The notes beneath the pieces were generated by a model. It was not told the DNA's origin. It saw only the letters and a program-made list of their open reading frames with translations, and did no database searches. Position numbers and translations under genes: made by a program. A DNA stretch of 51,390 bases from contig JAZDHP010000009.1 in assembly GCA_043805855.1 (NCBI GenBank), positions 1 through 51,390 on the forward strand, in the 5' to 3' direction. Below, one piece after another: positions 1-51,390 of this stretch. This DNA is from Candidatus Micrarchaeota archaeon (GTDB taxonomy: Archaea; Micrarchaeota; Micrarchaeia; Norongarragalinales; UBA8480). Position 1 is the first letter of the stretch; each line of letters begins with the position of its first letter.

Positions 1-178
1 AAAGAACAACTTTACAAGATTTAGTACGACGCGCAGAGCGTTCCATAATCCCGCCCCTAATAGGAGAAATTTCAGAGGATAAACAATCAAATAAAAATAA
101 AAATAAACATGGCAACTAACCAGCAAATAAACAACACGACATATGCCGTATATAACCTGAAGAATAGCGTGAATCACA

Positions 179-1696
179 ATGAATAGGAAGAAAATGTCAC
201 TAGTTTCGTTTGAAGAAATATCTGGGTGCAGTAACGTATTCCCATGGGCCTACGCTTGGAAAGGCTGGATAGTTGGACAAAAACGCTATATTCCTCGTAC
301 GTTTTCCATCGGGAGATTACTTAGCGTCAACGGAGACTTAAAATTCGTACAAGAAGAAAAGGAAGGCATTGAAGTTTCAAAAGGAGTAATTGAAAAAGCT
401 CGAAAACGAGAATTTGTAGAATTAATACGTAGAGACACAGCAGTTACTATGCGTGACACGGCGCAGTTTATAAAAAATGAACTAGAACAAGACCTTTCAA
501 AAAAAACAAATGCCGAGCTCAGCGAAATTTACATGAAAGCCAATGAGCTCATTACTGAGTTGTACGCCGCAAGCGCAGTTCCATCAGTTATGGACATGTA
601 CCACACGCTGTTCTCTGAAATGTTGTTAAACTACGTAAAGAAAAGGTGCGTGGAAGTTGGAATTTCTGAAGATAAAGCTGGCGAAGTGTTCGCGGCGTTG
701 ACCACCGTTGAGCGCAAAACATTGCCACAATTGCAAGAAGAGGAATTTTTCAAACTGCTAAGTGAAATACAAAATAGCGAAAAATGGCAAGTACTATTAA
801 ACATGGGCAAATGGAAAGAAGATAAGACCCTAGCGAGTAAAATAAACACACTTTCGGAAAAGTACGGTTGGCTTTCCCGCGGTTATGAAGGCAAAGTTAC
901 TTGGACGCCTGAATACTTTGCAAATTTACTTGCAAGCGAATTGAAAAACAAGGGAGATGCGCTTGAAGAGCTGCGTGGCTTGGAAAAAATGCGGCGCGAT
1001 TTATTGGAAAATCAAAAGAAATACGAAGCGAAGCTAGCGATGAACGCAGAGTACAAGCAGTTCTTTTACGCAGCACGCGAGTTTACGATTATAAAAAGCG
1101 ACCGTAAGTTTGAAACGCTGAAGCTATACTGGAAGCTTGACCCGTTGATTCAAGAAATTGCAAAGCGATTTCAAATAACCGAAAAACAGTGTCGTTACAT
1201 TTTGCCAGATGAAATGTCTAGCGTATTGAAAAGCGGAAAAGTTGATGTTAATTTGTTAAACGAACGCAGGAAACTCTCGTGTTTAATTGTAACTGAAAAA
1301 GAAATAAAAACATTGACTGGCGAAGAAGCTAAGAAAATTTACGACATAGTTAACATTACTAAACTTGACAAAAATGAAGTTACTGGACACTGTGCGTGTC
1401 CCGGCAAGGCAAAGGGAATTGCAAGAATTGTAAATACAACTCAGGACATGGCAAAAATGCAACAAGGCGATATTCTCGTTGCACACTCGACGAACCCAGA
1501 GTTAGTTCCAGCGATGAAACTCGCAAGCGCCATAGTTGCAGAGGAAGGCGGGATTACTTCACACGCGGCAATCGTTAGCAGAGAGTTAGGCGTGCCTTGC
1601 GTTATTGGAACTAAAATTGCAACGAAGGTATTTCAAGATGGGGATTTAATAGAAGTTGACGCGAATAAAGGAATAGCCCGCAAAGTTAAAAGTTGA
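179..1696 (+). CDS. PEP-utilizing enzyme mobile (phospho-His swivel) domain protein without ATP-grasp domain
   Basis: C-terminal ~100 aa has GDILVAHSTNPELVPAM...GGITSHAAIVSRELGVPCVIG; N-terminal ~390 aa is helical with no GGKG ATP-grasp motif. Confidence 0.85.
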   Translation: MNRKKMSLVSFEEISGCSNVFPWAYAWKGWIVGQKRYIPRTFSIGRLLSVNGDLKFVQEEKEGIEVSKGVIEKARKREFVELIRRDTAVTMRDTAQFIKNELEQDLSKKTNAELSEIYMKANELITELYAASAVPSVMDMYHTLFSEMLLNYVKKRCVEVGISEDKAGEVFAALTTVERKTLPQLQEEEFFKLLSEIQNSEKWQVLLNMGKWKEDKTLASKINTLSEKYGWLSRGYEGKVTWTPEYFANLLASELKNKGDALEELRGLEKMRRDLLENQKKYEAKLAMNAEYKQFFYAAREFTIIKSDRKFETLKLYWKLDPLIQEIAKRFQITEKQCRYILPDEMSSVLKSGKVDVNLLNERRKLSCLIVTEKEIKTLTGEEAKKIYDIVNITKLDKNEVTGHCACPGKAKGIARIVNTTQDMAKMQQGDILVAHSTNPELVPAMKLASAIVAEEGGITSHAAIVSRELGVPCVIGTKIATKVFQDGDLIEVDANKGIARKVKS

Positions 1697-1710
1697 AAAA
1701 TTGGAAAAAA

Positions 1711-2268
1711 TTAGATAAGTGTCTTTACATCTTCCCACAGTTCTGGAAATTCTTCGTCCCAAAAGTGTCCTCGTTTAGCAAACAAGCGCATCTTTGCGCC
1801 GACTTTTTGCGCGATTTCCTCGCCGTTTGCAGGTTTAACGTATGGGTCGTCGTCTGAGTTGTAAATGAAAAACCTACCTGCATTGTTTTTGATTTTTTCC
1901 CAATTCCACTTTGGAAAAATAAAACTATTAACCAGTGGAGCGAATTCTTCCAAATGTAAATCCGACGCGAACCCGGCAATTATAAACGCGGCTTTTACTT
2001 TTACGTGCGATTTTTCTAAAATCCTCAATACGAAAGGCGCGCCTATACTGCGGCCAATAAGCACAGTGTCCGGCGTTAGTTTTGCAAAATACGGTTGGAA
2101 TACTTGCATCCAGTTTTCAAGCGTTTGACCTTCTGGCGTTGGGAAACGTGGCGCTATCACTTCATGCCCTTTTGCTTCGAGTTTTTCCCGCAACCATGGA
2201 AAAAACGTTTCGTTTGGGTCGCCGCCAGTGCAGTGGATTAAAATAAAACGCATTTTTTTATCTTTCAC
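1711..2268 (-). CDS. RBBP9/YdeN-family alpha/beta hydrolase
   Basis: 185 aa; GRSIG nucleophile elbow, SDDDPYV, GHF catalytic His. Confidence 0.85.
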   Translation of the reverse strand: MKDKKMRFILIHCTGGDPNETFFPWLREKLEAKGHEVIAPRFPTPEGQTLENWMQVFQPYFAKLTPDTVLIGRSIGAPFVLRILEKSHVKVKAAFIIAGFASDLHLEEFAPLVNSFIFPKWNWEKIKNNAGRFFIYNSDDDPYVKPANGEEIAQKVGAKMRLFAKRGHFWDEEFPELWEDVKTLI

Positions 2269-2280
2269 CTAACTTTCTAC

Positions 2281-3477
2281 CTAATACCTAAGGAAAGCGC
2301 CTATTCCCTTGAACGAAGCGTGGAATTGCCTACCTTCGTCGGTTTCATCTGAAATATATTCAACTATAACACCTTGCTGTTCAGCGTTTTCAATAATGTC
2401 AGTAATACGCAAACGGCAGAGGCCAACTTTACGGTGAGAACCGCACTCGCATGGCTCTGTTTCTCTTTTTTCTTCAATTGTCTTTGAAACTGTTTTACCA
2501 CAAGATGGACACTTGTACTCGCAGTCGAACATTTCCATTCCTTCAGTTATTAAAATTTTCGAAGCGCGTTTTACGTCAAGTGCTTGTTGCGTCTTTTCTA
2601 AACCGTAAACGGCTAGCCCCTCGCGGGCAACTAGCGAAATAAATTCGCTTACTAATTTCTTTTCTTTAACTGCTTCCTGTTCTTTTAATAAATCTGCAGA
2701 TTTTTCCATCAACTCTTTTAAACCTTGTTCATCTGCATAGCCCGTATCTACAACTCCAAGAATCTTGAGCTGGTAATTGAAAAATTTAGCCTTTGTAAAA
2801 TCTTCTTTAACAGGCCCTGGTCCGCCAATTATTACTCCTTGTAAGTTTTTTATTTCCATAAAAACATCCATTGCTTCGCCAGCACGCTGGTAGTACTTTT
2901 CAACTGTTTCCTCGTGAATTCGCTGGAAACGAGCTGCAGATTGCCCACCTTTGTGCACTTTTTGCATTGCAGTGCTGTGCAACGTGCGTAAAACTTTTAC
3001 CATTTTGCCTTTCAATATTGCAATTGTAGCATCTTTGCCATCAAGCACAACAAGCCCATAGGTGCCAGTATGTTCAAGCATGTCTTCCATTGGCTCGAGC
3101 ACGAACTTAGATTCACAGCGGTAAAACTGCGTTGCAAGTGGGTAAGGTGGTTCAACGAAAAATAACTGTACATCAACTTGGCCCTCGTATTGTGAAATGT
3201 TACCGCAGAAAATCGCAATTCCCATTTCTGGAGTTTTCTTGAAAGTCTTTAGAAACGCCATTATTTTTTCCAACGCGGCTTGTACGTTTTTCTGAGTTGA
3301 CTTGCTCTTAATGTTAGACGCTTGACTGTACTCGTCGCGCAGTTTTGCAGCAATGTCAGAAATCGGATAGCCCGGCGTAATGTAAACTGTTATTAGTTCA
3401 GTTCCACGACCCTGGTATTCCTTAAGCTGACTAATGTGCTTCTTGAACTCGAATAATTGTTTAGATTCGGTTGACAT
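2281..3477 (-). CDS. prf1: Peptide chain release factor aRF1
   Basis: ASNIKS, YRCESKF, GGQSAARF, C-terminal GIGAFLRY; CxxC Zn ribbon in domain 3. Confidence 0.97.
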   Translation of the reverse strand: MSTESKQLFEFKKHISQLKEYQGRGTELITVYITPGYPISDIAAKLRDEYSQASNIKSKSTQKNVQAALEKIMAFLKTFKKTPEMGIAIFCGNISQYEGQVDVQLFFVEPPYPLATQFYRCESKFVLEPMEDMLEHTGTYGLVVLDGKDATIAILKGKMVKVLRTLHSTAMQKVHKGGQSAARFQRIHEETVEKYYQRAGEAMDVFMEIKNLQGVIIGGPGPVKEDFTKAKFFNYQLKILGVVDTGYADEQGLKELMEKSADLLKEQEAVKEKKLVSEFISLVAREGLAVYGLEKTQQALDVKRASKILITEGMEMFDCEYKCPSCGKTVSKTIEEKRETEPCECGSHRKVGLCRLRITDIIENAEQQGVIVEYISDETDEGRQFHASFKGIGAFLRY

Positions 3478-3551
3478 TTTTAATTCACTTATTTGACATA
3501 CTTAACAATGTAATTGTTAGCTCCGCTGAAGTTCAAAGACCTTTCGAACAG

Positions 3552-4838
3552 CTAAGATTTCTGAGGTACAAGCTCTTTCTTCCCATTCATGTACTTTTGC
3601 AACGCAGTTGGAATTTTAATTGAACCGTCTGGCTTTTGGAAGTTTTCCATAACCGCGACAATTGCCCGGTTTGTAGCAACCATTGTGCTGTTCAGCGTGT
3701 GAACTGGTTCTTTTTCTTCGCTTCCCTTGCTAGTTCGATAGCGAATGCCAAGACGATTTGCTTGATACGCCGTACAGTTTGAACACGATGCAACTTCACG
3801 ATAAGCGCCTTGCGCTGGCATCCATGCTTCGACGTCGTATTTCTTCGCCGCAACAATTCCAATATCTCCCGTACATACATTAACAACACGAAACGGAATC
3901 TTCAAAAGTTTGAAAAAGCCTTCGCAGTTTTTAATTAGTTCTTCATGAATTTTCCACGATTCTTCTGGTCGTGAGAAAACAACTTGTTCAATCTTATTAA
4001 ACTGATGAACACGGAAAATGCCTTTTGTATCTTTACCATGTGCTCCCGCTTCTTTGCGGAAGTTATTGCTTATTCCAGCGTATTTCAACGGAAGTTGCTC
4101 TGGTTCGAAGATTTCACCACTGTGCATTGCGGTCAACGGATGCTCACTCGTTGCAATTAAGTAGAGATCTTCGTTTTCAATTTTGTACATGACGTTTTCA
4201 AAATCCGCAAGGTCAGTAACTCCCTCGTATGGCTTGCGATGCATCATGTACGGGGGCAAAACTGGAATAAACCCCTTTTTCACCAGAATATCCATCGCCA
4301 TGCGCTGCAACGCCATGTCAAGGAGAACAAAATCTCCCTTTAAGAAGAAAAACCTCGCGCCGCTTATCTTAGCAGCGCGTTCTAAATCCTGGCCGTGCAT
4401 TTCCAAAAGGTCAACGTGGCTCCTAAATTGCTTCGCCTTTGGAATTACTCTAACTTTGCGAACAACTTTGTTTTCACTATCGTCCCTCCCAAATGGAACG
4501 CTTTCGTGCAAAACGTTCGGCAAACGCATTAAATAATAGTCAACTTTTTCCTTCACTAAGTTCATCTTTTCCTCAGTTTCTTTTATCTTCTGCGGAATTT
4601 CCTTAGCTTCCTTGAATAACGATGCCGCGTCTTTACCGGCCTTCTTCGCCTCGCCGATGTCAGTTGAAATTTTGTTACGCCGGCTGCGTAGTTTTTCAGC
4701 TTCGAGCAAAAGCTCACGGTATTCTTTATCTTTTAAAATTAAGTCACTTAGCCAAGATAGTTTTTCCTTGTCCCCGCGCTTTTCTAAATCTTTCTTTACG
4801 ATTTCGGGATTTTTTCGAATAATTTTAACATCTAACAT
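3552..4838 (-). CDS. serS: Seryl-tRNA synthetase
   Basis: N-terminal coiled coil, LIATSEHPL, FRKEAG, GIFRVHQF, SCSNCTAYQ, HTLNST. Confidence 0.97.
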   Translation of the reverse strand: MLDVKIIRKNPEIVKKDLEKRGDKEKLSWLSDLILKDKEYRELLLEAEKLRSRRNKISTDIGEAKKAGKDAASLFKEAKEIPQKIKETEEKMNLVKEKVDYYLMRLPNVLHESVPFGRDDSENKVVRKVRVIPKAKQFRSHVDLLEMHGQDLERAAKISGARFFFLKGDFVLLDMALQRMAMDILVKKGFIPVLPPYMMHRKPYEGVTDLADFENVMYKIENEDLYLIATSEHPLTAMHSGEIFEPEQLPLKYAGISNNFRKEAGAHGKDTKGIFRVHQFNKIEQVVFSRPEESWKIHEELIKNCEGFFKLLKIPFRVVNVCTGDIGIVAAKKYDVEAWMPAQGAYREVASCSNCTAYQANRLGIRYRTSKGSEEKEPVHTLNSTMVATNRAIVAVMENFQKPDGSIKIPTALQKYMNGKKELVPQKS

Positions 4839-4869
4839 ACAACATCACGCTTCGTTACATTGTTTATTT

Positions 4870-5490
4870 TTATTTCGCACAGCGGAGCATTTCACTCCTC
4901 GCGTGCTCTAGCTGTCCACGCAGTACATCTTGCTTGCGCTTTAGATTGCCAACAAGCGACGCTGAGTATTTCAACAGCATCATCTCGTCGTAAATGTTAT
5001 TCATGCACTGGAAGTAATACTCCGCGTCGTTATACTTACCTTCCTTCAACGCTAATTGCAACGCACGGCGCACTTCGCCAGAACAATCTAGGAAGCCGCC
5101 TAAGTAAGAAGAAACCGTAATGTCAAGATCTTCCGGCGTCGGGATATCTTTCTTTTCAACAACCGCACAGAAAATCATTATCTCAGCGTATTCTTGCATT
5201 GGCGTGTCAAGAATATGAGGAAATTTTTCGCCAACTTTTTTCAATTCAACTAGCTTCTTCGCCATGCCAGTCATTAGCTCTTTTGCCTCTTTTGGATTTT
5301 CAGTATGCAAATGACGAATTGCTTTAGCGCAGTCACGGATGAATTCACGCGATAGCGACAACACTTTATCTTGGTTCTTTTCCTTCTCGTCGAGTTCCTT
5401 CGCGAGCGCAGCAACTACTTTTCCAAGTACCTTTGTAATTTTAGTATCTTTCATAAACATCTCCCTTCTTGCGTTTTTTGGTATATACAT
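4870..5490 (-). CDS. Translin/Trax (C3PO)-family RNase; true start may be a downstream Met
   Basis: QEYAE and YLGGFLDCSGEVRR match archaeal translin catalytic motifs; LKRKQDVLR C-terminus. Confidence 0.8.
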   Translation of the reverse strand: MYIPKNARREMFMKDTKITKVLGKVVAALAKELDEKEKNQDKVLSLSREFIRDCAKAIRHLHTENPKEAKELMTGMAKKLVELKKVGEKFPHILDTPMQEYAEIMIFCAVVEKKDIPTPEDLDITVSSYLGGFLDCSGEVRRALQLALKEGKYNDAEYYFQCMNNIYDEMMLLKYSASLVGNLKRKQDVLRGQLEHARSEMLRCAK

Positions 5491-5555
5491 ATAAATCCCC
5501 GCGTTGAAAAACTTGTGGGTAAGCCCATAAATTATAATTATAGAAGGGATAGAAC

Positions 5556-7109
5556 TTGAAAGCAGAGCAGATAATTAAAAAATACTCCTTAGATAAAAGC
5601 TCGTGGACAAACAAGGGTTTTCATGGCGTCCTTCACTACATGTACCCCGTAGCATACATGCCGTTTAAACCAATGAAAGCCGCTTATGGCGATTGGCATC
5701 ACATTCTAATGGTGTTTTTCAAAGACAATTACGGCAACTGGTATTGGAATGACAATGACATGGTTCGACTTCGCAAGGAGCTCATTGTTAACGTTTCAAA
5801 AGATGAACAGTTTTTACAAAAATTAATGGAAAAATGGCAAGCACTGGTAAAAAAATATCAAAAGAAAATAGACAAAATAGAAAGGACTGATCTTTCAAAA
5901 CTTTCTGCGCAAGATTTCAACGCCCTTTACCAAGATTTCTTCGATGCATACGTAATGCAGTATGGAATCGCCATTGGCGTGCAAGATCCATTTAGCATGC
6001 ATGCCCAAAACTTCCTAGAACCTGCGTTCAAAAAATTTATCGCTCAAAAAGGTAAAACTAATCAATTTAACGAACTTTACGCTGAGCTTCTTGCGCCAAT
6101 TTTACCGTCATTTGTAAACGAAGAGAAGAAAACCCTGCTAGAAATTCTAGCGAAAATTCAAGCTAATAATTTACATTTACTAATAATCTTGCGCGGCTTT
6201 GACTACGCCGCCGCACATCTTGACGAAATGCCTGAAATTGAAAAGATGCTAGAAAAACATGCAAGAGAATTTTATTGGGTTCAGAACAATTATGCAAAAG
6301 TCAAATGCCTTGATAAGCTATATTTCTTAAACGAACTTTGCACTTTACAAAAAGCAGGCGTAAACGGCACCGAGGCAAAAAAAGAAATTGAACAGCACCT
6401 TGAAAATTCTATAAAATTAAAGGCAAAACTCATAAAGCAACTACAAGTGCCAAAAGAGTTGCTTGATTTAATCAAAATTTCAGAGATATTCACCTACATG
6501 CAAGATGAAAGAAAGAAAAATGTGTTAATTGCAAATCATTATCAACGAAAGTTTATCGACGAGGCAAGTCGACGAACTGGAATAAGCCCCGCATTACTTG
6601 AATATACGATACTTCCTGAACTAAAAGAAATTGTCAAAACTGGCGAAGCTAATTTGAAAGTTCTTGCAGCACGCCGTAAAAGTTGCCTAATTATTCACAC
6701 GAGAGAAGGACATGAAATTTTTGATGGAGAAGAAACACTCGCACTATATGCTACCCTATTTGGTAAATCTGCCAAGGCAATTGCAGAAGTAACAGGAAGC
6801 TGCGCTTCAGAAGGAAAAGCAACTGGCCTGGCAAAAATTGTTCTAAAAACTCACGATATGATTAACATGCAGGAAGGCGACGTACTAATAACAAGCATGA
6901 CTAGACCTGAAATGGTTCCTGTAATGAAAAAAGCAGTTGCGATTATTACTGACGAAGGTGGCGTAACGTCACATGCAGCAATTGTAAGTCGAGAATTAGG
7001 CATTCCCTGCATTGTAGGCGCAAAGCACGCTACAAGAGTTTTCAAAGACGGTGACTTGGTGGAAGTTGACGCTGGCAAAGGAACTGCAAGGAAAATAGGA
7101 GAAAAATAA
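5556..7109 (+). CDS. Second PEP-utilizing mobile-domain protein without ATP-grasp domain (paralog of 179..1696)
   Basis: MTRPEMVPVM...DEGGVTSHAAIVSRELGIPCIVG at the C-terminus; same size and architecture; TTG start. Confidence 0.85.
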   Translation: MKAEQIIKKYSLDKSSWTNKGFHGVLHYMYPVAYMPFKPMKAAYGDWHHILMVFFKDNYGNWYWNDNDMVRLRKELIVNVSKDEQFLQKLMEKWQALVKKYQKKIDKIERTDLSKLSAQDFNALYQDFFDAYVMQYGIAIGVQDPFSMHAQNFLEPAFKKFIAQKGKTNQFNELYAELLAPILPSFVNEEKKTLLEILAKIQANNLHLLIILRGFDYAAAHLDEMPEIEKMLEKHAREFYWVQNNYAKVKCLDKLYFLNELCTLQKAGVNGTEAKKEIEQHLENSIKLKAKLIKQLQVPKELLDLIKISEIFTYMQDERKKNVLIANHYQRKFIDEASRRTGISPALLEYTILPELKEIVKTGEANLKVLAARRKSCLIIHTREGHEIFDGEETLALYATLFGKSAKAIAEVTGSCASEGKATGLAKIVLKTHDMINMQEGDVLITSMTRPEMVPVMKKAVAIITDEGGVTSHAAIVSRELGIPCIVGAKHATRVFKDGDLVEVDAGKGTARKIGEK

Positions 7110-7128
7110 TAAAAGGTGAATTGAATAA

Positions 7129-7797
7129 ATGAAAGTAGTTTCTCTTGGTGGTTCGCTGTTGTTCGGCGATAACAACGAGTTTGACGTCAGTTTTTTGAAA
7201 AACATCGCGGCGCTATTTGCAAAGCACAAAGATATTGCAATTGTTGTTGGCGGTGGAAAAATAGCACGGAGCTACGTTTCACTCGCACGTGAGTTTAAAG
7301 TCAACGAATTTAACTGCGATTCAATTGCGATAAAAGCAACTCACGTAAACGCTGCACTTGTAGCTGCGATTATACCAAACGCAATTTATTGTAATAACTT
7401 AGACGAAGCCACCGCGGCGGTAGATAACAGAAAAATTCCAGTTCTCGGCGGGCAACTGCCAGGCGTTACAACCGACGCAATTTCAGTGCTCCTTGCAGAA
7501 AAACTAGACGCAAAAACGCTGTTAAATTTAAGCAACGTTAGTTACGTTTATTCAGCTGACCCGAATGTTGACAAAAGCGCGAAGAAAATTGAAAAAATGT
7601 CCCACCCTGCGTTAACGAAACTCGCGAGTGAAAACGACACGAGAATGGCACGGACGAACTTTCCCTTTGACCTCGTCGCGTGTAAACTAGCACAACGGAG
7701 TAACATTGAATTACGGTTTGTAGATGGGAAAAACGTAAAAGAAGTTGAAAACGCGTTGAACGACAAACCGTTTAGTGGGACAATTGTGAAAAATTAA
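7129..7797 (+). CDS. pyrH: UMP kinase
   Basis: SLGGS, VVGGGKIAR, PGVTTDA, YSADP, FPFDLVA; upstream AGGTGA SD. Confidence 0.93.
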   Translation: MKVVSLGGSLLFGDNNEFDVSFLKNIAALFAKHKDIAIVVGGGKIARSYVSLAREFKVNEFNCDSIAIKATHVNAALVAAIIPNAIYCNNLDEATAAVDNRKIPVLGGQLPGVTTDAISVLLAEKLDAKTLLNLSNVSYVYSADPNVDKSAKKIEKMSHPALTKLASENDTRMARTNFPFDLVACKLAQRSNIELRFVDGKNVKEVENALNDKPFSGTIVKN

Positions 7798-7825
7798 CAG
7801 AAGAAATTTTTACATTTTCATCTTT

Positions 7826-10321
7826 TTACTTTCTTAACAATTTCCTTTGCTCTGCACTGGCAATTACACGGCGCGTTTTTTCAATCACGTCGGGATTAAC
7901 TGAAATTGAATCAATTCCATATTCAACTAATTTTTCAGTAAACTCAGGATAAACAGAAGGTGCTTGGCCGCAAATTGACACTTTTACGTCATACTGATGG
8001 CATGTTTTGATAACCTTTTCAATGCTACGCAGTACTGCTTCGTCGCGCTCGTCGAACTCCTCAGCAACAATTGAATTATCACGATCAACTCCGAGCGTTA
8101 GCTGCGTTAAATCGTTTGAGCCAATTGAGAAGAAGTCAGCGCCTGCTTTGCAAAACTCTTCTGCAAGAATTACGTTGGATGGAACTTCGCACATTATTCC
8201 AAGTTTAAAGTCGCGCGTTTGGTGTAACCCAGCTGCTTCAACTAATTTCTTTACAAGTTTAAACTCGTGCACTGTACGCACAACTGGAATCATTAAATGT
8301 AAGTTTTTCATTCCGTACTTTTCCCGCACTTTTTTAATCGCAGCTAATTCCATTGCAAATTCAGCTGGGTCTTTAATGTAACGGAAGCAACCACGGTATC
8401 CAATCATTGGATTCTCTTCATGCGGTTCAAATTCAGTTCCGCCTTCTAAGTTACGGTATTCGTTTGTCTTGAAGTCAGTCGCGCGGTAAATAACTGGACG
8501 GTTTCCAAACGGCGCGCACGCTTTGCGAAGTGCCTTAGCAAGGCTGTCAATAAACTCCTGCTCGCGACCTTGCTTAATGAATAAACGCGGGTGCTTACCC
8601 ATCGCAGCGACGATGAACTCCGCACGGAGTAAACCAACTCCATCCACGTCTCGCAGCGCGACTCCCTCTGCCAAATCAGGCTGAGCTAAGTTAACGTAAA
8701 GCTTAGTACCAGTAATGATGTGCGCGTTTACACTTGCAATAAGTGCAACTTGCTTGGTTGCCGTGGGATCAGTAAGGGCCGCGCCGGGGGCCCTTGCGTA
8801 AACCATACCATGGTCAGCGTCGACAGTTACAATTTCACCATCGTGTAAATTGCGCGTAGCACTTCCAGAACCAACAATACACGGTACGCCGAGTTCTCGC
8901 GAGACAATTGCAGCGTGGGCAGTTGTTCCACCTTCGTCAGTTACAATCGCGCATGCGCGTTTCATCGCTGGGACAAAGTCCGGCGTAGTCATTGTTGTTA
9001 CAAGCACGTCGCCTTTTTTCACTTTGTATAATTCCTTCAAGTCAAGTATTAATCGAACTGGGCCGCTTGCAACTCCGGGAGAAGCGGATAAACCTTGCAC
9101 AATCGCTTCTTCGCTTTCGTTTGCGTTTTGTTCTGGCATTACAGTCACCTCTTGTTTCCTTTCAATAAATTTTTCTTCTTGCACTTCTTTTTGTTCTTCA
9201 ACCTTTTCGTCAGCGTTTTCTTCAGTTTCTTTTTCTTCTTCAGCTGGTGTAAATTGTTCTTGTGAAACTTGCGCTGGTTGCATTTGCAACTGTGGCTCCT
9301 GCTGTTGAACGTGTTGCTTGTGTTTTTCCAACGTTGTAATCGCGCGGGTTTGCACGATGTAAACTTCGCCGTTTTCAACTCCCCACTCTATATCCTGCGG
9401 GCGGCCATAATGCTCTTCAAGTTGCTTAGCATAGCGAGCGAGTTGTAAAACAATTGCATCAGGAACTTTCTGCACTTCTTGCAACTCTTCTTCAACATCA
9501 ACCCACTGGTCAGCTCCTTTTACTTTTGTAATCATGCGCGTCTGTTTGCTTAAACGCTTTTCAGAAAGTTGCATCGACGCTTTGTCAATAACATAGTGAT
9601 CTGGCGTAATTGAACCACTTACAACTGCTTCGCCGAGGCCGAAACCGCCTTCGACGACGATTTTACTCCGGTCGCCTGTGAACGGTTCAGCGGTGAACAT
9701 AACTCCACTTATTTCACTTTGGCACATTTTCTGCACAACAGCAGCAAGTCCAACTTTCATGTGGTCAAACCCCTGCTCTACGCGGTAGTACATTGCCCTT
9801 GCGCCGAAAAGCGAAGCCCAGCACTTTTTCACCGCAGCTACAACCGCGTCGCCTCCCTTTATGTTAAGAAAGCTCTCTTGCTGGCCTGCGAAACTCGCCT
9901 CAGGTAGATCTTCAGCAGTTGCACTAGAGCGTATAGCGACGTAAATTTCTTGCGAGTCAGTTGGAATTAAATCAACCCCGCACAAGTGATTGTAACTTTT
10001 TATAATATCCGCGCGAATATCCTGCGGGATCTCGCCGTTCAAAATCGCCTCTTTGACAATCTGACTCGCTTTGTCAAGCGAAACATTATCATAAACATCT
10101 AACAAACTGCAATTCTGGCGAATTATCTCGTCAATTCCATTGTGCTTGATGAATTCAAAATAAGCGTAGCTCGAAACAACGAAACCCGGCGGAACTGGAA
10201 AATTGTTATTTATCATTTCTGCAAGGTTAGCACCTTTGCCGCCAGCAGCAGCTAAACTATCCCGCGACAACTCTTTGAACCAATAAATATTCTTCTGGTT
10301 AACCATTTTAAAAATTACCAT
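7826..10321 (-). CDS. ppsA: Phosphoenolpyruvate synthase with long Q/E-rich interdomain linker
   Basis: GGKGANL, RSSATAEDL, SFAGQQE, GGTTAHAAIVSRELG, GLLRAEF, SIGSNDLTQ, CGQAPS. Confidence 0.96.
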   Translation of the reverse strand: MVIFKMVNQKNIYWFKELSRDSLAAAGGKGANLAEMINNNFPVPPGFVVSSYAYFEFIKHNGIDEIIRQNCSLLDVYDNVSLDKASQIVKEAILNGEIPQDIRADIIKSYNHLCGVDLIPTDSQEIYVAIRSSATAEDLPEASFAGQQESFLNIKGGDAVVAAVKKCWASLFGARAMYYRVEQGFDHMKVGLAAVVQKMCQSEISGVMFTAEPFTGDRSKIVVEGGFGLGEAVVSGSITPDHYVIDKASMQLSEKRLSKQTRMITKVKGADQWVDVEEELQEVQKVPDAIVLQLARYAKQLEEHYGRPQDIEWGVENGEVYIVQTRAITTLEKHKQHVQQQEPQLQMQPAQVSQEQFTPAEEEKETEENADEKVEEQKEVQEEKFIERKQEVTVMPEQNANESEEAIVQGLSASPGVASGPVRLILDLKELYKVKKGDVLVTTMTTPDFVPAMKRACAIVTDEGGTTAHAAIVSRELGVPCIVGSGSATRNLHDGEIVTVDADHGMVYARAPGAALTDPTATKQVALIASVNAHIITGTKLYVNLAQPDLAEGVALRDVDGVGLLRAEFIVAAMGKHPRLFIKQGREQEFIDSLAKALRKACAPFGNRPVIYRATDFKTNEYRNLEGGTEFEPHEENPMIGYRGCFRYIKDPAEFAMELAAIKKVREKYGMKNLHLMIPVVRTVHEFKLVKKLVEAAGLHQTRDFKLGIMCEVPSNVILAEEFCKAGADFFSIGSNDLTQLTLGVDRDNSIVAEEFDERDEAVLRSIEKVIKTCHQYDVKVSICGQAPSVYPEFTEKLVEYGIDSISVNPDVIEKTRRVIASAEQRKLLRK

Positions 10322-10361
10322 CCCTAGGTTAAATAAGTTATCAATTGTAGGATAATTACCT

Positions 10362-11348
10362 ATGAAACCATCAAATGAACAACTTGCAGCAGCAAAGGCC
10401 TATTTTGAAAAAGTAGGCATGAAACGCTATGGCTGGCTAACGCTGCCACTACAAATAAAATTACACGAAGCTGTTCAAGCGAAAACATTAACGGATAAAG
10501 ATGTAATTGAACTAGGCCGACATTTAGCTTCCAGCGACTATTCCAAAACTATATCACCAAGGCTTGAAACAGTGCGAAACGCTGGCTTAACCGACGGGCG
10601 GGAAATAATCGACGTTTTACTTGGGAAAAAAACAGTCGACGATAAAGAATTAACTGCACTGGTCAACGCGGTTAAGGATAAAGTTGCATTTTCAATCCAC
10701 GCCCATGGATTTCACGAATGGAACATAAAAGGCCAGTACCATACAGATTATCCCTACGAGCACGCCCAGAGAAATTTAAGACCGCAATACTTTAGCACTG
10801 AACACGATTCAAAGTTAATCACAATTCACCCTACAATGAGACGATATATTGCGGAGATGGCGGATTCCACAACGCTGTTACACCACGGAGTAATCCCGCG
10901 GGGTCGCTTTGAACACACTTATACCGATCATGAAAAAGCATCAAGGCAAGTTAAAGTTCCTCAAACTTGGTGGGATAAACTCCGAGGACAGCAAAGAACC
11001 GAAGAAGTAATAGAGTATAGACCAGTAACTAAAAAATCTACAGTCATTGTACCGGGCTTACACGAAGTTACCACGTTAACTGATAAACCCGCCAACATTC
11101 ACGTATTGATGTACGCGTTTCCACATGCAGGTAGCGACGACAGCACTAGACGCGCAAATGCCCCCCAGTGTTACATGTTAACAGATGGCCCGACTTATAA
11201 GAAAATAACCGCGTTTATTAAACGCCGTCCCGAAAAAACACACGCACTTTTCGAACGATTAGCCGGCGACTTCCCCCGCAAAGCCGACATCTTCCAACCT
11301 AAAAAAGCTCCACTTCGCGTGGAAGAAGTAAACTTCGGAATAAGATAA
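10362..11348 (+). CDS. Hypothetical protein
   Basis: 328-aa ORF filling the gap between ppsA and rpl10e; AT-rich promoter-like region upstream; no motif recognised. Confidence 0.65.
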   Translation: MKPSNEQLAAAKAYFEKVGMKRYGWLTLPLQIKLHEAVQAKTLTDKDVIELGRHLASSDYSKTISPRLETVRNAGLTDGREIIDVLLGKKTVDDKELTALVNAVKDKVAFSIHAHGFHEWNIKGQYHTDYPYEHAQRNLRPQYFSTEHDSKLITIHPTMRRYIAEMADSTTLLHHGVIPRGRFEHTYTDHEKASRQVKVPQTWWDKLRGQQRTEEVIEYRPVTKKSTVIVPGLHEVTTLTDKPANIHVLMYAFPHAGSDDSTRRANAPQCYMLTDGPTYKKITAFIKRRPEKTHALFERLAGDFPRKADIFQPKKAPLRVEEVNFGIR

Positions 11349-11481
11349 AAAATAAACAATAAAAAACTAAAAAATAAACTAAAAAAATTAAATAAAAAGT
11401 AGAAATAGAAAATTAAAAAGTAGAAACGAATAAAAAAAAGAAAAGTGAAAAAGAAGAAAACAAACCAGTAAAAGCACTAAA
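11345..11481 (-). terminator. Long oligo-T tract on the minus strand downstream of rpl10e, likely archaeal termination zone
   Basis: ~135 nt extremely A-rich on + strand between convergent genes. Confidence 0.45.
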
Positions 11482-12216
11482 CTACTTCTTGCCTGGTTTT
11501 GCGTCTTTAGCTGCTTCTTTTCCAGTTGGTGCCGCTGTTGCTCCAGCTGCTGGCGCTCCTGCAGTTCCAGCTGCGGGAGTTGCTCCAGGCACTGCGCCTG
11601 CGACGGGTACAGCTTCGACGACTTTAACTTCTTCGACTTTGACTTTTGCCAAACGAGCTGCTTTGCCTTTCTTGGTTAAGTTAACGCGTTCGTTTGTAAT
11701 GTCTTTAACAACAAGATCGTAATTGCCAGAGAGTTTCAAATTTGCGCGAGTAAGTGCAATTTTAACATCTTTAACAATGTTTTTGTTACAGAAAACAGTG
11801 AATACTGCTTCTCCCTTGTTCACTCTGCACATTCTGCCTTTTGGCCTGCCGAATGCACGTTTCATTCCCTTTGAAATACGGTCAGCACCTGCAACTCCAA
11901 GTGCACTGTGCTCTCGAATTACCAAGTGCGGGTACTTGTTAACTCTGAAAAAGTAGTTTTCAATCATTAGTGTCTTTTCAAGGTATTTATTAGCAGCTTG
12001 GCGTGCAGCTTCAAGTGCATTATCGCGAACGTGAATCGGCGAACGGCAAGATAGTTCAACTTTACACTCGTAATACTTGTCTGAACCCATTTCGTATTGT
12101 CTCACTTTTGGCCGCGGGGCTCCCTTTACAAAACATTTTCTCGGTCGCTTGCTTGAAATGCGCGACCACTGTTGGCCTTGTGCAACTCTAATAGTCCTAG
12201 CTGGTCTTAAACCCAT
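11482..12216 (-). CDS. rpl10e: 50S ribosomal protein uL16 (L10e) with Ala/Pro/Gly-rich C-terminal tail
   Basis: MGLRPAR, NALEAARQAAN, YPHLVIRE, GADRISKGMKRAFGRP. Confidence 0.96.
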   Translation of the reverse strand: MGLRPARTIRVAQGQQWSRISSKRPRKCFVKGAPRPKVRQYEMGSDKYYECKVELSCRSPIHVRDNALEAARQAANKYLEKTLMIENYFFRVNKYPHLVIREHSALGVAGADRISKGMKRAFGRPKGRMCRVNKGEAVFTVFCNKNIVKDVKIALTRANLKLSGNYDLVVKDITNERVNLTKKGKAARLAKVKVEEVKVVEAVPVAGAVPGATPAAGTAGAPAAGATAAPTGKEAAKDAKPGKK

Positions 12217-12304
12217 AAATAATCACGATCATGTAACGAAATTAGTAACTACATTTGTACCCAAATAGCTATAAAAACCCCAGTGCCGAGCTAAAATCAG
12301 CAAG

Positions 12305-12496
12305 TTATTTTAAATATTTTACATATATTTTGAAGAACTTTTCGTGCGTTTCCTTTAGCCGCTCGAACAAAAATTGTTCAATTGTCTGAAAGCGGCCGTT
12401 ATCTGCGTCTTCAAGCGCATTGAAATACGAAACCCTTTAAATCTTTCTAATTATTAGCGGCGGGTAACCAGCGTTGATAATTATGACGTTGACTAG
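12305..12496 (-). pseudogene. Fic-domain protein C-terminal remnant with internal stop
   Basis: Manual translation LVNVIIINAGYPPLIIRKI*RVSYFNALEDADNG...YVKYLK* resembles the segment after the Fic HPFxDGNGR motif; in-frame TAA at 12437-12439; 5' part absent. Confidence 0.7.
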
Positions 12497-12502
12497 AAAA
12501 AT

Positions 12503-12549
12503 AGTTAACCCCACTATATGACATAAAGCTTACTTTTGTGGGGTTAACT
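12503..12549. repeat. Perfect 12-bp inverted repeat at the Fic truncation point
   Basis: AGTTAACCCCAC (12503-12514) / GTGGGGTTAACT (12538-12549), 23-nt spacer. Confidence 0.85.
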
Positions 12550-12564
12550 TAGTTTTTAGTGTTT

Positions 12565-12774
12565 TTATAGCCAGTTTGAATCCCTTTGTTGTCCAACTTG
12601 ACCGCGTAACAAAAACGTGGCGCCTAAGATTACTAGTATAATTGGCCACACTTTATTCCACTCCATCGCGGGAATAATATTATAGTTAGAGAGTAGAAAC
12701 AGTAAACCAAAAACTATCAGCGTAACCCCTAGAAATAGATTAAACAGAGAACTCCGCGCTAAAAAGCCAAACAT
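12565..12774 (-). CDS. Small two-helix membrane protein (LiaF/DUF5668-like)
   Basis: GVTLIVFGLLFLLSN...WPIILVILG pattern. Confidence 0.7.
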   Translation of the reverse strand: MFGFLARSSLFNLFLGVTLIVFGLLFLLSNYNIIPAMEWNKVWPIILVILGATFLLRGQVGQQRDSNWL

Positions 12775-12816
12775 TTCAAAAACACCTGTAAAAGAAAAGA
12801 AAAACTTGTATTTAAG

Positions 12817-13203
12817 TCATTGCCAGTAAACGTCTTTTGGGTTTTCATTCCATTTGAAAATGTGCAACACAAACGGCGCCTTTCCAGCGTTTTTCAAACT
12901 GTGAAAATCACCAGGTTGAATTAAAAACACATCACCAGCAGTCGCCATGTGCGATTTCTTGTTAATCTTAACTATTCCACTTCCGCTTGCAATAAGGAAA
13001 ATTTCCCTCACGCGTTTATGACAATGCGGTTCAATGCTTGCGCCTCTTGGAAAAGACACTATTTGGTACTTTGCGCCTTTAACGCCAATTTCTCCCTCGT
13101 TAAAAATAATTGCCTTATCATAAGCATAAGCAATTTTGCCGTTTCTTTCAAATAAACGTGGTTTAAGTTTTTTCAGAACCTTTCCAACGTTGGTTTTTTT
13201 CAT
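12817..13203 (-). CDS. Cupin-domain protein
   Basis: PHCHKRVREIF...G and IQPGDFHSLKN metal-binding motifs. Confidence 0.85.
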   Translation of the reverse strand: MKKTNVGKVLKKLKPRLFERNGKIAYAYDKAIIFNEGEIGVKGAKYQIVSFPRGASIEPHCHKRVREIFLIASGSGIVKINKKSHMATAGDVFLIQPGDFHSLKNAGKAPFVLHIFKWNENPKDVYWQ

Positions 13204-13634
13204 TCTCCAATCACAGTAATTGTAACTACTCTTGGCCTAGCGCAGTCAAGTTCAACTAGGAAAACGCTTTGCCACTGGCCTAATTTTAATTTTCCATTCA
13301 CAATTGGAAGTGTTTGTGAACAGCCTATTAAACTAGCTAAAACGTGGCTATGGCCATTTTCAGGCTCGCAAGCAGGAGAAGCCCTGTGCGCAAAGTTATG
13401 CTTATAGGCAACCGTCCGCGGCGCCAGTTTTTCAAGCGCGGTTTTAAAGTCCGTGAAAAAACCTTCTTCAGACTCGTTAACAACTATACTAGCCGTAGTG
13501 TGCTGACTAGTAATGACTGCAACTCCATTTTTCATCCTACTTTTAGCAACTGCAGATTTTACACGCGCAGTTATATCAATTAGTTCAAAAGTGCAACTAC
13601 TTCTAAGTTCAATTTCTGAAATGAAAACTACCAT
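13200..13634 (-). CDS. YjbQ/UPF0047 family protein
   Basis: HTTASIVVNE, NGHSH, LGQWQSVFLVELD. Confidence 0.9.
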   Translation of the reverse strand: MVVFISEIELRSSCTFELIDITARVKSAVAKSRMKNGVAVITSQHTTASIVVNESEEGFFTDFKTALEKLAPRTVAYKHNFAHRASPACEPENGHSHVLASLIGCSQTLPIVNGKLKLGQWQSVFLVELDCARPRVVTITVIGE

Positions 13635-13722
13635 AAAAAATATACAAAAGCTAGGTATTTTAAGTTAATGCAACTACCGCGAAAAAGCTTAATGACCAAC
13701 CGCCAGTTTGATTCAGCACTTA

Positions 13723-16700
13723 TTACTGCACTTCTTCGTTTAACTTAACTTCTACAATTGCCGAGCCGTTTTGCGTCATTGCCACTCCAGCTAAACAATC
13801 GGCTTCTTTGTAAACGTTTTGGTTGTGAGAGACAACGAGAAACTGCGAGTCAACTGAAAGCTTTTTCACGAGCATTGCCAGTTTACGGCTGTTTTCTTGG
13901 TCAAGCGCAGCGTCGGCTTCGTCGAGAATGTAAACGCTAGACGGGTTGTAAGTTTGAATTGCAAAGAGGAACATCAGAGCAACGAGGGATTTTTCTCCAC
14001 CACTCATTAACTCTAAATATTTCACTTCCTTGTTTTCCAACTGTACTTTTATTGTTAAACCACCAAGGAATGGATTTTCCGTGTTTTCTAAAAACAATTC
14101 ACCGTTGCCTTTGAAAACTTGCTTGAACAAAGCTTTGAAGTTGCCATTTATAATATTAAACGCAGCCATGAAAGTCGTTATTTTACGACCTTCAATTTCG
14201 TCAATTAATTTCAACACTGCATCTTTCTCAGTTCGCAGCAGTTCAACGCGGCTACGCTGCCCCTGCAATTCCGAGAATTTTGCAGAGTAAAGCTCAATTG
14301 CCTTTAAGTTAACGCCGCCAAGTGAGTCGATGTCGCTTTGCAATTGACGCGAATGCGCAAGTAACTCTGGCTTTGAAGCTTCAGAGAGAGTTTCCTTTTG
14401 TGGAATTGCAATTGCTTCAAAAGGCGCGTATTCAACTTTCAAATTAGTTAACTGACTTTCCAGCACTGCACGGCGTACGTTGCGCGAGTTTACCTCGCGG
14501 TCGAGTTTGTCGCGTTCAAATTCAAGTTTACCTTTTTCAGTACCAATTTTTTGAAGTTGGTTTTCAATTGCATCACGCTTGTCGTACAATTCCTTCAACG
14601 CAGAGGAAAGCGTGCGTTGTTCAAGTTGCTTTTCTTTTAGCAAAATATTTGATTTCTTGACGAGTTCACTGTGTTCTTTAATCGCACTAGCTGCAGCGCT
14701 TAATTCATTGTTTAAATCGTCAAGTTGCTTTTGCAACATATTAGCTTGTTTTTCATATGCTGAGCTCTGTGATTTAAGTGAAGCAAATTGATTAGTTACA
14801 TCTGAAAGTGCTATTTTTAAATCTGAAATTTTGCGTTCCCGCTCGCGAATAGAAAAGCCAAAGTTCTTGTCCTTCTCAAGGTCAATTTTTTGCTTTGCTT
14901 CGAGTGATTTGACGTTTAAGTCTGAAAGTTGCCTTATGAGTGCAGAGCGATCTTCGTCTGCCTTTTCAACTGAATTATCACACTGTTTGATTTCATTTTC
15001 AAGTTGGCTAATTGCAGCTGATAAATTGGACTTCTTTTGTGTCAAAGCTTCTTCGCGCGCAGTTACTGACGCGAGTTCAATTTCAACTGCCTTTAATTCT
15101 AATTCACACTTTGCTTTTTCCTTGCGTTTGACAGTCATTTCATCGCGCATAGCATAGAGACCAGAAAGCGCAGCGTCTTTAGCAATCTGTAGTGCTTTTT
15201 CTTGGTCTTTCAATTCATCAAGTAATTTGCGATCCCGCGCTGTGTTTAGTTTTTGAACTGCACTTCCGCCAAGCATAACTCCAGAAGCTTCTGCAAGTTG
15301 ACCATCAAGAGTAGCGATTCGCGCTTTTCCAATAAGAGATTCAGCATCTTTAAGTGTTGAAAATAAAAGTGTTGAACCAAAAATGTATTGAAATGCTTTT
15401 GCATAGGCGTGGTCAAATTCAACAAAATCTATAAGGAACCCAAGGCAACTTTTTGTCTTTGACATTTTTTCATCTTCGCTGTTACGCGAGGAAGTTCGGA
15501 TTTTGTCAAGCGGAATAAACGCCGCGCGGCCATTGCGACTTTTCTTCAACTCTTCTATAACTTTGGCAGCTGTACGGCTAGAGTCGACAACAACATAGTT
15601 CGCCCTTTGACCTAAACTCACTTGTATTGCAAGCGCTTGTTCATCTTTATAGCTGCATAATTCTTCAACGCTACCGTAAACGCCTTTGTTTTCAAGAGTT
15701 TTTATAAAAACAACAGCGCGGTTCTGGTCAGTTTCACGAAGTGTTCTCAAGCGCGAGTCAAACCCTGCAACTTTAGTTCTCATCGCAAGCAGAGTTTCTT
15801 CAACTTCACTTAACTCATTGTTCAACCTCTTTTCCTTTGAATATAAATCGTTAAGTTCTCGTTCAACAATGTCCGAACACTTCGCGGCGTTTTGCAGTTT
15901 TTCTTTGAGTGATTTTTTGTTTGACTGCAGCTGTTCAAACCCACTGCCGCCATGAAGACGTTCAAGTTCAGCGAGTTTTAACTTTTTAATTTCGCTAAAT
16001 TTGCCGGTCTCAGCTTGGATGTTTGACAAACGTTCCTTGCAGGATAAAACTTCGTTGTTTGCCCTTTCTAGGAACTCACGCGCCTTGTGAAAATCAGAAG
16101 TAAAAGCGTCTGACTCTTTGAGTAGTTTGTCAAGTTCAGTTTGGTCTCGTTTTAAAATGTGTGAAGTGTCGCCAACGTCTTTTTGCAATTCCTTCATTCG
16201 AATTGAATAGCCGCGCACTTCGTCGTCAGCTTTGACTTTTTCAACTTTCAACGCGTTTACCTTGCTATCTTCCATTTTGACAAAACTGTTCTTCTCTTCA
16301 ATAATGGTGCGCGAGCGTTCCACTACGGCAGTCAACTCATCGATTTCTTTTTGCAGTATTAATTGTTTTCCTTGTGAGCGTTTCAAAATCTCTTCGTGTA
16401 ATTTCTGTCGCTCGTTGTTCGCCGTTGTTAACTGAGCGGTAAAAGCGTCTATCTTTTTCCTTATTTCACTTAGTTTGTCGTTGAACTCGCTCATTACTTC
16501 AACTATAGATTCAAATTCACTAGTACCTATAGAAATGTCAATGTAAAGCAGCGAAGCTTTGGCAACGTCGAATTCTTTCTTTAGCTCTAAATATTTTTCA
16601 GCATCGCGCTTTTCCTGCTCGAGTTCAGCAAGATAACCTTCACGTTCAGCTAGAATAGTTGCTGCGCTTTTTAGTTTTTCGTCAACCTGTGCTAGTTCAG

Positions 16701-17190
16701 AAAGCGCTTCTTTTTTCTTTGCCTCGTATTCTGAAACATTGGCAACTTCGTCAATCAGAGTACGGCGATCTTTGGAGTTAATTTCAATAATGTGCTGCAC
16801 TTCGCCTTGCTTGATAACATTGTGAGTGAACAATCTTTGTTTTGAAAGGAATTCCTCGAGAACGTATTTCTTTACTCGCTTTCCATTTAGGAGGTATTTA
16901 GTTTCGCCGTCGCGGCGCACTAGTCTCTTTACTTCACTTTTGTTGCCGCTTTCATCTGAAAGAAATACAGTTACCTCTGCAATGTTAGCGTTGCCAAAAA
17001 TCAAATCAGCAGATTTCTTCACGCGCATACTCTTTAAACTGCTCTCGCCAAACGCAAAGGACAGCGCGTCGCTTAGATTTGACTTTCCCGAACCATTTGG
17101 GCCTACAATTGCATTGAAACCTTTTTCAAACTTCACTTCATTTTGCTTGAATGACTTGAAATTCTTCAATAGAACGCTCTGTACAAACAT
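13723..17190 (-). CDS. smc: Chromosome segregation protein SMC
   Basis: NFKSF, GPNGSGKSN Walker A, hinge region, MSGGEKSL, ILDEADAALD, long coiled coils. Confidence 0.96.
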   Translation of the reverse strand: MFVQSVLLKNFKSFKQNEVKFEKGFNAIVGPNGSGKSNLSDALSFAFGESSLKSMRVKKSADLIFGNANIAEVTVFLSDESGNKSEVKRLVRRDGETKYLLNGKRVKKYVLEEFLSKQRLFTHNVIKQGEVQHIIEINSKDRRTLIDEVANVSEYEAKKKEALSELAQVDEKLKSAATILAEREGYLAELEQEKRDAEKYLELKKEFDVAKASLLYIDISIGTSEFESIVEVMSEFNDKLSEIRKKIDAFTAQLTTANNERQKLHEEILKRSQGKQLILQKEIDELTAVVERSRTIIEEKNSFVKMEDSKVNALKVEKVKADDEVRGYSIRMKELQKDVGDTSHILKRDQTELDKLLKESDAFTSDFHKAREFLERANNEVLSCKERLSNIQAETGKFSEIKKLKLAELERLHGGSGFEQLQSNKKSLKEKLQNAAKCSDIVERELNDLYSKEKRLNNELSEVEETLLAMRTKVAGFDSRLRTLRETDQNRAVVFIKTLENKGVYGSVEELCSYKDEQALAIQVSLGQRANYVVVDSSRTAAKVIEELKKSRNGRAAFIPLDKIRTSSRNSEDEKMSKTKSCLGFLIDFVEFDHAYAKAFQYIFGSTLLFSTLKDAESLIGKARIATLDGQLAEASGVMLGGSAVQKLNTARDRKLLDELKDQEKALQIAKDAALSGLYAMRDEMTVKRKEKAKCELELKAVEIELASVTAREEALTQKKSNLSAAISQLENEIKQCDNSVEKADEDRSALIRQLSDLNVKSLEAKQKIDLEKDKNFGFSIRERERKISDLKIALSDVTNQFASLKSQSSAYEKQANMLQKQLDDLNNELSAAASAIKEHSELVKKSNILLKEKQLEQRTLSSALKELYDKRDAIENQLQKIGTEKGKLEFERDKLDREVNSRNVRRAVLESQLTNLKVEYAPFEAIAIPQKETLSEASKPELLAHSRQLQSDIDSLGGVNLKAIELYSAKFSELQGQRSRVELLRTEKDAVLKLIDEIEGRKITTFMAAFNIINGNFKALFKQVFKGNGELFLENTENPFLGGLTIKVQLENKEVKYLELMSGGEKSLVALMFLFAIQTYNPSSVYILDEADAALDQENSRKLAMLVKKLSVDSQFLVVSHNQNVYKEADCLAGVAMTQNGSAIVEVKLNEEVQ

Positions 17191-17294
17191 GTAATAGTAT
17201 CATTGTAATTACGAGTGCAAGATATTTAAACATCTCGAAGAAAAGCAGATGATTTTTATAGCTAGAACTACCAAGTATATTTCAGGTTAATCTA

Positions 17295-20200
17295 GTGTCA
17301 AAGCATATTTTAGTTGGAATAATATCCGCTATACTACTCCTCGTAACTCAAGTAAATGCTATTTCTCTTTATTCGTCGGAAGCTGTGTATTCAACACCAG
17401 TAACCGCCTATGTTGGCACTAATTCAGCATATTATGTTTCTTACACTGGAAATGAAAATGGCACCGTTTATCAGTTAACTCCAAGTAAACACGGCGCGTC
17501 GTGCAACCTCGTATTTGCTAATGTAACCTTTCCAATTACTTACAACGAGACCGCTGGAGTTTATGAAAAATATTTAGTATATTCAGAGATCGGCAACTAT
17601 TCTTTTTCATTTGAATGCAGTGCAACTGAATATAAACCAGCGATTTCTTTCAATGTCCAAGAAGTAGCGCAAGGTAAAACGGCAATTTTGCTTAGTGAAG
17701 TTAATCCAAGTAGCTCTAATTTTTCTTTAAGCGCGCGTTACTATTCAACTGGAAGCGGAGACGCACTAACTCAGGATAACAACGCAACTTGCACTGCTTA
17801 TATTTATAATGAAACTGAACTCGTACGTGCTGCTCAACTAATATATGACAAAGATAAAAAAGTGATGACCGCAGATGTTGAACTTGGTCAACGCGGTGCA
17901 TTCACTTGGAATATAAGTTGTTCAGCTAGCCCAAATTTTGAACCAGCAACAAGCGAAGGCGGTTCATTCACAGTTCCATATGCCACTGTTATGAATTACA
18001 CGCCACTTCCAACTTCTGCACTTATATATGAAGCTTATTCCATGCAATACCTACATTATTCCAATCCACACCAGTTTATAGTTGAAATTAATTACAGCGC
18101 AGTTTTTGACAACGGCACTACGTATTTAATCACTCAGCCTAGCCACAACGGAATATGTTACCTAACGTTTGACGGCTACACTCTTGCCACTGATTACAAC
18201 GCAGAGAAACAAAACTACAATACAGCCATTTACAGCATTCCAGCAGGCAACTATACCCCCACTATTGAATGCAGCGCTGATAACTACGAAACGCGTAGCG
18301 AAACTGGTTCAAATATTGAAATAACCCCCGCTAACACTACAATGTTACTGCAAAGCAACACCACGGGTAAAACAGTTACATTAACTGCAGGGTATTACTG
18401 GACAGAAACTAGCGAAAAAGGCGGAAGCATATCAGCTATTTACGAAGAGGTAGCGGCGTGCAATGCTTCGCTGTACAACTCGAATAATTACCTAATATTG
18501 GAAACTCCGCTTGACCTTGACGGCTACGGTTACTCTTATGTAAAAACAGTTACGCTTGGAAGCGCGGGAAGCTATTATTGGAACGCTAGTTGTGGCGGTT
18601 TAGCGAATTACAAGCCAGCAAGTTCAACTAGCGATGCACTATATATAGAAAACAGCGAATGCGACGAAGTAAACGTAATAAGCAGCACGAATGTTACCAG
18701 TGGCAAAACTTGTTCAAGCGAGTCTTCAACGCCACTGTATTCAATTACTACGAATAACGTTGAACTCAATTGCAACGACAATACTTTCAATGCAATTGGA
18801 AACAACTTGCAAAGAGCAGCAATCGGAGTAGTAAACGCATCTAACGTAACTATTTCAAACTGCAAGTTTAACAACTACGCAGCTGGAATTACAATTTACA
18901 ACGCTACTAATGTTACTTTGAAAAATATAGTTACCACTACAGGTTACAATTCACTACAAATAGTAAATTCAAGTAACGTTAGCATCTTGGACAGTGAATT
19001 TTCACAGGGGGTAAATGACGACGCGCCGATGAACGCGCGCTCAGCTATATATTTCATTGGAAATTCTCCAAACGCTGTATTTTCAAACATAACTATTCGT
19101 GGTTACTTCGTTGGGTTAAACGCGGAAAATGTAACTAACGGTTCGCTGGCCGACTTTAACTTGACTGACGTATACGCCGGAATTGTATTACAAGGAAATA
19201 ACAATACATTACAAAGGATATCGCTTTCAAATGCAACTATATCACTGTATTTAATTGGGGAAAACAACTTAGTGGAAAACTTTACAACGCGCAACTCGCC
19301 AGCTATAGAAGATTTTTACCCAACTATTTTATTAATCACCAACAAAACCACAGTTACTAATTTAGTTGTTCACAATTCAAGCAGTGACGCGATTTGGCTA
19401 TTTGGCAGTGACAATACCTTATCGATAAATTTAACTAGCATTAATGGAACCGCGCTTTCGCTGTTCGGCGACTCAGATTTAGTTGGATTTCCAGCTAAAC
19501 CAACTGCGAATAACTTGATTTACCTAAAAGGCTTTACTGGCAACACGCTTGACATAAAAATGAACGACAGCACCGGAGAACTTTACAACAACACTTTTAT
19601 CGGCAACTTTTCAAGCATATTTGCAAATGTTACAAATGCTACTCAACAGACAATTGCGACTTTTAGTGGTTTAACATTCACAGCAAATGGAGCGCTTGTA
19701 ACTTATTCTAATTTAACCTTGTTGAACTCAACTGGCGAAGTTAACATTACAAACGGCATTAGTAAATTTACCCTAACAAGCACAACGGTTTCGCTTAACT
19801 CTACTGCAACTCCATTCTTGTCACAATTTGCAACAATTACATTAACCGGCGCAAGCTATGCTAATAACTCAATGTACAACATATTGAAAGATAGTTCAAC
19901 ATGTTCAAACTGCATTAAACTATCTTCAAACCCGGTAGCGTTTCAAGTGTTTGGCTTCTCTAGTTATACTACAAGTGCAGTTGAAACACCGGTTACAGTT
20001 ACTCCACCGCCAGTTAGTCCAACTGTCCCAAGCGCAGGTGCTGCTGCTTCAGGCATACAAATAACAGCAGCAGTTAACCCGCTAACCAACACAAGCAACG
20101 CTACTTCCAACAATACAAATTCTAAAAAGTCGCTCAATATAACAAAAAACAACAGTAGTTTAAATTCAACTAATAATAACCAAACTCAAAACACAAACAG

Positions 20201-20360
20201 CACTTCTCCGCTAACCGGCTTACTCGCGGCTATACCAATAGACTTAAACAACCCAATAACTGTAGCCGTAATTGCACTTATAGCAATAGCAACAATTGGC
20301 TTAATTATTTCCAGTTACATAACTAAGTTTTATTCCAAGCCAGCACACAAAAAGAAATAA
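17295..20360 (+). CDS. Large membrane-anchored surface glycoprotein with Ig-like repeats and a parallel beta-helix region
   Basis: Signal peptide; Cys-paired beta-sandwich-like repeats; NVTISNC/NVTLKN/NVSILDS repeats; many NxS/T sites; P/T/N-rich linker; C-terminal TM helix plus basic tail. Confidence 0.8.
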   Translation: MSKHILVGIISAILLLVTQVNAISLYSSEAVYSTPVTAYVGTNSAYYVSYTGNENGTVYQLTPSKHGASCNLVFANVTFPITYNETAGVYEKYLVYSEIGNYSFSFECSATEYKPAISFNVQEVAQGKTAILLSEVNPSSSNFSLSARYYSTGSGDALTQDNNATCTAYIYNETELVRAAQLIYDKDKKVMTADVELGQRGAFTWNISCSASPNFEPATSEGGSFTVPYATVMNYTPLPTSALIYEAYSMQYLHYSNPHQFIVEINYSAVFDNGTTYLITQPSHNGICYLTFDGYTLATDYNAEKQNYNTAIYSIPAGNYTPTIECSADNYETRSETGSNIEITPANTTMLLQSNTTGKTVTLTAGYYWTETSEKGGSISAIYEEVAACNASLYNSNNYLILETPLDLDGYGYSYVKTVTLGSAGSYYWNASCGGLANYKPASSTSDALYIENSECDEVNVISSTNVTSGKTCSSESSTPLYSITTNNVELNCNDNTFNAIGNNLQRAAIGVVNASNVTISNCKFNNYAAGITIYNATNVTLKNIVTTTGYNSLQIVNSSNVSILDSEFSQGVNDDAPMNARSAIYFIGNSPNAVFSNITIRGYFVGLNAENVTNGSLADFNLTDVYAGIVLQGNNNTLQRISLSNATISLYLIGENNLVENFTTRNSPAIEDFYPTILLITNKTTVTNLVVHNSSSDAIWLFGSDNTLSINLTSINGTALSLFGDSDLVGFPAKPTANNLIYLKGFTGNTLDIKMNDSTGELYNNTFIGNFSSIFANVTNATQQTIATFSGLTFTANGALVTYSNLTLLNSTGEVNITNGISKFTLTSTTVSLNSTATPFLSQFATITLTGASYANNSMYNILKDSSTCSNCIKLSSNPVAFQVFGFSSYTTSAVETPVTVTPPPVSPTVPSAGAAASGIQITAAVNPLTNTSNATSNNTNSKKSLNITKNNSSLNSTNNNQTQNTNSTSPLTGLLAAIPIDLNNPITVAVIALIAIATIGLIISSYITKFYSKPAHKKK

Positions 20361-20445
20361 CTTTGTTAAATATAGCAACATGCTAAATGTTGCAACTAGC
20401 ACTCCTGCTAAATATTCAGATTACTTTTCAGGAGTGCTATAAAAC

Positions 20446-21021
20446 CTACGCGCGGATTCCAATAGTTGCCAAGTCACTGCGGTACTTTTCAGTTGTTGTA
20501 AACGTAACGCCACCGCACCCTGCTTTTTTCGCGCCGTCTACGTTTTCCTCAAGGTCATCTGCAAAAACCATACTGTGAGTTGAAATTCCTAACTTATGAG
20601 CAACTGCTTTGAAATATTCCGGATCTGGCTTTTTTGTGCCAAATGCAGATGACTGAAAATGGTGGTCGAAATACTTGTCAAACCCTTTGTTTTTGTACAA
20701 CGCCTCTGCCATAACTTCGTTATTATTACCAATTACAACAAGCACGTGCGTTTGGCGGAGGTTGTTCAGCAAATCGTAAATGCCAGGCATTATTGACAAA
20801 CGTTCTTTTTTAAAATCGCCGTTTACTAAAACTCCATTAACGTCAAAACACATTACACTCGAAGTGCGCAGGCGAATGTAATAGAAGATTTTCGTTGCAA
20901 CGTAGTAGTCGACAATTGCAAATAAAGCTAGCAATGGAAAGTTATTTTCAAGAAAAGAGTAAAACATCCACAATAGTACCGCGAAGATAACCCAAGTGCC
21001 ATAGCGAATTGAAATAATCAT
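20446..21021 (-). CDS. HAD-family phosphatase with two N-terminal TM helices
   Basis: FDVNGVLV (motif I, DxN variant), GNN, KKPDP, FADDLEENV. Confidence 0.8.
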   Translation of the reverse strand: MIISIRYGTWVIFAVLLWMFYSFLENNFPLLALFAIVDYYVATKIFYYIRLRTSSVMCFDVNGVLVNGDFKKERLSIMPGIYDLLNNLRQTHVLVVIGNNNEVMAEALYKNKGFDKYFDHHFQSSAFGTKKPDPEYFKAVAHKLGISTHSMVFADDLEENVDGAKKAGCGGVTFTTTEKYRSDLATIGIRA

Positions 21022-21025
21022 TTAC

Positions 21026-21598
21026 CTATATTCCCCTTTCTTTTAACTGAGATGCCAACTTGTGCACGTCGCTATAATAAATGACGTCCATTCCTAAACT
21101 CTTCCCAGCGGCCATTCCTTTCTCGTCAACGTCAACTAAAACTACGCGGCGTGGTGAAACGCCAAGCGCCTTACAAATATTCGCTAAGTATTCTTGTGGA
21201 TCGCTAGTGTTGAAATCAGATGGGTAGAAAACCTTGTCATAAAACTTACTTAAGCCGTAGTGCGATACAACGCCTTCTTCAAAATCTTGAGTAAACGTCC
21301 AAAACAACGCAGTAACGTGAGTGTTTCTCACGCTCGAAATTACTTTCCACACGTCTGGATTTGGGTGCATTGGTGCGGTTTGAAAATCCTTGCAAATTAC
21401 ATTAACTCCCATTCCACGAACAAGAATAACTTTTGTAAACATTTTCCTAAAGTAAAACCAACCATAAAAAGAAAGCACGGCAGTTAATGCGAGAGTGACA
21501 AGTAACATTGGCCACTCGAGGAAAGTTGGCATTGTAGTAAAAGCTAGAATTAAAAGAACTAGGAAAACTCCAATTTCAGCAACGCTTACTCGAAACAT
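21026..21598 (-). CDS. Degenerate HAD-like protein with two N-terminal TM helices (start re-called at 21598)
   Basis: Same layout as its neighbour; LGVSPRRVVLVD...GMDVI C-terminus; motif I Asp lost; the longer track ORF runs into non-coding sequence. Confidence 0.65.
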   Translation of the reverse strand: MFRVSVAEIGVFLVLLILAFTTMPTFLEWPMLLVTLALTAVLSFYGWFYFRKMFTKVILVRGMGVNVICKDFQTAPMHPNPDVWKVISSVRNTHVTALFWTFTQDFEEGVVSHYGLSKFYDKVFYPSDFNTSDPQEYLANICKALGVSPRRVVLVDVDEKGMAAGKSLGMDVIYYSDVHKLASQLKERGI

Positions 21599-21667
21599 AT
21601 GTAGATAAAGCTTGGAAAAAGAACTTAAAAAACACGCCGGTGTTTTCAAACAAAACGAAAAACATCG

Positions 21668-21798
21668 CTTCCGGCTTTTTTTAGCCAGAGGTCTAAAAGG
21701 CCTCAGCAAAAACATAGTTTTAGTCTGAGTCACAAACGCTTCGGCGTTTGTGCTCATGCGGCGATTGAGCGGCCTTTTGCCCACTTTTTCAGCCGAAG
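21668..21798. ncRNA. Candidate structured RNA or DNA element (multi-hairpin four-way junction)
   Basis: Closing stem AAAAGGCC/GGCCTTTT enclosing three hairpins, one a 9-bp stem with C(TTCG)G loop; outer CTTCCGGCT/AGCCGAAG pairing. Confidence 0.5.
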
Positions 21799-21871
21799 TT
21801 TTTAAGAACCTAACGTGCACTAAACAAGCTTTAAAATAGAAGTCTTTACTCAAGTTGTATTGGGAAAATAT

Positions 21872-22090
21872 ATGAACGAAAGATTCCTTGCAGATGAATG
21901 GATGGCGGAGCACGATGAAGAGCTAGTTAAAAGATACGCTGGCAAATGGGTAGCGGTAACAAGCAAAGGAATAGCTGCAAGTGCAAATAGCTTTAAGGAG
22001 CTAGTAAAACAAAAAACAGTGCAAGTGAACAAAATGATAATAACTCGCGTTCCAACCCTTGAACAACTAGATTCTATTTGGATTCTGTAA
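21872..22090 (+). CDS. DUF5678-like small protein
   Basis: WMAEHDEELVKRYAGKWVAV..KGIAAS pattern; directly upstream of a retropepsin gene. Confidence 0.8.
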   Translation: MNERFLADEWMAEHDEELVKRYAGKWVAVTSKGIAASANSFKELVKQKTVQVNKMIITRVPTLEQLDSIWIL

Positions 22091-22093
22091 ATT

Positions 22094-22453
22094 GTGGAAA
22101 AAACATTTCATTATAAGTACAAGGGAAAATGGTTAAAACCAATTATTTCAATCGCATTAAAACACGGTGAAAAAGAAATAGAATTAGATACAGTAATAGA
22201 CTCTGGAGCAGATTATAGCATTTTAGACGCCAACTTTGCAGAGCAAATTGGAATTCCCGTAACTCGCTTTCAACAACTTGAAATTCAAGGAATAGCTAGT
22301 TCACTAAAAGGAAACTTAATCAACGTCAAATCAAAAGTGCTTGATGAATTTTTTGAAATGCCCGCATTATTTGTCAAGAACTATTCAGGCCCGTTTAATA
22401 TTCTTGGCAGAAAAGGCTTTTTTGAAAAACACAGGATAACTTTTGATGAATAA
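22094..22453 (+). CDS. Retropepsin-like (clan AA) aspartyl protease, possibly C-terminally truncated
   Basis: IDSGADYS catalytic motif, ILGRKGFF; the frame stays open 13 codons past the TAA. Confidence 0.85.
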   Translation: MEKTFHYKYKGKWLKPIISIALKHGEKEIELDTVIDSGADYSILDANFAEQIGIPVTRFQQLEIQGIASSLKGNLINVKSKVLDEFFEMPALFVKNYSGPFNILGRKGFFEKHRITFDE

Positions 22454-22491
22454 AAATTAGAAATAACAATAGCCACCTCTTACAAAACAGA

Positions 22492-23262
22492 TTAATACTC
22501 TCCCAATATTTTTTGTTTCTTTTCCAGCCCGATTATCTTTGAAGAGGGGTTGGAAATTTCGTAGTTTAACTTGAAAAATTCCAAGCCGTAGCCGTCGAGC
22601 ATTTTCTTCGCGTTTTCGCTCATTGACGGAGCGCAGAGAACACCCCGCACAACTGTGTTTTTGCGCTTTGCAACTTCTTCAACGTAGCGTTTCAATTGAG
22701 ATACTGCCGCGAGTTCAGCTTGTCGGCGTTTTAGTTCAATTACAACTAATGCACCGTTTTTGTCCCGCGCGAGGATGTCAATATGACCTTTTGGTAAGGG
22801 AGATTCCTGCTGTACAGGCACAAGCCCCGGTTCGATTAAGTTCAAATCTTGCATTAGCAAGTTAGAAAGTTCACCTTCAGTGCCGAAAACTTTCAGTTTT
22901 TTATCGTCAGTTAGTTCAAACGACTGGCAGAAATGAACAACTGGAAAAGTCACAACTATTTGTTCGCGCACGTTTCCAGGAAGAGAGTTTTTTGTTTTGC
23001 GAACTGCACTTACAGTTAGTTTGTCGCCGTCGAGGTTAGTAAGTATCGCCGCGCCGGGGCCCTGGTAGTTAATCGCAGTCATTCCAGTGCTTTGGTGAAC
23101 GAGAAAAGTACCGTCTTTCTTTATAATCAACGCACGGTCGCCTTCGCTTAGCTTACTCGCCGCGCGGCCTTCGTACTTTACAGAACAGTGGCCAATAACC
23201 ATAATGAGCTTGCCAGCGTTTAGCCCCGCGTCGATTACCTTCTTGCACTCTTTGAGATCCAT
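22492..23262 (-). CDS. nucS: Mismatch endonuclease NucS/EndoMS
   Basis: CSVKYEGRA, IIKKDGTFLVH, GHIDILARD, VIELKR, AVSQLKRY. Confidence 0.94.
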   Translation of the reverse strand: MDLKECKKVIDAGLNAGKLIMVIGHCSVKYEGRAASKLSEGDRALIIKKDGTFLVHQSTGMTAINYQGPGAAILTNLDGDKLTVSAVRKTKNSLPGNVREQIVVTFPVVHFCQSFELTDDKKLKVFGTEGELSNLLMQDLNLIEPGLVPVQQESPLPKGHIDILARDKNGALVVIELKRRQAELAAVSQLKRYVEEVAKRKNTVVRGVLCAPSMSENAKKMLDGYGLEFFKLNYEISNPSSKIIGLEKKQKILGEY

Positions 23263-23324
23263 ACTAATTTCAACAACAGTAATAGTAATCGCCTTTAAAA
23301 TTTATAACCTATGTAATATTGTTA

Positions 23325-24425
23325 ATGGCAAACCTGCAGAGAGTTGAATTTTCAGCGCCGACTAAATTAGTACTAGCGGAACTAGATACAAGCGTTCCGC
23401 ACAACCCAACGCTTTTCGCTGAACTAGTTGAACGTAAATTGATTTTTCCCACAAAGCGGCCAGGAGTGTACGCAATTCCTTTTCGCGCGCCAGGTGTAAA
23501 AACTGGCACTCAGCATAAGCGAAGTATTCATACTTTGAACTTGCCAAATGGACAATTTGCATTCAAGGGAACAGGCGAAGATGACGCACTTGAGAGCTAT
23601 AGAAATAAAGTAGACGAACATATGCCTGAACGGGAGTTTCACGGCGGGGCCAGATCACCATCTATTATTCACGTGGTTAGAATCCTCAATGAATTACATG
23701 AGCACTACCATACAGCTAAAACTTCTGGCGATCCAGTTGTCAATTGGGCTGCTGCAAAGGGAATCGACCAGCTTCCTACAATTCAGCATACTGCTGTGTT
23801 CCGGCCTTTGCAAGTACTATCTAGCAAAACGGGAAAACTACAACGCATTGCAATTACGCCAAAATACCTGTCATCAATTAGGCTAGGTGCATTTGCCGGG
23901 CAGGAACGAGTTTATGTTTACAAAGCTAAAGAACCAACTAGAGTTGCAGAGCCTCTTGAACGTGCTACTTCGCAAAATTTACGAGAATTAGCTGAAGCTG
24001 GAAATGAAGAGAAAATACAAGCTTTGAAACAGTTTATAACTAGGGGCGTATTACTTGCACACGTCGCGCACCAGAACAAAATATGCCTAACTGAAATCGG
24101 TTCTTCATTATCTGGATTGAATTCAAGCGCTTTTGAATTTTTCGATTTTGGCACTGCGCGTAGGTACAAAGACGAAGGAGCGTTCAAAACCTATAGAGAA
24201 AGGGACTACTTTTCTCTAGGTCACGCTATTGAAGCATTTGCATTTAACCTAGCTAATACAAAGGGCACCCATTCATTAAGGAATCTTAGCAAAAACGCAA
24301 TGCGGTTAAAGCACATTTTCAGCGAAATACGCCACCGTAAGCCAGATAACTTAGCATCTTTTCTTGATAACGAAGTGGACAAACTAGCTCGAAAGACACT
24401 AGAGCCAAAACTTACTTGGGATTAA
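23325..24425 (+). CDS. Hypothetical protein with divergent kinase/SelO-like motifs (paralog 1)
   Basis: FAFKGTG, REFHGG, H..H...LN.SA.EFFDFG; clear paralog of the next gene. Confidence 0.6.
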   Translation: MANLQRVEFSAPTKLVLAELDTSVPHNPTLFAELVERKLIFPTKRPGVYAIPFRAPGVKTGTQHKRSIHTLNLPNGQFAFKGTGEDDALESYRNKVDEHMPEREFHGGARSPSIIHVVRILNELHEHYHTAKTSGDPVVNWAAAKGIDQLPTIQHTAVFRPLQVLSSKTGKLQRIAITPKYLSSIRLGAFAGQERVYVYKAKEPTRVAEPLERATSQNLRELAEAGNEEKIQALKQFITRGVLLAHVAHQNKICLTEIGSSLSGLNSSAFEFFDFGTARRYKDEGAFKTYRERDYFSLGHAIEAFAFNLANTKGTHSLRNLSKNAMRLKHIFSEIRHRKPDNLASFLDNEVDKLARKTLEPKLTWD

Positions 24426-24434
24426 AACTAAACT

Positions 24435-25659
24435 ATGACAAAAACAAGCCAAACAGAAAAGCCAAAGCGGCCGGAATTTTCAGTACCAACAAAATTCGTA
24501 TACGCTGAGCTTGACAAGCGCATGCCTTTTGACAAAAAAACAGTTGCAGAGATGGTGCGACGCAGGATAATTATCTCAGTTGCTAAACATAAAGGTTTAC
24601 GCGAGCAGTTCCGCGAAGCGGGTTATACGCCAGAGCAATATGCTAAGCTATTTGCAATTCCATTCAAGCAGTTAAGATGGAATCCAAATACTAGCCACGG
24701 TCGTAGTTTACACACTACAAACGCGGGAGATAGACAATTTGTATTCAAGGGAACTGGAGGAACAAGCGCCCACCGTAGCTTTCATATGGAACACGGCGAA
24801 GGATTAAGAGAACGTCAATTTAGAGGCGGGCTACGTGCAAGTACAGCTGCTATTTCCGCTAAAGTTTTGCAAAAATTGGAAAAGTTTTATCAAGTTAAGA
24901 AAAAAGCAGGCGATTCAGTTGTTAAATGGGCTGAAGAAGAACACGGCATAAAAGAATTGCCAGTTATAAAACACGTTGCGGTTTTCAAGCCACTGCAAAT
25001 ATTTTCAAACGTTCCCGATAAACCACGAGGACCTAGCCGGTTTAAACGCGGGAGAAACCGCATTACTAAAGAGTTAATGAAAGGAATTGGTTTAGGTGAA
25101 TTTTACGACCAACAACGCGTACAGGTTTACACTGCCAGCGAGCCAACGCGTTTGGCAGAACACTTTGACAAAGCTTTAAACACAGAAGTGCGTGAAGAGC
25201 TAGTAAATGTTTCATCACGTTTACCTCGAAAAGATACGCTTGAAAAGCGAAGAAAATTTGTTGCAGGCGTATTAGCGCGGGGGTTACTTTTGCTACACGT
25301 CGCGCATACAAATGGAATTGCATTGTCAGACTATACAGGATCTTCTTTAACCAGGTTAAACGTAAGCGCACGGGAGTTTTTTGACTTTGATTCAACGCAA
25401 ACTTACAAAAGCGGAAAAAAAAAGAAACAGATTGCTTCCTATAGATATTGCCCAACTTGGAGGGAGCGTACACGCTGCTTCAATATGGGCAGATAAAGAG
25501 AGCATCCCTTTTGCAACTAAAATTTTACCGGACTTTCTCAACCAGAGCATTTTTCACGCACTACAAATAACAAATGATGAACGGTTTTCTGAAGAAGATA
25601 AAAAACAAGAATTGCAAAAAGTGGTAAAAGAAGTTACAGAATATCTAGTTCCTCGTTAG
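24435..25659 (+). CDS. Paralog 2 of the kinase/SelO-like protein, split by a frameshift at A9 (25415-25423)
   Basis: FVFKGTG, RQFRGG, EFFDFD; deleting one A joins ORF 24435..25496 to 25381..25659 and restores alignment with paralog 1. Confidence 0.6.
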
Positions 25660-26426
25660 CTTATCTTTTTTACAGGCAACGCTTCTTGCTCTTCACTATC
25701 CTGACAACGGACGATGACACGGCCCACGTGTTTGCGAGCGTGTTGGGCGAGTTCCAGCAGATGCAAACTAGTTGGCGGTGCGATTTTTTCAAACGCCGGA
25801 TCTACTAAGGGCAACGGCCACGGAGTAAATTGACAAAGCGCGTATTGGTCGCACGAGTTTGCAGCGAGTTTAGCAATGCCTTCAATAACTTCAGGCGAAT
25901 CATTTACCCCCGGGATTACAACTGTTTTAATTTCTCTAAACGCTTTGCCGTGTTCCATAAACGCGAGTGATTTGAGTAAATTGCTTTGAAACACTTCAAA
26001 GTTCACTTTACTGCCAATTAATTTGTGAAGTTTTTCCCGCTGTACTAAATGCTTCACGTCGAGGGAAACGTAGTTTACAACATCAACGAGATCATGTAAG
26101 TCACTTGAATAGAACCCGCTTGTTTCAACTTTAACAAAAAACCCAAGCTGGCGTAACCTACGAGAAAGGTCAAGAATAGCATTGCCTTGCCATAAGGGTT
26201 CAACCCCGACAAAAACAACCGAAGTTATGTCGCTATCCTCTTCAGCTTGTTTGACAACCAAGTCAGTGAAAAAACTAACGTCGTCGCTTAAAGTTGAATC
26301 TTGACTTTGCGCAACTGAAAGGTAAGGACATTGAATTGGCCCGCCTGTAACGTGCACAACTGTAGCGCTACGCCCCGGATAGAGTTTAGTGTCGCCGCTT
26401 ACAATTGCTGAATAAGTTAATTTCAC
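25656..26426 (-). CDS. NrdG/PflA-like radical-SAM activase homolog lacking CxxxCxxC
   Basis: YPGRSATVV, KVETSG, YVSLDVK, EIKTVVIPGVND, YALCQF match RNR-activase-like proteins; cluster motif reads GGPIQCPYL. Confidence 0.75.
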   Translation of the reverse strand: MKLTYSAIVSGDTKLYPGRSATVVHVTGGPIQCPYLSVAQSQDSTLSDDVSFFTDLVVKQAEEDSDITSVVFVGVEPLWQGNAILDLSRRLRQLGFFVKVETSGFYSSDLHDLVDVVNYVSLDVKHLVQREKLHKLIGSKVNFEVFQSNLLKSLAFMEHGKAFREIKTVVIPGVNDSPEVIEGIAKLAANSCDQYALCQFTPWPLPLVDPAFEKIAPPTSLHLLELAQHARKHVGRVIVRCQDSEEQEALPVKKIS

Positions 26427-26490
26427 TTTAAATTCACTTCTATAAAATAACCTTTAGAATATAATTAGAAAGAGTCCAATAAATAGTATT

Positions 26491-29301
26491 ATGACGAGTG
26501 ACGCTTTGGTGCAGGAAGTTGACAAGATAGTCAAGCGAGACTTCCCCACGTTTACCGACGTACAAAAGCAAGCGATTCCGCTAATTGCAAGTGGGAAAAA
26601 CGTGCTGGTAATCGCGCCAACTGGAAGTGGGAAAACTGAAACCGCAATGCTGCCAATATTGTCAAAAATAGTACAGCGTTCGCAAAATGGAAAACCAAAA
26701 GGAATTCAAGTTATTTACATCACGCCGTTAAAAGCGTTGAACCGGGACATTTTCCAAAGGATTGAAAAAATTTGCAAGGAATTGAATATAACAATTGGCG
26801 TACGGCACGGCGATACAACTGCAACAGAACGGCAAAAACAACGCGACAATCCACCTCAACTGCTAGTAACTACGCCGGAGACATTGCAAAGTGTGTTAAT
26901 TGCCCCGAAGTTAAGCGACTCGCTTGTTCATTTACGCCACGTAATTGTCGACGAAGTGCATGAACTTTACGAAAGTAAACGCGGAGTACAGTTATGCCTC
27001 GCGCTTGAAAGACTAGAGGAAAAAACTCCAGGGTTCCAGCGCATTGGGCTAAGCGCAACAATTGGCAACCCAACCGAAGTCGCGGAGTTCCTAGGCAAAG
27101 ACACAATTGTGTGCAATACAGTTCAAAAGCGAAAAGTAAACCTAAATGTCGAGTACATTACACGGCCGCAGGGCACAGAGGCAACGCGGTTAAAAGCACT
27201 ACTTCATTTACCGTTAAAAACAATTGCGCGCATACAGAGAATTGAAGAAATCATACACGAGCACAAAAGCTCATTAATATTTGTAAACACGCGATACGCT
27301 GCAGAGTCAATTTCAAATGCATTGTACGCAGTTGAATCGCTAAAACACGGCGTGTCAGTACACCACTCGTCACTCTCGAAAGACGTGCGGGTAGAAACCG
27401 AACGGCAGTTCAAACAACAAGAAGTCAAAGCAATTGTTTGTACTAGTAGCCTAGAGCTGGGAATTGACATTGGCACAATTGAAGCAGTTGTGCAATACAG
27501 TTCACCTCGGCAAGTCACACGTTTGTTACAAAGAGTTGGAAGAAGCGGGCACAAGCACTACCTAGAGCCAAAAGGGATAATTTTACCGTTGGATGAAGTT
27601 GACCTTGCGGAAAGCATCGCCGTATGCCACGAAGCCGAACGAAACGAGCTAGAACAACCAGAACATTACCACAACGCATTTGACGTACTCGCGCATTTCA
27701 TTGCAGGAATGGCAACTGAATACCATACAATTCAATTACAGCGCGTTTACGAAATTGCAAAACGCGCATATTCTTACAAAAATCTTTCAATTGAAGATTT
27801 CACCGCAACAGCTAGGCAAATTGCCGGCCACAACTTGGTAAATATAATTCAAAGAGATGGCGAAACACTAATACAAACAAGAGGCACGCGCACAAAATTA
27901 TACTACTACGAAAACGTCAGCACAATTCCAGACGAGAAACGTATATTCATTCGCGACGCTGCAACGCGCAAAAACGTCGCTGTGCTTGACGAAGCATTTG
28001 TATCTGAATTTGTCGAAACCAACGGCGTGTTCATCTGCCAAGGCCGTGCATGGAAAGTTCTCAGCATGGATGAACGTGAAGTAATCGTTGAAGCAACAAG
28101 CCAAGTAACCGCAGCTATTCCAGATTGGGTTGGCGAAGAAATTCCAGTTACAATGCAAACAGCAAAAGACGTCGCGCAGGTAATTTCCGGAAAAGATAAA
28201 AAAACAGAAAAGGAATCAGAAAATGAAAATGAGAAAAACGCTACAACAACCGTTGCAGCCATAACTAGAACGAAAATTGGCAAAACAGAAGAAACAATTC
28301 TAGCTGAATTTCGCGAGTCACAAGCACGGCACTTTCTGCCTGGAAAAGAAATTATAGTTGAAGAAAACGTTGAAGACAACACAATTGTAATTCACTCCTT
28401 CTATGGCCTACGCGCAAATGAAACAATTGCCCGCACAATTGCATTTCTCCTTGCACAGCGAGACAAGAGTTTGAAAACCCGCGCGTCGCCCTACCACATC
28501 ACGCTGGAATTCTCGCGTCCAGTTGGAGGCGACGAAGTTATAACCGTTTTGAAAAAATTAAGTGGCAAAGTTATTGAAACCGTGTTGAAATCAGCACTAC
28601 CTTCAACGAGAATTTACCGCCATAAGTTTATCCACGTTGCAAAGCGATTCGGATTCCTTTCAAAAAGCTGGAACGCAACAGCAGGAAGTATCTCGCGAAT
28701 AATTTCTACGCTACCACAGGAAAACGTAATGTGCAGAGAAACCCTATCGGAGTTAATGCACTCGCGTTTATCGCTTGAAGACGCGTCGCTTGTGGCAAAC
28801 GGAATTGCAAACGGTGAGATAAAAGTTTCAAAAATATACACGAAAAACTGGAGTCCCTTGGCAAAAAGCGCAATTGAATACGGCGGTTCAAGTGAATTAT
28901 TTACTTCTACAGAGCCAACGCAGGACATTATAGAAGCGTTTGCCAATTCGCTAAAAGAAAAAATCCCAACGTTATACTGCACTTTTTGCAAGAACAACTT
29001 TTCCATTATTTTAAACGAAGTGAAAATAAACGACAAAATAAAGTGTCCGAACTGTAGCTCAACACAAGTGACGCTAACCGCGTTCAGTGGAAAAGAGCAC
29101 AAAAAGGAAAGCGAAAAAATAGCTAATTTAATATCCGCTTACGGCGTACGCGCACTCTACGCGTTGGAAACTTACGGCATTGGCCCACAAACCGCTGGCC
29201 GCGTGTTATCGCGATTGCACAAAACAGACGAGGAATTTTACCACGACTTGCTTGACAGCCAAAAGAATTTTATTAAAAATCGCAAGTTTTGGAAGATTTA
29301 A
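26491..29301 (+). CDS. lhr: Lhr-family SF2 helicase
   Basis: APTGSGKT, TTPETL, DEVHE, HHSSLS, TSSLELGIDIG, QRVGRSGH; C-terminal Zn finger and YGIGPQTA. Confidence 0.93.
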   Translation: MTSDALVQEVDKIVKRDFPTFTDVQKQAIPLIASGKNVLVIAPTGSGKTETAMLPILSKIVQRSQNGKPKGIQVIYITPLKALNRDIFQRIEKICKELNITIGVRHGDTTATERQKQRDNPPQLLVTTPETLQSVLIAPKLSDSLVHLRHVIVDEVHELYESKRGVQLCLALERLEEKTPGFQRIGLSATIGNPTEVAEFLGKDTIVCNTVQKRKVNLNVEYITRPQGTEATRLKALLHLPLKTIARIQRIEEIIHEHKSSLIFVNTRYAAESISNALYAVESLKHGVSVHHSSLSKDVRVETERQFKQQEVKAIVCTSSLELGIDIGTIEAVVQYSSPRQVTRLLQRVGRSGHKHYLEPKGIILPLDEVDLAESIAVCHEAERNELEQPEHYHNAFDVLAHFIAGMATEYHTIQLQRVYEIAKRAYSYKNLSIEDFTATARQIAGHNLVNIIQRDGETLIQTRGTRTKLYYYENVSTIPDEKRIFIRDAATRKNVAVLDEAFVSEFVETNGVFICQGRAWKVLSMDEREVIVEATSQVTAAIPDWVGEEIPVTMQTAKDVAQVISGKDKKTEKESENENEKNATTTVAAITRTKIGKTEETILAEFRESQARHFLPGKEIIVEENVEDNTIVIHSFYGLRANETIARTIAFLLAQRDKSLKTRASPYHITLEFSRPVGGDEVITVLKKLSGKVIETVLKSALPSTRIYRHKFIHVAKRFGFLSKSWNATAGSISRIISTLPQENVMCRETLSELMHSRLSLEDASLVANGIANGEIKVSKIYTKNWSPLAKSAIEYGGSSELFTSTEPTQDIIEAFANSLKEKIPTLYCTFCKNNFSIILNEVKINDKIKCPNCSSTQVTLTAFSGKEHKKESEKIANLISAYGVRALYALETYGIGPQTAGRVLSRLHKTDEEFYHDLLDSQKNFIKNRKFWKI

Positions 29302-29338
29302 ACAACACGAATAAAAACCATCTCGACGTAACGAATGT

Positions 29339-29788
29339 ATGGATTCCACTCAAGAAAAAATAGCCTACGCACTCGGTCTAAATTTTGTACTAATCATAAT
29401 TGGTTCACTTTTTTACAAAACAGTAGAAGGCTGGAATTGGGTTGACTCAATTTACTTCTCAGTAGGCACACTAATGACCGTCGGGTTTGGCGATTTACAC
29501 GCAACGCACTCAATTTCAAGAGTATTCGCAACTATATTTATGATAATCGGAATTCCCGTAATGCTATATACCGTTACGCTAATCGGCGCATATTCAGTTG
29601 AAAAACGCGCGTACACAAAAGCGTTCGGCGTATTTCGCAAAACACAACTTGAACACTTAAGACACGGTAAAGGAAAAGCACGCAAACTAGTTGACGACGT
29701 TGAAAAACTAAGCGAACAACTAACGAACAAAATGAAACAACTAGAAGAAATAGAAGAAAAGCAAGAAAAGGAACTTGCTAAAAAATAA
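29339..29788 (+). CDS. 2-TM potassium channel with coiled-coil tail
   Basis: DSIYF...TLMTVGFGD selectivity filter. Confidence 0.9.
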   Translation: MDSTQEKIAYALGLNFVLIIIGSLFYKTVEGWNWVDSIYFSVGTLMTVGFGDLHATHSISRVFATIFMIIGIPVMLYTVTLIGAYSVEKRAYTKAFGVFRKTQLEHLRHGKGKARKLVDDVEKLSEQLTNKMKQLEEIEEKQEKELAKK

Positions 29789-29807
29789 AAATAATTAACA
29801 GTCTTTT

Positions 29808-30458
29808 TCATTTTCTTCCAATAAACTGGACAACCGCACGGTTAACTTTTAATCCAGCAACACTACGCGCGTCAACTTTTTCCTTTGCTTCAACTAATTT
29901 AAACTTACTAAACAAACGCTTAGCTTCAACCAGCGAAAAATAGTGGTACCACACGTTGTTCCCCCGACGGAAAGTGTTTCTTTCAATTTCAATTCCCTTA
30001 GCAAAACGAAAATCTTGCTTTGAAAAGCCTTCGAAAAACAACACGCCGCCTTTCTTCAACACGCGCTGAATTTCACTCACGGCAACTTTTCGTTCCTTTT
30101 CGCTCAAATGATCCAAAACATGAACTGCAACAACCGCGTCAAAAGAATTAGCTGCGAAAGGCAAATCACAAACATCACCCACAATTAGCTTCGCCTTTTT
30201 TCCAACTTTTTCTTTCGCTAACTCAACCGCACTAGGAGAAATATCTATACCTGTAACTTTGAAACCGCGGCTAACAAGTGAAGAAAGCGTCTTACCATCG
30301 CCGCAACCGAGCTCTAAAACTTTACAACCGCGAGGCAACAGTGCAAAGTCAAAACTATCTCCAACGCCTCTCCACAACTTACCCTTAGCACGATATTCTT
30401 TTTCCCACGCGTACAAATGCGGCGCCCTCTCTAACAAACGAGACAAATAGCCATCCAT
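29808..30458 (-). CDS. Class I SAM-dependent methyltransferase
   Basis: VLELGCGDG, GIDIS, LPFAANSFD, RVLKKGG. Confidence 0.9.
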   Translation of the reverse strand: MDGYLSRLLERAPHLYAWEKEYRAKGKLWRGVGDSFDFALLPRGCKVLELGCGDGKTLSSLVSRGFKVTGIDISPSAVELAKEKVGKKAKLIVGDVCDLPFAANSFDAVVAVHVLDHLSEKERKVAVSEIQRVLKKGGVLFFEGFSKQDFRFAKGIEIERNTFRRGNNVWYHYFSLVEAKRLFSKFKLVEAKEKVDARSVAGLKVNRAVVQFIGRK

Positions 30459-30579
30459 AAAAGAAATTTAGCAAAGCGCGTATAAAATAGCCCCGTCCAG
30501 TAGAGATTTAAAACTAGTTATGCACAAATAATAACGCCCACTTGGCCGAGGTATCAAAGGCCCGGCCTTGAGGGCCTTT

Positions 30580-30776
30580 GGGTCCATAGCTTAGCCTGGT
30601 TGGAGCACTCGACTGATAGAACCCCCTTTTTCTTCAAAAGAAAAAGGCCGTTCAAGGTTCAAAAAGAACCTTACAGAAATCGAGCGGTCGTGCGTTCAAA
30701 GAACCTTTTCTTTTAAAAAAGAAAAGCCTCACGGAAAAGAAAACTCCGCGAAGAATTGAAAATCGCACTGGGCCCA
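30580..30776 (+). tRNA. tRNA-Ile(GAT) with two introns (37/38: 30619-30678; 59/60: 30701-30762)
   Basis: Acceptor GGGTCCA/TGGGCCC-A; anticodon arm CTCGA-CTGATA|A-TCGAG; T arm GTGCG-TTCAAA|T-CGCAC; BHB-like helices CTGA/ACAG and TTCA/TGAA. Confidence 0.9.
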
Positions 30777-30850
30777 TTGTTTATTTCAATGCCTAATTTT
30801 TTCTTTTCTTTGGCCACGCCTGGCCTTTCTTTTCTAAAGAAAGGCATGGC

Positions 30851-30866
30851 TCGCACTGGGCCCATT
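30851..30866 (+). repeat. 16-bp direct repeat of the tRNA-Ile 3' end (att-like)
   Basis: TCGCACTGGGCCCATT at 30763-30778 and 30851-30866. Confidence 0.85.
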
Positions 30867-31636
30867 TATTTTAACTTCCTAATTTTTTCCCTCAATTCCC
30901 TTTCTAGTTTCTTCGCTTCTGGACTGTGTGAACGTTCTGCGTCAATCCAAACTGGACGTTGGCCTTTCATCATGGCATCTTCTAAGATAATTCCATGGTT
31001 TTCAAGAAGCCCAGGAATACCATGCTCGCGCGATACATTAGTTTCAATTTGAGAATGTCTACCCGTCACTACAGTTGTAAACATTATTTCTGGAAAGCGA
31101 CTTTTACCTAGAAAAACTGCAACCGGCGCTTCGCAACGCACACCTACTTTTCGAGCAACGTGCAAAGTCAACGCCTCTTCTAGAACAGACATATGAGTAG
31201 AATCTTTTTCATCAGCAAACTGCAGTTTTTCAACTCGGTGAAAAACATGCAAAGGCCCCCTGCGCTGGCTACTTTTAATTACTTGTTGCCTACCAACACG
31301 ATAGAAACGCCCCGGGTCAAATATTTTCCATCGATTTGGCAGCATATAATGCCCTGGAAATTCCATTGCACGCCAAGATCTCTCACCCAACATGCACCGC
31401 TCCTTAGGAAATGAAATTGTCTTCTTATTCGCCTCGTTCATCATCGCCAATATATCAGAAGGTGAGACTTTCTTAGCAGCTGGAAATAGAATTAAGTGAC
31501 CACAGTTTGTCTTTGCAACGCGAAGCTTCATTCCATCATGTTCCAGCTCATGTTCTGAAAGTAAAGTAATTTCATGCCGCGCTTCTAAACGACGCGCAAT
31601 CCCCTCGCGCATTTTCTTTAACCTTTCAAAAGCCAT
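30866..31636 (-). CDS. Hypothetical protein, possibly a degenerate Bud32/RIO/Kdo-like kinase fold
   Basis: EEALTLHVARKVGVRCEAPVAV and LENHGII..D...WIDAE echo kinase subdomains; basic N-terminus. Confidence 0.5.
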   Translation of the reverse strand: MAFERLKKMREGIARRLEARHEITLLSEHELEHDGMKLRVAKTNCGHLILFPAAKKVSPSDILAMMNEANKKTISFPKERCMLGERSWRAMEFPGHYMLPNRWKIFDPGRFYRVGRQQVIKSSQRRGPLHVFHRVEKLQFADEKDSTHMSVLEEALTLHVARKVGVRCEAPVAVFLGKSRFPEIMFTTVVTGRHSQIETNVSREHGIPGLLENHGIILEDAMMKGQRPVWIDAERSHSPEAKKLERELREKIRKLK

Positions 31637-31640
31637 GTTG

Positions 31641-32537
31641 TCAAAACTCTCTAATCTCTTTCATCTTTTCATAGCGCTGTTCAATTTCACTGTGCTTTAA
31701 CTTTTGCATGCGATGTAAGGAAAAGTCTTCAGCGTTGAACGAAGCAACTACAGAACCGTAAACCATTGCACGGCGCAAATTCTTCTCGTTAACGTCGCCC
31801 GTCTTTGCTAAGTGACCAATAAACGCGCCGCCAAACGAGTCACCACAACCAGTTGGGTCCTTCACAACTTCCAGCGGATAACTCCCGCAACTGAAGTGCT
31901 TATCTTTCGTAAATAGCAGCGAACCGTGTTCGCCTTTCTTTATGATAACTGCCTGGGGACCAAGGCCAAGCGCTTTCTTCGCTGCGACAACTAAATTAAC
32001 AGTTTGGAACAATTGCCTCGCTTCACCGTCGTTGAGAAGCAAAACGTTTGTTTTTTTGATCATTTCTAAAAGTTTTTCTTTTTTATGCGTAATCCACAAG
32101 TTCATCGAGTCCATTACAACTAACTTTGGCTTGCGCAGTTGTGCAATTACTTGTAGTTGAACGTCTGGATCTGCGTTGCCTAGGAACACAAAACTAGCAT
32201 TGCGGTAACTCTCAGGCAAAACTGGCTGGAATTCAGCCAAACAGTTTAACTCAGTGCGCAAGGTTTTCGCTTCGTTCATATCATACTCGTAAAGCCCGCC
32301 CCAGCGGAACGTTTCTCCTTTCTTTTCAACACCGTCAAGGTTCATTTTGTCAGTAAGCGTTTTCAAGTGATTAGCTGGAAAATCAGTACCAATAATACTA
32401 AGCACGCCTGGCTTTGTGAAAAAAGAACAAGCGTACGCCGAATAAGAAGCTGAACCGCCCAGAACTCCGTTTACTTTGCCAAACGGCGTTTCCACGTCAT
32501 CAAGCCCAATTGTACCTAAAATAATCGTGTCAACCAT
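31641..32537 (-). CDS. PfkB/ribokinase-family kinase
   Basis: LGGSASY, NDGEAR, IKKGEHGS, DPTGCGDSFGG. Confidence 0.92.
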   Translation of the reverse strand: MVDTIILGTIGLDDVETPFGKVNGVLGGSASYSAYACSFFTKPGVLSIIGTDFPANHLKTLTDKMNLDGVEKKGETFRWGGLYEYDMNEAKTLRTELNCLAEFQPVLPESYRNASFVFLGNADPDVQLQVIAQLRKPKLVVMDSMNLWITHKKEKLLEMIKKTNVLLLNDGEARQLFQTVNLVVAAKKALGLGPQAVIIKKGEHGSLLFTKDKHFSCGSYPLEVVKDPTGCGDSFGGAFIGHLAKTGDVNEKNLRRAMVYGSVVASFNAEDFSLHRMQKLKHSEIEQRYEKMKEIREF

Positions 32538-32607
32538 AAAACTTCAAATTTATTGCGCCGTACAACTTAATTAAAACACTTGCCGACTAAATATTTCGCT
32601 GATCAAT

Positions 32608-33315
32608 ATGCACCGTGGAAAAGTTGAAATTGTAGAAATAATTCAAGAAAACAGCGACACGAAGACGTTTCGCTTAAAGTTACTCAACGGCAAAATGGAC
32701 TTTAAACCAGGACAATTTGCAGTACTACAGATTCCTGCAGAGCTAGGCGGAGGGCCAAAATATTCCCGCGCCTATTCCATCGCTTCTAGCCCAACTGAAG
32801 AAATTGTTGAACTCACAATGAACATCGTTGGAATGTTTACAAAACAAATGGACACGCTGCAAACTGGAGCTGTGTTGAACATGCAAGGCCCGTTTGGTCC
32901 CTTTCACTTAAACGAAGAAAAACACCATGACATCGTTACAATTTCAGGCGGCACAGGCATAACACCGTTTAGAAGCATGTGGCGTTACATTGCTGCGAAA
33001 AAGCTATCGATCAAAATCACGCCACTGGTTTCGTTTAAACACTTAAAGGATTACGTTTACACGAAGGAATTAGGCGAAATGGAAAAACACGGCAAAGCAC
33101 TTATAACGCTAACGCGAGAACCTGAGGGAACCAACTGGAAAGGAAATCGCGGCAGGATAAACGCGGAGTTCATCAAGAAACACGTTGGAAAACTAGATGG
33201 AAAAACATTTTTCATCTGCGGCTCTAATAGTTTAAACGATGGTATGTCGCAAACGCTGCAATCGCTTGGAGTTGCTCAGGAAAATATAATCATGGAAAAG
33301 TGGGGGGAGTTTTAA
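32608..33315 (+). CDS. FAD/NAD(P)-binding oxidoreductase (FNR-like)
   Basis: FKPGQF, RAYSIASSP, GPFGPF, GGTGITPF, FICG. Confidence 0.92.
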   Translation: MHRGKVEIVEIIQENSDTKTFRLKLLNGKMDFKPGQFAVLQIPAELGGGPKYSRAYSIASSPTEEIVELTMNIVGMFTKQMDTLQTGAVLNMQGPFGPFHLNEEKHHDIVTISGGTGITPFRSMWRYIAAKKLSIKITPLVSFKHLKDYVYTKELGEMEKHGKALITLTREPEGTNWKGNRGRINAEFIKKHVGKLDGKTFFICGSNSLNDGMSQTLQSLGVAQENIIMEKWGEF

Positions 33316-33316
33316 A

Positions 33317-33631
33317 ATGAGTTTGAGAGATGTACAAGAAGAAGTTGACAAGTGGGCAAGTCAATTTAAAATACCTTATTGGACGCCGCACGAACAAACA
33401 CTACGGTTAACTGAAGAAGTGGGTGAGTTAGCGCGCGAGGTTAATCATCGCTGGGGGCCAAAGAAGAAAAAATCAACAGAAGATTTGAAAGAGTTAAGCG
33501 AAGAAATGGGAGACATTATCTTTACTCTAGCGTGCCTTGCAAACGCGCAGAAGATAGATTTAGACGAATCTTTCAAACACGCGATGGATAAGTGCTACGG
33601 ACGCGATAAAGATAGATATGAGAAAAAATAA
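33317..33631 (+). CDS. MazG-like nucleotide pyrophosphohydrolase (YpjD type)
   Basis: LTEEVGELARE, EEMGDIIF, RDKDRY. Confidence 0.9.
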   Translation: MSLRDVQEEVDKWASQFKIPYWTPHEQTLRLTEEVGELAREVNHRWGPKKKKSTEDLKELSEEMGDIIFTLACLANAQKIDLDESFKHAMDKCYGRDKDRYEKK

Positions 33632-33694
33632 TCTTCATCAACCAAAAACTATTTATAGCTTTAGGTAAGATATTCTTACTTAAGGTGAAAAGAT

Positions 33695-33961
33695 ATGGAA
33701 GTTCCTTTAACATTAACTCGCATTAGTTCAAAAGGTCAAGTCGTTATTCCTGGAAGCTTAAGAAAAAAACTTCATATAAACAGCGGAGAATACTTTGCCG
33801 TTGGCCGGGTAAAAAACATGATAGTTCTTAAATCCGTTTCAGGCGGAATGACTGCTGCAGATATAAAGACACTTGAAAAGCTCAATGAAGCTTGGCAAGA
33901 CCTAGAATCAGGCAGGTTCAAAAAAGGCACATTGGACGAACTAATGAAGGAACTGAGCTAA
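33695..33961 (+). CDS. AbrB/MazE/SpoVT-family antitoxin
   Basis: ISSKGQVVIPGSLRKKL; AGGTGA SD upstream. Confidence 0.88.
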   Translation: MEVPLTLTRISSKGQVVIPGSLRKKLHINSGEYFAVGRVKNMIVLKSVSGGMTAADIKTLEKLNEAWQDLESGRFKKGTLDELMKELS

Positions 33962-33962
33962 A

Positions 33963-34214
33963 ATGAACCGCGAACTAGTTTGGACTGAAAAGTTCAAAAC
34001 CGATGTAAAGCACTTTAAAGATTCTTCACTTTTGGAAAAATTGCGAAAACAAATTGAGAAAATCCTAGAAAACCCAGAAATTGGAAAGCCACTTCGCTAT
34101 AACTTGAAAGGCGAGCGAACTATTTACGTAAAACCTTATAGAATACTCTACGCATTTGACGACAAAAACATTTACTTACTGCGCTTTGAACACCGCGGCC
34201 ACGCATACGACTAA
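33963..34214 (+). CDS. RelE/ParE-family toxin
   Basis: NPEIGKPLRYNLKG, YRILY, FEHRGHAYD; 1-nt gap after the antitoxin. Confidence 0.88.
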   Translation: MNRELVWTEKFKTDVKHFKDSSLLEKLRKQIEKILENPEIGKPLRYNLKGERTIYVKPYRILYAFDDKNIYLLRFEHRGHAYD

Positions 34215-34306
34215 ACTCTGCTCGTCTTCCACATTATCTCAAAATAATTCCGGTAGCTGTCAGCAACGCGTTGGTTTTTTATAAAAATAGCAAGTGGTTT
34301 TTCGTC
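34211..34306 (-). pseudogene. C-terminal remnant of a TrmB-like regulator
   Basis: EKPLAIFIKNQRVADSYRNYFEIMWKTSRV resembles archaeal TrmB-type C-termini; similarity stops upstream and no HTH is present. Confidence 0.6.
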
Positions 34307-34374
34307 CACTTTTTTAGCGCATGTATTTTTTATTGGCGAAATCCTTTTTAACAACTTGAGGTCTTGAATTAGGT

Positions 34375-34623
34375 ATGAGCACTTTCGAACAGCGGTACAA
34401 AATTCACTTGTGGATGGTAAGCCATCCGAAGGAACTGGAAAAACACACAAATGAATGGATCGCAGTAACCGCCAAAGGAATAATAGCTAGCGCTAAGGCG
34501 CTTGCGGATTTAACTAGTAATCCAAAAGTTCAAAAGGAGCGAAATAAAGGCGAAGTGCTCTTTGCGCCAATTCCAGACCCAAACAAAGCGTATGTTTTTG
34601 GAGCTGGAAGTACATATGGCTGA
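34375..34623 (+). CDS. DUF5678-like small protein (copy 2)
   Basis: WMVSHPKELEKHTNEWIAVTAKGIIAS; paralog of 21872..22090. Confidence 0.8.
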   Translation: MSTFEQRYKIHLWMVSHPKELEKHTNEWIAVTAKGIIASAKALADLTSNPKVQKERNKGEVLFAPIPDPNKAYVFGAGSTYG

Positions 34624-35011
34624 CCAAGACTTTTACTATCAATTGTTAGGAAAAGAGCAATACCCCGCTGTTCCGGTAACTATTTACTTTGTAGAAAACG
34701 CCACGCCAACATACACAATAATTGACTCAGGTGCAGATTATTGCCTTTTCAATAACGAATTAGCAGATGATCTTAAATTAGAAATTGAAACTGGGCGTCA
34801 AATTAGTTTAAACGGCATTGGTGGAAAAATAGTGGCTTTTTTACACGAAGTACAAATACAACTTCTTAACCGAAAAATAACTTGCAAAGCACTATTCTCC
34901 AGAGATTTTAAATGGCAGGCAAATATACTTGGAAGAGCTGGTTTCTTCGAAGCCCATGAAATAACCTTCAAAGAAAAGGACAAAATTATACAAGTAAAAG
35001 AAGTAGATTAA
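34616..35011 (+). CDS. Retropepsin-like aspartyl protease (copy 2; start re-called at 34616)
   Basis: IDSGADYC, ILGRAGFF; overlaps the end of the upstream gene. Confidence 0.85.
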   Translation: MADQDFYYQLLGKEQYPAVPVTIYFVENATPTYTIIDSGADYCLFNNELADDLKLEIETGRQISLNGIGGKIVAFLHEVQIQLLNRKITCKALFSRDFKWQANILGRAGFFEAHEITFKEKDKIIQVKEVD

Positions 35012-35042
35012 AAAACAACCCCAATTCTAACTCTTTTACTAC

Positions 35043-35222
35043 GCTTCGATCGTCTAGTTCGGTCACGATCCTTTTATTCCTATAGAGCGAAAAGGTTCGC
35101 TGCAAAAGGACACGGGATTCTCAATCCCGTAACTCGGGTTCAAATGGGCTTTTCTTTTTCAAAAAAAGAAAAGACCCTGGGAAAAGAAAAACTTCTTTCC
35201 CGTGAAAATCCCGATCGAAGCG
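35043..35222 (+). tRNA. tRNA-Glu(CTC) with two non-canonical introns (D-loop ~35065-35105; 59/60: 35145-35208)
   Basis: Acceptor GCTTCGA/TCGAAGC-G; D stem GTCT/GGAC; anticodon arm CGGGA-TTCTCAA-TCCCG; T arm TCGGG-TTCAAA|T-CCCGA with TTCA/TGAA BHB helix; D-loop intron ends uncertain by ~2 nt. Confidence 0.88.
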
Positions 35223-35253
35223 CTTTTTATTTTTAGCAAATAATAGATTAAGC

Positions 35254-35859
35254 ATGCCATTAACTATAGTTGACGTTGAAAACGCGCCTTTGAAGCTATT
35301 GACTAAGCATCAATGGTTACGTAGTGGGGCGCAGACTATGCTTACGCATCCTGATGGGTTACGGGCAGTCAGAGAAATTCAATCTAAAGCTACGGATTTT
35401 CATTCTCTAGTTAGCTTGGTTAATGAACAACTTGGGTTATTGCAACAAAGAAATCAAGCAGAATACGCTGATGTGCGCAAGAGATTTCGTACGGAAACCG
35501 TAAATGATTTTTTTAATGGCGACCAGTATTTTGCATGTGGGGGACAAGCGATAGCTTCGCTTGCTTTGTTCCGCGCGTTAGGGGTTCCTGCGAAGTACGT
35601 TGAACGGTTGTACAAAGATGGAACTTTTTCAGGTCACGTTGTTTGTAAAATTAGACACCCTTCTGGCAAATGGGTTTACTTTGATTCAACTAAACGACTA
35701 CTAGCAGCTAATAATCAACATTCAAAGATCTTAGGCGGCAGAGAAACCGTACGTTTTCGAGAAGGGCTTGACTCACACGATATAGGTATAAAATCCGACG
35801 AAGATTTAAGAAGAGAATGTGACAAATTAAAAAAACAATTTGAAGCAAAAACACACTAA
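35254..35859 (+). CDS. Transglutaminase-like (Cys-His-Asp) protein
   Basis: ACGGQAIASLALFRALGVPAKYV, GHVV, WVYFDST. Confidence 0.8.
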   Translation: MPLTIVDVENAPLKLLTKHQWLRSGAQTMLTHPDGLRAVREIQSKATDFHSLVSLVNEQLGLLQQRNQAEYADVRKRFRTETVNDFFNGDQYFACGGQAIASLALFRALGVPAKYVERLYKDGTFSGHVVCKIRHPSGKWVYFDSTKRLLAANNQHSKILGGRETVRFREGLDSHDIGIKSDEDLRRECDKLKKQFEAKTH

Positions 35860-35866
35860 AACTCAA

Positions 35867-35884
35867 CGAAGCGCTTTTTTATTT
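35867..35884 (+). repeat. Direct repeat of the tRNA-Glu 3' end and trailer (att-like)
   Basis: CGAAGCGCTTTTT(T)ATTT at 35216-35232 and 35867-35884. Confidence 0.75.
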
Positions 35885-35903
35885 CAATTGCCTAGTTGTT
35901 GCT

Positions 35904-36476
35904 ATGTATACTTGCGTTGTTGTTAAGGATCGCGTTTTGTGGATTGATGGAGTTCACATGCACCGTGGCGACGAACCGCCGGAAAAAACCGCTAGCCGAA
36001 TGGCTAGTTTATTGCATCTTAACCGCGACGCAGTTGTACTGGATACGTGCACTGGCCTAGGATACGCCGCGCTAGCGTTAAGCGAAAAAGCAGCTAAAGT
36101 TACAACAGTTGAAAAAAGCAAACAAGTGCTCGACTTAGTAGCGCTTCACAACCCTGCAGTTTTTGAAAAGAAGAACATTGAAGTGATTCACAACGACGTT
36201 TGCGAAATGATATTACAATTGCCTGATAAAAGTTTCGATGCTGTTCTCCACGACCCACCGCGGTTTTCAATGGCAGGCGAGCTTTATTCTGGAGTTTTTT
36301 ATAAGGAGTTGCACCGCGTTTTGAAAAACGGTGGAAAACTATTTCATTACACTGGAAAGCCAGGCGCGAACAGCGGTAAAAATCTATTGAAGGGAATAAA
36401 GCAGCGGTTGCAAGACGCTGGCTTTAAGAAAATAGAGTGGCAAGAAGAAGCGCTTGGATTTAGTAGTATAGCTTAA
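35904..36476 (+). CDS. Archaeal SAM-dependent methyltransferase
   Basis: VLDTCTGLGYAA, HDPPRFSMAGELYS, LFHYTGKPG. Confidence 0.85.
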   Translation: MYTCVVVKDRVLWIDGVHMHRGDEPPEKTASRMASLLHLNRDAVVLDTCTGLGYAALALSEKAAKVTTVEKSKQVLDLVALHNPAVFEKKNIEVIHNDVCEMILQLPDKSFDAVLHDPPRFSMAGELYSGVFYKELHRVLKNGGKLFHYTGKPGANSGKNLLKGIKQRLQDAGFKKIEWQEEALGFSSIA

Positions 36477-36479
36477 TAG

Positions 36480-36537
36480 TTTTTCTTTGGAGTGATCGGT
36501 TAGACCTTTCTTTTTTCTAAAAAGAAAGGGATACCGA
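36480..36537 (-). repeat. Free-standing copy of the tRNA-intron hairpin module
   Basis: CCTTTCTTTTT-TCT-AAAAAGAAAGG (36505-36529) preceded by TTTTCTTTGG, as at 30804-30845. Confidence 0.7.
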
Positions 36538-36538
36538 C

Positions 36539-37804
36539 TTACTCGTATTTCAACGCTTGTGCTGGTCTTTGGTTTGCAGCGCGGTAAGCTGGGATTAAAC
36601 CAGATAAGATTCCAATTAACATTGAGAATAGCAGCATCCCAATTACTAGCGTTGGCGTTACAATTGCTTTTAACGTAGTTCCTGTTCCAGGTGGGCCAAA
36701 TGCAATGTTTAAACTTGAAAATAGATATGCGATGCCTGCACCTATTCCAATTCCAATTAAACCGCCAACTATGCCAATCATGCCGGCGTTTAAGAGAAAT
36801 ATCAAAAGCACGTCGCTATTTGTCGCGCCAATTGCCTTCATTATACCAATGTCGCGGGTTTTTTCCAATACTGAAGTGAACATAGTGTTTGCAATTCCAA
36901 TTGCCCCAACTATAAGCGCGACAAGTGCAATTGCAGCGAGGAACATCGTCATTGCAGTTATAGTTTCGTTAATCCTATCCTGTGCAGATTGAAATGAAAT
37001 TACTGAAAAAGTTTTTGTAAGTTTACTCTCACCGCGAAGATCCATTAAGCGTTGTTCCATCTTTTCAACAACAGGCGTGAAATTCGCAACTGGATAAGGC
37101 AAAACTTGAATTTGAGAAAAGTCATCGCTCGATTCTTTATTCAAAACATTGCGGCCAGCTTTTACAGTCATGTAAAGTGAATTATCTTGAGTGTTACTGA
37201 ACCCAGTGCTTGCTTTTAAAATTCCAACAACGCGCATTGGAACGCCGTTAACTTCAAACTGACTACCGAGGCCAACTTTGTTCTTGAAAACCCTCTCTGC
37301 AACTCTACTACCAATTACAACCCCGTTTAAATCACTGGACTGAATGAACCTACCTTTTTCAAGTTCAATCTTTGAAAAGGAACGCCATTTCATCGGGTCA
37401 ATGCCTTGAATTGAAACAGACGCAGATTCACCGCGATATTCAACCGTAGTTCTATCGCTAATAACCCCCATAACTAGCTTAATTTCAGACATTGAGTCCA
37501 GCAACTGCGCGTCGCGCACAGTTAAGTTTTTCTTTGTTGAACGCGCAGAGTCACGAGCTAAGTAAGGCGCAGCGAAACCACTCTGCGCGCCAGTAGCGCG
37601 GTCAGAACCAGGCGAAATTGTTATAATATCTGTTCCAAATTGCCCCAAACTTTCACTTATACTTGCCTTTGCGCCGTCGCCAATTGAAACGATCAAAATA
37701 ACCGCAGCTACGCCGATCACTATTCCAAGCACAGTTAGCCAACTTCTAAGCTTAGAGTGAACGAGAATGTTCCATGCTAAACGAAGATGCGTAGCTAATT
37801 TCAT
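36539..37804 (-). CDS. MacB/FtsX-like ABC transporter permease
   Basis: RSWLTVLGIVIGV, GIANTMFTSVLEKTRDIGIMKAIGA, PAYRAA. Confidence 0.93.
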   Translation of the reverse strand: MKLATHLRLAWNILVHSKLRSWLTVLGIVIGVAAVILIVSIGDGAKASISESLGQFGTDIITISPGSDRATGAQSGFAAPYLARDSARSTKKNLTVRDAQLLDSMSEIKLVMGVISDRTTVEYRGESASVSIQGIDPMKWRSFSKIELEKGRFIQSSDLNGVVIGSRVAERVFKNKVGLGSQFEVNGVPMRVVGILKASTGFSNTQDNSLYMTVKAGRNVLNKESSDDFSQIQVLPYPVANFTPVVEKMEQRLMDLRGESKLTKTFSVISFQSAQDRINETITAMTMFLAAIALVALIVGAIGIANTMFTSVLEKTRDIGIMKAIGATNSDVLLIFLLNAGMIGIVGGLIGIGIGAGIAYLFSSLNIAFGPPGTGTTLKAIVTPTLVIGMLLFSMLIGILSGLIPAYRAANQRPAQALKYE

Positions 37805-37823
37805 TTAAACCACAATACACCAG

Positions 37824-38738
37824 TTACTCTTCTTTTGGTTTACCGCGGCGCAAAACACGCGCGTACACAACATAGCCAATAATTAAAACAAGTAGCACAA
37901 TTGTTGCGTAAAACCACGGATTGAAATTATTGTTGCGGTCGCCAAAACCAGGCGCAGTTAATGGAATTGCGCTTGGGTTTGAACTTAGAAACGCGCTTGC
38001 AAGAGAAACGTTTTTCGTTACAATTCTCCTATTACCATTATAATCAGTATAGCTAATTTCAAGTTGAACACTCTTTGGAGATTCAGTGTTAACATTCTGC
38101 ACAACGCCGCGCACTAACCTGCGACTAGTAGCGTTATTCATCGTAACCCACGGAATCGAAACCACAGTATAATCTCCCGCGTTTAAATTACCCATAATAT
38201 TAGCATATTCAATTGGCGAATAAGTGCGAACAGTCACTGCATTAGCGTTGTTCTTACCAATATTAGAAATGGCAATTGGCAATTCACTGCCAGTCATTTC
38301 TTGAACAGCAACGTCAAAGTCAGTTGCAATATCGTCAACTTTAATTGAAACAGATTTTTCCTTAGTTACCATTTGCTGAGAATATTTCAAAATTATATTA
38401 TACGTCCCGGCAACTGCATCACCCCTAACGCGTATTCTATAGGGAACCATAATTGTTTTACCTGACGGAACTTCGCCAATATACTGCATTGCGATTTCTC
38501 CAGCGTCAAAATAAAAAGGATAAACTAAATCAAGATAAGTAGTAGCATTAGTAGCAGGTTGATTGCCAGTACTTTCAAGGTTAAACCACAAATCAACTTG
38601 CCCGCCAGGCGGAGCTAATACTGGGTCATACTTAAACAAAGAGGCGTTTAAAATTCCATAGCTATTACTGCGGCCATAATCCGCGTTTACATTCAATGCT
38701 AGCAAAAGCAAAGCCAATGCCAAAACTATTTTTTTCAT
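37824..38738 (-). CDS. S-layer-like (COG1361-type) membrane-anchored accessory protein
   Basis: Signal peptide, YDP..PG, NIGKNNANAV, GNLNAGDYT, C-terminal TM; lies inside the ABC operon. Confidence 0.75.
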   Translation of the reverse strand: MKKIVLALALLLLALNVNADYGRSNSYGILNASLFKYDPVLAPPGGQVDLWFNLESTGNQPATNATTYLDLVYPFYFDAGEIAMQYIGEVPSGKTIMVPYRIRVRGDAVAGTYNIILKYSQQMVTKEKSVSIKVDDIATDFDVAVQEMTGSELPIAISNIGKNNANAVTVRTYSPIEYANIMGNLNAGDYTVVSIPWVTMNNATSRRLVRGVVQNVNTESPKSVQLEISYTDYNGNRRIVTKNVSLASAFLSSNPSAIPLTAPGFGDRNNNFNPWFYATIVLLVLIIGYVVYARVLRRGKPKEE

Positions 38739-39409
38739 TTTTCCACCTTTTTTACAAGTTTACCGTCTTTCAAAATAAAATGACGATTACCAAGTTTTAC
38801 AAACCGCAAGTCGTGCGTAATTAAAATAATTGTTTTTCCACGTTTATTCAACGAAGTCAAAAGCTTTATTACTTCCTCGCCACTCTTGGAATCCAAATTG
38901 CCAGTAGGCTCATCAGCAAGGATTATTTCAGGGTCATTAGCCAACGCACGCGCAACTGCAACGCGCTGCATCTGACCACCACTCAACTCTCCAGGATAAT
39001 GCGTTTTCCTATCGCTAAGTCCAACTTCATTTAAGCGCAAAGACGCTTGTTGAACTGCATCGCTATAAGATTTTCCGTTAATTTCAATTGGAAGCGCAAC
39101 ATTGTCAAGTGCAGTTAAAGTTGGAAGCAAGTTAAACTGCTGGAAAATAAACCCAATCTTCTGATTACGAATACTAGACAATAACCCGTTAGCAGCACGG
39201 GAGGTTTTTATCCCGCCAATAAAAACTTCACCACTAGTAGGCACATCAAGACAACCAATAAGCGACATCAAAGTACTCTTGCCACTTCCAGAAGCACCGA
39301 TTATAACCGCGAAATCACCGTCTTTGATTTCAAGCGAAATACCATCAATCGCAGCTACTTTTACCCTTCCGCGTTTGTAAATTTTGCTAACGTCAACTAG
39401 TTTAATCAT
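38735..39409 (-). CDS. ABC transporter ATP-binding protein (LolD/MacB type)
   Basis: [29 protein letters not shown]. Confidence 0.95.
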
Positions 39410-39475
39410 AATTGATTACAAAGATAGTTAAAACATCGTGGGATTTAAATATATCGGACGTCTTATACTAACTTA

Positions 39476-39778
39476 ATGAAAACAGAAAAAAACCCTTCAA
39501 AATGCGACATGCGCGGATTCCTCTCCCTTTACATACTGTGGCTACTTTCTAAAAAGTCATGCTACGGCCAGGAAATTGCCAAAGCAATTGCAAAACACCG
39601 CGGGCAAAAACCAAAACCAGGAACACTTTATCCAGCTTTGAAAGTGCTGGAAAAAAAGAAACTCATAAAGCGCATAGGCATAGAAAAAAGAATTTACGAA
39701 CTCACACCAAACGGAAAACAAGCATTAAAACAAGCAGTTACTTACTTCAAAAAAGCGTTCCACGAAATACTAAAGTAA
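39476..39778 (+). CDS. PadR-family transcriptional regulator
   Basis: YGQEIAK, PGTLYPAL, YELTPNG. Confidence 0.9.
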   Translation: MKTEKNPSKCDMRGFLSLYILWLLSKKSCYGQEIAKAIAKHRGQKPKPGTLYPALKVLEKKKLIKRIGIEKRIYELTPNGKQALKQAVTYFKKAFHEILK

Positions 39779-39869
39779 TTCAAAAAAAACAATTAGTAAA
39801 CCAAATTAAACTCAAGTAAATACAAAGAAAAACACTACTTTTAAAAACCTACAACGCGTCGCAATTATC

Positions 39870-40145
39870 ATGAGTAAACTAAGCGTCAAGAAAACCGCGT
39901 TTACACTCGGAGCATTGTTTGGACTAATGCACCTAGTGTGGGCGTTACTAGTAGCATTTGGAATAGCAAAGGGACTCTACGACTGGATTTTAGGCCTTCA
40001 TTTCATTTCGCTACAATGGAACGTAATGCCATTCGACGTCGTAACCGCGTTGCTACTAATAATAGTAACTGCAATTATCGGTGCGATAACCGGCGCAGTA
40101 TTAGCTTGGCTATGGAATGGCTTACACGTCGACCACGACGTGTAA
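39870..40145 (+). CDS. Small membrane protein
   Basis: 91 aa, mostly hydrophobic helices (HLVWALLV, LHF, WLWN). Confidence 0.7.
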   Translation: MSKLSVKKTAFTLGALFGLMHLVWALLVAFGIAKGLYDWILGLHFISLQWNVMPFDVVTALLLIIVTAIIGAITGAVLAWLWNGLHVDHDV

Positions 40146-40252
40146 GACTTTATGCAAGGCAGTTGCCGTGCTTAAATAACCTTCAAGAATAGAAAAAGCA
40201 CTTAAACCAAAAAATCGAAATAGTTAAAAGCGCTTTTACATTAGTTTATTCT

Positions 40253-41983
40253 ATGAAAAATTCTATACTTTTGTTTGGACTTTTGTTTGTTTGTGGTTTG
40301 GTTTTTGCAGCTAGTTTACCTAGTACTTTGAAAGAATTAGATAAAAGCGCTACTTCAAGCGATAAAGCTGCGCTGGAACGCCTTCGTATTCCGGAGTTTG
40401 TCGAGCAGTTCAACGCTAACACTGAATTAATACCTTCTTTTGTTAAAGTAATTATTGGCACTGAGTTTATCAACGCTTATATTGACAACGAAATTGTGGG
40501 CTTCGCAACTAGCGATGCAAAAATAGCCGGTTACAAGTACGGCGAACTACAAGGCGGTTCAACGTTAAACGTTTACATTTCTAAACAAGATTTCAACGCT
40601 ATTCTCGACGGTAGACTAACCTATGAAACCGCACTACGTTCTAGAAAGCTGCGCTACGAAGCAGTGCGGCTAGATACAAAAGTCAAAACAATGGTACTCG
40701 AAGTGGCGGACTTCCTCCTATCAATTTTCAAAATCAAACCAGATTTAAAACTCGCGGCAAGCAATAAAAACAAAACTAACAACAGCAACTGGCTAGAAAA
40801 CGAACGCGAGAGAACTCCAGTAGACTACAATTGTACAGACAGTGATGGCGGCGAGTACAAAACTCACGCTGGCACCGTAACATTAACGCCAAATGGAAGA
40901 GTTGAAACTGAGTCAGATTTTTGTATAAATGAAACTTTTGTAAAGGAATATTACTGTGCACCGAGAAACAGCGGCGCTGGAATGTTTTACAAAGATTTAG
41001 CGTGTGGCGAAGACTACAAATGCGCTAACGGCGAATGTCAATACTTAAGTTACTTAACCTGTACAGACACGGATAATGGAGTAGACGCAGTTAATGTTGG
41101 AAATTTAACTCTAACGCAAACAAGCGGCACACGAACAACAATAATTCGCAATTATACTGACGCTTGCAGCGGAACTAATGCAATTAGCGAAAATTACTGC
41201 ACTCAACGCGACGACGGCAGGGCAGACTTTGCATTTTCAAACGTAAGGTGTCCATTTGGCTATCAATGCGCTAACGGCGGCTGTACACCCTTTGAAACAC
41301 AGTACCGTTGCTATGACAGCGACGCTGGATTAGAACTTCACACTTTTGGCACAGTAAATATAGTAGCTTCAAATGGCTCAATTATGAATTTAAGAGACGA
41401 ATGCCAAACAGGTTACTCGCGGCCAACAATAAGAGAATACTATTGCAATGAACAAGAACCCGGCAGGGTAACTTATAGAAATGACCCCTGCTATTCTGGA
41501 GAAACTTGCACTGACGGAAAATGCGTGGTGCCAACACTCCTAGGAAGTTGCACTGACCCAGACGCAACAAACTTCTTTGACAAATATATTAGAACAACAA
41601 CAACTAACTCCAGCGGAGCAAGTGGAACTGACTATTGCGAAGCAGATGTACCAATAGAATATGCTTGCCGCGGAAACAACGTTACCGCAATCAGATCATC
41701 ATGTTCAAGCGCAGAAGCTTGCATTAACGGCGTATGCGTTAGACCACCAAATGGATTCGCTTGGGCGCACTGCGTTGACAGCGACCAAGGCGTAAACGAA
41801 TTCCGGCTAGGCACAGTTACAATGACATATTCAAACCAAACTCAAAAAGAATTTCAAGACACTTGTTTAAACGAAAATACTGCTTTGGATTACGTTTGCG
41901 ACGCAATTAGCCAACGTGAACCACACGCGGTAAAAGTAGCATGTGACCCCGGAAAGAAATGCCGCATTGGCGTATGCAACTAA
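40253..41983 (+). CDS. Secreted protein: SCP2-like N-terminal domain plus five Cys-rich CxDxD repeats
   Basis: Signal peptide; repeats start CTDSDGG, CTDTDNG, CYDSDAG, CTDPDAT, CVDSDQG, each with D.C, (E/D)x(Y)xC and C..G.C. Confidence 0.75.
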   Translation: MKNSILLFGLLFVCGLVFAASLPSTLKELDKSATSSDKAALERLRIPEFVEQFNANTELIPSFVKVIIGTEFINAYIDNEIVGFATSDAKIAGYKYGELQGGSTLNVYISKQDFNAILDGRLTYETALRSRKLRYEAVRLDTKVKTMVLEVADFLLSIFKIKPDLKLAASNKNKTNNSNWLENERERTPVDYNCTDSDGGEYKTHAGTVTLTPNGRVETESDFCINETFVKEYYCAPRNSGAGMFYKDLACGEDYKCANGECQYLSYLTCTDTDNGVDAVNVGNLTLTQTSGTRTTIIRNYTDACSGTNAISENYCTQRDDGRADFAFSNVRCPFGYQCANGGCTPFETQYRCYDSDAGLELHTFGTVNIVASNGSIMNLRDECQTGYSRPTIREYYCNEQEPGRVTYRNDPCYSGETCTDGKCVVPTLLGSCTDPDATNFFDKYIRTTTTNSSGASGTDYCEADVPIEYACRGNNVTAIRSSCSSAEACINGVCVRPPNGFAWAHCVDSDQGVNEFRLGTVTMTYSNQTQKEFQDTCLNENTALDYVCDAISQREPHAVKVACDPGKKCRIGVCN

Positions 41984-42026
41984 AAAAAATACAAAGCATT
42001 AAAAGTATACCCTGAGTTTATACTTT

Positions 42027-42506
42027 ATGAAAACCGCATTGTTAACCTTTGGAACGTTACTATTACTATTTAGTGTTTTACCGCTTGTAACTGCAACTAC
42101 TGCTAGTGAAAACCCGGGAAATTCCACTGAAGATCGAATTGCTTTACAACGTTTGCGCATTCCAGAATTAGTTGACACAATCAACGCGAATGTAGATTCA
42201 ATGCCATGGGCGATTAAAGTCATAGTTGGCGATGAACTGATAAACATGTACCTCGACGATGAAGTTGTCGGTTTGTATACTGTCGGCGGACGCGTAGGCG
42301 GCTACCAGTACGGCGGACAATTCGGGCCGTCTTTAAACATATATACCAGCAAAGAAACTTTCAACGACTTGCTTGACCAAAAACTCGACTACTACACAGC
42401 AATACAAAACGGGCAGTTAAGATACGAAGCAGTCCACCCAATAACCAGAACCAAAGCTATAATCGCAGAAATAACCATCAACTTACTTAAATTCTTTGGC
42501 CTTTAA
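42027..42506 (+). CDS. Secreted stand-alone paralog of the N-terminal domain of 40253..41983
   Basis: ALQRLRIPELVDTINAN vs ALERLRIPEFVEQFNAN; LRYEAV shared. Confidence 0.75.
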   Translation: MKTALLTFGTLLLLFSVLPLVTATTASENPGNSTEDRIALQRLRIPELVDTINANVDSMPWAIKVIVGDELINMYLDDEVVGLYTVGGRVGGYQYGGQFGPSLNIYTSKETFNDLLDQKLDYYTAIQNGQLRYEAVHPITRTKAIIAEITINLLKFFGL

Positions 42507-42515
42507 TTTCAACAG

Positions 42516-43079
42516 CTAAGCACTGCCACGTAGCCAAGTAGATGGATTCCATATACTCCTAGGTTCGGGCATACGCGCAGTTACAATTCCACGTGGTTCG
42601 TGCTTTGCGCGCAAATCCTTAGTTATTTTAGAAAGCGCAATCGCAGCAGCGTCACGTATTGTTTTCTTCTGATTAGAAGTTCGAACTTCGCGGATGTGAG
42701 GCAACGCAGACTTAGCTCGATCACCCATATTGCCTAACGCAACTATTGCCGCACGCTTCACAGTTAAATCATCATGGCTAACCCCATATTTTATCATAGC
42801 ATCGACAAAACGCGCATCTTTAACGTGCCCTAGAGAAGTCATAATTGCAGCTTGCGTTTCAGGACTTAATTCCTTTTTACTTAAAATTCTATCTAAGTGT
42901 TCAGCCGCCTTACGCGCATTTTGTTTAGCGACATTTCTCATCGTAGCAGTTGCATGTAAAATTTGTTCGTCAGACACGTTACCAGATAAATGATTTACAA
43001 AACGATCAGTACTACCTTCAATTGAAAAAACTAGCTCTGTTTTTTTTAAACGATTAGGTTCAGTTTGCATGACATTCAT
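42516..43079 (-). CDS. HEAT-repeat protein (start re-called near 43079)
   Basis: VKRAAIVALGNMGDRAKSALP and IRDAAAIALSKI PBS/HEAT repeats; the track ORF extension overlaps the next gene antisense. Confidence 0.7.
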   Translation of the reverse strand: MNVMQTEPNRLKKTELVFSIEGSTDRFVNHLSGNVSDEQILHATATMRNVAKQNARKAAEHLDRILSKKELSPETQAAIMTSLGHVKDARFVDAMIKYGVSHDDLTVKRAAIVALGNMGDRAKSALPHIREVRTSNQKKTIRDAAAIALSKITKDLRAKHEPRGIVTARMPEPRSIWNPSTWLRGSA

Positions 43080-43134
43080 TTCTACGTCTGATTTATAAAA
43101 ACCTCCGCTGTAACTATTTTTGAAGTGATTTGTT

Positions 43135-43518
43135 ATGGCTAGAGTTGTTTTAGTTTTGAAACCAGAAGAACATATGTTTAAAGAATCCCTAACTGAAATT
43201 GGAATGAAATTTCTTGAAAAACTTGAAAAAACAGTTACACTTTCAAGCGACGACGAATTACACTTACAGGTAAAAGCCCACGTTGAAGGCAAGAAAAAGC
43301 GCTACGAAGTAAAAGCCAGAATGACTGTAAAGGGAAATGTTTACACAGCTGATGAAACGGATAATAAAGAAAGGAAAGACGAGTGGGACTTAAGTCAAAC
43401 AACTCATGAGGCGCTCGGGAAGTTGAAAACCGTAATTGAAAAACACGCAAAGCACAGGCAGTTAAAAGGTTTAACCGAAGAAGAAGCAATTGAAAAACGC
43501 GGAATGGAATGCTGCTAA
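43135..43518 (+). CDS. Stand-alone HPF/RaiA-like domain protein (tentative)
   Basis: LHLQVK...YEVKARM...WDLSQTTHEALGKLKTVI resembles the HPF-like domain of archaeal CBS-HPF proteins. Confidence 0.55.
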   Translation: MARVVLVLKPEEHMFKESLTEIGMKFLEKLEKTVTLSSDDELHLQVKAHVEGKKKRYEVKARMTVKGNVYTADETDNKERKDEWDLSQTTHEALGKLKTVIEKHAKHRQLKGLTEEEAIEKRGMECC

Positions 43519-43550
43519 ACGAATAAAAACCTCAACGTAGTTTTTACTGC

Positions 43551-44021
43551 ATGGTAATTTACATTGGTGCTGACCACGCGGGCTACGCGTTGAAACAGCA
43601 AATAGTTCAAAAACTATCTGGAAAATTTGACTTTGTTGACTTAACGCCAGAGTATACCGAAGGAGATGACTATCCCGACGTGGCTGAAAAAGTAGCTAAA
43701 CAAGTAAACAAGGACAAAACCAAGGGAATTTTAGTTTGCGGCAGCGCAGAAGGAATGTGCATCGCTGCCAATAAAATAAAAGGAATACGCGCTTCAGTAG
43801 CGTCAAACGACCGCACGGCGTTTCTAGCAAGGTGGCACGACGATGCAAATGTCTTGTGTCTCGCTGGCGGCCAGTTCAGCGACCCAGTTGCACGCCGTCT
43901 ACTCAAGCCAATGCCAGTTCAAACCGCAGTTGAAATAATTAAAACTTTTCTAACAACTGAATTCAGCGGAGAAGAACGCCACTTACGCCGAGTGAAAAAA
44001 ATCGCGGCGTTGGAAAAATAA
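43551..44021 (+). CDS. rpiB: Ribose-5-phosphate isomerase B
   Basis: IGADHAG, DDYPD, CGSAEG, ANKIKGIRA, HDDANVL, RHLRRV. Confidence 0.93.
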   Translation: MVIYIGADHAGYALKQQIVQKLSGKFDFVDLTPEYTEGDDYPDVAEKVAKQVNKDKTKGILVCGSAEGMCIAANKIKGIRASVASNDRTAFLARWHDDANVLCLAGGQFSDPVARRLLKPMPVQTAVEIIKTFLTTEFSGEERHLRRVKKIAALEK

Positions 44022-44045
44022 CCCTCGCAACCACTACGTCAAAAA

Positions 44046-44456
44046 TTACCACTTTTTAACTGCAATAAAAGTACGCGTATCTGCCACATGACTACATTTA
44101 CGCAACGCATCTATTTTTTCATCTAGACTAGTAATAGAATCAGCCTCTAGCACAGCACAACCATCAAACTCGCCAGATATTTCAAAAGCGGAAACGTGAA
44201 GTGAAAGCGCAGTAACTTCGCGCATCATTTTCTTCGTCTCTCCCTTTGCCTTGAGCATCACGATTCCAAACATAGATGCGTCGCCGCTAGCCTCAATTGT
44301 AAACTTACCAATTACTTTCCTCAGGACAAGTGAAACAATACGACTACGCACAGCGCCCTCAGTAAGCCCAATCCTATTTGCAATTTCTACATTATGCATC
44401 CTGCTGTTTTGCTTCAAAAGCGAAAGAATTTTCCCATCTATCAAATCAAGCTCCAT
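44046..44456 (-). CDS. Lrp/AsnC-family regulator (LysM-like), divergent from the lysine operon
   Basis: DGKILSLLKQNSR...LTEGAVRSRI HTH; EISGEFD in the RAM domain. Confidence 0.88.
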   Translation of the reverse strand: MELDLIDGKILSLLKQNSRMHNVEIANRIGLTEGAVRSRIVSLVLRKVIGKFTIEASGDASMFGIVMLKAKGETKKMMREVTALSLHVSAFEISGEFDGCAVLEADSITSLDEKIDALRKCSHVADTRTFIAVKKW

Positions 44457-44497
44457 ATGTATTCACACAATTAAATAAAACACACGAATATATAAAG

Positions 44498-44543
44498 ATT
44501 ACGAAAATCGTAATTAAACTACTATTTTAGTAACATTTATAAG
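44498..44543 (+). promoter_or_regulatory. Tandem Lrp-type operators plus TATA box of the dap operon
   Basis: Palindrome ATTACGAAAATCGTAAT (44498-44514); related CTACTATTTTAGTAA (44519-44533); TTTATAAG at 44536-44543, ~23 nt before the dapA ATG. Confidence 0.7.
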
Positions 44544-44566
44544 GTTTTATTAAGAAAAACGTATTT

Positions 44567-45562
44567 ATGGCGAATTATATGGAAAACTGCTGGACTGCAA
44601 TTGTAACTCCGATGAAGGAAGCAGGTGAGATCGACTACGAAGCATACGAACAGTTAGTTGAGTTTCAAATGCGAAATAGCGTAAGCGATATTTTAGTTAA
44701 TGGTACAACTGGCGAAAGCCCAACAACAACAGATGCGGAGAAAAAAAAGTTGCTTGAAATAACTTTGAATAAAAAAGCAAGCGTAGCAGCTGGATGTGGA
44801 ACAAATGACACAGCTCATTCTGAACACTTGGTTAACAATGCAGTGCAACTCGGAATAAACCGCATATTGTTAATAGATTGCTATTACAATGGTCCATCTT
44901 CACTCGAATTGCGAAACGAATATTACGGCTATTTATGCACTAGATTTCCACAAGTTAAATTCATCGCGTATGTTATTCCAGGAAGAACCGGCTGCGAATT
45001 AAGCGTAGAAGACCTTGCCGCGTTGCACAACCAGTTTCCAAATCTAGACACAGTAAAAGAAGCAACTGGAAATTTAGAACGAATGAAAGAAACACGCGCT
45101 TTGTCAAACGACTTGTGCATAATGTCAGGTGACGACGATTTAACTTACAAAATAATGACCGACAAGTCAATAAACGCAAGTGGCGTAATTTCAGTTGCAT
45201 CGAACATCGCTCCAAAAACAGTTCAGGAAATGTGCATAGCAGTAAACTCTGAAAATAAAGTCAAAGCACAGGAACTTTCACAAAAGCTAGCGCCATTATT
45301 TTCACTCATCACAGTAAAAAATGAGGGGCAGAAGTTCCGCAATCCAGTTCCATTTAAAACTGCAATGGCTGGCCTCGGAATGATAGAATATTTTTGCCGT
45401 AGACCGCTTGGCAAAATGACTCGGAACGCAACGCAACATGTTAGAGCTACGCTGAAAAAAATCTGGAGCGAAAATCCAGATATACTTGAACCAATTCAGG
45501 CACATTATGGAATTGACATCGAACAACGGCTTGCAACAGATGCCTACTGGCCGCATTACTAG
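44567..45562 (+). CDS. dapA: 4-hydroxy-tetrahydrodipicolinate synthase
   Basis: TAIVTP, GTTGESPT, YYNGPS, YVIPGRTG, VKEATG, SGDD. Confidence 0.93.
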   Translation: MANYMENCWTAIVTPMKEAGEIDYEAYEQLVEFQMRNSVSDILVNGTTGESPTTTDAEKKKLLEITLNKKASVAAGCGTNDTAHSEHLVNNAVQLGINRILLIDCYYNGPSSLELRNEYYGYLCTRFPQVKFIAYVIPGRTGCELSVEDLAALHNQFPNLDTVKEATGNLERMKETRALSNDLCIMSGDDDLTYKIMTDKSINASGVISVASNIAPKTVQEMCIAVNSENKVKAQELSQKLAPLFSLITVKNEGQKFRNPVPFKTAMAGLGMIEYFCRRPLGKMTRNATQHVRATLKKIWSENPDILEPIQAHYGIDIEQRLATDAYWPHY

Positions 45563-45577
45563 GAAAAAGGTGAACAA

Positions 45578-46276
45578 ATGATAAATATCTGCTTAGTTGG
45601 ATTTGGAAAAATGAACAAAGAAGTATACGAGGTTATTTCTAGTGACCGTGATGTAAAAATAATTTCGATTCTAGAGCCTAACCCGCAAAAAATTGAAGGA
45701 GTAGAAGTATTTAGCGAATCACAAAAAGCCTTTGAACTTGCAGACCTAGTTATAGATTTTTCAACTAAAGAAGCTTGCATTAAAAATATAGTAACGGCTA
45801 GCGCGATGGGTAAAAATGTTATAATCGGCACAACTGGAATGAGTAATAACGACTTAGAAAAAATCAAAGACGTCATCGCAATAAATAAAACAAGCGGAGT
45901 AATAGCTGGCAACTTTTCAGTAGGCGTTAATATTTTTATTGAAACTGCGAAACAACTCCATGAAAAACTTCCAAAATATGAGATGGAAATAATTGAAGTG
46001 CATCACAACCAAAAAAAGGACGCCCCGTCTGGAACTGCACTGCGAACATTAGTTGCACTTGGGAAAACTAAAGAAGAAATTACAGTACACTGCCTCCGCA
46101 TGGGCGACGTAATTGGCGACCATTCAGTAATTTTTGCAGGAAATTCTGAACGAATTGAACTAACTCACCGCGCAACTTCACGCAAATGCTTTGCACAAGG
46201 CGCACTTATGGCGGCGAAGTGGGTTGCGAGTAAAAAAGACGGCACACTGCACGATTTCAGAGAAGTGATTAAATAA
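45578..46276 (+). CDS. dapB: 4-hydroxy-tetrahydrodipicolinate reductase
   Basis: IDFS, IGTTG, NFSVGVN, EVHHNQKKDAPSGTA. Confidence 0.95.
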   Translation: MINICLVGFGKMNKEVYEVISSDRDVKIISILEPNPQKIEGVEVFSESQKAFELADLVIDFSTKEACIKNIVTASAMGKNVIIGTTGMSNNDLEKIKDVIAINKTSGVIAGNFSVGVNIFIETAKQLHEKLPKYEMEIIEVHHNQKKDAPSGTALRTLVALGKTKEEITVHCLRMGDVIGDHSVIFAGNSERIELTHRATSRKCFAQGALMAAKWVASKKDGTLHDFREVIK

Positions 46277-47554
46277 ATGATATTAGTACAGAAATTTGGA
46301 GGCGGAATACTTGCAACTAAGCAAGACTTTCAACGCGTTACAACTATAATTAAAAAAACAAATCCAAACGCAGTAGTTGTATCTGCAGTGCAAGGTGTTA
46401 CAGACGAGTTAATTGCAATGATAGAATTTGCAAAGCAAGGTGAATACCCAAAAGAAAGACTCCAGAAATTAGTCGAACGGCATTTAGAAATAACAAAGGG
46501 AAACGAAGCGCAACTTAGTGAAACTTTGGCAGTAATTGAAAAGGCGTTGCGAGGCATAAGCTTAACGGCCGAATGTAGCGAAAGGTTATATGCGCAGATC
46601 GTATCACGTGGCGAATATTTGTCCGCTCTAGTACTACAAAGCTTTTTACCTGCTTACCAATTCTGGCCTGCTGAAAACAGTATAGCCACGCATGGCAGCT
46701 ACCTAAACGCAAGGTGCGACTATGCCCGAACCAGCACTCCGCCTAATAATTCAATTGTAACTGGATTTTACGGAGTAAACGAAGCTGGAGAAATATGCTT
46801 ATTTGGAAGAGGCGGAACCGATTATACTGCTGCAGTAGTTAGCCGCGTCTTAAAAGCGAATATGCTAGAGTTTTGGAAAAATGTTGATGGCTTCTTAACT
46901 GCAGATCCGCGGATAGTGAAAAATTCAAAGCTTATTGAACAATTATCTTTTGAAGAAGCAAGTGAATTGAGTAGATTCGGCGCGAAAATACTACACCCTT
47001 CAGCAATGGAACCGCTTTACGGAACCGGAACACAAATTGAAGTTAAAAATGTTGAAACGCCACAAACACACGGTACAATCATAATAGAAAAACGCAGTTC
47101 AGGAGAAATTACCGCCATAACTGGCAGAAAAAACGTCGCCGCCATAAGCGTTTCTGGAGAAGAAATGGTAGACGCGTTTGGCATAGCGTCGAAAATATTG
47201 ACCAGAGTGGCAAATGCAGGAGTATCAATAGATGTTATTGCAACTGCACAGGCGAACATTTCTTTTACAGTTAATCGTGAAGATGCAGAAAAGGCGTTGG
47301 CGTCGCTAAGTGATTTAAAGCAAACCTTCAGCATAACTCAAAAAGAAAAACTCGCGCTGTTGGACATAGTTGGAACCGGGCTAAAGCAAAACCCCGCACT
47401 GCTATCGCGAATATTTTCAGCACTAGCAAAGCACAACATTTCAATTGAAATGATATCTCAAGGCGCATCTGAAATCGATTTGTCAATTTTAGTTAAAGAA
47501 AAGGATTATGAAAAAGCCACGCAGGTAATACACGCGGAGTTTTTTAAAACATGA
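46277..47554 (+). CDS. lysC: Aspartate kinase
   Basis: QKFGG, VVSA, GRGGTDYTA, TADPR, FGAKILHP, two ACT domains. Confidence 0.94.
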   Translation: MILVQKFGGGILATKQDFQRVTTIIKKTNPNAVVVSAVQGVTDELIAMIEFAKQGEYPKERLQKLVERHLEITKGNEAQLSETLAVIEKALRGISLTAECSERLYAQIVSRGEYLSALVLQSFLPAYQFWPAENSIATHGSYLNARCDYARTSTPPNNSIVTGFYGVNEAGEICLFGRGGTDYTAAVVSRVLKANMLEFWKNVDGFLTADPRIVKNSKLIEQLSFEEASELSRFGAKILHPSAMEPLYGTGTQIEVKNVETPQTHGTIIIEKRSSGEITAITGRKNVAAISVSGEEMVDAFGIASKILTRVANAGVSIDVIATAQANISFTVNREDAEKALASLSDLKQTFSITQKEKLALLDIVGTGLKQNPALLSRIFSALAKHNISIEMISQGASEIDLSILVKEKDYEKATQVIHAEFFKT

Positions 47555-47570
47555 AAGGTGAAAATTAAAA

Positions 47571-48602
47571 ATGAAATTAAGAACTGCCATTATTGGGGCA
47601 ACTGGAATAGTTGGACAGCAAGCCATGTCAATACTAGCCAGGCATCCAGAATTTGAAGTTACCGCGTTAGCTGCATCTGAGAGATCAGCTGGAAAAAATT
47701 ACTTAAATGCAATAACGCAAAATGGCGTTCGCCAATGGTTCGCAGAAGGAGAATTACCTGACCAGTTTCAAAACGTGACGCTAGTTGATGGCAATTCGTT
47801 AAAAGGAAGCGAATTCGACGTCGTGTTTTCCTGCGTTGAGTCAGACGTTGCAAAGATACTTGAACCAAAACTAGCGCAGGATACTGCAGTTATAAGCACG
47901 GCGTCTGCTTTTCGCTACGAAGCAGACGTTCCATTAATCCTACCTCAAGTTAATCCAGAACACGCGACGCTTATTGAAAAGCAACGCAAGAATAGAAAAT
48001 GGAATGGATTCATTGCCCCGATCCCAAACTGCACGACAACCGGCTTGGCAATTACATTGAAACCACTTGACGATGCGTTTGGATTAAAACAAGTAATAAT
48101 GACCTCAATGCAAGCGGTTTCCGGCGCAGGAAGAAGCCCCGGAGTAATTGCACTTGACATAACTGACAACGTAATCCCCTACATTTCAGGCGAAGAGGAA
48201 AAAGTAGAAAAGGAAACTCAAAAAATACTCGGGAAGCCAATAGCCGTATCTTCAACTTGCACACGCGTAGCTGTACTAGAAGGACATACAGAAACGGTTT
48301 TTGCAAAGTGTGAAAATAACCCAACTCCAGAAGAAGCTGCACGAACGTTACGCGCGTTTACATCTAAAATAAAAACTCACTCAACACCAGAACAGTTGGT
48401 AAAAGTGTTCGACGACCCATCGCGGCCACAGCCAAGGCTAGATAGAAACACGGGCAACGGGTTAACCACTTGCGTCGGTAGACTACGCAATGACCCCGTA
48501 CTTGGACTCAAATACGTGCTCTTATCGCACAATACAAAAATGGGCGCCGCAGCCGGCGCAATTTGGGTAGCTGAACTACTCAACCAGGCGAAGTACATTT
48601 AG
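47571..48602 (+). CDS. asd: Aspartate-semialdehyde dehydrogenase
   Basis: GATGIVGQ, PNCTT, QAVSGAG, RPQPRLD, HNTKMGAA. Confidence 0.95.
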   Translation: MKLRTAIIGATGIVGQQAMSILARHPEFEVTALAASERSAGKNYLNAITQNGVRQWFAEGELPDQFQNVTLVDGNSLKGSEFDVVFSCVESDVAKILEPKLAQDTAVISTASAFRYEADVPLILPQVNPEHATLIEKQRKNRKWNGFIAPIPNCTTTGLAITLKPLDDAFGLKQVIMTSMQAVSGAGRSPGVIALDITDNVIPYISGEEEKVEKETQKILGKPIAVSSTCTRVAVLEGHTETVFAKCENNPTPEEAARTLRAFTSKIKTHSTPEQLVKVFDDPSRPQPRLDRNTGNGLTTCVGRLRNDPVLGLKYVLLSHNTKMGAAAGAIWVAELLNQAKYI

Positions 48603-48625
48603 AAAAAAGAGGAATAGGCAAACAA

Positions 48626-49933
48626 ATGTTCAAAACTGAAAATTCATTGGAAAACAGAAACGGGACACTATACTTCGACGAATGCAACACAGTTGAACTA
48701 GCTGAAAAGTACGGCACACCGCTTTACGTAATGAGCGAAACACAGTTGAGAAGCAACTATCGCCGTTTACGCGATGCATTTGTAAAACACTATAAAAATT
48801 TCAAACTTTACTATGCCGTTAAAGCGAATAACAATTTGTCCGTACTCAATATATTACGCCAAGAGGGAAGCGGAGCAGATTGTTCAGCACCAGCTGAGAT
48901 TCAACTTGCACTACGCGCTGGTTTCAACGCGGCTGATTTACTTTACACTGGAAACTACAATACGCTTGAAGAACTTCGCTTTGCAGCTGAACAAAACGTC
49001 GTAATAAATTTAGACGATGCAACTCTAGTTGAAAAACTAGCTAAAGTGTGCAACCCAGCTAAATTACGGGGAATTTGTTTTAGGTTCAACCCAGGAATAG
49101 GCGATAGCGGTGCAGAGAAATTAATACTAGCTGGCCCTGATTCAAAATTCGGCATAACTGAAGACAAAATTTTCAACGCATACCGCCGCGCAAAGGAACT
49201 TGGATTCCGTAACTTCGGTATCCACATGATGACCGGGTCAAACGTATTGAAACCAGAATACTTCCCAAAAGTAGCAGAGAAATTATTCGCAACTGCTGAG
49301 CGAATTTCTCGCGAAGTGGGAATTGAATTTTCGTTTGTGAACATCGGCGGCGGGTTTGGCGTACCTTACCGGCCAAATGAAAACGAGCTAGATATTGACA
49401 AAGTAGCAGAGCTAGTTACAGGTAAGTTCAAAGAACAAATAGCTGAACGCGGTCACAATACAAAGTTACTAATTGAACCAGGCCGGTATATCGCATGCAC
49501 TGCAGGCGTACTGCTTACCAGAGTACACCACGTGAAACGCGCTGGAAAAACTTTCATTGGCACAGACGCAGGGATGAACACACTACTACGCCCCGCAATG
49601 TACAACGCCTACCATGAAATTCTGCTCGCCAATCGCCTAGACGAAAAACAAAAAGAAGTAGTTACAGTTACAGGCCAAGTGTGTGAAAATACCGACCACA
49701 TTTGCCGCGACCGCGCTATGCCTTCAATGCAAGAGGGAGATTTGCTAGCTGTGCTAAATGCAGGCGCCTATGGCTTTTCCATGTCCTCGCAGTACAATTC
49801 GCGCCCACGCTGCGCAGAAGTGCTAGTAACCAAAGGCGAACATGCTTTAATCCGCCAGAGGGAAACCCTAGAGGATTTAATTGGAAAACAAACAATCCCA
49901 ACACAATTACAATCAAAGCAGGTGCAAAAATAA
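48626..49933 (+). CDS. lysA: Diaminopimelate decarboxylase
   Basis: YGTPLYV, YAVKAN, SKFG, IGGGFG, EPGRY, GQVCENTD, GAYG..MSSQYN. Confidence 0.96.
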   Translation: MFKTENSLENRNGTLYFDECNTVELAEKYGTPLYVMSETQLRSNYRRLRDAFVKHYKNFKLYYAVKANNNLSVLNILRQEGSGADCSAPAEIQLALRAGFNAADLLYTGNYNTLEELRFAAEQNVVINLDDATLVEKLAKVCNPAKLRGICFRFNPGIGDSGAEKLILAGPDSKFGITEDKIFNAYRRAKELGFRNFGIHMMTGSNVLKPEYFPKVAEKLFATAERISREVGIEFSFVNIGGGFGVPYRPNENELDIDKVAELVTGKFKEQIAERGHNTKLLIEPGRYIACTAGVLLTRVHHVKRAGKTFIGTDAGMNTLLRPAMYNAYHEILLANRLDEKQKEVVTVTGQVCENTDHICRDRAMPSMQEGDLLAVLNAGAYGFSMSSQYNSRPRCAEVLVTKGEHALIRQRETLEDLIGKQTIPTQLQSKQVQK

Positions 49934-51112
49934 ATGAACATCGAATACGCTAACCGCGTTAACAAAATACCTCCCTACCTATTTGCAGAGTTAGAACAAA
50001 TAGTTGAAAAAAAACAACGCGCAGGAATAGACGTAATTAACCTAGGAATCGGAGATCCTGATTTACCCACGCCGCAATTCATTCGCGAAGTACTTGCCCG
50101 CGAAGCGATGAACACAGATACGCACAACTATTCAAGCTCTGCAGGCGAATTGGAATTTAGACAAGCTGTTGCCCAATGGTACAAAAAGAGGTTCAACGTA
50201 AACCTTGATGCCACAACTCAAGTGTGCAACTTAATTGGCTCAAAAGAAGGAATTGCAAACATAGCGCGCGCATTTGTAAACCCCGGCGACACGGCACTAA
50301 TTCCAGACCCAGCATATACCGTCTACCAAAACGGTGCAACGCTACTATGCGACGGCAATATAACTACAATGCCACTATTAGCAGAAAATAATTTCCTTCC
50401 GATCCTAGAGAATATACCAAAAGCCGCTGTACAGCGTGCAAAAATAATGTACCTAAATTACCCAAATAACCCAATTGGCGCAATAGCTGATAAAAAATTC
50501 TTGAAAACAGTAGTTGACTTCTGCCTGGAAAACAACATCATCCTATGCTACGACAACGCTTACAGCGAATTTACTTTTGACAACTTCGTAGCGCCGAGCA
50601 TTTTTGAAATCCCCGACGCCATGCAATGCGCCGTTGAATTTAACTCACTATCAAAAACTTTCTGCATGACCGGCGACCGGTGTGGATTTGCAGTTGGCAA
50701 CGAAAAAATAATAGCCGGTTTAAAGAAAATTAAAAGCAACCTAGACTCGGGCTTGCCAGTTTACATTCAACGAGCAGGAATAGCCGCGCTGGGCGCCTAT
50801 ACAAACCGCAGCCGACCGCCAATAGTGGAACAAATAATGAAAGAATACGAACACAGGCGAGATTCAATTACAAGTGCGTTAAACGAAATTGGGATAAACG
50901 CCAAAAAGCCACCAGCAACTTTTTACATGTGGGTAAAAGTTGAAGGAAACTGCGTCGAATTTGCACGAAAAGCACTAGAACAAAACGTAGTAATCACTCC
51001 AGGAACCGGCTTTGGAAAACACGGGGAAGGATACGTGCGCTTTGCACTAACACAAAACAGCCAAAGACTAAGAGAAGCCGTCGAGCGAATAAACAAAGCA
51101 ATACACACATAA
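49934..51112 (+). CDS. dapL: LL-diaminopimelate aminotransferase
   Basis: IPPYLFAE, LGIGDPD, GSKEGI, NYPNNP, SLSKTFCMTG.R; last gene of the dap operon. Confidence 0.85.
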   Translation: MNIEYANRVNKIPPYLFAELEQIVEKKQRAGIDVINLGIGDPDLPTPQFIREVLAREAMNTDTHNYSSSAGELEFRQAVAQWYKKRFNVNLDATTQVCNLIGSKEGIANIARAFVNPGDTALIPDPAYTVYQNGATLLCDGNITTMPLLAENNFLPILENIPKAAVQRAKIMYLNYPNNPIGAIADKKFLKTVVDFCLENNIILCYDNAYSEFTFDNFVAPSIFEIPDAMQCAVEFNSLSKTFCMTGDRCGFAVGNEKIIAGLKKIKSNLDSGLPVYIQRAGIAALGAYTNRSRPPIVEQIMKEYEHRRDSITSALNEIGINAKKPPATFYMWVKVEGNCVEFARKALEQNVVITPGTGFGKHGEGYVRFALTQNSQRLREAVERINKAIHT

Positions 51113-51180
51113 TGCAATAATTCCAACTAATCAGCACAACAAAAACGTTTTTCTTCTCACGGCGATTAAACTGATAACCT

Positions 51181-51390
51181 ATGACCAAATGGACAAAGTG
51201 GTTTTCCCGCGAATACGGAGTACAGTACTGCCAATACGGGTTCGACTGCGTTGGCAAAACACAAGAGCGATTCTACGGCGGGTTTGTTACAAACAGCGTA
51301 ATCATACCAGAACAGAAAAACCAAGCAATGTACATCCAAGCTGAAGAATGGGACAACTTTTTGAAAAAAACACTATTACATTACCCAACA
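51181..51390 (+). CDS. Partial ORF running off the window end, possibly a third PEP-mobile-domain family protein
   Basis: 70 open codons MTKWTKWFSREYGVQYC...AMYIQAEEWDNFLKK; aromatic-rich N-terminus loosely like those of 179.. and 5556.. Confidence 0.5.
   Translation, partial: MTKWTKWFSREYGVQYCQYGFDCVGKTQERFYGGFVTNSVIIPEQKNQAMYIQAEEWDNFLKKTLLHYPT

What the first reader, a model, noticed from the sequence alone, without database searches (positions are those of the whole stretch)
179..10321. Orphan phospho-His swivel proteins clustered with PEP synthase: candidate trans-acting phosphorelay
Seen: two ~510-aa paralogs (179..1696, 5556..7109) keep an intact TSHAAIVSRELG phospho-His domain but have no ATP-grasp and no pyruvate/PEP barrel. 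Their N-terminal ~390 aa are strongly diverged from each other, and both lie within 10 kb of ppsA. Known: rifampin phosphotransferase-type enzymes combine ATP-grasp, substrate domain and His domain in one chain. Inference: these proteins cannot autophosphorylate, so they may be charged in trans by PpsA and then phosphorylate different substrates through variable N-terminal domains, forming a hub-and-satellite kinase system.
Basis: partly seen in the sequence, partly recalled or inferred. Interest (0 to 1): 0.85.

Follow-up and report, generated by a model that had tools for sequence, protein, structure and literature searches.

The report
Split dikinase subunits, seventeen paralogues
The two genes encode the substrate-binding plus phospho-histidine half of a split kinase related to rifampin phosphotransferase; this 1-Mb archaeal genome has 17 such halves and one separate ATP-binding half, which is a likelier charger than PEP synthase.

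Summary
The sequence facts hold. ORFs 179..1696 (505 aa) and 5556..7109 (517 aa) carry only a C-terminal PEP-utilizers swivel domain with an intact TSHAAIVSRELG His motif, and a complete ppsA lies at 7826..10321. The N-terminal ~400 aa are not novel: both models match the rifampin-binding domain plus swivel of rifampin phosphotransferase (RPH) and no nucleotide-binding fold. This is the HpeH/CreH/PpsA-type half of known two-component dikinases (PMC12167813). The two genes are 2 of 17 such paralogues, 2.3% of the genome. The genome also has one stand-alone ATP-grasp gene on another contig, in the order HTH_10 regulator, satellite, ATP-grasp, HAD. That ATP-grasp type tracks satellite-rich relatives (10 of 17 against 1 of 134). 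It is fused or adjacent to a satellite in all 10 closest loci examined. Linkage to ppsA is near chance (P=0.05) and absent in a congener. Trans-charging is therefore supported, but the likely hub is the dedicated ATP-grasp, not PpsA. PpsA is not excluded, because several satellite-rich relatives show no dedicated ATP-grasp. Substrates are unknown.

The parts
179..1696 (+). Satellite 1 (P0001, 505 aa): RPH-type substrate-binding domain plus C-terminal phospho-His swivel domain, with no ATP-grasp.
   Evidence: ORF and translation. Pfam finds PF00391 only. AF2 model pLDDT 94. Foldseek best match is RPH 5fbt, E 3e-14. VIA gives 5hv1_A Z 19.0, rmsd 5.0, 436 aligned, model 2-504 against chain 324-867.
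179..1360 (+). N-terminal, mostly helical domain of satellite 1 (about residues 1-394), the presumed substrate-binding and second phosphotransfer site.
   Evidence: Profile A1 aligns positions 101-501 to RPH 447-865, E 1.3e-27. K306, R309, E326 and R330 are conserved in 67-68 of 68 family members. K306 falls in the column of RPH Arg666. The domain boundary is approximate.
1460..1672 (+). Swivel (PEP-utilizers mobile) domain of satellite 1. The catalytic His462 codon is at 1562-1564.
   Evidence: PF00391 covers residues 428-498. H462 is invariant in 68 of 68 family members and 17 of 17 own paralogues.
5556..7109 (+). Satellite 2 (P0002, 517 aa, TTG start), with the same two-domain architecture.
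   Evidence: AF2 model pLDDT 89.7. Foldseek best matches are RPH entries, E 2e-12 to 1e-10. Identity to P0001 is 39% over 284 columns. It has Q at the K306-equivalent column, the only exception among the 68 sequences.
6870..7082 (+). Swivel domain of satellite 2. The catalytic His473 codon is at 6972-6974.
   Evidence: PF00391 covers residues 439-509. H473 is invariant in alignment A3.
7826..10321 (-). ppsA, a complete PEP synthase (831 aa). It is a neighbour and a possible but unproven alternative phosphoryl donor, and it is not shown to belong to the system.
   Evidence: PPDK_N 25-341, PEP-utilizers 435-505 and PEP-utilizers_C 537-824. NF005057 scores 932 bits against a cut-off of 598. It is the only PEP-utilizers_C in the genome.
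7129..7797 (+). pyrH (archaeal UMP kinase), 20 bp downstream of satellite 2 on the same strand. It is listed only as context.
   Evidence: TIGR02076 scores 186 bits against a cut-off of 158. The adjacency to a satellite is not conserved in congener G002.

Best explanation
P0001 and P0002 are specificity subunits of a split, RPH-type ATP-dependent dikinase (ATP + substrate + H2O -> AMP + Pi + phospho-substrate). Each chain has an RPH-like substrate-binding domain and a C-terminal swivel domain carrying the catalytic His. They are 2 of 17 diverged paralogues in this ~1-Mb, probably Micrarchaeota-type, DPANN genome.

Inferred mechanism, by analogy with HpeHI, PpsAB and RPH: a separate ATP-grasp protein binds ATP. 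The swivel His attacks the beta-phosphate, the gamma-phosphate is released as Pi, and the swivel domain returns to its own N-domain and passes the phosphate to a bound, probably small-molecule, acceptor. The most likely ATP-grasp partner is the single 318-aa stand-alone protein P0123 (G000:C23:2814-3770, outside the window). It would then serve many satellites in a one-hub, many-spokes arrangement.

Shown here: architecture, fold, paralogue number, the existence of the stand-alone ATP-grasp, its gene order, its fusions and its co-occurrence with satellites. Inferred: the physical pairing of P0001 and P0002 with P0123, the chemistry, and that the paralogues take different substrates. The substrates are unknown.
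For: (1) Architecture. Pfam finds only PF00391 at the C-terminus, and the His motif is intact in 17 of 17 paralogues.

(2) Fold. RPH is the only whole-length structural match: Foldseek E 3e-14 for P0001 and 2e-12 for P0002, and VIA Z 19.0 with 436 residues aligned to RPH 324-867. Profile-to-sequence E is 1.3e-27 against RPH 447-865. A conserved basic residue, K306, sits in the column of RPH Arg666, which is essential for the second phosphotransfer.

(3) Precedent. In HpeHI, HpeH is the RIF-binding-like plus swivel component and HpeI is the ATP-grasp component, and mutating the His abolishes activity (PMC12167813).

(4) A partner gene exists. The genome has two PPDK_N domains, one in PpsA and one in a 318-aa ATP-grasp-only ORF. 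The latter is 41% identical to the PpsA N-domain and lies downstream of a satellite on C23.

(5) Gene order. In 9 of 11 verified stand-alone ATP-grasp genes of the order, at least one satellite lies on the same strand within about 3 kb. The other two sit on contigs of 2.5 and 3.8 kb.

(6) Fusions. I examined the 10 closest ATP-grasp loci of the 80 kept in species-representative genomes (nine bacterial records, mostly CPR by title, and one archaeon). Seven are fused to a satellite in one ORF of 667-1311 aa and three are adjacent to one.

(7) Co-occurrence. In the phylum sample of 151 genomes, this ATP-grasp type (at least 435 bits, against at most 407 for PpsA N-domains) occurs in 10 of 17 genomes with at least 3 swivel matches. 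It occurs in 1 of 134 with 2 or fewer. Relatives are not independent, so no P value is leaned on. In the order sample the figures are 11 of 21 against 0 of 20, with 3 and 1 ambiguous rows counted as no.

(8) Hub-like conservation. The listed ATP-grasp homologues outside the close relatives are 54-59% identical to P0123 and include named archaeal and CPR bacterial records. Satellites are only 26-38% identical to each other within this genome.

(9) Complex prediction of P0001 with P0123 gave weak support only. The score was 0.57 and the best of 3 controls 0.01. The mark was reached by 58 of 80 solved complexes and 2 of 110 mismatched pairs, but at 0.60 or under by only 7 of those 80 and by both mismatches that passed. 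The runs agree in at least 96% of contacts, and the partner pLDDT is at least 82. RPH is a solved single-chain relative, so the pass may reflect memory of that structure.
Against: (a) Many satellite-rich relatives show no dedicated ATP-grasp: 7 of 17 in the phylum sample and 7 of 21, plus 3 ambiguous, in the order sample. G028 (8 contigs, 90% complete, 17-19 swivel matches) has only the PpsA N-domain, even when searched with P0123 itself. This exceeds what ~10% incompleteness predicts (P about 0.001, or 0.013 without two genomes of a different type).

(b) In G000 only one of 17 satellites is next to the ATP-grasp. P0001 and P0002 are on another contig, so their pairing with it is inferred.

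(c) The swivel domains are PpsA-like. The TSH motif keeps the Thr that HpeH and RPH replace, and P0002's swivel is 55% identical over 96 aa to a congener's PpsA. Cross-talk with PpsA is therefore plausible.

(d) The complex score is weak.

(e) RPH Glu667 has no conserved counterpart, and P0002 has Gln at the K306 column.

(f) There are no expression data and no substrate clue. The neighbours of the satellites are mixed housekeeping genes.
Confidence: 0.66

Rival explanations
1. One reading: PpsA is the hub. Its ATP-grasp domain, or its phospho-His or PEP-binding domain, charges the satellites in trans, linking them to central carbon and energy status.
For: The satellites' swivel domains are very PpsA-like, with an identical TSHAAIVSRELG core and 55% identity of P0002's swivel to a congener's PpsA. 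P0123 itself is PpsA-like, 41% identical to the PpsA N-domain, so the docking surfaces may be similar. Five to seven satellite-bearing relatives, including G028, have PpsA as their only detected ATP-grasp. Two satellites lie within 6.1 kb of ppsA here.
Against: Most satellite-poor relatives also carry a PpsA-type PPDK_N match, so PpsA does not predict satellites. The linkage is near chance (P=0.052) and convergent, and P0002's position is not conserved in congener G002. In the satellite-rich relatives G024, G028, G032, G036 and G040, none of the listed satellite matches lies near ppsA (104 matches were not listed). All gene-order and fusion signals point to the dedicated ATP-grasp. PpsA carries its own tethered swivel, which would compete for the site. 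Two CPR genomes with fused forms had no PEP-utilizers_C match, though their completeness is not given.
Confidence: 0.14
2. The satellites act without any ATP-grasp partner, as phosphotransferases that move phosphate between a phosphorylated donor metabolite and an acceptor through the swivel His.
For: HpeH alone catalysed phosphotransfer from 4-phosphoacetophenone to acetovanillone (PMC12167813 abstract). This would explain satellite-rich genomes with no dedicated ATP-grasp.
Against: The co-occurrence, adjacency and fusion with the ATP-grasp are strong. Exchange activity in HpeH is a partial reaction of the dikinase cycle and is not known as a physiological role.
Confidence: 0.08
3. The satellites are regulatory phospho-carriers or protein-directed His kinases rather than small-molecule kinases, comparable to the PPDK-derived VadK.
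For: VadK is a truncated PPDK relative that autophosphorylates on His and binds metabolic enzymes (PMC13400623, passages). HTH_10 regulators lie next to three satellites.
Against: VadK keeps the ATP-grasp and lacks an RPH-type domain, which is the opposite truncation. The satellites keep a full RPH-type substrate domain, with conserved basic residues at the RPH phosphate site.
Confidence: 0.06
4. The satellites are decaying remnants of once-fused RPH-like genes and have no current function.
For: One copy is cut by a contig end (C39). Two copies are short, at 351 and 352 aa.
Against: The reading frames are intact and the catalytic His is kept in 17 of 17 copies. P0001 has homologues at 49-54% identity over at least 97% of its length in six other assemblies. 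More than 4,000 homologues were found. The models have high confidence.
Confidence: 0.02

Closest known systems
Two-component small-molecule dikinases HpeHI, CreHI and phenylphosphate synthase PpsAB (PMC12167813; CreHI and PpsAB only as cited there)
   Same: One chain carries an RPH-type substrate domain and a C-terminal swivel His, and a separate ~320-340-aa ATP-grasp chain supplies ATP. The components are encoded next to each other in at least one operon. Structural neighbours of the N-domain include actinobacterial 'PEP-utilizing protein mobile subunit' clusters carrying PF27448 Rph_4th, with TM 0.67.
   Different: The known systems were described as pairs. Here there are 17 acceptor subunits and one ATP-grasp gene, and up to 29 swivel matches in a relative. 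The hosts are ultra-small archaea and CPR bacteria, not aromatic-degrading bacteria. No sequence similarity to the PRK08296 models was detected outside the swivel region. The Thr before the His is kept (T-S/C-H), where HpeH and RPH have Met. The satellites are ~450-530 aa, against 71 kDa for HpeH. The substrates are unknown.
Rifampin phosphotransferase RPH (PDB 5FBS, 5FBT, 5HV1; PMC4844700)
   Same: It is the best and only whole-length structural match for both satellites, covering the RIF-binding domain and the swivel. Fused ATP-grasp-satellite proteins of 810-836 aa in CPR genomes repeat the RPH domain order. A basic residue is conserved at the Arg666 column.
   Different: There is no ATP-grasp in the chain. 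Identity is only 14-18%. NCBIfam RPH models score far below their cut-offs, 73 bits against 999. Glu667 is not conserved. Nothing indicates that rifamycins are the substrate.
PEP synthase PpsA (pyruvate, water dikinase)
   Same: The swivel domain and the stand-alone ATP-grasp are closest in sequence to PEP synthase. NF005057 is the top NCBIfam hit for both, and the His motif is identical to that of PpsA.
   Different: The satellites lack the PEP/pyruvate TIM-barrel (PEP-utilizers_C) and the ATP-grasp. The swivel is C-terminal rather than central.
PTS Enzyme I / HPr / Enzyme II phosphorelay
   Same: The logic is the same: one upstream phosphoryl donor feeds many substrate-specific modules through phospho-His, and the swivel domain is homologous to that of Enzyme I.
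   Different: The donor would be ATP through an ATP-grasp, not PEP. There is no HPr or EII and no transport component. The resemblance is an analogy, not membership.
VadK (Rv1127c), a truncated PPDK-derived His kinase (PMC13400623, passages only)
   Same: It is another natural truncation of the dikinase architecture that keeps the swivel His.
   Different: VadK keeps the ATP-grasp and autophosphorylates. The satellites keep the substrate domain and lack the ATP-grasp.

Membership tests
RPH-type two-component dikinase, substrate-binding/swivel component (HpeH/CreH/PpsA-alpha type) | C-terminal swivel (PEP-utilizers mobile) domain with the catalytic His in a GGxxxH loop within about 50 residues of the C-terminus | tested here: met
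   PF00391 at 428-498 of 505 and 439-509 of 517. GGITSH and GGVTSH are present. The His is invariant in 68 of 68 family members and 17 of 17 own paralogues.
RPH-type two-component dikinase, substrate-binding/swivel component (HpeH/CreH/PpsA-alpha type) | N-terminal domain with the fold of the RPH rifampin-binding domain | tested here: met
   VIA gives 5hv1_A Z 19.0, rmsd 5.0, 436 aligned, model 2-504 against chain 324-867. Foldseek E is 3e-14 for P0001 and 2e-12 for P0002. The profile hit to RPH 447-865 has E 1.3e-27.
RPH-type two-component dikinase, substrate-binding/swivel component (HpeH/CreH/PpsA-alpha type) | No ATP-grasp in the chain, and a separate ATP-grasp component encoded in the genome | tested here: met
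   The satellites have no PPDK_N. A 318-aa PPDK_N-only ORF lies on C23, next to one satellite. That it pairs with P0001 and P0002 specifically is inferred. The complex prediction gave weak support only: score 0.57, best control 0.01.
RPH-type two-component dikinase, substrate-binding/swivel component (HpeH/CreH/PpsA-alpha type) | Phosphate-site residues of the second active site (RPH Arg666, Glu667, Lys670) | tested here: inconclusive
   K306 falls in the Arg666 column and R309 lies next to the Lys670 column; each is conserved in 67 of 68 sequences. The Glu667 column is not conserved, and P0002 has Q at position 306. This rests on an HMM alignment, not on a superposed active site.
RPH-type two-component dikinase, substrate-binding/swivel component (HpeH/CreH/PpsA-alpha type) | ATP- and partner-dependent phosphorylation of a small-molecule hydroxyl, abolished by mutating the His | not testable with these tools
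   This needs biochemistry.
PEP synthase / PPDK (three-domain dikinases) | PPDK_N ATP-grasp, central swivel and C-terminal PEP-utilizers_C barrel in one chain | tested here: not met
   P0001 and P0002 have only the swivel. They score 126-133 bits on NF005057 against a cut-off of 598. P0003 (ppsA) meets all three features.
Rifamycin-inactivating phosphotransferase (NCBIfam NF041857 / NF000283) | Full-length match above the curated cut-off, with single-chain ATP-grasp, RIF-binding domain and swivel | tested here: not met
   The scores are 71-73 bits against a cut-off of 999, and 48-49 bits against 1700. Only the C-terminal third of the model is matched.
PTS Enzyme I | Swivel domain with an HPr-binding subdomain and a PEP-binding C-terminal domain | tested here: not met
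   TIGR01417 scores 37-38 bits against a cut-off of 342, over the swivel only.

The most novel reading that the evidence does not exclude
Ultra-small DPANN archaea and CPR bacteria run an ATP-driven, PTS-like one-to-many phosphorelay. One highly conserved ATP-grasp hub charges up to about 28 interchangeable swivel-His specificity subunits. Where the hub is missing, as G028 appears to show, the ATP-grasp of PEP synthase does the charging. Several subunits sit under their own HTH_10 regulator. The subunits phosphorylate different scavenged or toxic small molecules, which would trap or neutralise them in cells that depend on a host. The family takes about 2-3% of a 1-Mb genome.
Probability: 0.3. 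Interest if true: 0.8.

Novelty: new variant of a known kind. Interest (0 to 1): 0.6.

Why it matters
Split RPH-type dikinases were so far described as one-to-one pairs in aromatic-degrading bacteria. Here the acceptor half has expanded to 17 copies, and to as many as 29 swivel matches in a relative, against a single ATP-binding half. This happens in genomes of about 1 Mb that have shed most metabolism, so the family must matter for the lifestyle of these organisms. Homologues number in the thousands in DPANN and CPR metagenomes and carry only generic names such as 'PEP-utilizing enzyme' and 'pyruvate, water dikinase'. Those names may lead metabolic reconstructions to count them as gluconeogenic PEP synthase. 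If one ATP-grasp really serves many specificity subunits, the system is a natural modular kinase platform. It would also offer a direct route to learning which metabolites these uncultured cells capture or detoxify. My six literature searches and two targeted paper look-ups found no description of this expansion. Supplementary gene-family tables of DPANN and CPR genome papers could not be seen and may list it.

Tried and rejected
A cryptic nucleotide-binding fold in the N-terminus. Foldseek against the PDB, for both models, and a Foldseek-independent VIA scan of 48,161 chains, for P0001, gave RPH as the only whole-length match. The remaining hits covered the swivel domain or were generic helical bundles with Z of 7.5 or less. 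The first ~70 residues are thinly covered by these rows, so a small extra motif there is not excluded.

An alternative donor inside the G028 satellite cluster. The two non-satellite ORFs there are an HTH_10 regulator and a 286-aa ORF with no Pfam hit. The latter shows no profile similarity to the ATP-grasp alignment (probability 0.2%) or to the satellite alignment (0.1%).

Functional clues from neighbours. Twenty ORFs flanking satellites in G000 were scanned. They gave HTH_10 (2), TrmB, nitroreductase, alpha/beta hydrolase, LMW phosphatase, NUDIX, ribulose-phosphate epimerase, NMT1-like, TruD, DsbA-like, Nre, an AAA ATPase, PGI, PRPP synthetase and DUF7479. Four had no hit. No common pathway emerged.

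Regulation by PSRP (DUF299), suggested by the retained Thr. No PF03618 match was found in G000, which is 92% complete.

Expression. No RNA holder was listed for 179-1696.

The single complex job went to the stand-alone ATP-grasp.

G013's 375-aa ATP-grasp ORF was first counted as stand-alone and then dropped. It runs into the contig end and scores like a PpsA N-domain (5e-68, against 1e-95 or better for the verified ones).

Supplementary files of the papers were not available. The figures S8-S16 cited in PMC12167813 were not seen.

Full report
WHAT IS IN THE WINDOW. The window is contig C9 of a 1,031,631-bp, 67-contig archaeal assembly that is 92% complete. Its genes include aRF1, archaeal-type pyrH and uL16/L10e. 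The closest named homologues of the proteins studied are from Candidatus Micrarchaeota MAGs. ORF 179..1696 (P0001, 505 aa) and ORF 5556..7109 (P0002, 517 aa, TTG start) each give a single Pfam hit, the PEP-utilizers mobile domain PF00391, at the extreme C-terminus. Both contain TSHAAIVSRELG. ORF 7826..10321 on the minus strand is a complete PEP synthase with PPDK_N, swivel and PEP-utilizers_C; it scores 932 bits on NF005057.

THE N-TERMINAL DOMAIN. An AlphaFold2 model of P0001, built on 68 homologues, has pLDDT 94. The model of P0002 has pLDDT 89.7. Both are mostly helical N-domains followed by the swivel. For both, Foldseek's best PDB matches are the Listeria rifampin phosphotransferase entries, at E 3e-14 and 2e-12. 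A scan of 48,161 representative chains that does not rely on Foldseek gives RPH 5hv1_A at Z 19.0, rmsd 5.0 and 436 residues. Model residues 2-504 align to chain residues 324-867, which is the rifampin-binding domain plus the swivel. All other strong rows cover only the swivel. The family profile also reaches RPH residues 447-865 by sequence, at E 1.3e-27. In that alignment the nearly invariant K306 falls in the column of RPH Arg666, and R309 lies next to Lys670. These residues bind the transferred phosphate, and Arg666Ala abolishes rifampin phosphorylation (PMC4844700, passages). Glu667 has no conserved counterpart, and P0002 has Gln at position 306. I found no sign of a nucleotide-binding fold in the N-domain.

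THE KNOWN KIND. A 2025 paper (PMC12167813; abstract and sections 8 and 10 read) characterises HpeHI. It groups HpeHI with CreHI and phenylphosphate synthase PpsAB as two-component small-molecule dikinases. HpeH corresponds to the RIF-binding and swivel domains of RPH and HpeI to the ATP-grasp domain. [quoted passage not shown] The conserved His is essential. HpeH alone can pass phosphate between a phospho-product and a substrate. P0001 and P0002 have the HpeH architecture. Atlas structural neighbours agree: they include actinobacterial 'PEP-utilizing protein mobile subunit' clusters carrying the Rph_4th family, at TM 0.67. One difference is that the satellites keep the Thr two residues before the His, as PEP synthase does, whereas HpeH and RPH have Met there. 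No PSRP regulator gene was found in the genome.

SEVENTEEN PARALOGUES AND ONE SEPARATE ATP-GRASP. The genome has 18 PF00391 matches, namely PpsA plus 17 satellites in open frames of 280-611 aa. All 17 keep the His. Together they make up 23.6 kb, or 2.3% of the assembly. Each satellite's listed best matches among the others are 26-43% identical over about 180-500 aa, with no full-length match above 38%. P0001 has homologues at 49-54% identity over at least 97% of its length in six other assemblies. The paralogues are therefore old. PPDK_N occurs twice in the genome, in PpsA and in a 318-aa ATP-grasp-only ORF on contig C23 (P0123, G000:C23:2814-3770). P0123 is 41% identical to the PpsA N-domain. 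The C23 gene order, all on one strand, is HTH_10 regulator, satellite, ATP-grasp, HAD-IA hydrolase.

GENE ORDER, FUSIONS AND CO-OCCURRENCE. In 41 genomes of the same order, swivel matches range from 0 to 29 per genome. Of 21 genomes with at least 3 matches, 11 have a verified ATP-grasp-only ORF of 317-347 aa, one of them cut by a contig end. Three more are ambiguous and seven have none. Of the 20 genomes with 2 or fewer matches, none has a verified one and one is ambiguous. In 9 of the 11 verified cases, one to four satellites lie on the same strand within about 3 kb. The other two sit on contigs of 2.5 and 3.8 kb. A HAD hydrolase follows the ATP-grasp in 4 of the 12 loci examined.

In a 151-genome sample of the phylum, scores against the stand-alone ATP-grasp profile fall into two groups. 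Ten matches score 435-522 bits, nine in frames of 306-366 aa and one in a frame of 678 aa. PpsA N-domains score at most 407 bits in frames of about 770-930 aa. The high-scoring type occurs in 10 of 17 genomes with at least 3 swivel matches and in 1 of 134 with fewer. Relatives are not independent, so these are descriptive counts.

Among species-representative genomes, I examined the 10 loci closest to P0123 out of the 80 kept. Nine are bacterial records, mostly named CPR lineages, and one is an archaeon; identity is 48-55%. Seven encode the ATP-grasp fused to a satellite in one ORF, of 836, 810, 1233, 816, 1311, 667 and 828 aa. Three have it adjacent to a satellite. One Buchananbacteria genome has six satellites and the ATP-grasp on one strand of one contig. 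The listed ATP-grasp homologues outside the close relatives are 54-59% identical to P0123 and include named archaeal and CPR bacterial records, far more than the satellites are to each other. That fits a hub constrained by many partners. A complex prediction of P0001 with P0123 gave weak support only: score 0.57 against a best control of 0.01. The tool's calibration warns that passes at or below 0.60 are weak, and the solved single-chain RPH may be remembered.

THE LINK TO ppsA. With 17 satellites in 1.03 Mb, two or more within 10 kb of ppsA are expected with P=0.052. P0002 and pyrH converge on ppsA, so they are not co-transcribed with it. In congener G002 the surrounding block is conserved, with 61-90% identity at the protein level. 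There pyrH abuts the translin-like gene with no satellite between them, and an AAA_17 ORF sits between ppsA and pyrH. In the satellite-rich relatives G024, G028, G032, G036 and G040, none of the listed satellite matches is near ppsA (104 matches were not listed). Most satellite-poor relatives also carry a PpsA-type PPDK_N match. The clustering that prompted the finding is therefore probably incidental.

WHAT REMAINS AGAINST MY READING. Seven of the 17 satellite-bearing genomes in the phylum sample lack the dedicated ATP-grasp. Two of them belong to a family with a different ATP-grasp-plus-swivel protein of about 650-700 aa. The other five (G028, G014, G179, G124, G126) have PpsA as their only ATP-grasp. 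G028 is the clearest case: 8 contigs, 90% complete and 17-19 swivel matches, five of them in one cluster. A direct search with P0123 found only its PpsA. Incompleteness of about 10% would rarely produce this many misses (P about 0.001-0.013). In some lineages, then, either the gene is systematically unassembled, or PpsA or another donor charges the satellites, or the satellites work as ATP-independent phosphotransferases. For P0001 and P0002 themselves, pairing with P0123 is inferred and not shown. My estimates are 0.66 for the dedicated ATP-grasp as main donor in this genome, 0.14 for PpsA and 0.08 for partner-free phosphotransfer. The remainder goes to regulatory or decayed roles.

FUNCTION. 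The chemistry I propose is inferred from RPH, HpeHI and PpsAB. The steps are pyrophosphoryl-His formation from ATP at the ATP-grasp, loss of the gamma-phosphate, swivel of the domain, and transfer to an acceptor in the N-domain. The acceptors are unknown. Three of the four HTH_10 regulator genes in the genome lie directly upstream of a satellite on the same strand, and the fourth is 1.8 kb from one. An HTH_10 gene also sits in the G028 cluster. This hints at substrate-responsive control, as in catabolic or detoxifying operons. Other neighbours are mixed. The HpeHI authors suggest that phosphorylation traps compounds that diffuse into the cell. For host-dependent cells with minimal metabolism that idea is attractive, but it is untested.

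NOVELTY AND LITERATURE. Split RPH-type dikinases are known, so the two genes are members of a known kind. The apparently undescribed feature is the many-to-one expansion in DPANN and CPR genomes. Six full-text searches found nothing on it. Term look-ups in a 2025 Micrarchaeota genomics paper and a 2026 preprint on archaeal protein duplication also found nothing. Apart from the three papers read above, all other papers were seen only as search listings.

VERDICT. I rate it a new variant of a known kind, interest 0.6.

Noticed in passing
G000:C23:1-570, C67:18907-19557, C59:8869-9525, C61:1-582 (outside the window); also L032:6641-7306 in G028: All four HTH_10 (PF04967) regulator genes over the cut-off in this genome lie beside satellites. 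Three are directly upstream on the same strand and one is 1.8 kb away. A fifth example sits inside the G028 satellite cluster. They may be dedicated regulators of the family.
   Followed up: partly
L014:2331-3005 (G000:C23), L022:6211-6804, L023:4340-4930, L027:3428-4051: A HAD-IA hydrolase gene directly follows the stand-alone ATP-grasp gene in 4 of the 12 loci examined. The G000 copy has a hydrophobic N-terminal ~90 aa. Its role beside a dikinase is unexplained.
   Followed up: partly
window 9092..9325 (-), PpsA residues ~333-410: The PpsA of this genome has an insert of about 80 aa, rich in Glu, Gln and Lys, between the ATP-grasp and the swivel. TIGR01418 matches the protein in two stretches.
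   Followed up: no
G010:C6:6027-8528; also G094:C3 and G051:C2: In some relatives the PpsA ATP-grasp match is split in two within one open frame of 1198-1324 aa. This may be an intein or another insertion in ppsA.
   Followed up: no
L053:384-4316 (1311 aa) and L051:5869-9567 (1233 aa): A CPR bacterium and an archaeon encode single ORFs with one ATP-grasp followed by two satellite-type modules or parts of them. This is a built-in one-to-two version of the hub-and-satellite idea.
   Followed up: partly
family f13 genomes of the phylum sample (e.g. G061:C1:398697-399575, G047:C2:57639-58499): A different class of open frames of about 616-713 aa gives weak ATP-grasp matches (80-180 bits), and these genomes have weaker swivel matches. 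The architecture may resemble VadK or a short PPDK.
   Followed up: no
window 10362..11348 (+): A 328-aa ORF between ppsA and the uL16 gene has no Pfam or NCBIfam hit. It had no BLASTP match among the ORFs of the syntenic G002 stretch.
   Followed up: no
L034:10863-11459 (G002): In the congener, an AAA_17 P-loop kinase-like ORF lies between ppsA and pyrH, and no satellite is present at the place where P0002 sits in this genome. This spot next to ppsA varies between close relatives.
   Followed up: partly
Satellite and ATP-grasp homologues are annotated 'PEP-utilizing enzyme', 'pyruvate, water dikinase' or 'phosphoenolpyruvate synthase' in public records. The ATP-grasp is 54-59% identical across the listed archaeal and CPR bacterial homologues. 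This suggests transfer between the two groups and a risk of mis-scoring gluconeogenesis in metabolic reconstructions.
   Followed up: no

Follow-up and report, generated by a model that had tools for sequence, protein, structure and literature searches.

The five pyrimidine-tract/purine-tract hairpins in the window (the whole stretch of 51,390 nucleotides from a Candidatus Micrarchaeota archaeon analysed here) are copies of a short DNA repeat built from three parts, of which the genome carries about 75. The repeated unit is an A/T-rich three-tract module of 40-50 nt and not a whole intron, which revises the ~60-nt unit proposed in the first-pass annotation. On one strand the module consists of a pyrimidine arm, a loop, a purine arm, a short linker and a second purine tract, which repeats the purine arm in mirrored instead of direct order.

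Genome-wide search

We scanned the organism's own genome (coded G000; 1.03 Mb, 92%-complete) for perfect hairpins with a stem of 8 or more and a loop of 3-8; in an assembly of 67 contigs repeats may be mis-assembled. The genome contained 280 such hairpins (75 pyrimidine-first, 4 purine-first and 201 mixed), while three Markov-shuffled genomes gave 2, 1 and 0 pyrimidine-first hairpins, 3 purine-first hairpins each and 146-151 mixed ones. The stems of the 75 pyrimidine-first copies are perfect, with antiparallel Watson-Crick arms of 8-12 bp. A custom, strand-specific search for the hairpin together with the mirrored purine tract detected 77 three-tract copies in the genome, compared with 2 and 1 in two shuffled genomes, and a control with the reversed pattern gave 0 matches across 401 genomes. 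Common descent of the copies and the swapping of whole modules mean that there were fewer independent events than these counts suggest, and one copy, at overlapping contig ends (C20:14452 and C31:78), was counted twice.

Repeat copies in the window

ARAGORN and Rfam found no tRNA in the raw window. Canonical tRNA-Ile(GAT) and tRNA-Glu(CTC) were recovered only after bulge-helix-bulge introns had been removed in silico, each gene being called by ARAGORN once its two introns had been taken out (Table 1). All five hairpins claimed in the first-pass annotation were found with perfect stems, and each is accompanied by a mirrored tract, with 8, 9, 7, 11 and 9 consecutive matching positions in window order. 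Its other sequence observations were also confirmed: GGAAAAGAAAA is present in both T-loop introns (30733-30743 and 35180-35190), 6 nt past each hairpin; both of these introns end in TGAAAA; and the reverse complement of CCAAAGAAAA is found beside both intergenic copies (30804-30813 and 36481-36490), which are of different sub-types.

Table 1. Features of the window that carry or adjoin repeat copies.
Feature	Position	Strand	Hairpin (stem)	Second or mirrored purine tract	Remarks
tRNA-Ile(GAT) gene, two introns	30580-30776	+			ARAGORN after intron removal; exons match intronless orthologues in relatives
tRNA-Ile intron 37/38	30619-30678	+	30625-30647 (10 bp)	30661-30668	one sense module
tRNA-Ile intron 59/60 (T-loop)	30701-30762	+	30705-30726 (9 bp)	30734-30742	sense module
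Free-standing module, antisense to tRNA-Ile	30797-30849	-	30823-30845 (10 bp)	30797-30813	
Second, non-functional tRNA-Ile 3' exon and trailer	30851-30890	+			flanking-repeat score 16
tRNA-Glu(CTC) gene, two introns	35043-35222	+			ARAGORN after splicing; exons match a relative's tRNA-Glu (L009)
tRNA-Glu D-loop intron	35066-35106	+	decayed, CCTTTT/AAAAGG (6 bp)		direct reading
tRNA-Glu intron 59/60	35145-35208	+	35149-35173 (11 bp)	35181-35191	sense module
Free-standing module between convergent genes	36480-36529	-	36505-36529 (11 bp)	36480-36488	

The TGAAAA shared by the two introns does not speak for common descent. It makes up the 3' side of the bulge-helix-bulge: since TGAA pairs with TTCA of the T-loop and AA forms the bulge, this ending reflects a splicing-motif constraint. 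In the tRNA-Ile 59/60 intron (TGAA+AA at 30757-30762) a bulge-helix-bulge scan gave a central helix of 4/4 and an outer helix of 5 bp in the T-stem, and the tRNA-Glu intron (35203-35208) has the same 4/4 TTCA/TGAA motif with an AA bulge. The motif of the tRNA-Ile 37/38 intron is relaxed, with a central helix of 3/4, and the mirrored tract of this intron lies inside the loop of a second hairpin. The D-loop intron of tRNA-Glu matches a module-bearing D-loop intron elsewhere in the genome (C31:2161) in position and in its first bases (CGATC).

The antisense module beside tRNA-Ile lies between two copies of the tRNA-Ile 3' exon and trailer, of which the first is at 30763-30803; the first 16 nt of the two copies are identical and the remainder is similar. 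The linker of this module recurs in tRNA introns of the same genome, and its sub-type was also identified in introns at C22:4557, C10:14261, C59:16121, C29:32972 and C34:1054. The genes adjoining tRNA-Ile were not found next to it in the relatives' loci. The hairpin of the other intergenic copy starts 9 nt past the stop of a minus-strand gene (36539-37804), and its sub-type is found both after stop codons (C64:12360, C31:11576) and in introns (C45:25414, C8:3442, C32:5994). The 421-aa gene by this copy had no match in three same-genus genomes.

The mirror rule

Among 75 copies, the second tract matched the mirror of the purine arm better than a direct copy of it in 54, worse in 2 and equally well in 19. 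To 74 copies from G000 we added 50 from stretches sampled in six relatives, and in this pool 79/90 asymmetric purine arms had a full mirror and 13/90 a full direct copy. Counted by distinct asymmetric arm type (n=21), a full mirror was present in one or more copies of 19 types, and a full direct copy in 4. When second tracts were shuffled among copies, the observed mirror score was reached in 0/1000 trials in G000, in the same-genus genome G002 and in the pooled relatives alike. Two orthologous introns differ between G000 and G002 with all three tracts changed together: that of tRNA-Leu(TAA), with a run of 2 vs 6, and that of tRNA-Pro(TGG), with runs of (6,4) vs (4,6). The likeness among copies reaches past the hairpin to the clamps, the linker and the second tract, and the mirror rule also holds outside introns (the 36505 and 30823 copies in the window, C10:28990, C40:20747 and C64:12360).

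This domain order with a mirrored third tract is, by its sequence signature, a class II intrastrand triplex motif, defined in the consulted part of Holder et al. 2015 (PMC4666352) as a 5' pyrimidine domain, a purine domain and then a third, reverse-Hoogsteen domain 3'. The arms are antiparallel and complementary, and the third domain is antiparallel to the purine domain, each A facing an A and each G a G; the opposite strand carries the pyrimidine-motif version. Because the tracts covary, we infer that the three would fold as a triplex, more probably in single-stranded DNA than in intron RNA. The first-pass annotation had offered either a bistable fold or a triplex for the second purine tract. 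The mirror rule favours the triplex, and it means that in asymmetric copies the second tract cannot form Watson-Crick pairs with the whole pyrimidine arm; bistable pairing may be energetically feasible in those window copies whose arm is symmetric (T4CT4).

RNAfold, which does not model triplexes, left 59% of second-tract bases unpaired; the tract was at least 80% unpaired in 31/77 copies and at most 20% unpaired in 15/77. Many T-loop copies have the second tract within the loop of a predicted second hairpin, and some copies are closed as a whole by an outer helix. These predicted folds would be awkward for a full-length triplex. A.A-T triads are, moreover, the weaker purine-motif triads.

Hosts and splicing

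Host classes, read by eye rather than taken from a validated tRNA annotator, were assigned to 73 copies: tRNA introns hold 52 in sense and 5 in antisense orientation, a 23S intron holds 1, and the remaining 15 are not in introns. With 57/73 copies in tRNA introns (about four-fifths within tRNA genes) and 15 elsewhere, the proposal that one module occurs both inside tRNA introns and free-standing is supported. The same intron family is present at T-loop position 59/60 in about 30 tRNA genes. Automatic reconstruction, combining bulge-helix-bulge candidates with ARAGORN, gave a tRNA call in 26/50 hairpin clusters, with some spurious extra 'introns' or wrong isotypes, and served as a guide to reading only; the reference set of intronless tRNAs from relatives (20 genes, 9 anticodons) was too small.

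The genome encodes, as judged from homology, one full-length ε2-type splicing endonuclease. This 388-aa gene product has two PF01974 stretches and matches PDB 4fz2, which we take to be the ARMAN-2 ε2 enzyme, over its full length (E 9e-131). Enzymes of the ε2 type cut relaxed motifs at non-canonical positions. A search of sequencing runs for this stretch gave a single DNA run, sharing a fraction of 0.08 of the words, and no RNA run. Rfam recognised 5 tRNAs above its cut-off in this genome, and two relatives had 11 and 17 matches with E up to 0.001. The module-filled introns explain why standard finders pick up so few tRNA genes in these genomes.

Turnover and duplication junctions

Copies are gained, lost, replaced and flipped among species of one genus. 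The tRNA-Ile(GAT) gene has two module introns here, including that at 37/38, and none in the same-genus G002, nor in G005-G008, G019, G020 or G028. Behind the endonuclease gene, G000 and G002 carry a copy where G003 has an empty site, and the S7/EF-2 spacer contains one in G000 but not in G002 or G003. In tRNA-Pro(CGG) and tRNA-Asp the module type has been swapped, the swapped unit being the module and not the whole intron, and at C31:194 the orientation of the module is flipped between relatives. The presence/absence differences that the first-pass annotation had suggested looking for were thus found. Copies are not fixed at orthologous sites among congeners, and with this gain, loss and swapping and a likeness that extends beyond the hairpin, the copies do not behave as generic T-rich terminators at fixed sites.

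Some modules mark the precise point where two tandem copies of a gene end meet. Flanking-repeat scores in G000 were 20, 17 and 16 (the last at the tRNA-Ile 3' exon) at 3/77 copies and 11 or less at 71/77, whereas 300 random sites reached 13 at most; among the 50 copies from relatives, 3 loci scored 52, 26 and 17. The duplicated lengths at junctions range from 16 to more than 52 nt. Joining of the duplicated ends by splicing was considered and rejected: scans at the repeat period of the endonuclease tail (101) and of the tRNA-Ile 3' exon (85-88) gave only weak bulge-helix-bulge matches, with an outer helix of 3 bp or less.

Comparison with known systems

Bacterial class II intrastrand triplex motifs (PIT) were reportedly described by Hoyne et al. 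2000. As far as the consulted part of PMC4666352 describes them, the PIT, BoxC and TMECO elements resemble the present family in domain order, conserved stems, variable loops and dispersed locations, in surrounding sequence that varies between strains, and in the occurrence of some inverted tandem pairs. The same text reports that PIT elements block polymerase in vitro and are linked to genomic instability. However, the bacterial elements as described there are G/C-rich and intergenic, whereas the present copies are A/T-rich, archaeal and mostly in spliced tRNA or rRNA introns, and their density of about 75 per Mb is high compared with the 23 TMECOs given for E. coli MG1655. The relation to the BoxC/TMECO elements of enterobacteria is one of analogous architecture, with composition taken from the published description, and we claim no homology. 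In this archaeon such repeats make up the cores of most tRNA introns. Our literature search, beyond whose reach lay supplementary intron lists, found no paper on triplex-type repeats in archaeal introns.

For the Thermoproteales, Fujishima et al. 2010 are said to have described tRNA intron transposition, with related introns in different tRNA genes and positions and recently gained non-canonical introns; no three-tract or triplex signature, non-intron copies or duplication junctions were reportedly noted. That system differs from the present one in lineage (here DPANN) and in endonuclease type. Closer in lineage is ARMAN-2 (Micrarchaeota), for which disrupted tRNA genes and an ε2 endonuclease have been described (PMC3239211, PMC3488258, as consulted in part). 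Its introns at 59/60, 53/54 and other non-canonical positions, and an endonuclease matching 4fz2, are as here; unlike here, the introns in the consulted part of PMC3239211 are short (13 and 25 nt) and no repeated module is mentioned there. The integration model for Caldiarchaeum, where strain-level intron gain is described (PMC3293823, consulted sections), resembles our junctions in that the insert is flanked by a directly repeated portion of a tRNA gene. The insert in those sections is 1,868 bp long and carries a putative recombinase gene, in contrast to a 50-70-nt non-coding module with repeats of variable length.

Explanations for the family

On balance we favour, with modest confidence, the view that the family is structure-prone, non-autonomous selfish DNA that is tolerated in introns through ε2-type splicing and spreads by copy-choice. 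The putative triplex would stall polymerases and provoke copy-choice (template-switch) events, which would carry modules to new places and occasionally re-replicate a neighbouring segment; the signs of copy-choice come from a minority of copies, most insertions having no flanking duplication. Copies would then last mainly where they are harmless, in introns removed by the endonuclease and beside gene ends. The dominance of 59/60 could arise from the near-invariant T-loop, which would form the splice motif by pairing with the TGAA or CGAA end of the intron and would also provide microhomology between tRNA genes. More tentatively, and with some doubt, we propose that the repeats are selfish through structure only, such that an arrested polymerase leads copy-choice to paste modules with or without a duplicated adjacent exon, and a bulge-helix-bulge fold at the new site would make the insertion a new tRNA intron.

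It is less probable, and in our judgement unlikely, that the module serves a function within the intron RNA, with the free-standing copies as by-products. The hairpin and purine tract, as an RNA triplex or as two side-by-side hairpins, would make a compact fold without exon pairing, which would let the exon-intron junctions form the splice motif or would stabilise the excised (circular) intron. A poly(A.A.U) RNA triplex has been described; the clamp helices by the hairpin differ in sequence yet remain complementary, and purine-only and pyrimidine-only arms would be expected to pair only rarely with tRNA exons. The bias towards sense orientation, 52:5 within tRNA introns and 8:4 for the 12 oriented copies located elsewhere, is also not predicted by a purely DNA-level model and may reflect an RNA-level or transcription-linked constraint. 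However, copies outside introns keep the mirror rule too, orthologous introns flip orientation or swap module type while the tRNA gene is retained, and orthologous tRNAs function without the intron. Stem mismatches show no excess of T.G over C.A (0+3 vs 1+5, small numbers), and purine-motif triplexes do not form in RNA according to the consulted part of PMC4666352.

We consider it improbable that the module is a MITE- or REP-like element moved by an enzyme encoded elsewhere or in another organism, with the flanking repeats as target-site duplications. Like MITEs and REP/BIME the repeats are short, palindromic, non-coding and present in many copies, and their occurrence in both orientations, the filled and empty sites and the direct repeats at 3/77 copies would fit such movement. 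Transposases, however, give short duplications of fixed length, whereas the flanking repeats here vary between 16 and more than 52 nt and most copies lack them; terminal inverted repeats are absent, bar the hairpin itself, and a search covering the Y1 (IS200/IS605/RAYT) transposase family found no member in the 92%-complete genome.

The first-pass annotation had suggested spread through excised circular introns, and reverse splicing of such circles followed by copying back to DNA could place one intron family at the same T-loop position of about 30 tRNA genes, mostly in sense. This route is very improbable, as antisense copies, non-intron copies and copies at DNA duplication junctions exist, modules rather than whole introns are swapped, and a search of the 92%-complete genome gave no reverse transcriptase domain. 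It is scarcely credible that the copies are ordinary T-rich terminator hairpins or chance matches of low complexity: several free copies do lie directly past stop codons or tRNA 3' ends with T4-T6 runs, but 75 copies were found where 0-2 were expected, the clamps, linker and mirrored tract are also alike, the reversed pattern had no matches, and the 57/73 copies inside tRNA genes, where termination would do harm, are not at the 3' ends of transcription units.

Significance

These observations bear on the question of how archaeal tRNA introns arrive. The intron cores here are a recognisable, countable repeat that obeys a three-strand sequence rule; filled and empty sites occur within one genus, and the duplication junctions point to replication-based copying. 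The question of intron arrival thereby becomes testable, both at the bench and in population metagenomes. If the proposed copying by structure alone is true, it would constitute a protein-independent route of intron gain in archaea, and would account for the extreme intron load of this genus and for the preference for the invariant T-loop.

Interrupted tRNA genes and the splicing endonuclease

Re-reading the window sequence placed the five hairpins that the first-pass annotation had proposed as a candidate tiny mobile element exactly where it had put them (see table). Its two GGAAAAGAAAA tracts, its two minus-strand tracts reading CCAAAGAAAA, and the TGAAAA that ends both T-loop introns were also found at the positions claimed. 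No tRNA was detected in the raw window by ARAGORN, with or without intron search, or by Rfam at the gathering threshold. Two interrupted tRNA genes were recognisable by reading the sequence, and ARAGORN called tRNA-Ile(GAT) and tRNA-Glu(CTC) once two segments of each had been excised in silico. The T-loop introns lie at position 59/60; the intron TGAA pairs with the T-loop TTCA, with AA as the bulge and the 5-bp T-stem serving as outer helix. Both introns thus end in TGAAAA because the bulge-helix-bulge splice motif demands it, and this is not a mark of common descent.

Across the whole genome, of which the window is contig C9 (G000; 1.03 Mb, 67 contigs, 41% G+C, 92% complete), the Rfam tRNA model gave 14 matches at E up to 1, just 5 of them above cut-off, and ARAGORN with introns made 11 calls, indicating that nearly all tRNA genes are interrupted. 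The single splicing-endonuclease gene encodes 388 aa, and the match to PDB chain 4fz2 (E 9e-131), the ARMAN-2 ε2 enzyme, is full-length. Available excerpts of PMC3239211 report that the ARMAN-2 ε2 enzyme cleaves strict and relaxed motifs, one at 59/60 among them. Judged by its sequence, the G000 endonuclease is of this broad-specificity type.

A repeat family with a three-tract rule

G000 contains 280 perfect hairpins with stems of at least 8 and loops of 3-8: 75 had a pyrimidine 5' arm and purine 3' arm, 4 the reverse, and 201 were mixed. Three Markov-shuffled genomes contained 2, 1 and 0 pyrimidine-first, 3, 3 and 3 purine-first, and 147, 146 and 151 mixed hairpins. Reverse-complementing a pyrimidine-first hairpin yields another pyrimidine-first hairpin, so this asymmetry belongs to the element and not to the strand. 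Clustering the 75 gave 50 groups; C20:14452 and C31:78 are one copy counted twice at overlapping contig ends, and C29:56493 is a chance 8-bp match within coding sequence and not a real copy.

Every real G000 copy has a further purine tract about 3-19 nt beyond the hairpin, in one orientation. This second tract mirrors the purine arm: the mirror match was longer than the direct match in 54 of 75 hairpins, equal in 19 and shorter in 2. Copies whose arms are asymmetric are the informative ones: one example reads AAAGAAAAGAAG, then GGAAGAAAAGAAA; in A6 variants the second tract is G-A6-G-A3, and all five window copies keep the rule. The same hairpin finder was applied to stretches of relatives' genomes, 363 kb of G002 (total ~0.9 Mb) plus smaller samples from G018, G025, G028, G016 and G024, all picked, with the bias this brings, from contigs already matched by a DNA search with window 30300-31300. 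Among 25 hairpins from G002 the mirror match was better in 19, tied in 6 and worse in none; for 25 from the other five genomes the mirror was better in 13, tied in 11 and worse in 1. When 74 G000 copies and 50 from relatives were pooled, a full mirror of an asymmetric purine core was present in 79/90 copies and a full direct copy in 13/90; of 21 distinct asymmetric cores, 19 were accompanied by their full mirror one or more times, and 4 by a full direct copy.

As a control, second tracts were shuffled among copies 1000 times and scored for mirror or direct match. Observed mirror scores were 670 in G000 (shuffled mean ± SD, 584.6 ± 6.3), 223 in G002 (200.1 ± 3.7) and 436 in the pooled relatives (386.5 ± 4.5), none reached in 1000 shuffles, although these trials are not independent because the copies are related by descent. 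Direct scores were reached by 1, 594 and 75 shuffles per 1000, respectively; in G000 the observed direct score is raised too, owing to the tracts' symmetric portion. Stronger support for the rule comes from how many different stem variants obey it. A mirror repeat is not producible by copying either strand and has no Watson-Crick pairing with the pyrimidine arm. The simple structural reading is that the second tract would act as a third strand, running antiparallel along the purine arm with A against A-T and G against G-C; seen on the complementary strand, the third strand would consist of pyrimidines and run parallel to the purine arm.

On C63 of G000 one free module is followed by about 6 more purine tracts of the CAAAAAGAAAAA kind, ~25-30 nt apart. 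In 18 cases, T-loop intron modules such as C8:30530 and C17:8408 have a recurrent C.C mismatch at the hairpin base, then three more clamp pairs.

Location of the copies

We assigned hosts to the 73 real G000 copies by manual reading of flanks and clusters, with rRNA confirmed by Rfam (see table). Free and intron copies have clamps, linker and mirrored tract in common, which upholds the first-pass view that they are one element; they are not generic terminators. Head-to-head pairs of modules occupy several introns. The LSU rRNA gene, at 4253 nt against the 2987-nt Rfam model, must carry ~1.3 kb of insertions.

Locations of modules and associated features (C, contigs of G000; L, loci; G002 and G028, relatives' genomes)
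Feature	Location	Copies	Remarks
Window hairpins, also included in the host rows below	30625-47, 30705-26, 30823-45, 35149-73, 36505-29	5
Segments excised, tRNA-Ile(GAT)	window 30619-30678, 30701-30762
Segments excised, tRNA-Glu(CTC)	window 35066-35106, 35145-35208
tRNA introns, module sense to tRNA		52	~30 T-loop; rest 37/38, D-loop, 53/54, elsewhere
tRNA introns, module antisense		5	tRNA-Trp, Cys, Glu(TTC), Ser, one at C34
23S rRNA intron		1
Abutting tRNA 3' ends		3
tRNA 5' flanks		2
Downstream of tRNA, ahead of second copy of its 3' exon	window 30823, C32:6162	2
Directly past protein-gene stops	window 36505, C31:11576, C64:12360, C10:28990	4	C10:28990, endonuclease gene
Other spacers		4
LSU rRNA gene	C5:57583-61835 (L112)
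Endonuclease locus	C10:27783-29050 (L070)
Modules in tRNA 3' trailers	C19:14370, C53:5833, C53:12976		tRNA-Ala(GGC), tRNA-Ala(CGC), tRNA-His
Module with extra purine tracts	C63:10373-10560
GC-rich element, 5' of tRNA gene	window 30533-30579; also C47, C10, C17, C34, C45
GC-rich element, inside tRNA introns	C6 ~15345-15400, C45:18244-18303		either orientation
Third nested repeat	C8:9688, C56:2241, C45:23348, C31 ~300		first two in introns
Junctional duplication, G002	L028:5362		52 identical bases; 5' flank + 5' exon of a tRNA
Junctional duplication, G028	L046:11960		26 bases
Junctional duplication, G002	L026:5637/5714		17 bases

One 23S intron carries a head-to-head module pair, and two introns with modules interrupt tRNA-Ala(TGC), which lies between the 16S and 23S genes. 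In three tRNA 3' trailers the module starts 5-7 nt past the discriminator base; these may be terminators or recent insertions. A ~45-nt GC-rich element comprises a TATA-like TATCAAAGG/TCTAAAAGG/TATAAAAGG box, then a GC stem-loop ending CCTTT. Directly upstream of tRNA genes it resembles a promoter with a leader hairpin, yet it is also found within some tRNA introns. Module linkers, or the sequence beside modules, also carry insertions of a third nested repeat (TCTGAGTCA, hairpin, TGCTCA).

Turnover between relatives

The DNA search with window 30300-31300 gave matches in 23/31 genomes. Outside G000 only modules or tRNA exons were matched, and never the 435 protein-coding bases; module matches in same-genus genomes reached up to 85-96% identity. 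The exact pattern of the commonest variant, one variant only, occurred in 20/401 sampled genomes of the phylum, G000 accounting for 21 copies and G002 for 9; the reversed pattern had 0 matches in all 401.

Orthologues of tRNA-Ile(GAT) have no introns in G002 (same genus), G005, G006, G007, G008, G019, G020 and G028. The G001 gene is without the 37/38 intron, and the contig stops there; G004 has a 59/60 intron with a module, G016 and G017 have other canonical introns, and in G010 there are two other introns. The two module introns of the window gene are therefore most simply recent gains.

The endonuclease locus gives a filled and an empty site. At the empty site, in G003, the endonuclease stop and the start of the gene behind it overlap; in G000 the module insert separates these two genes. 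The insert of G000 and G002 measures 60-70 nt, carries an antisense module and comes directly after the stop, and beyond it the final 33 nt of the endonuclease gene recur; this second copy is the original tail, because the stop/start overlap is kept there. The three tracts of this module differ together between the two genomes (T6CT3 in G000, T4CT3 in G002), and all three have likewise changed in concert in the orthologous introns of tRNA-Leu(TAA) and tRNA-Pro(TGG). The module sub-type is replaced at the same position in tRNA-Pro(CGG) 37/38 and tRNA-Asp 59/60, and orientation is flipped at one orthologous intron (C31:194 in G000, L025:6160 in G002). A module occupies the S7/EF-2 spacer of G000 and is absent there in G002 and G003, and G001 has another module in another upstream context.

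Duplications at module junctions

We searched for direct repeats in the 110 nt either side of all 77 three-tract G000 copies and at 300 random sites. The median score was 7 for both, and most copies lack a flanking repeat. Three outliers scored 20, 17 and 16 against a random-site maximum of 13: the endonuclease tail, C32:6162 and window 30823. At each of these, a module marks the junction between two copies of a gene end, and three loci among 50 sampled relatives' copies show the same junctional duplication. Duplicated lengths range from 16 to >52 nt, which does not fit a fixed-stagger transposase; neither a Y1 transposase nor a reverse transcriptase was found in the 92%-complete G000. The duplications fit replication stalling, copying of a module from elsewhere and restarting upstream.

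Discussion

We suggest that the three tracts form an intrastrand triplex, likelier in single-stranded DNA than in RNA. The common orientation would give a purine motif in RNA, and purine-motif triplexes do not form in RNA according to excerpts of PMC4666352; in addition, the rule holds outside introns too, and orientation can flip at an orthologous intron. The triplex would arrest polymerases, arrest would set off copy-choice that spreads modules, and selection would retain copies where they are harmless. Position 59/60 would be favoured because the invariant T-loop gives both a splice-motif partner for a TGAA or CGAA intron end and microhomology between tRNA genes. However, the 52:5 sense bias in tRNA introns and the placing of the third tract within the loop of a predicted second hairpin in many copies both count against this reading.

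Class II triplex repeats of bacteria, and Thermoproteales tRNA genes sharing related introns, were already known. Excerpts of Holder et al. 2015 (PMC4666352) define the class II intrastrand triplex motif as pyrimidine, purine and reverse-Hoogsteen domains, in that order, and report that PIT elements block DNA polymerase in vitro and that E. coli strains show heightened sequence variability at TMECO loci. The present modules share the domain order of PIT/BoxC/TMECO, a likeness of architecture and not a claim of homology; as described there, bacterial TMECO, in which stems are conserved but loops vary, are G/C-rich and lie between genes, whereas our modules are A/T-rich, archaeal and mostly intronic. 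ARMAN-2 was likewise known, from excerpts of PMC3239211, to combine heavily interrupted tRNA genes with the ε2 endonuclease. How introns arrive is still called an open question in the available part of a 2026 Asgard preprint. Each ingredient is thus known, but the papers returned by our literature search did not unite them: none described archaeal tRNA and rRNA introns built around triplex-type repeats, together with filled and empty sites and duplication junctions.
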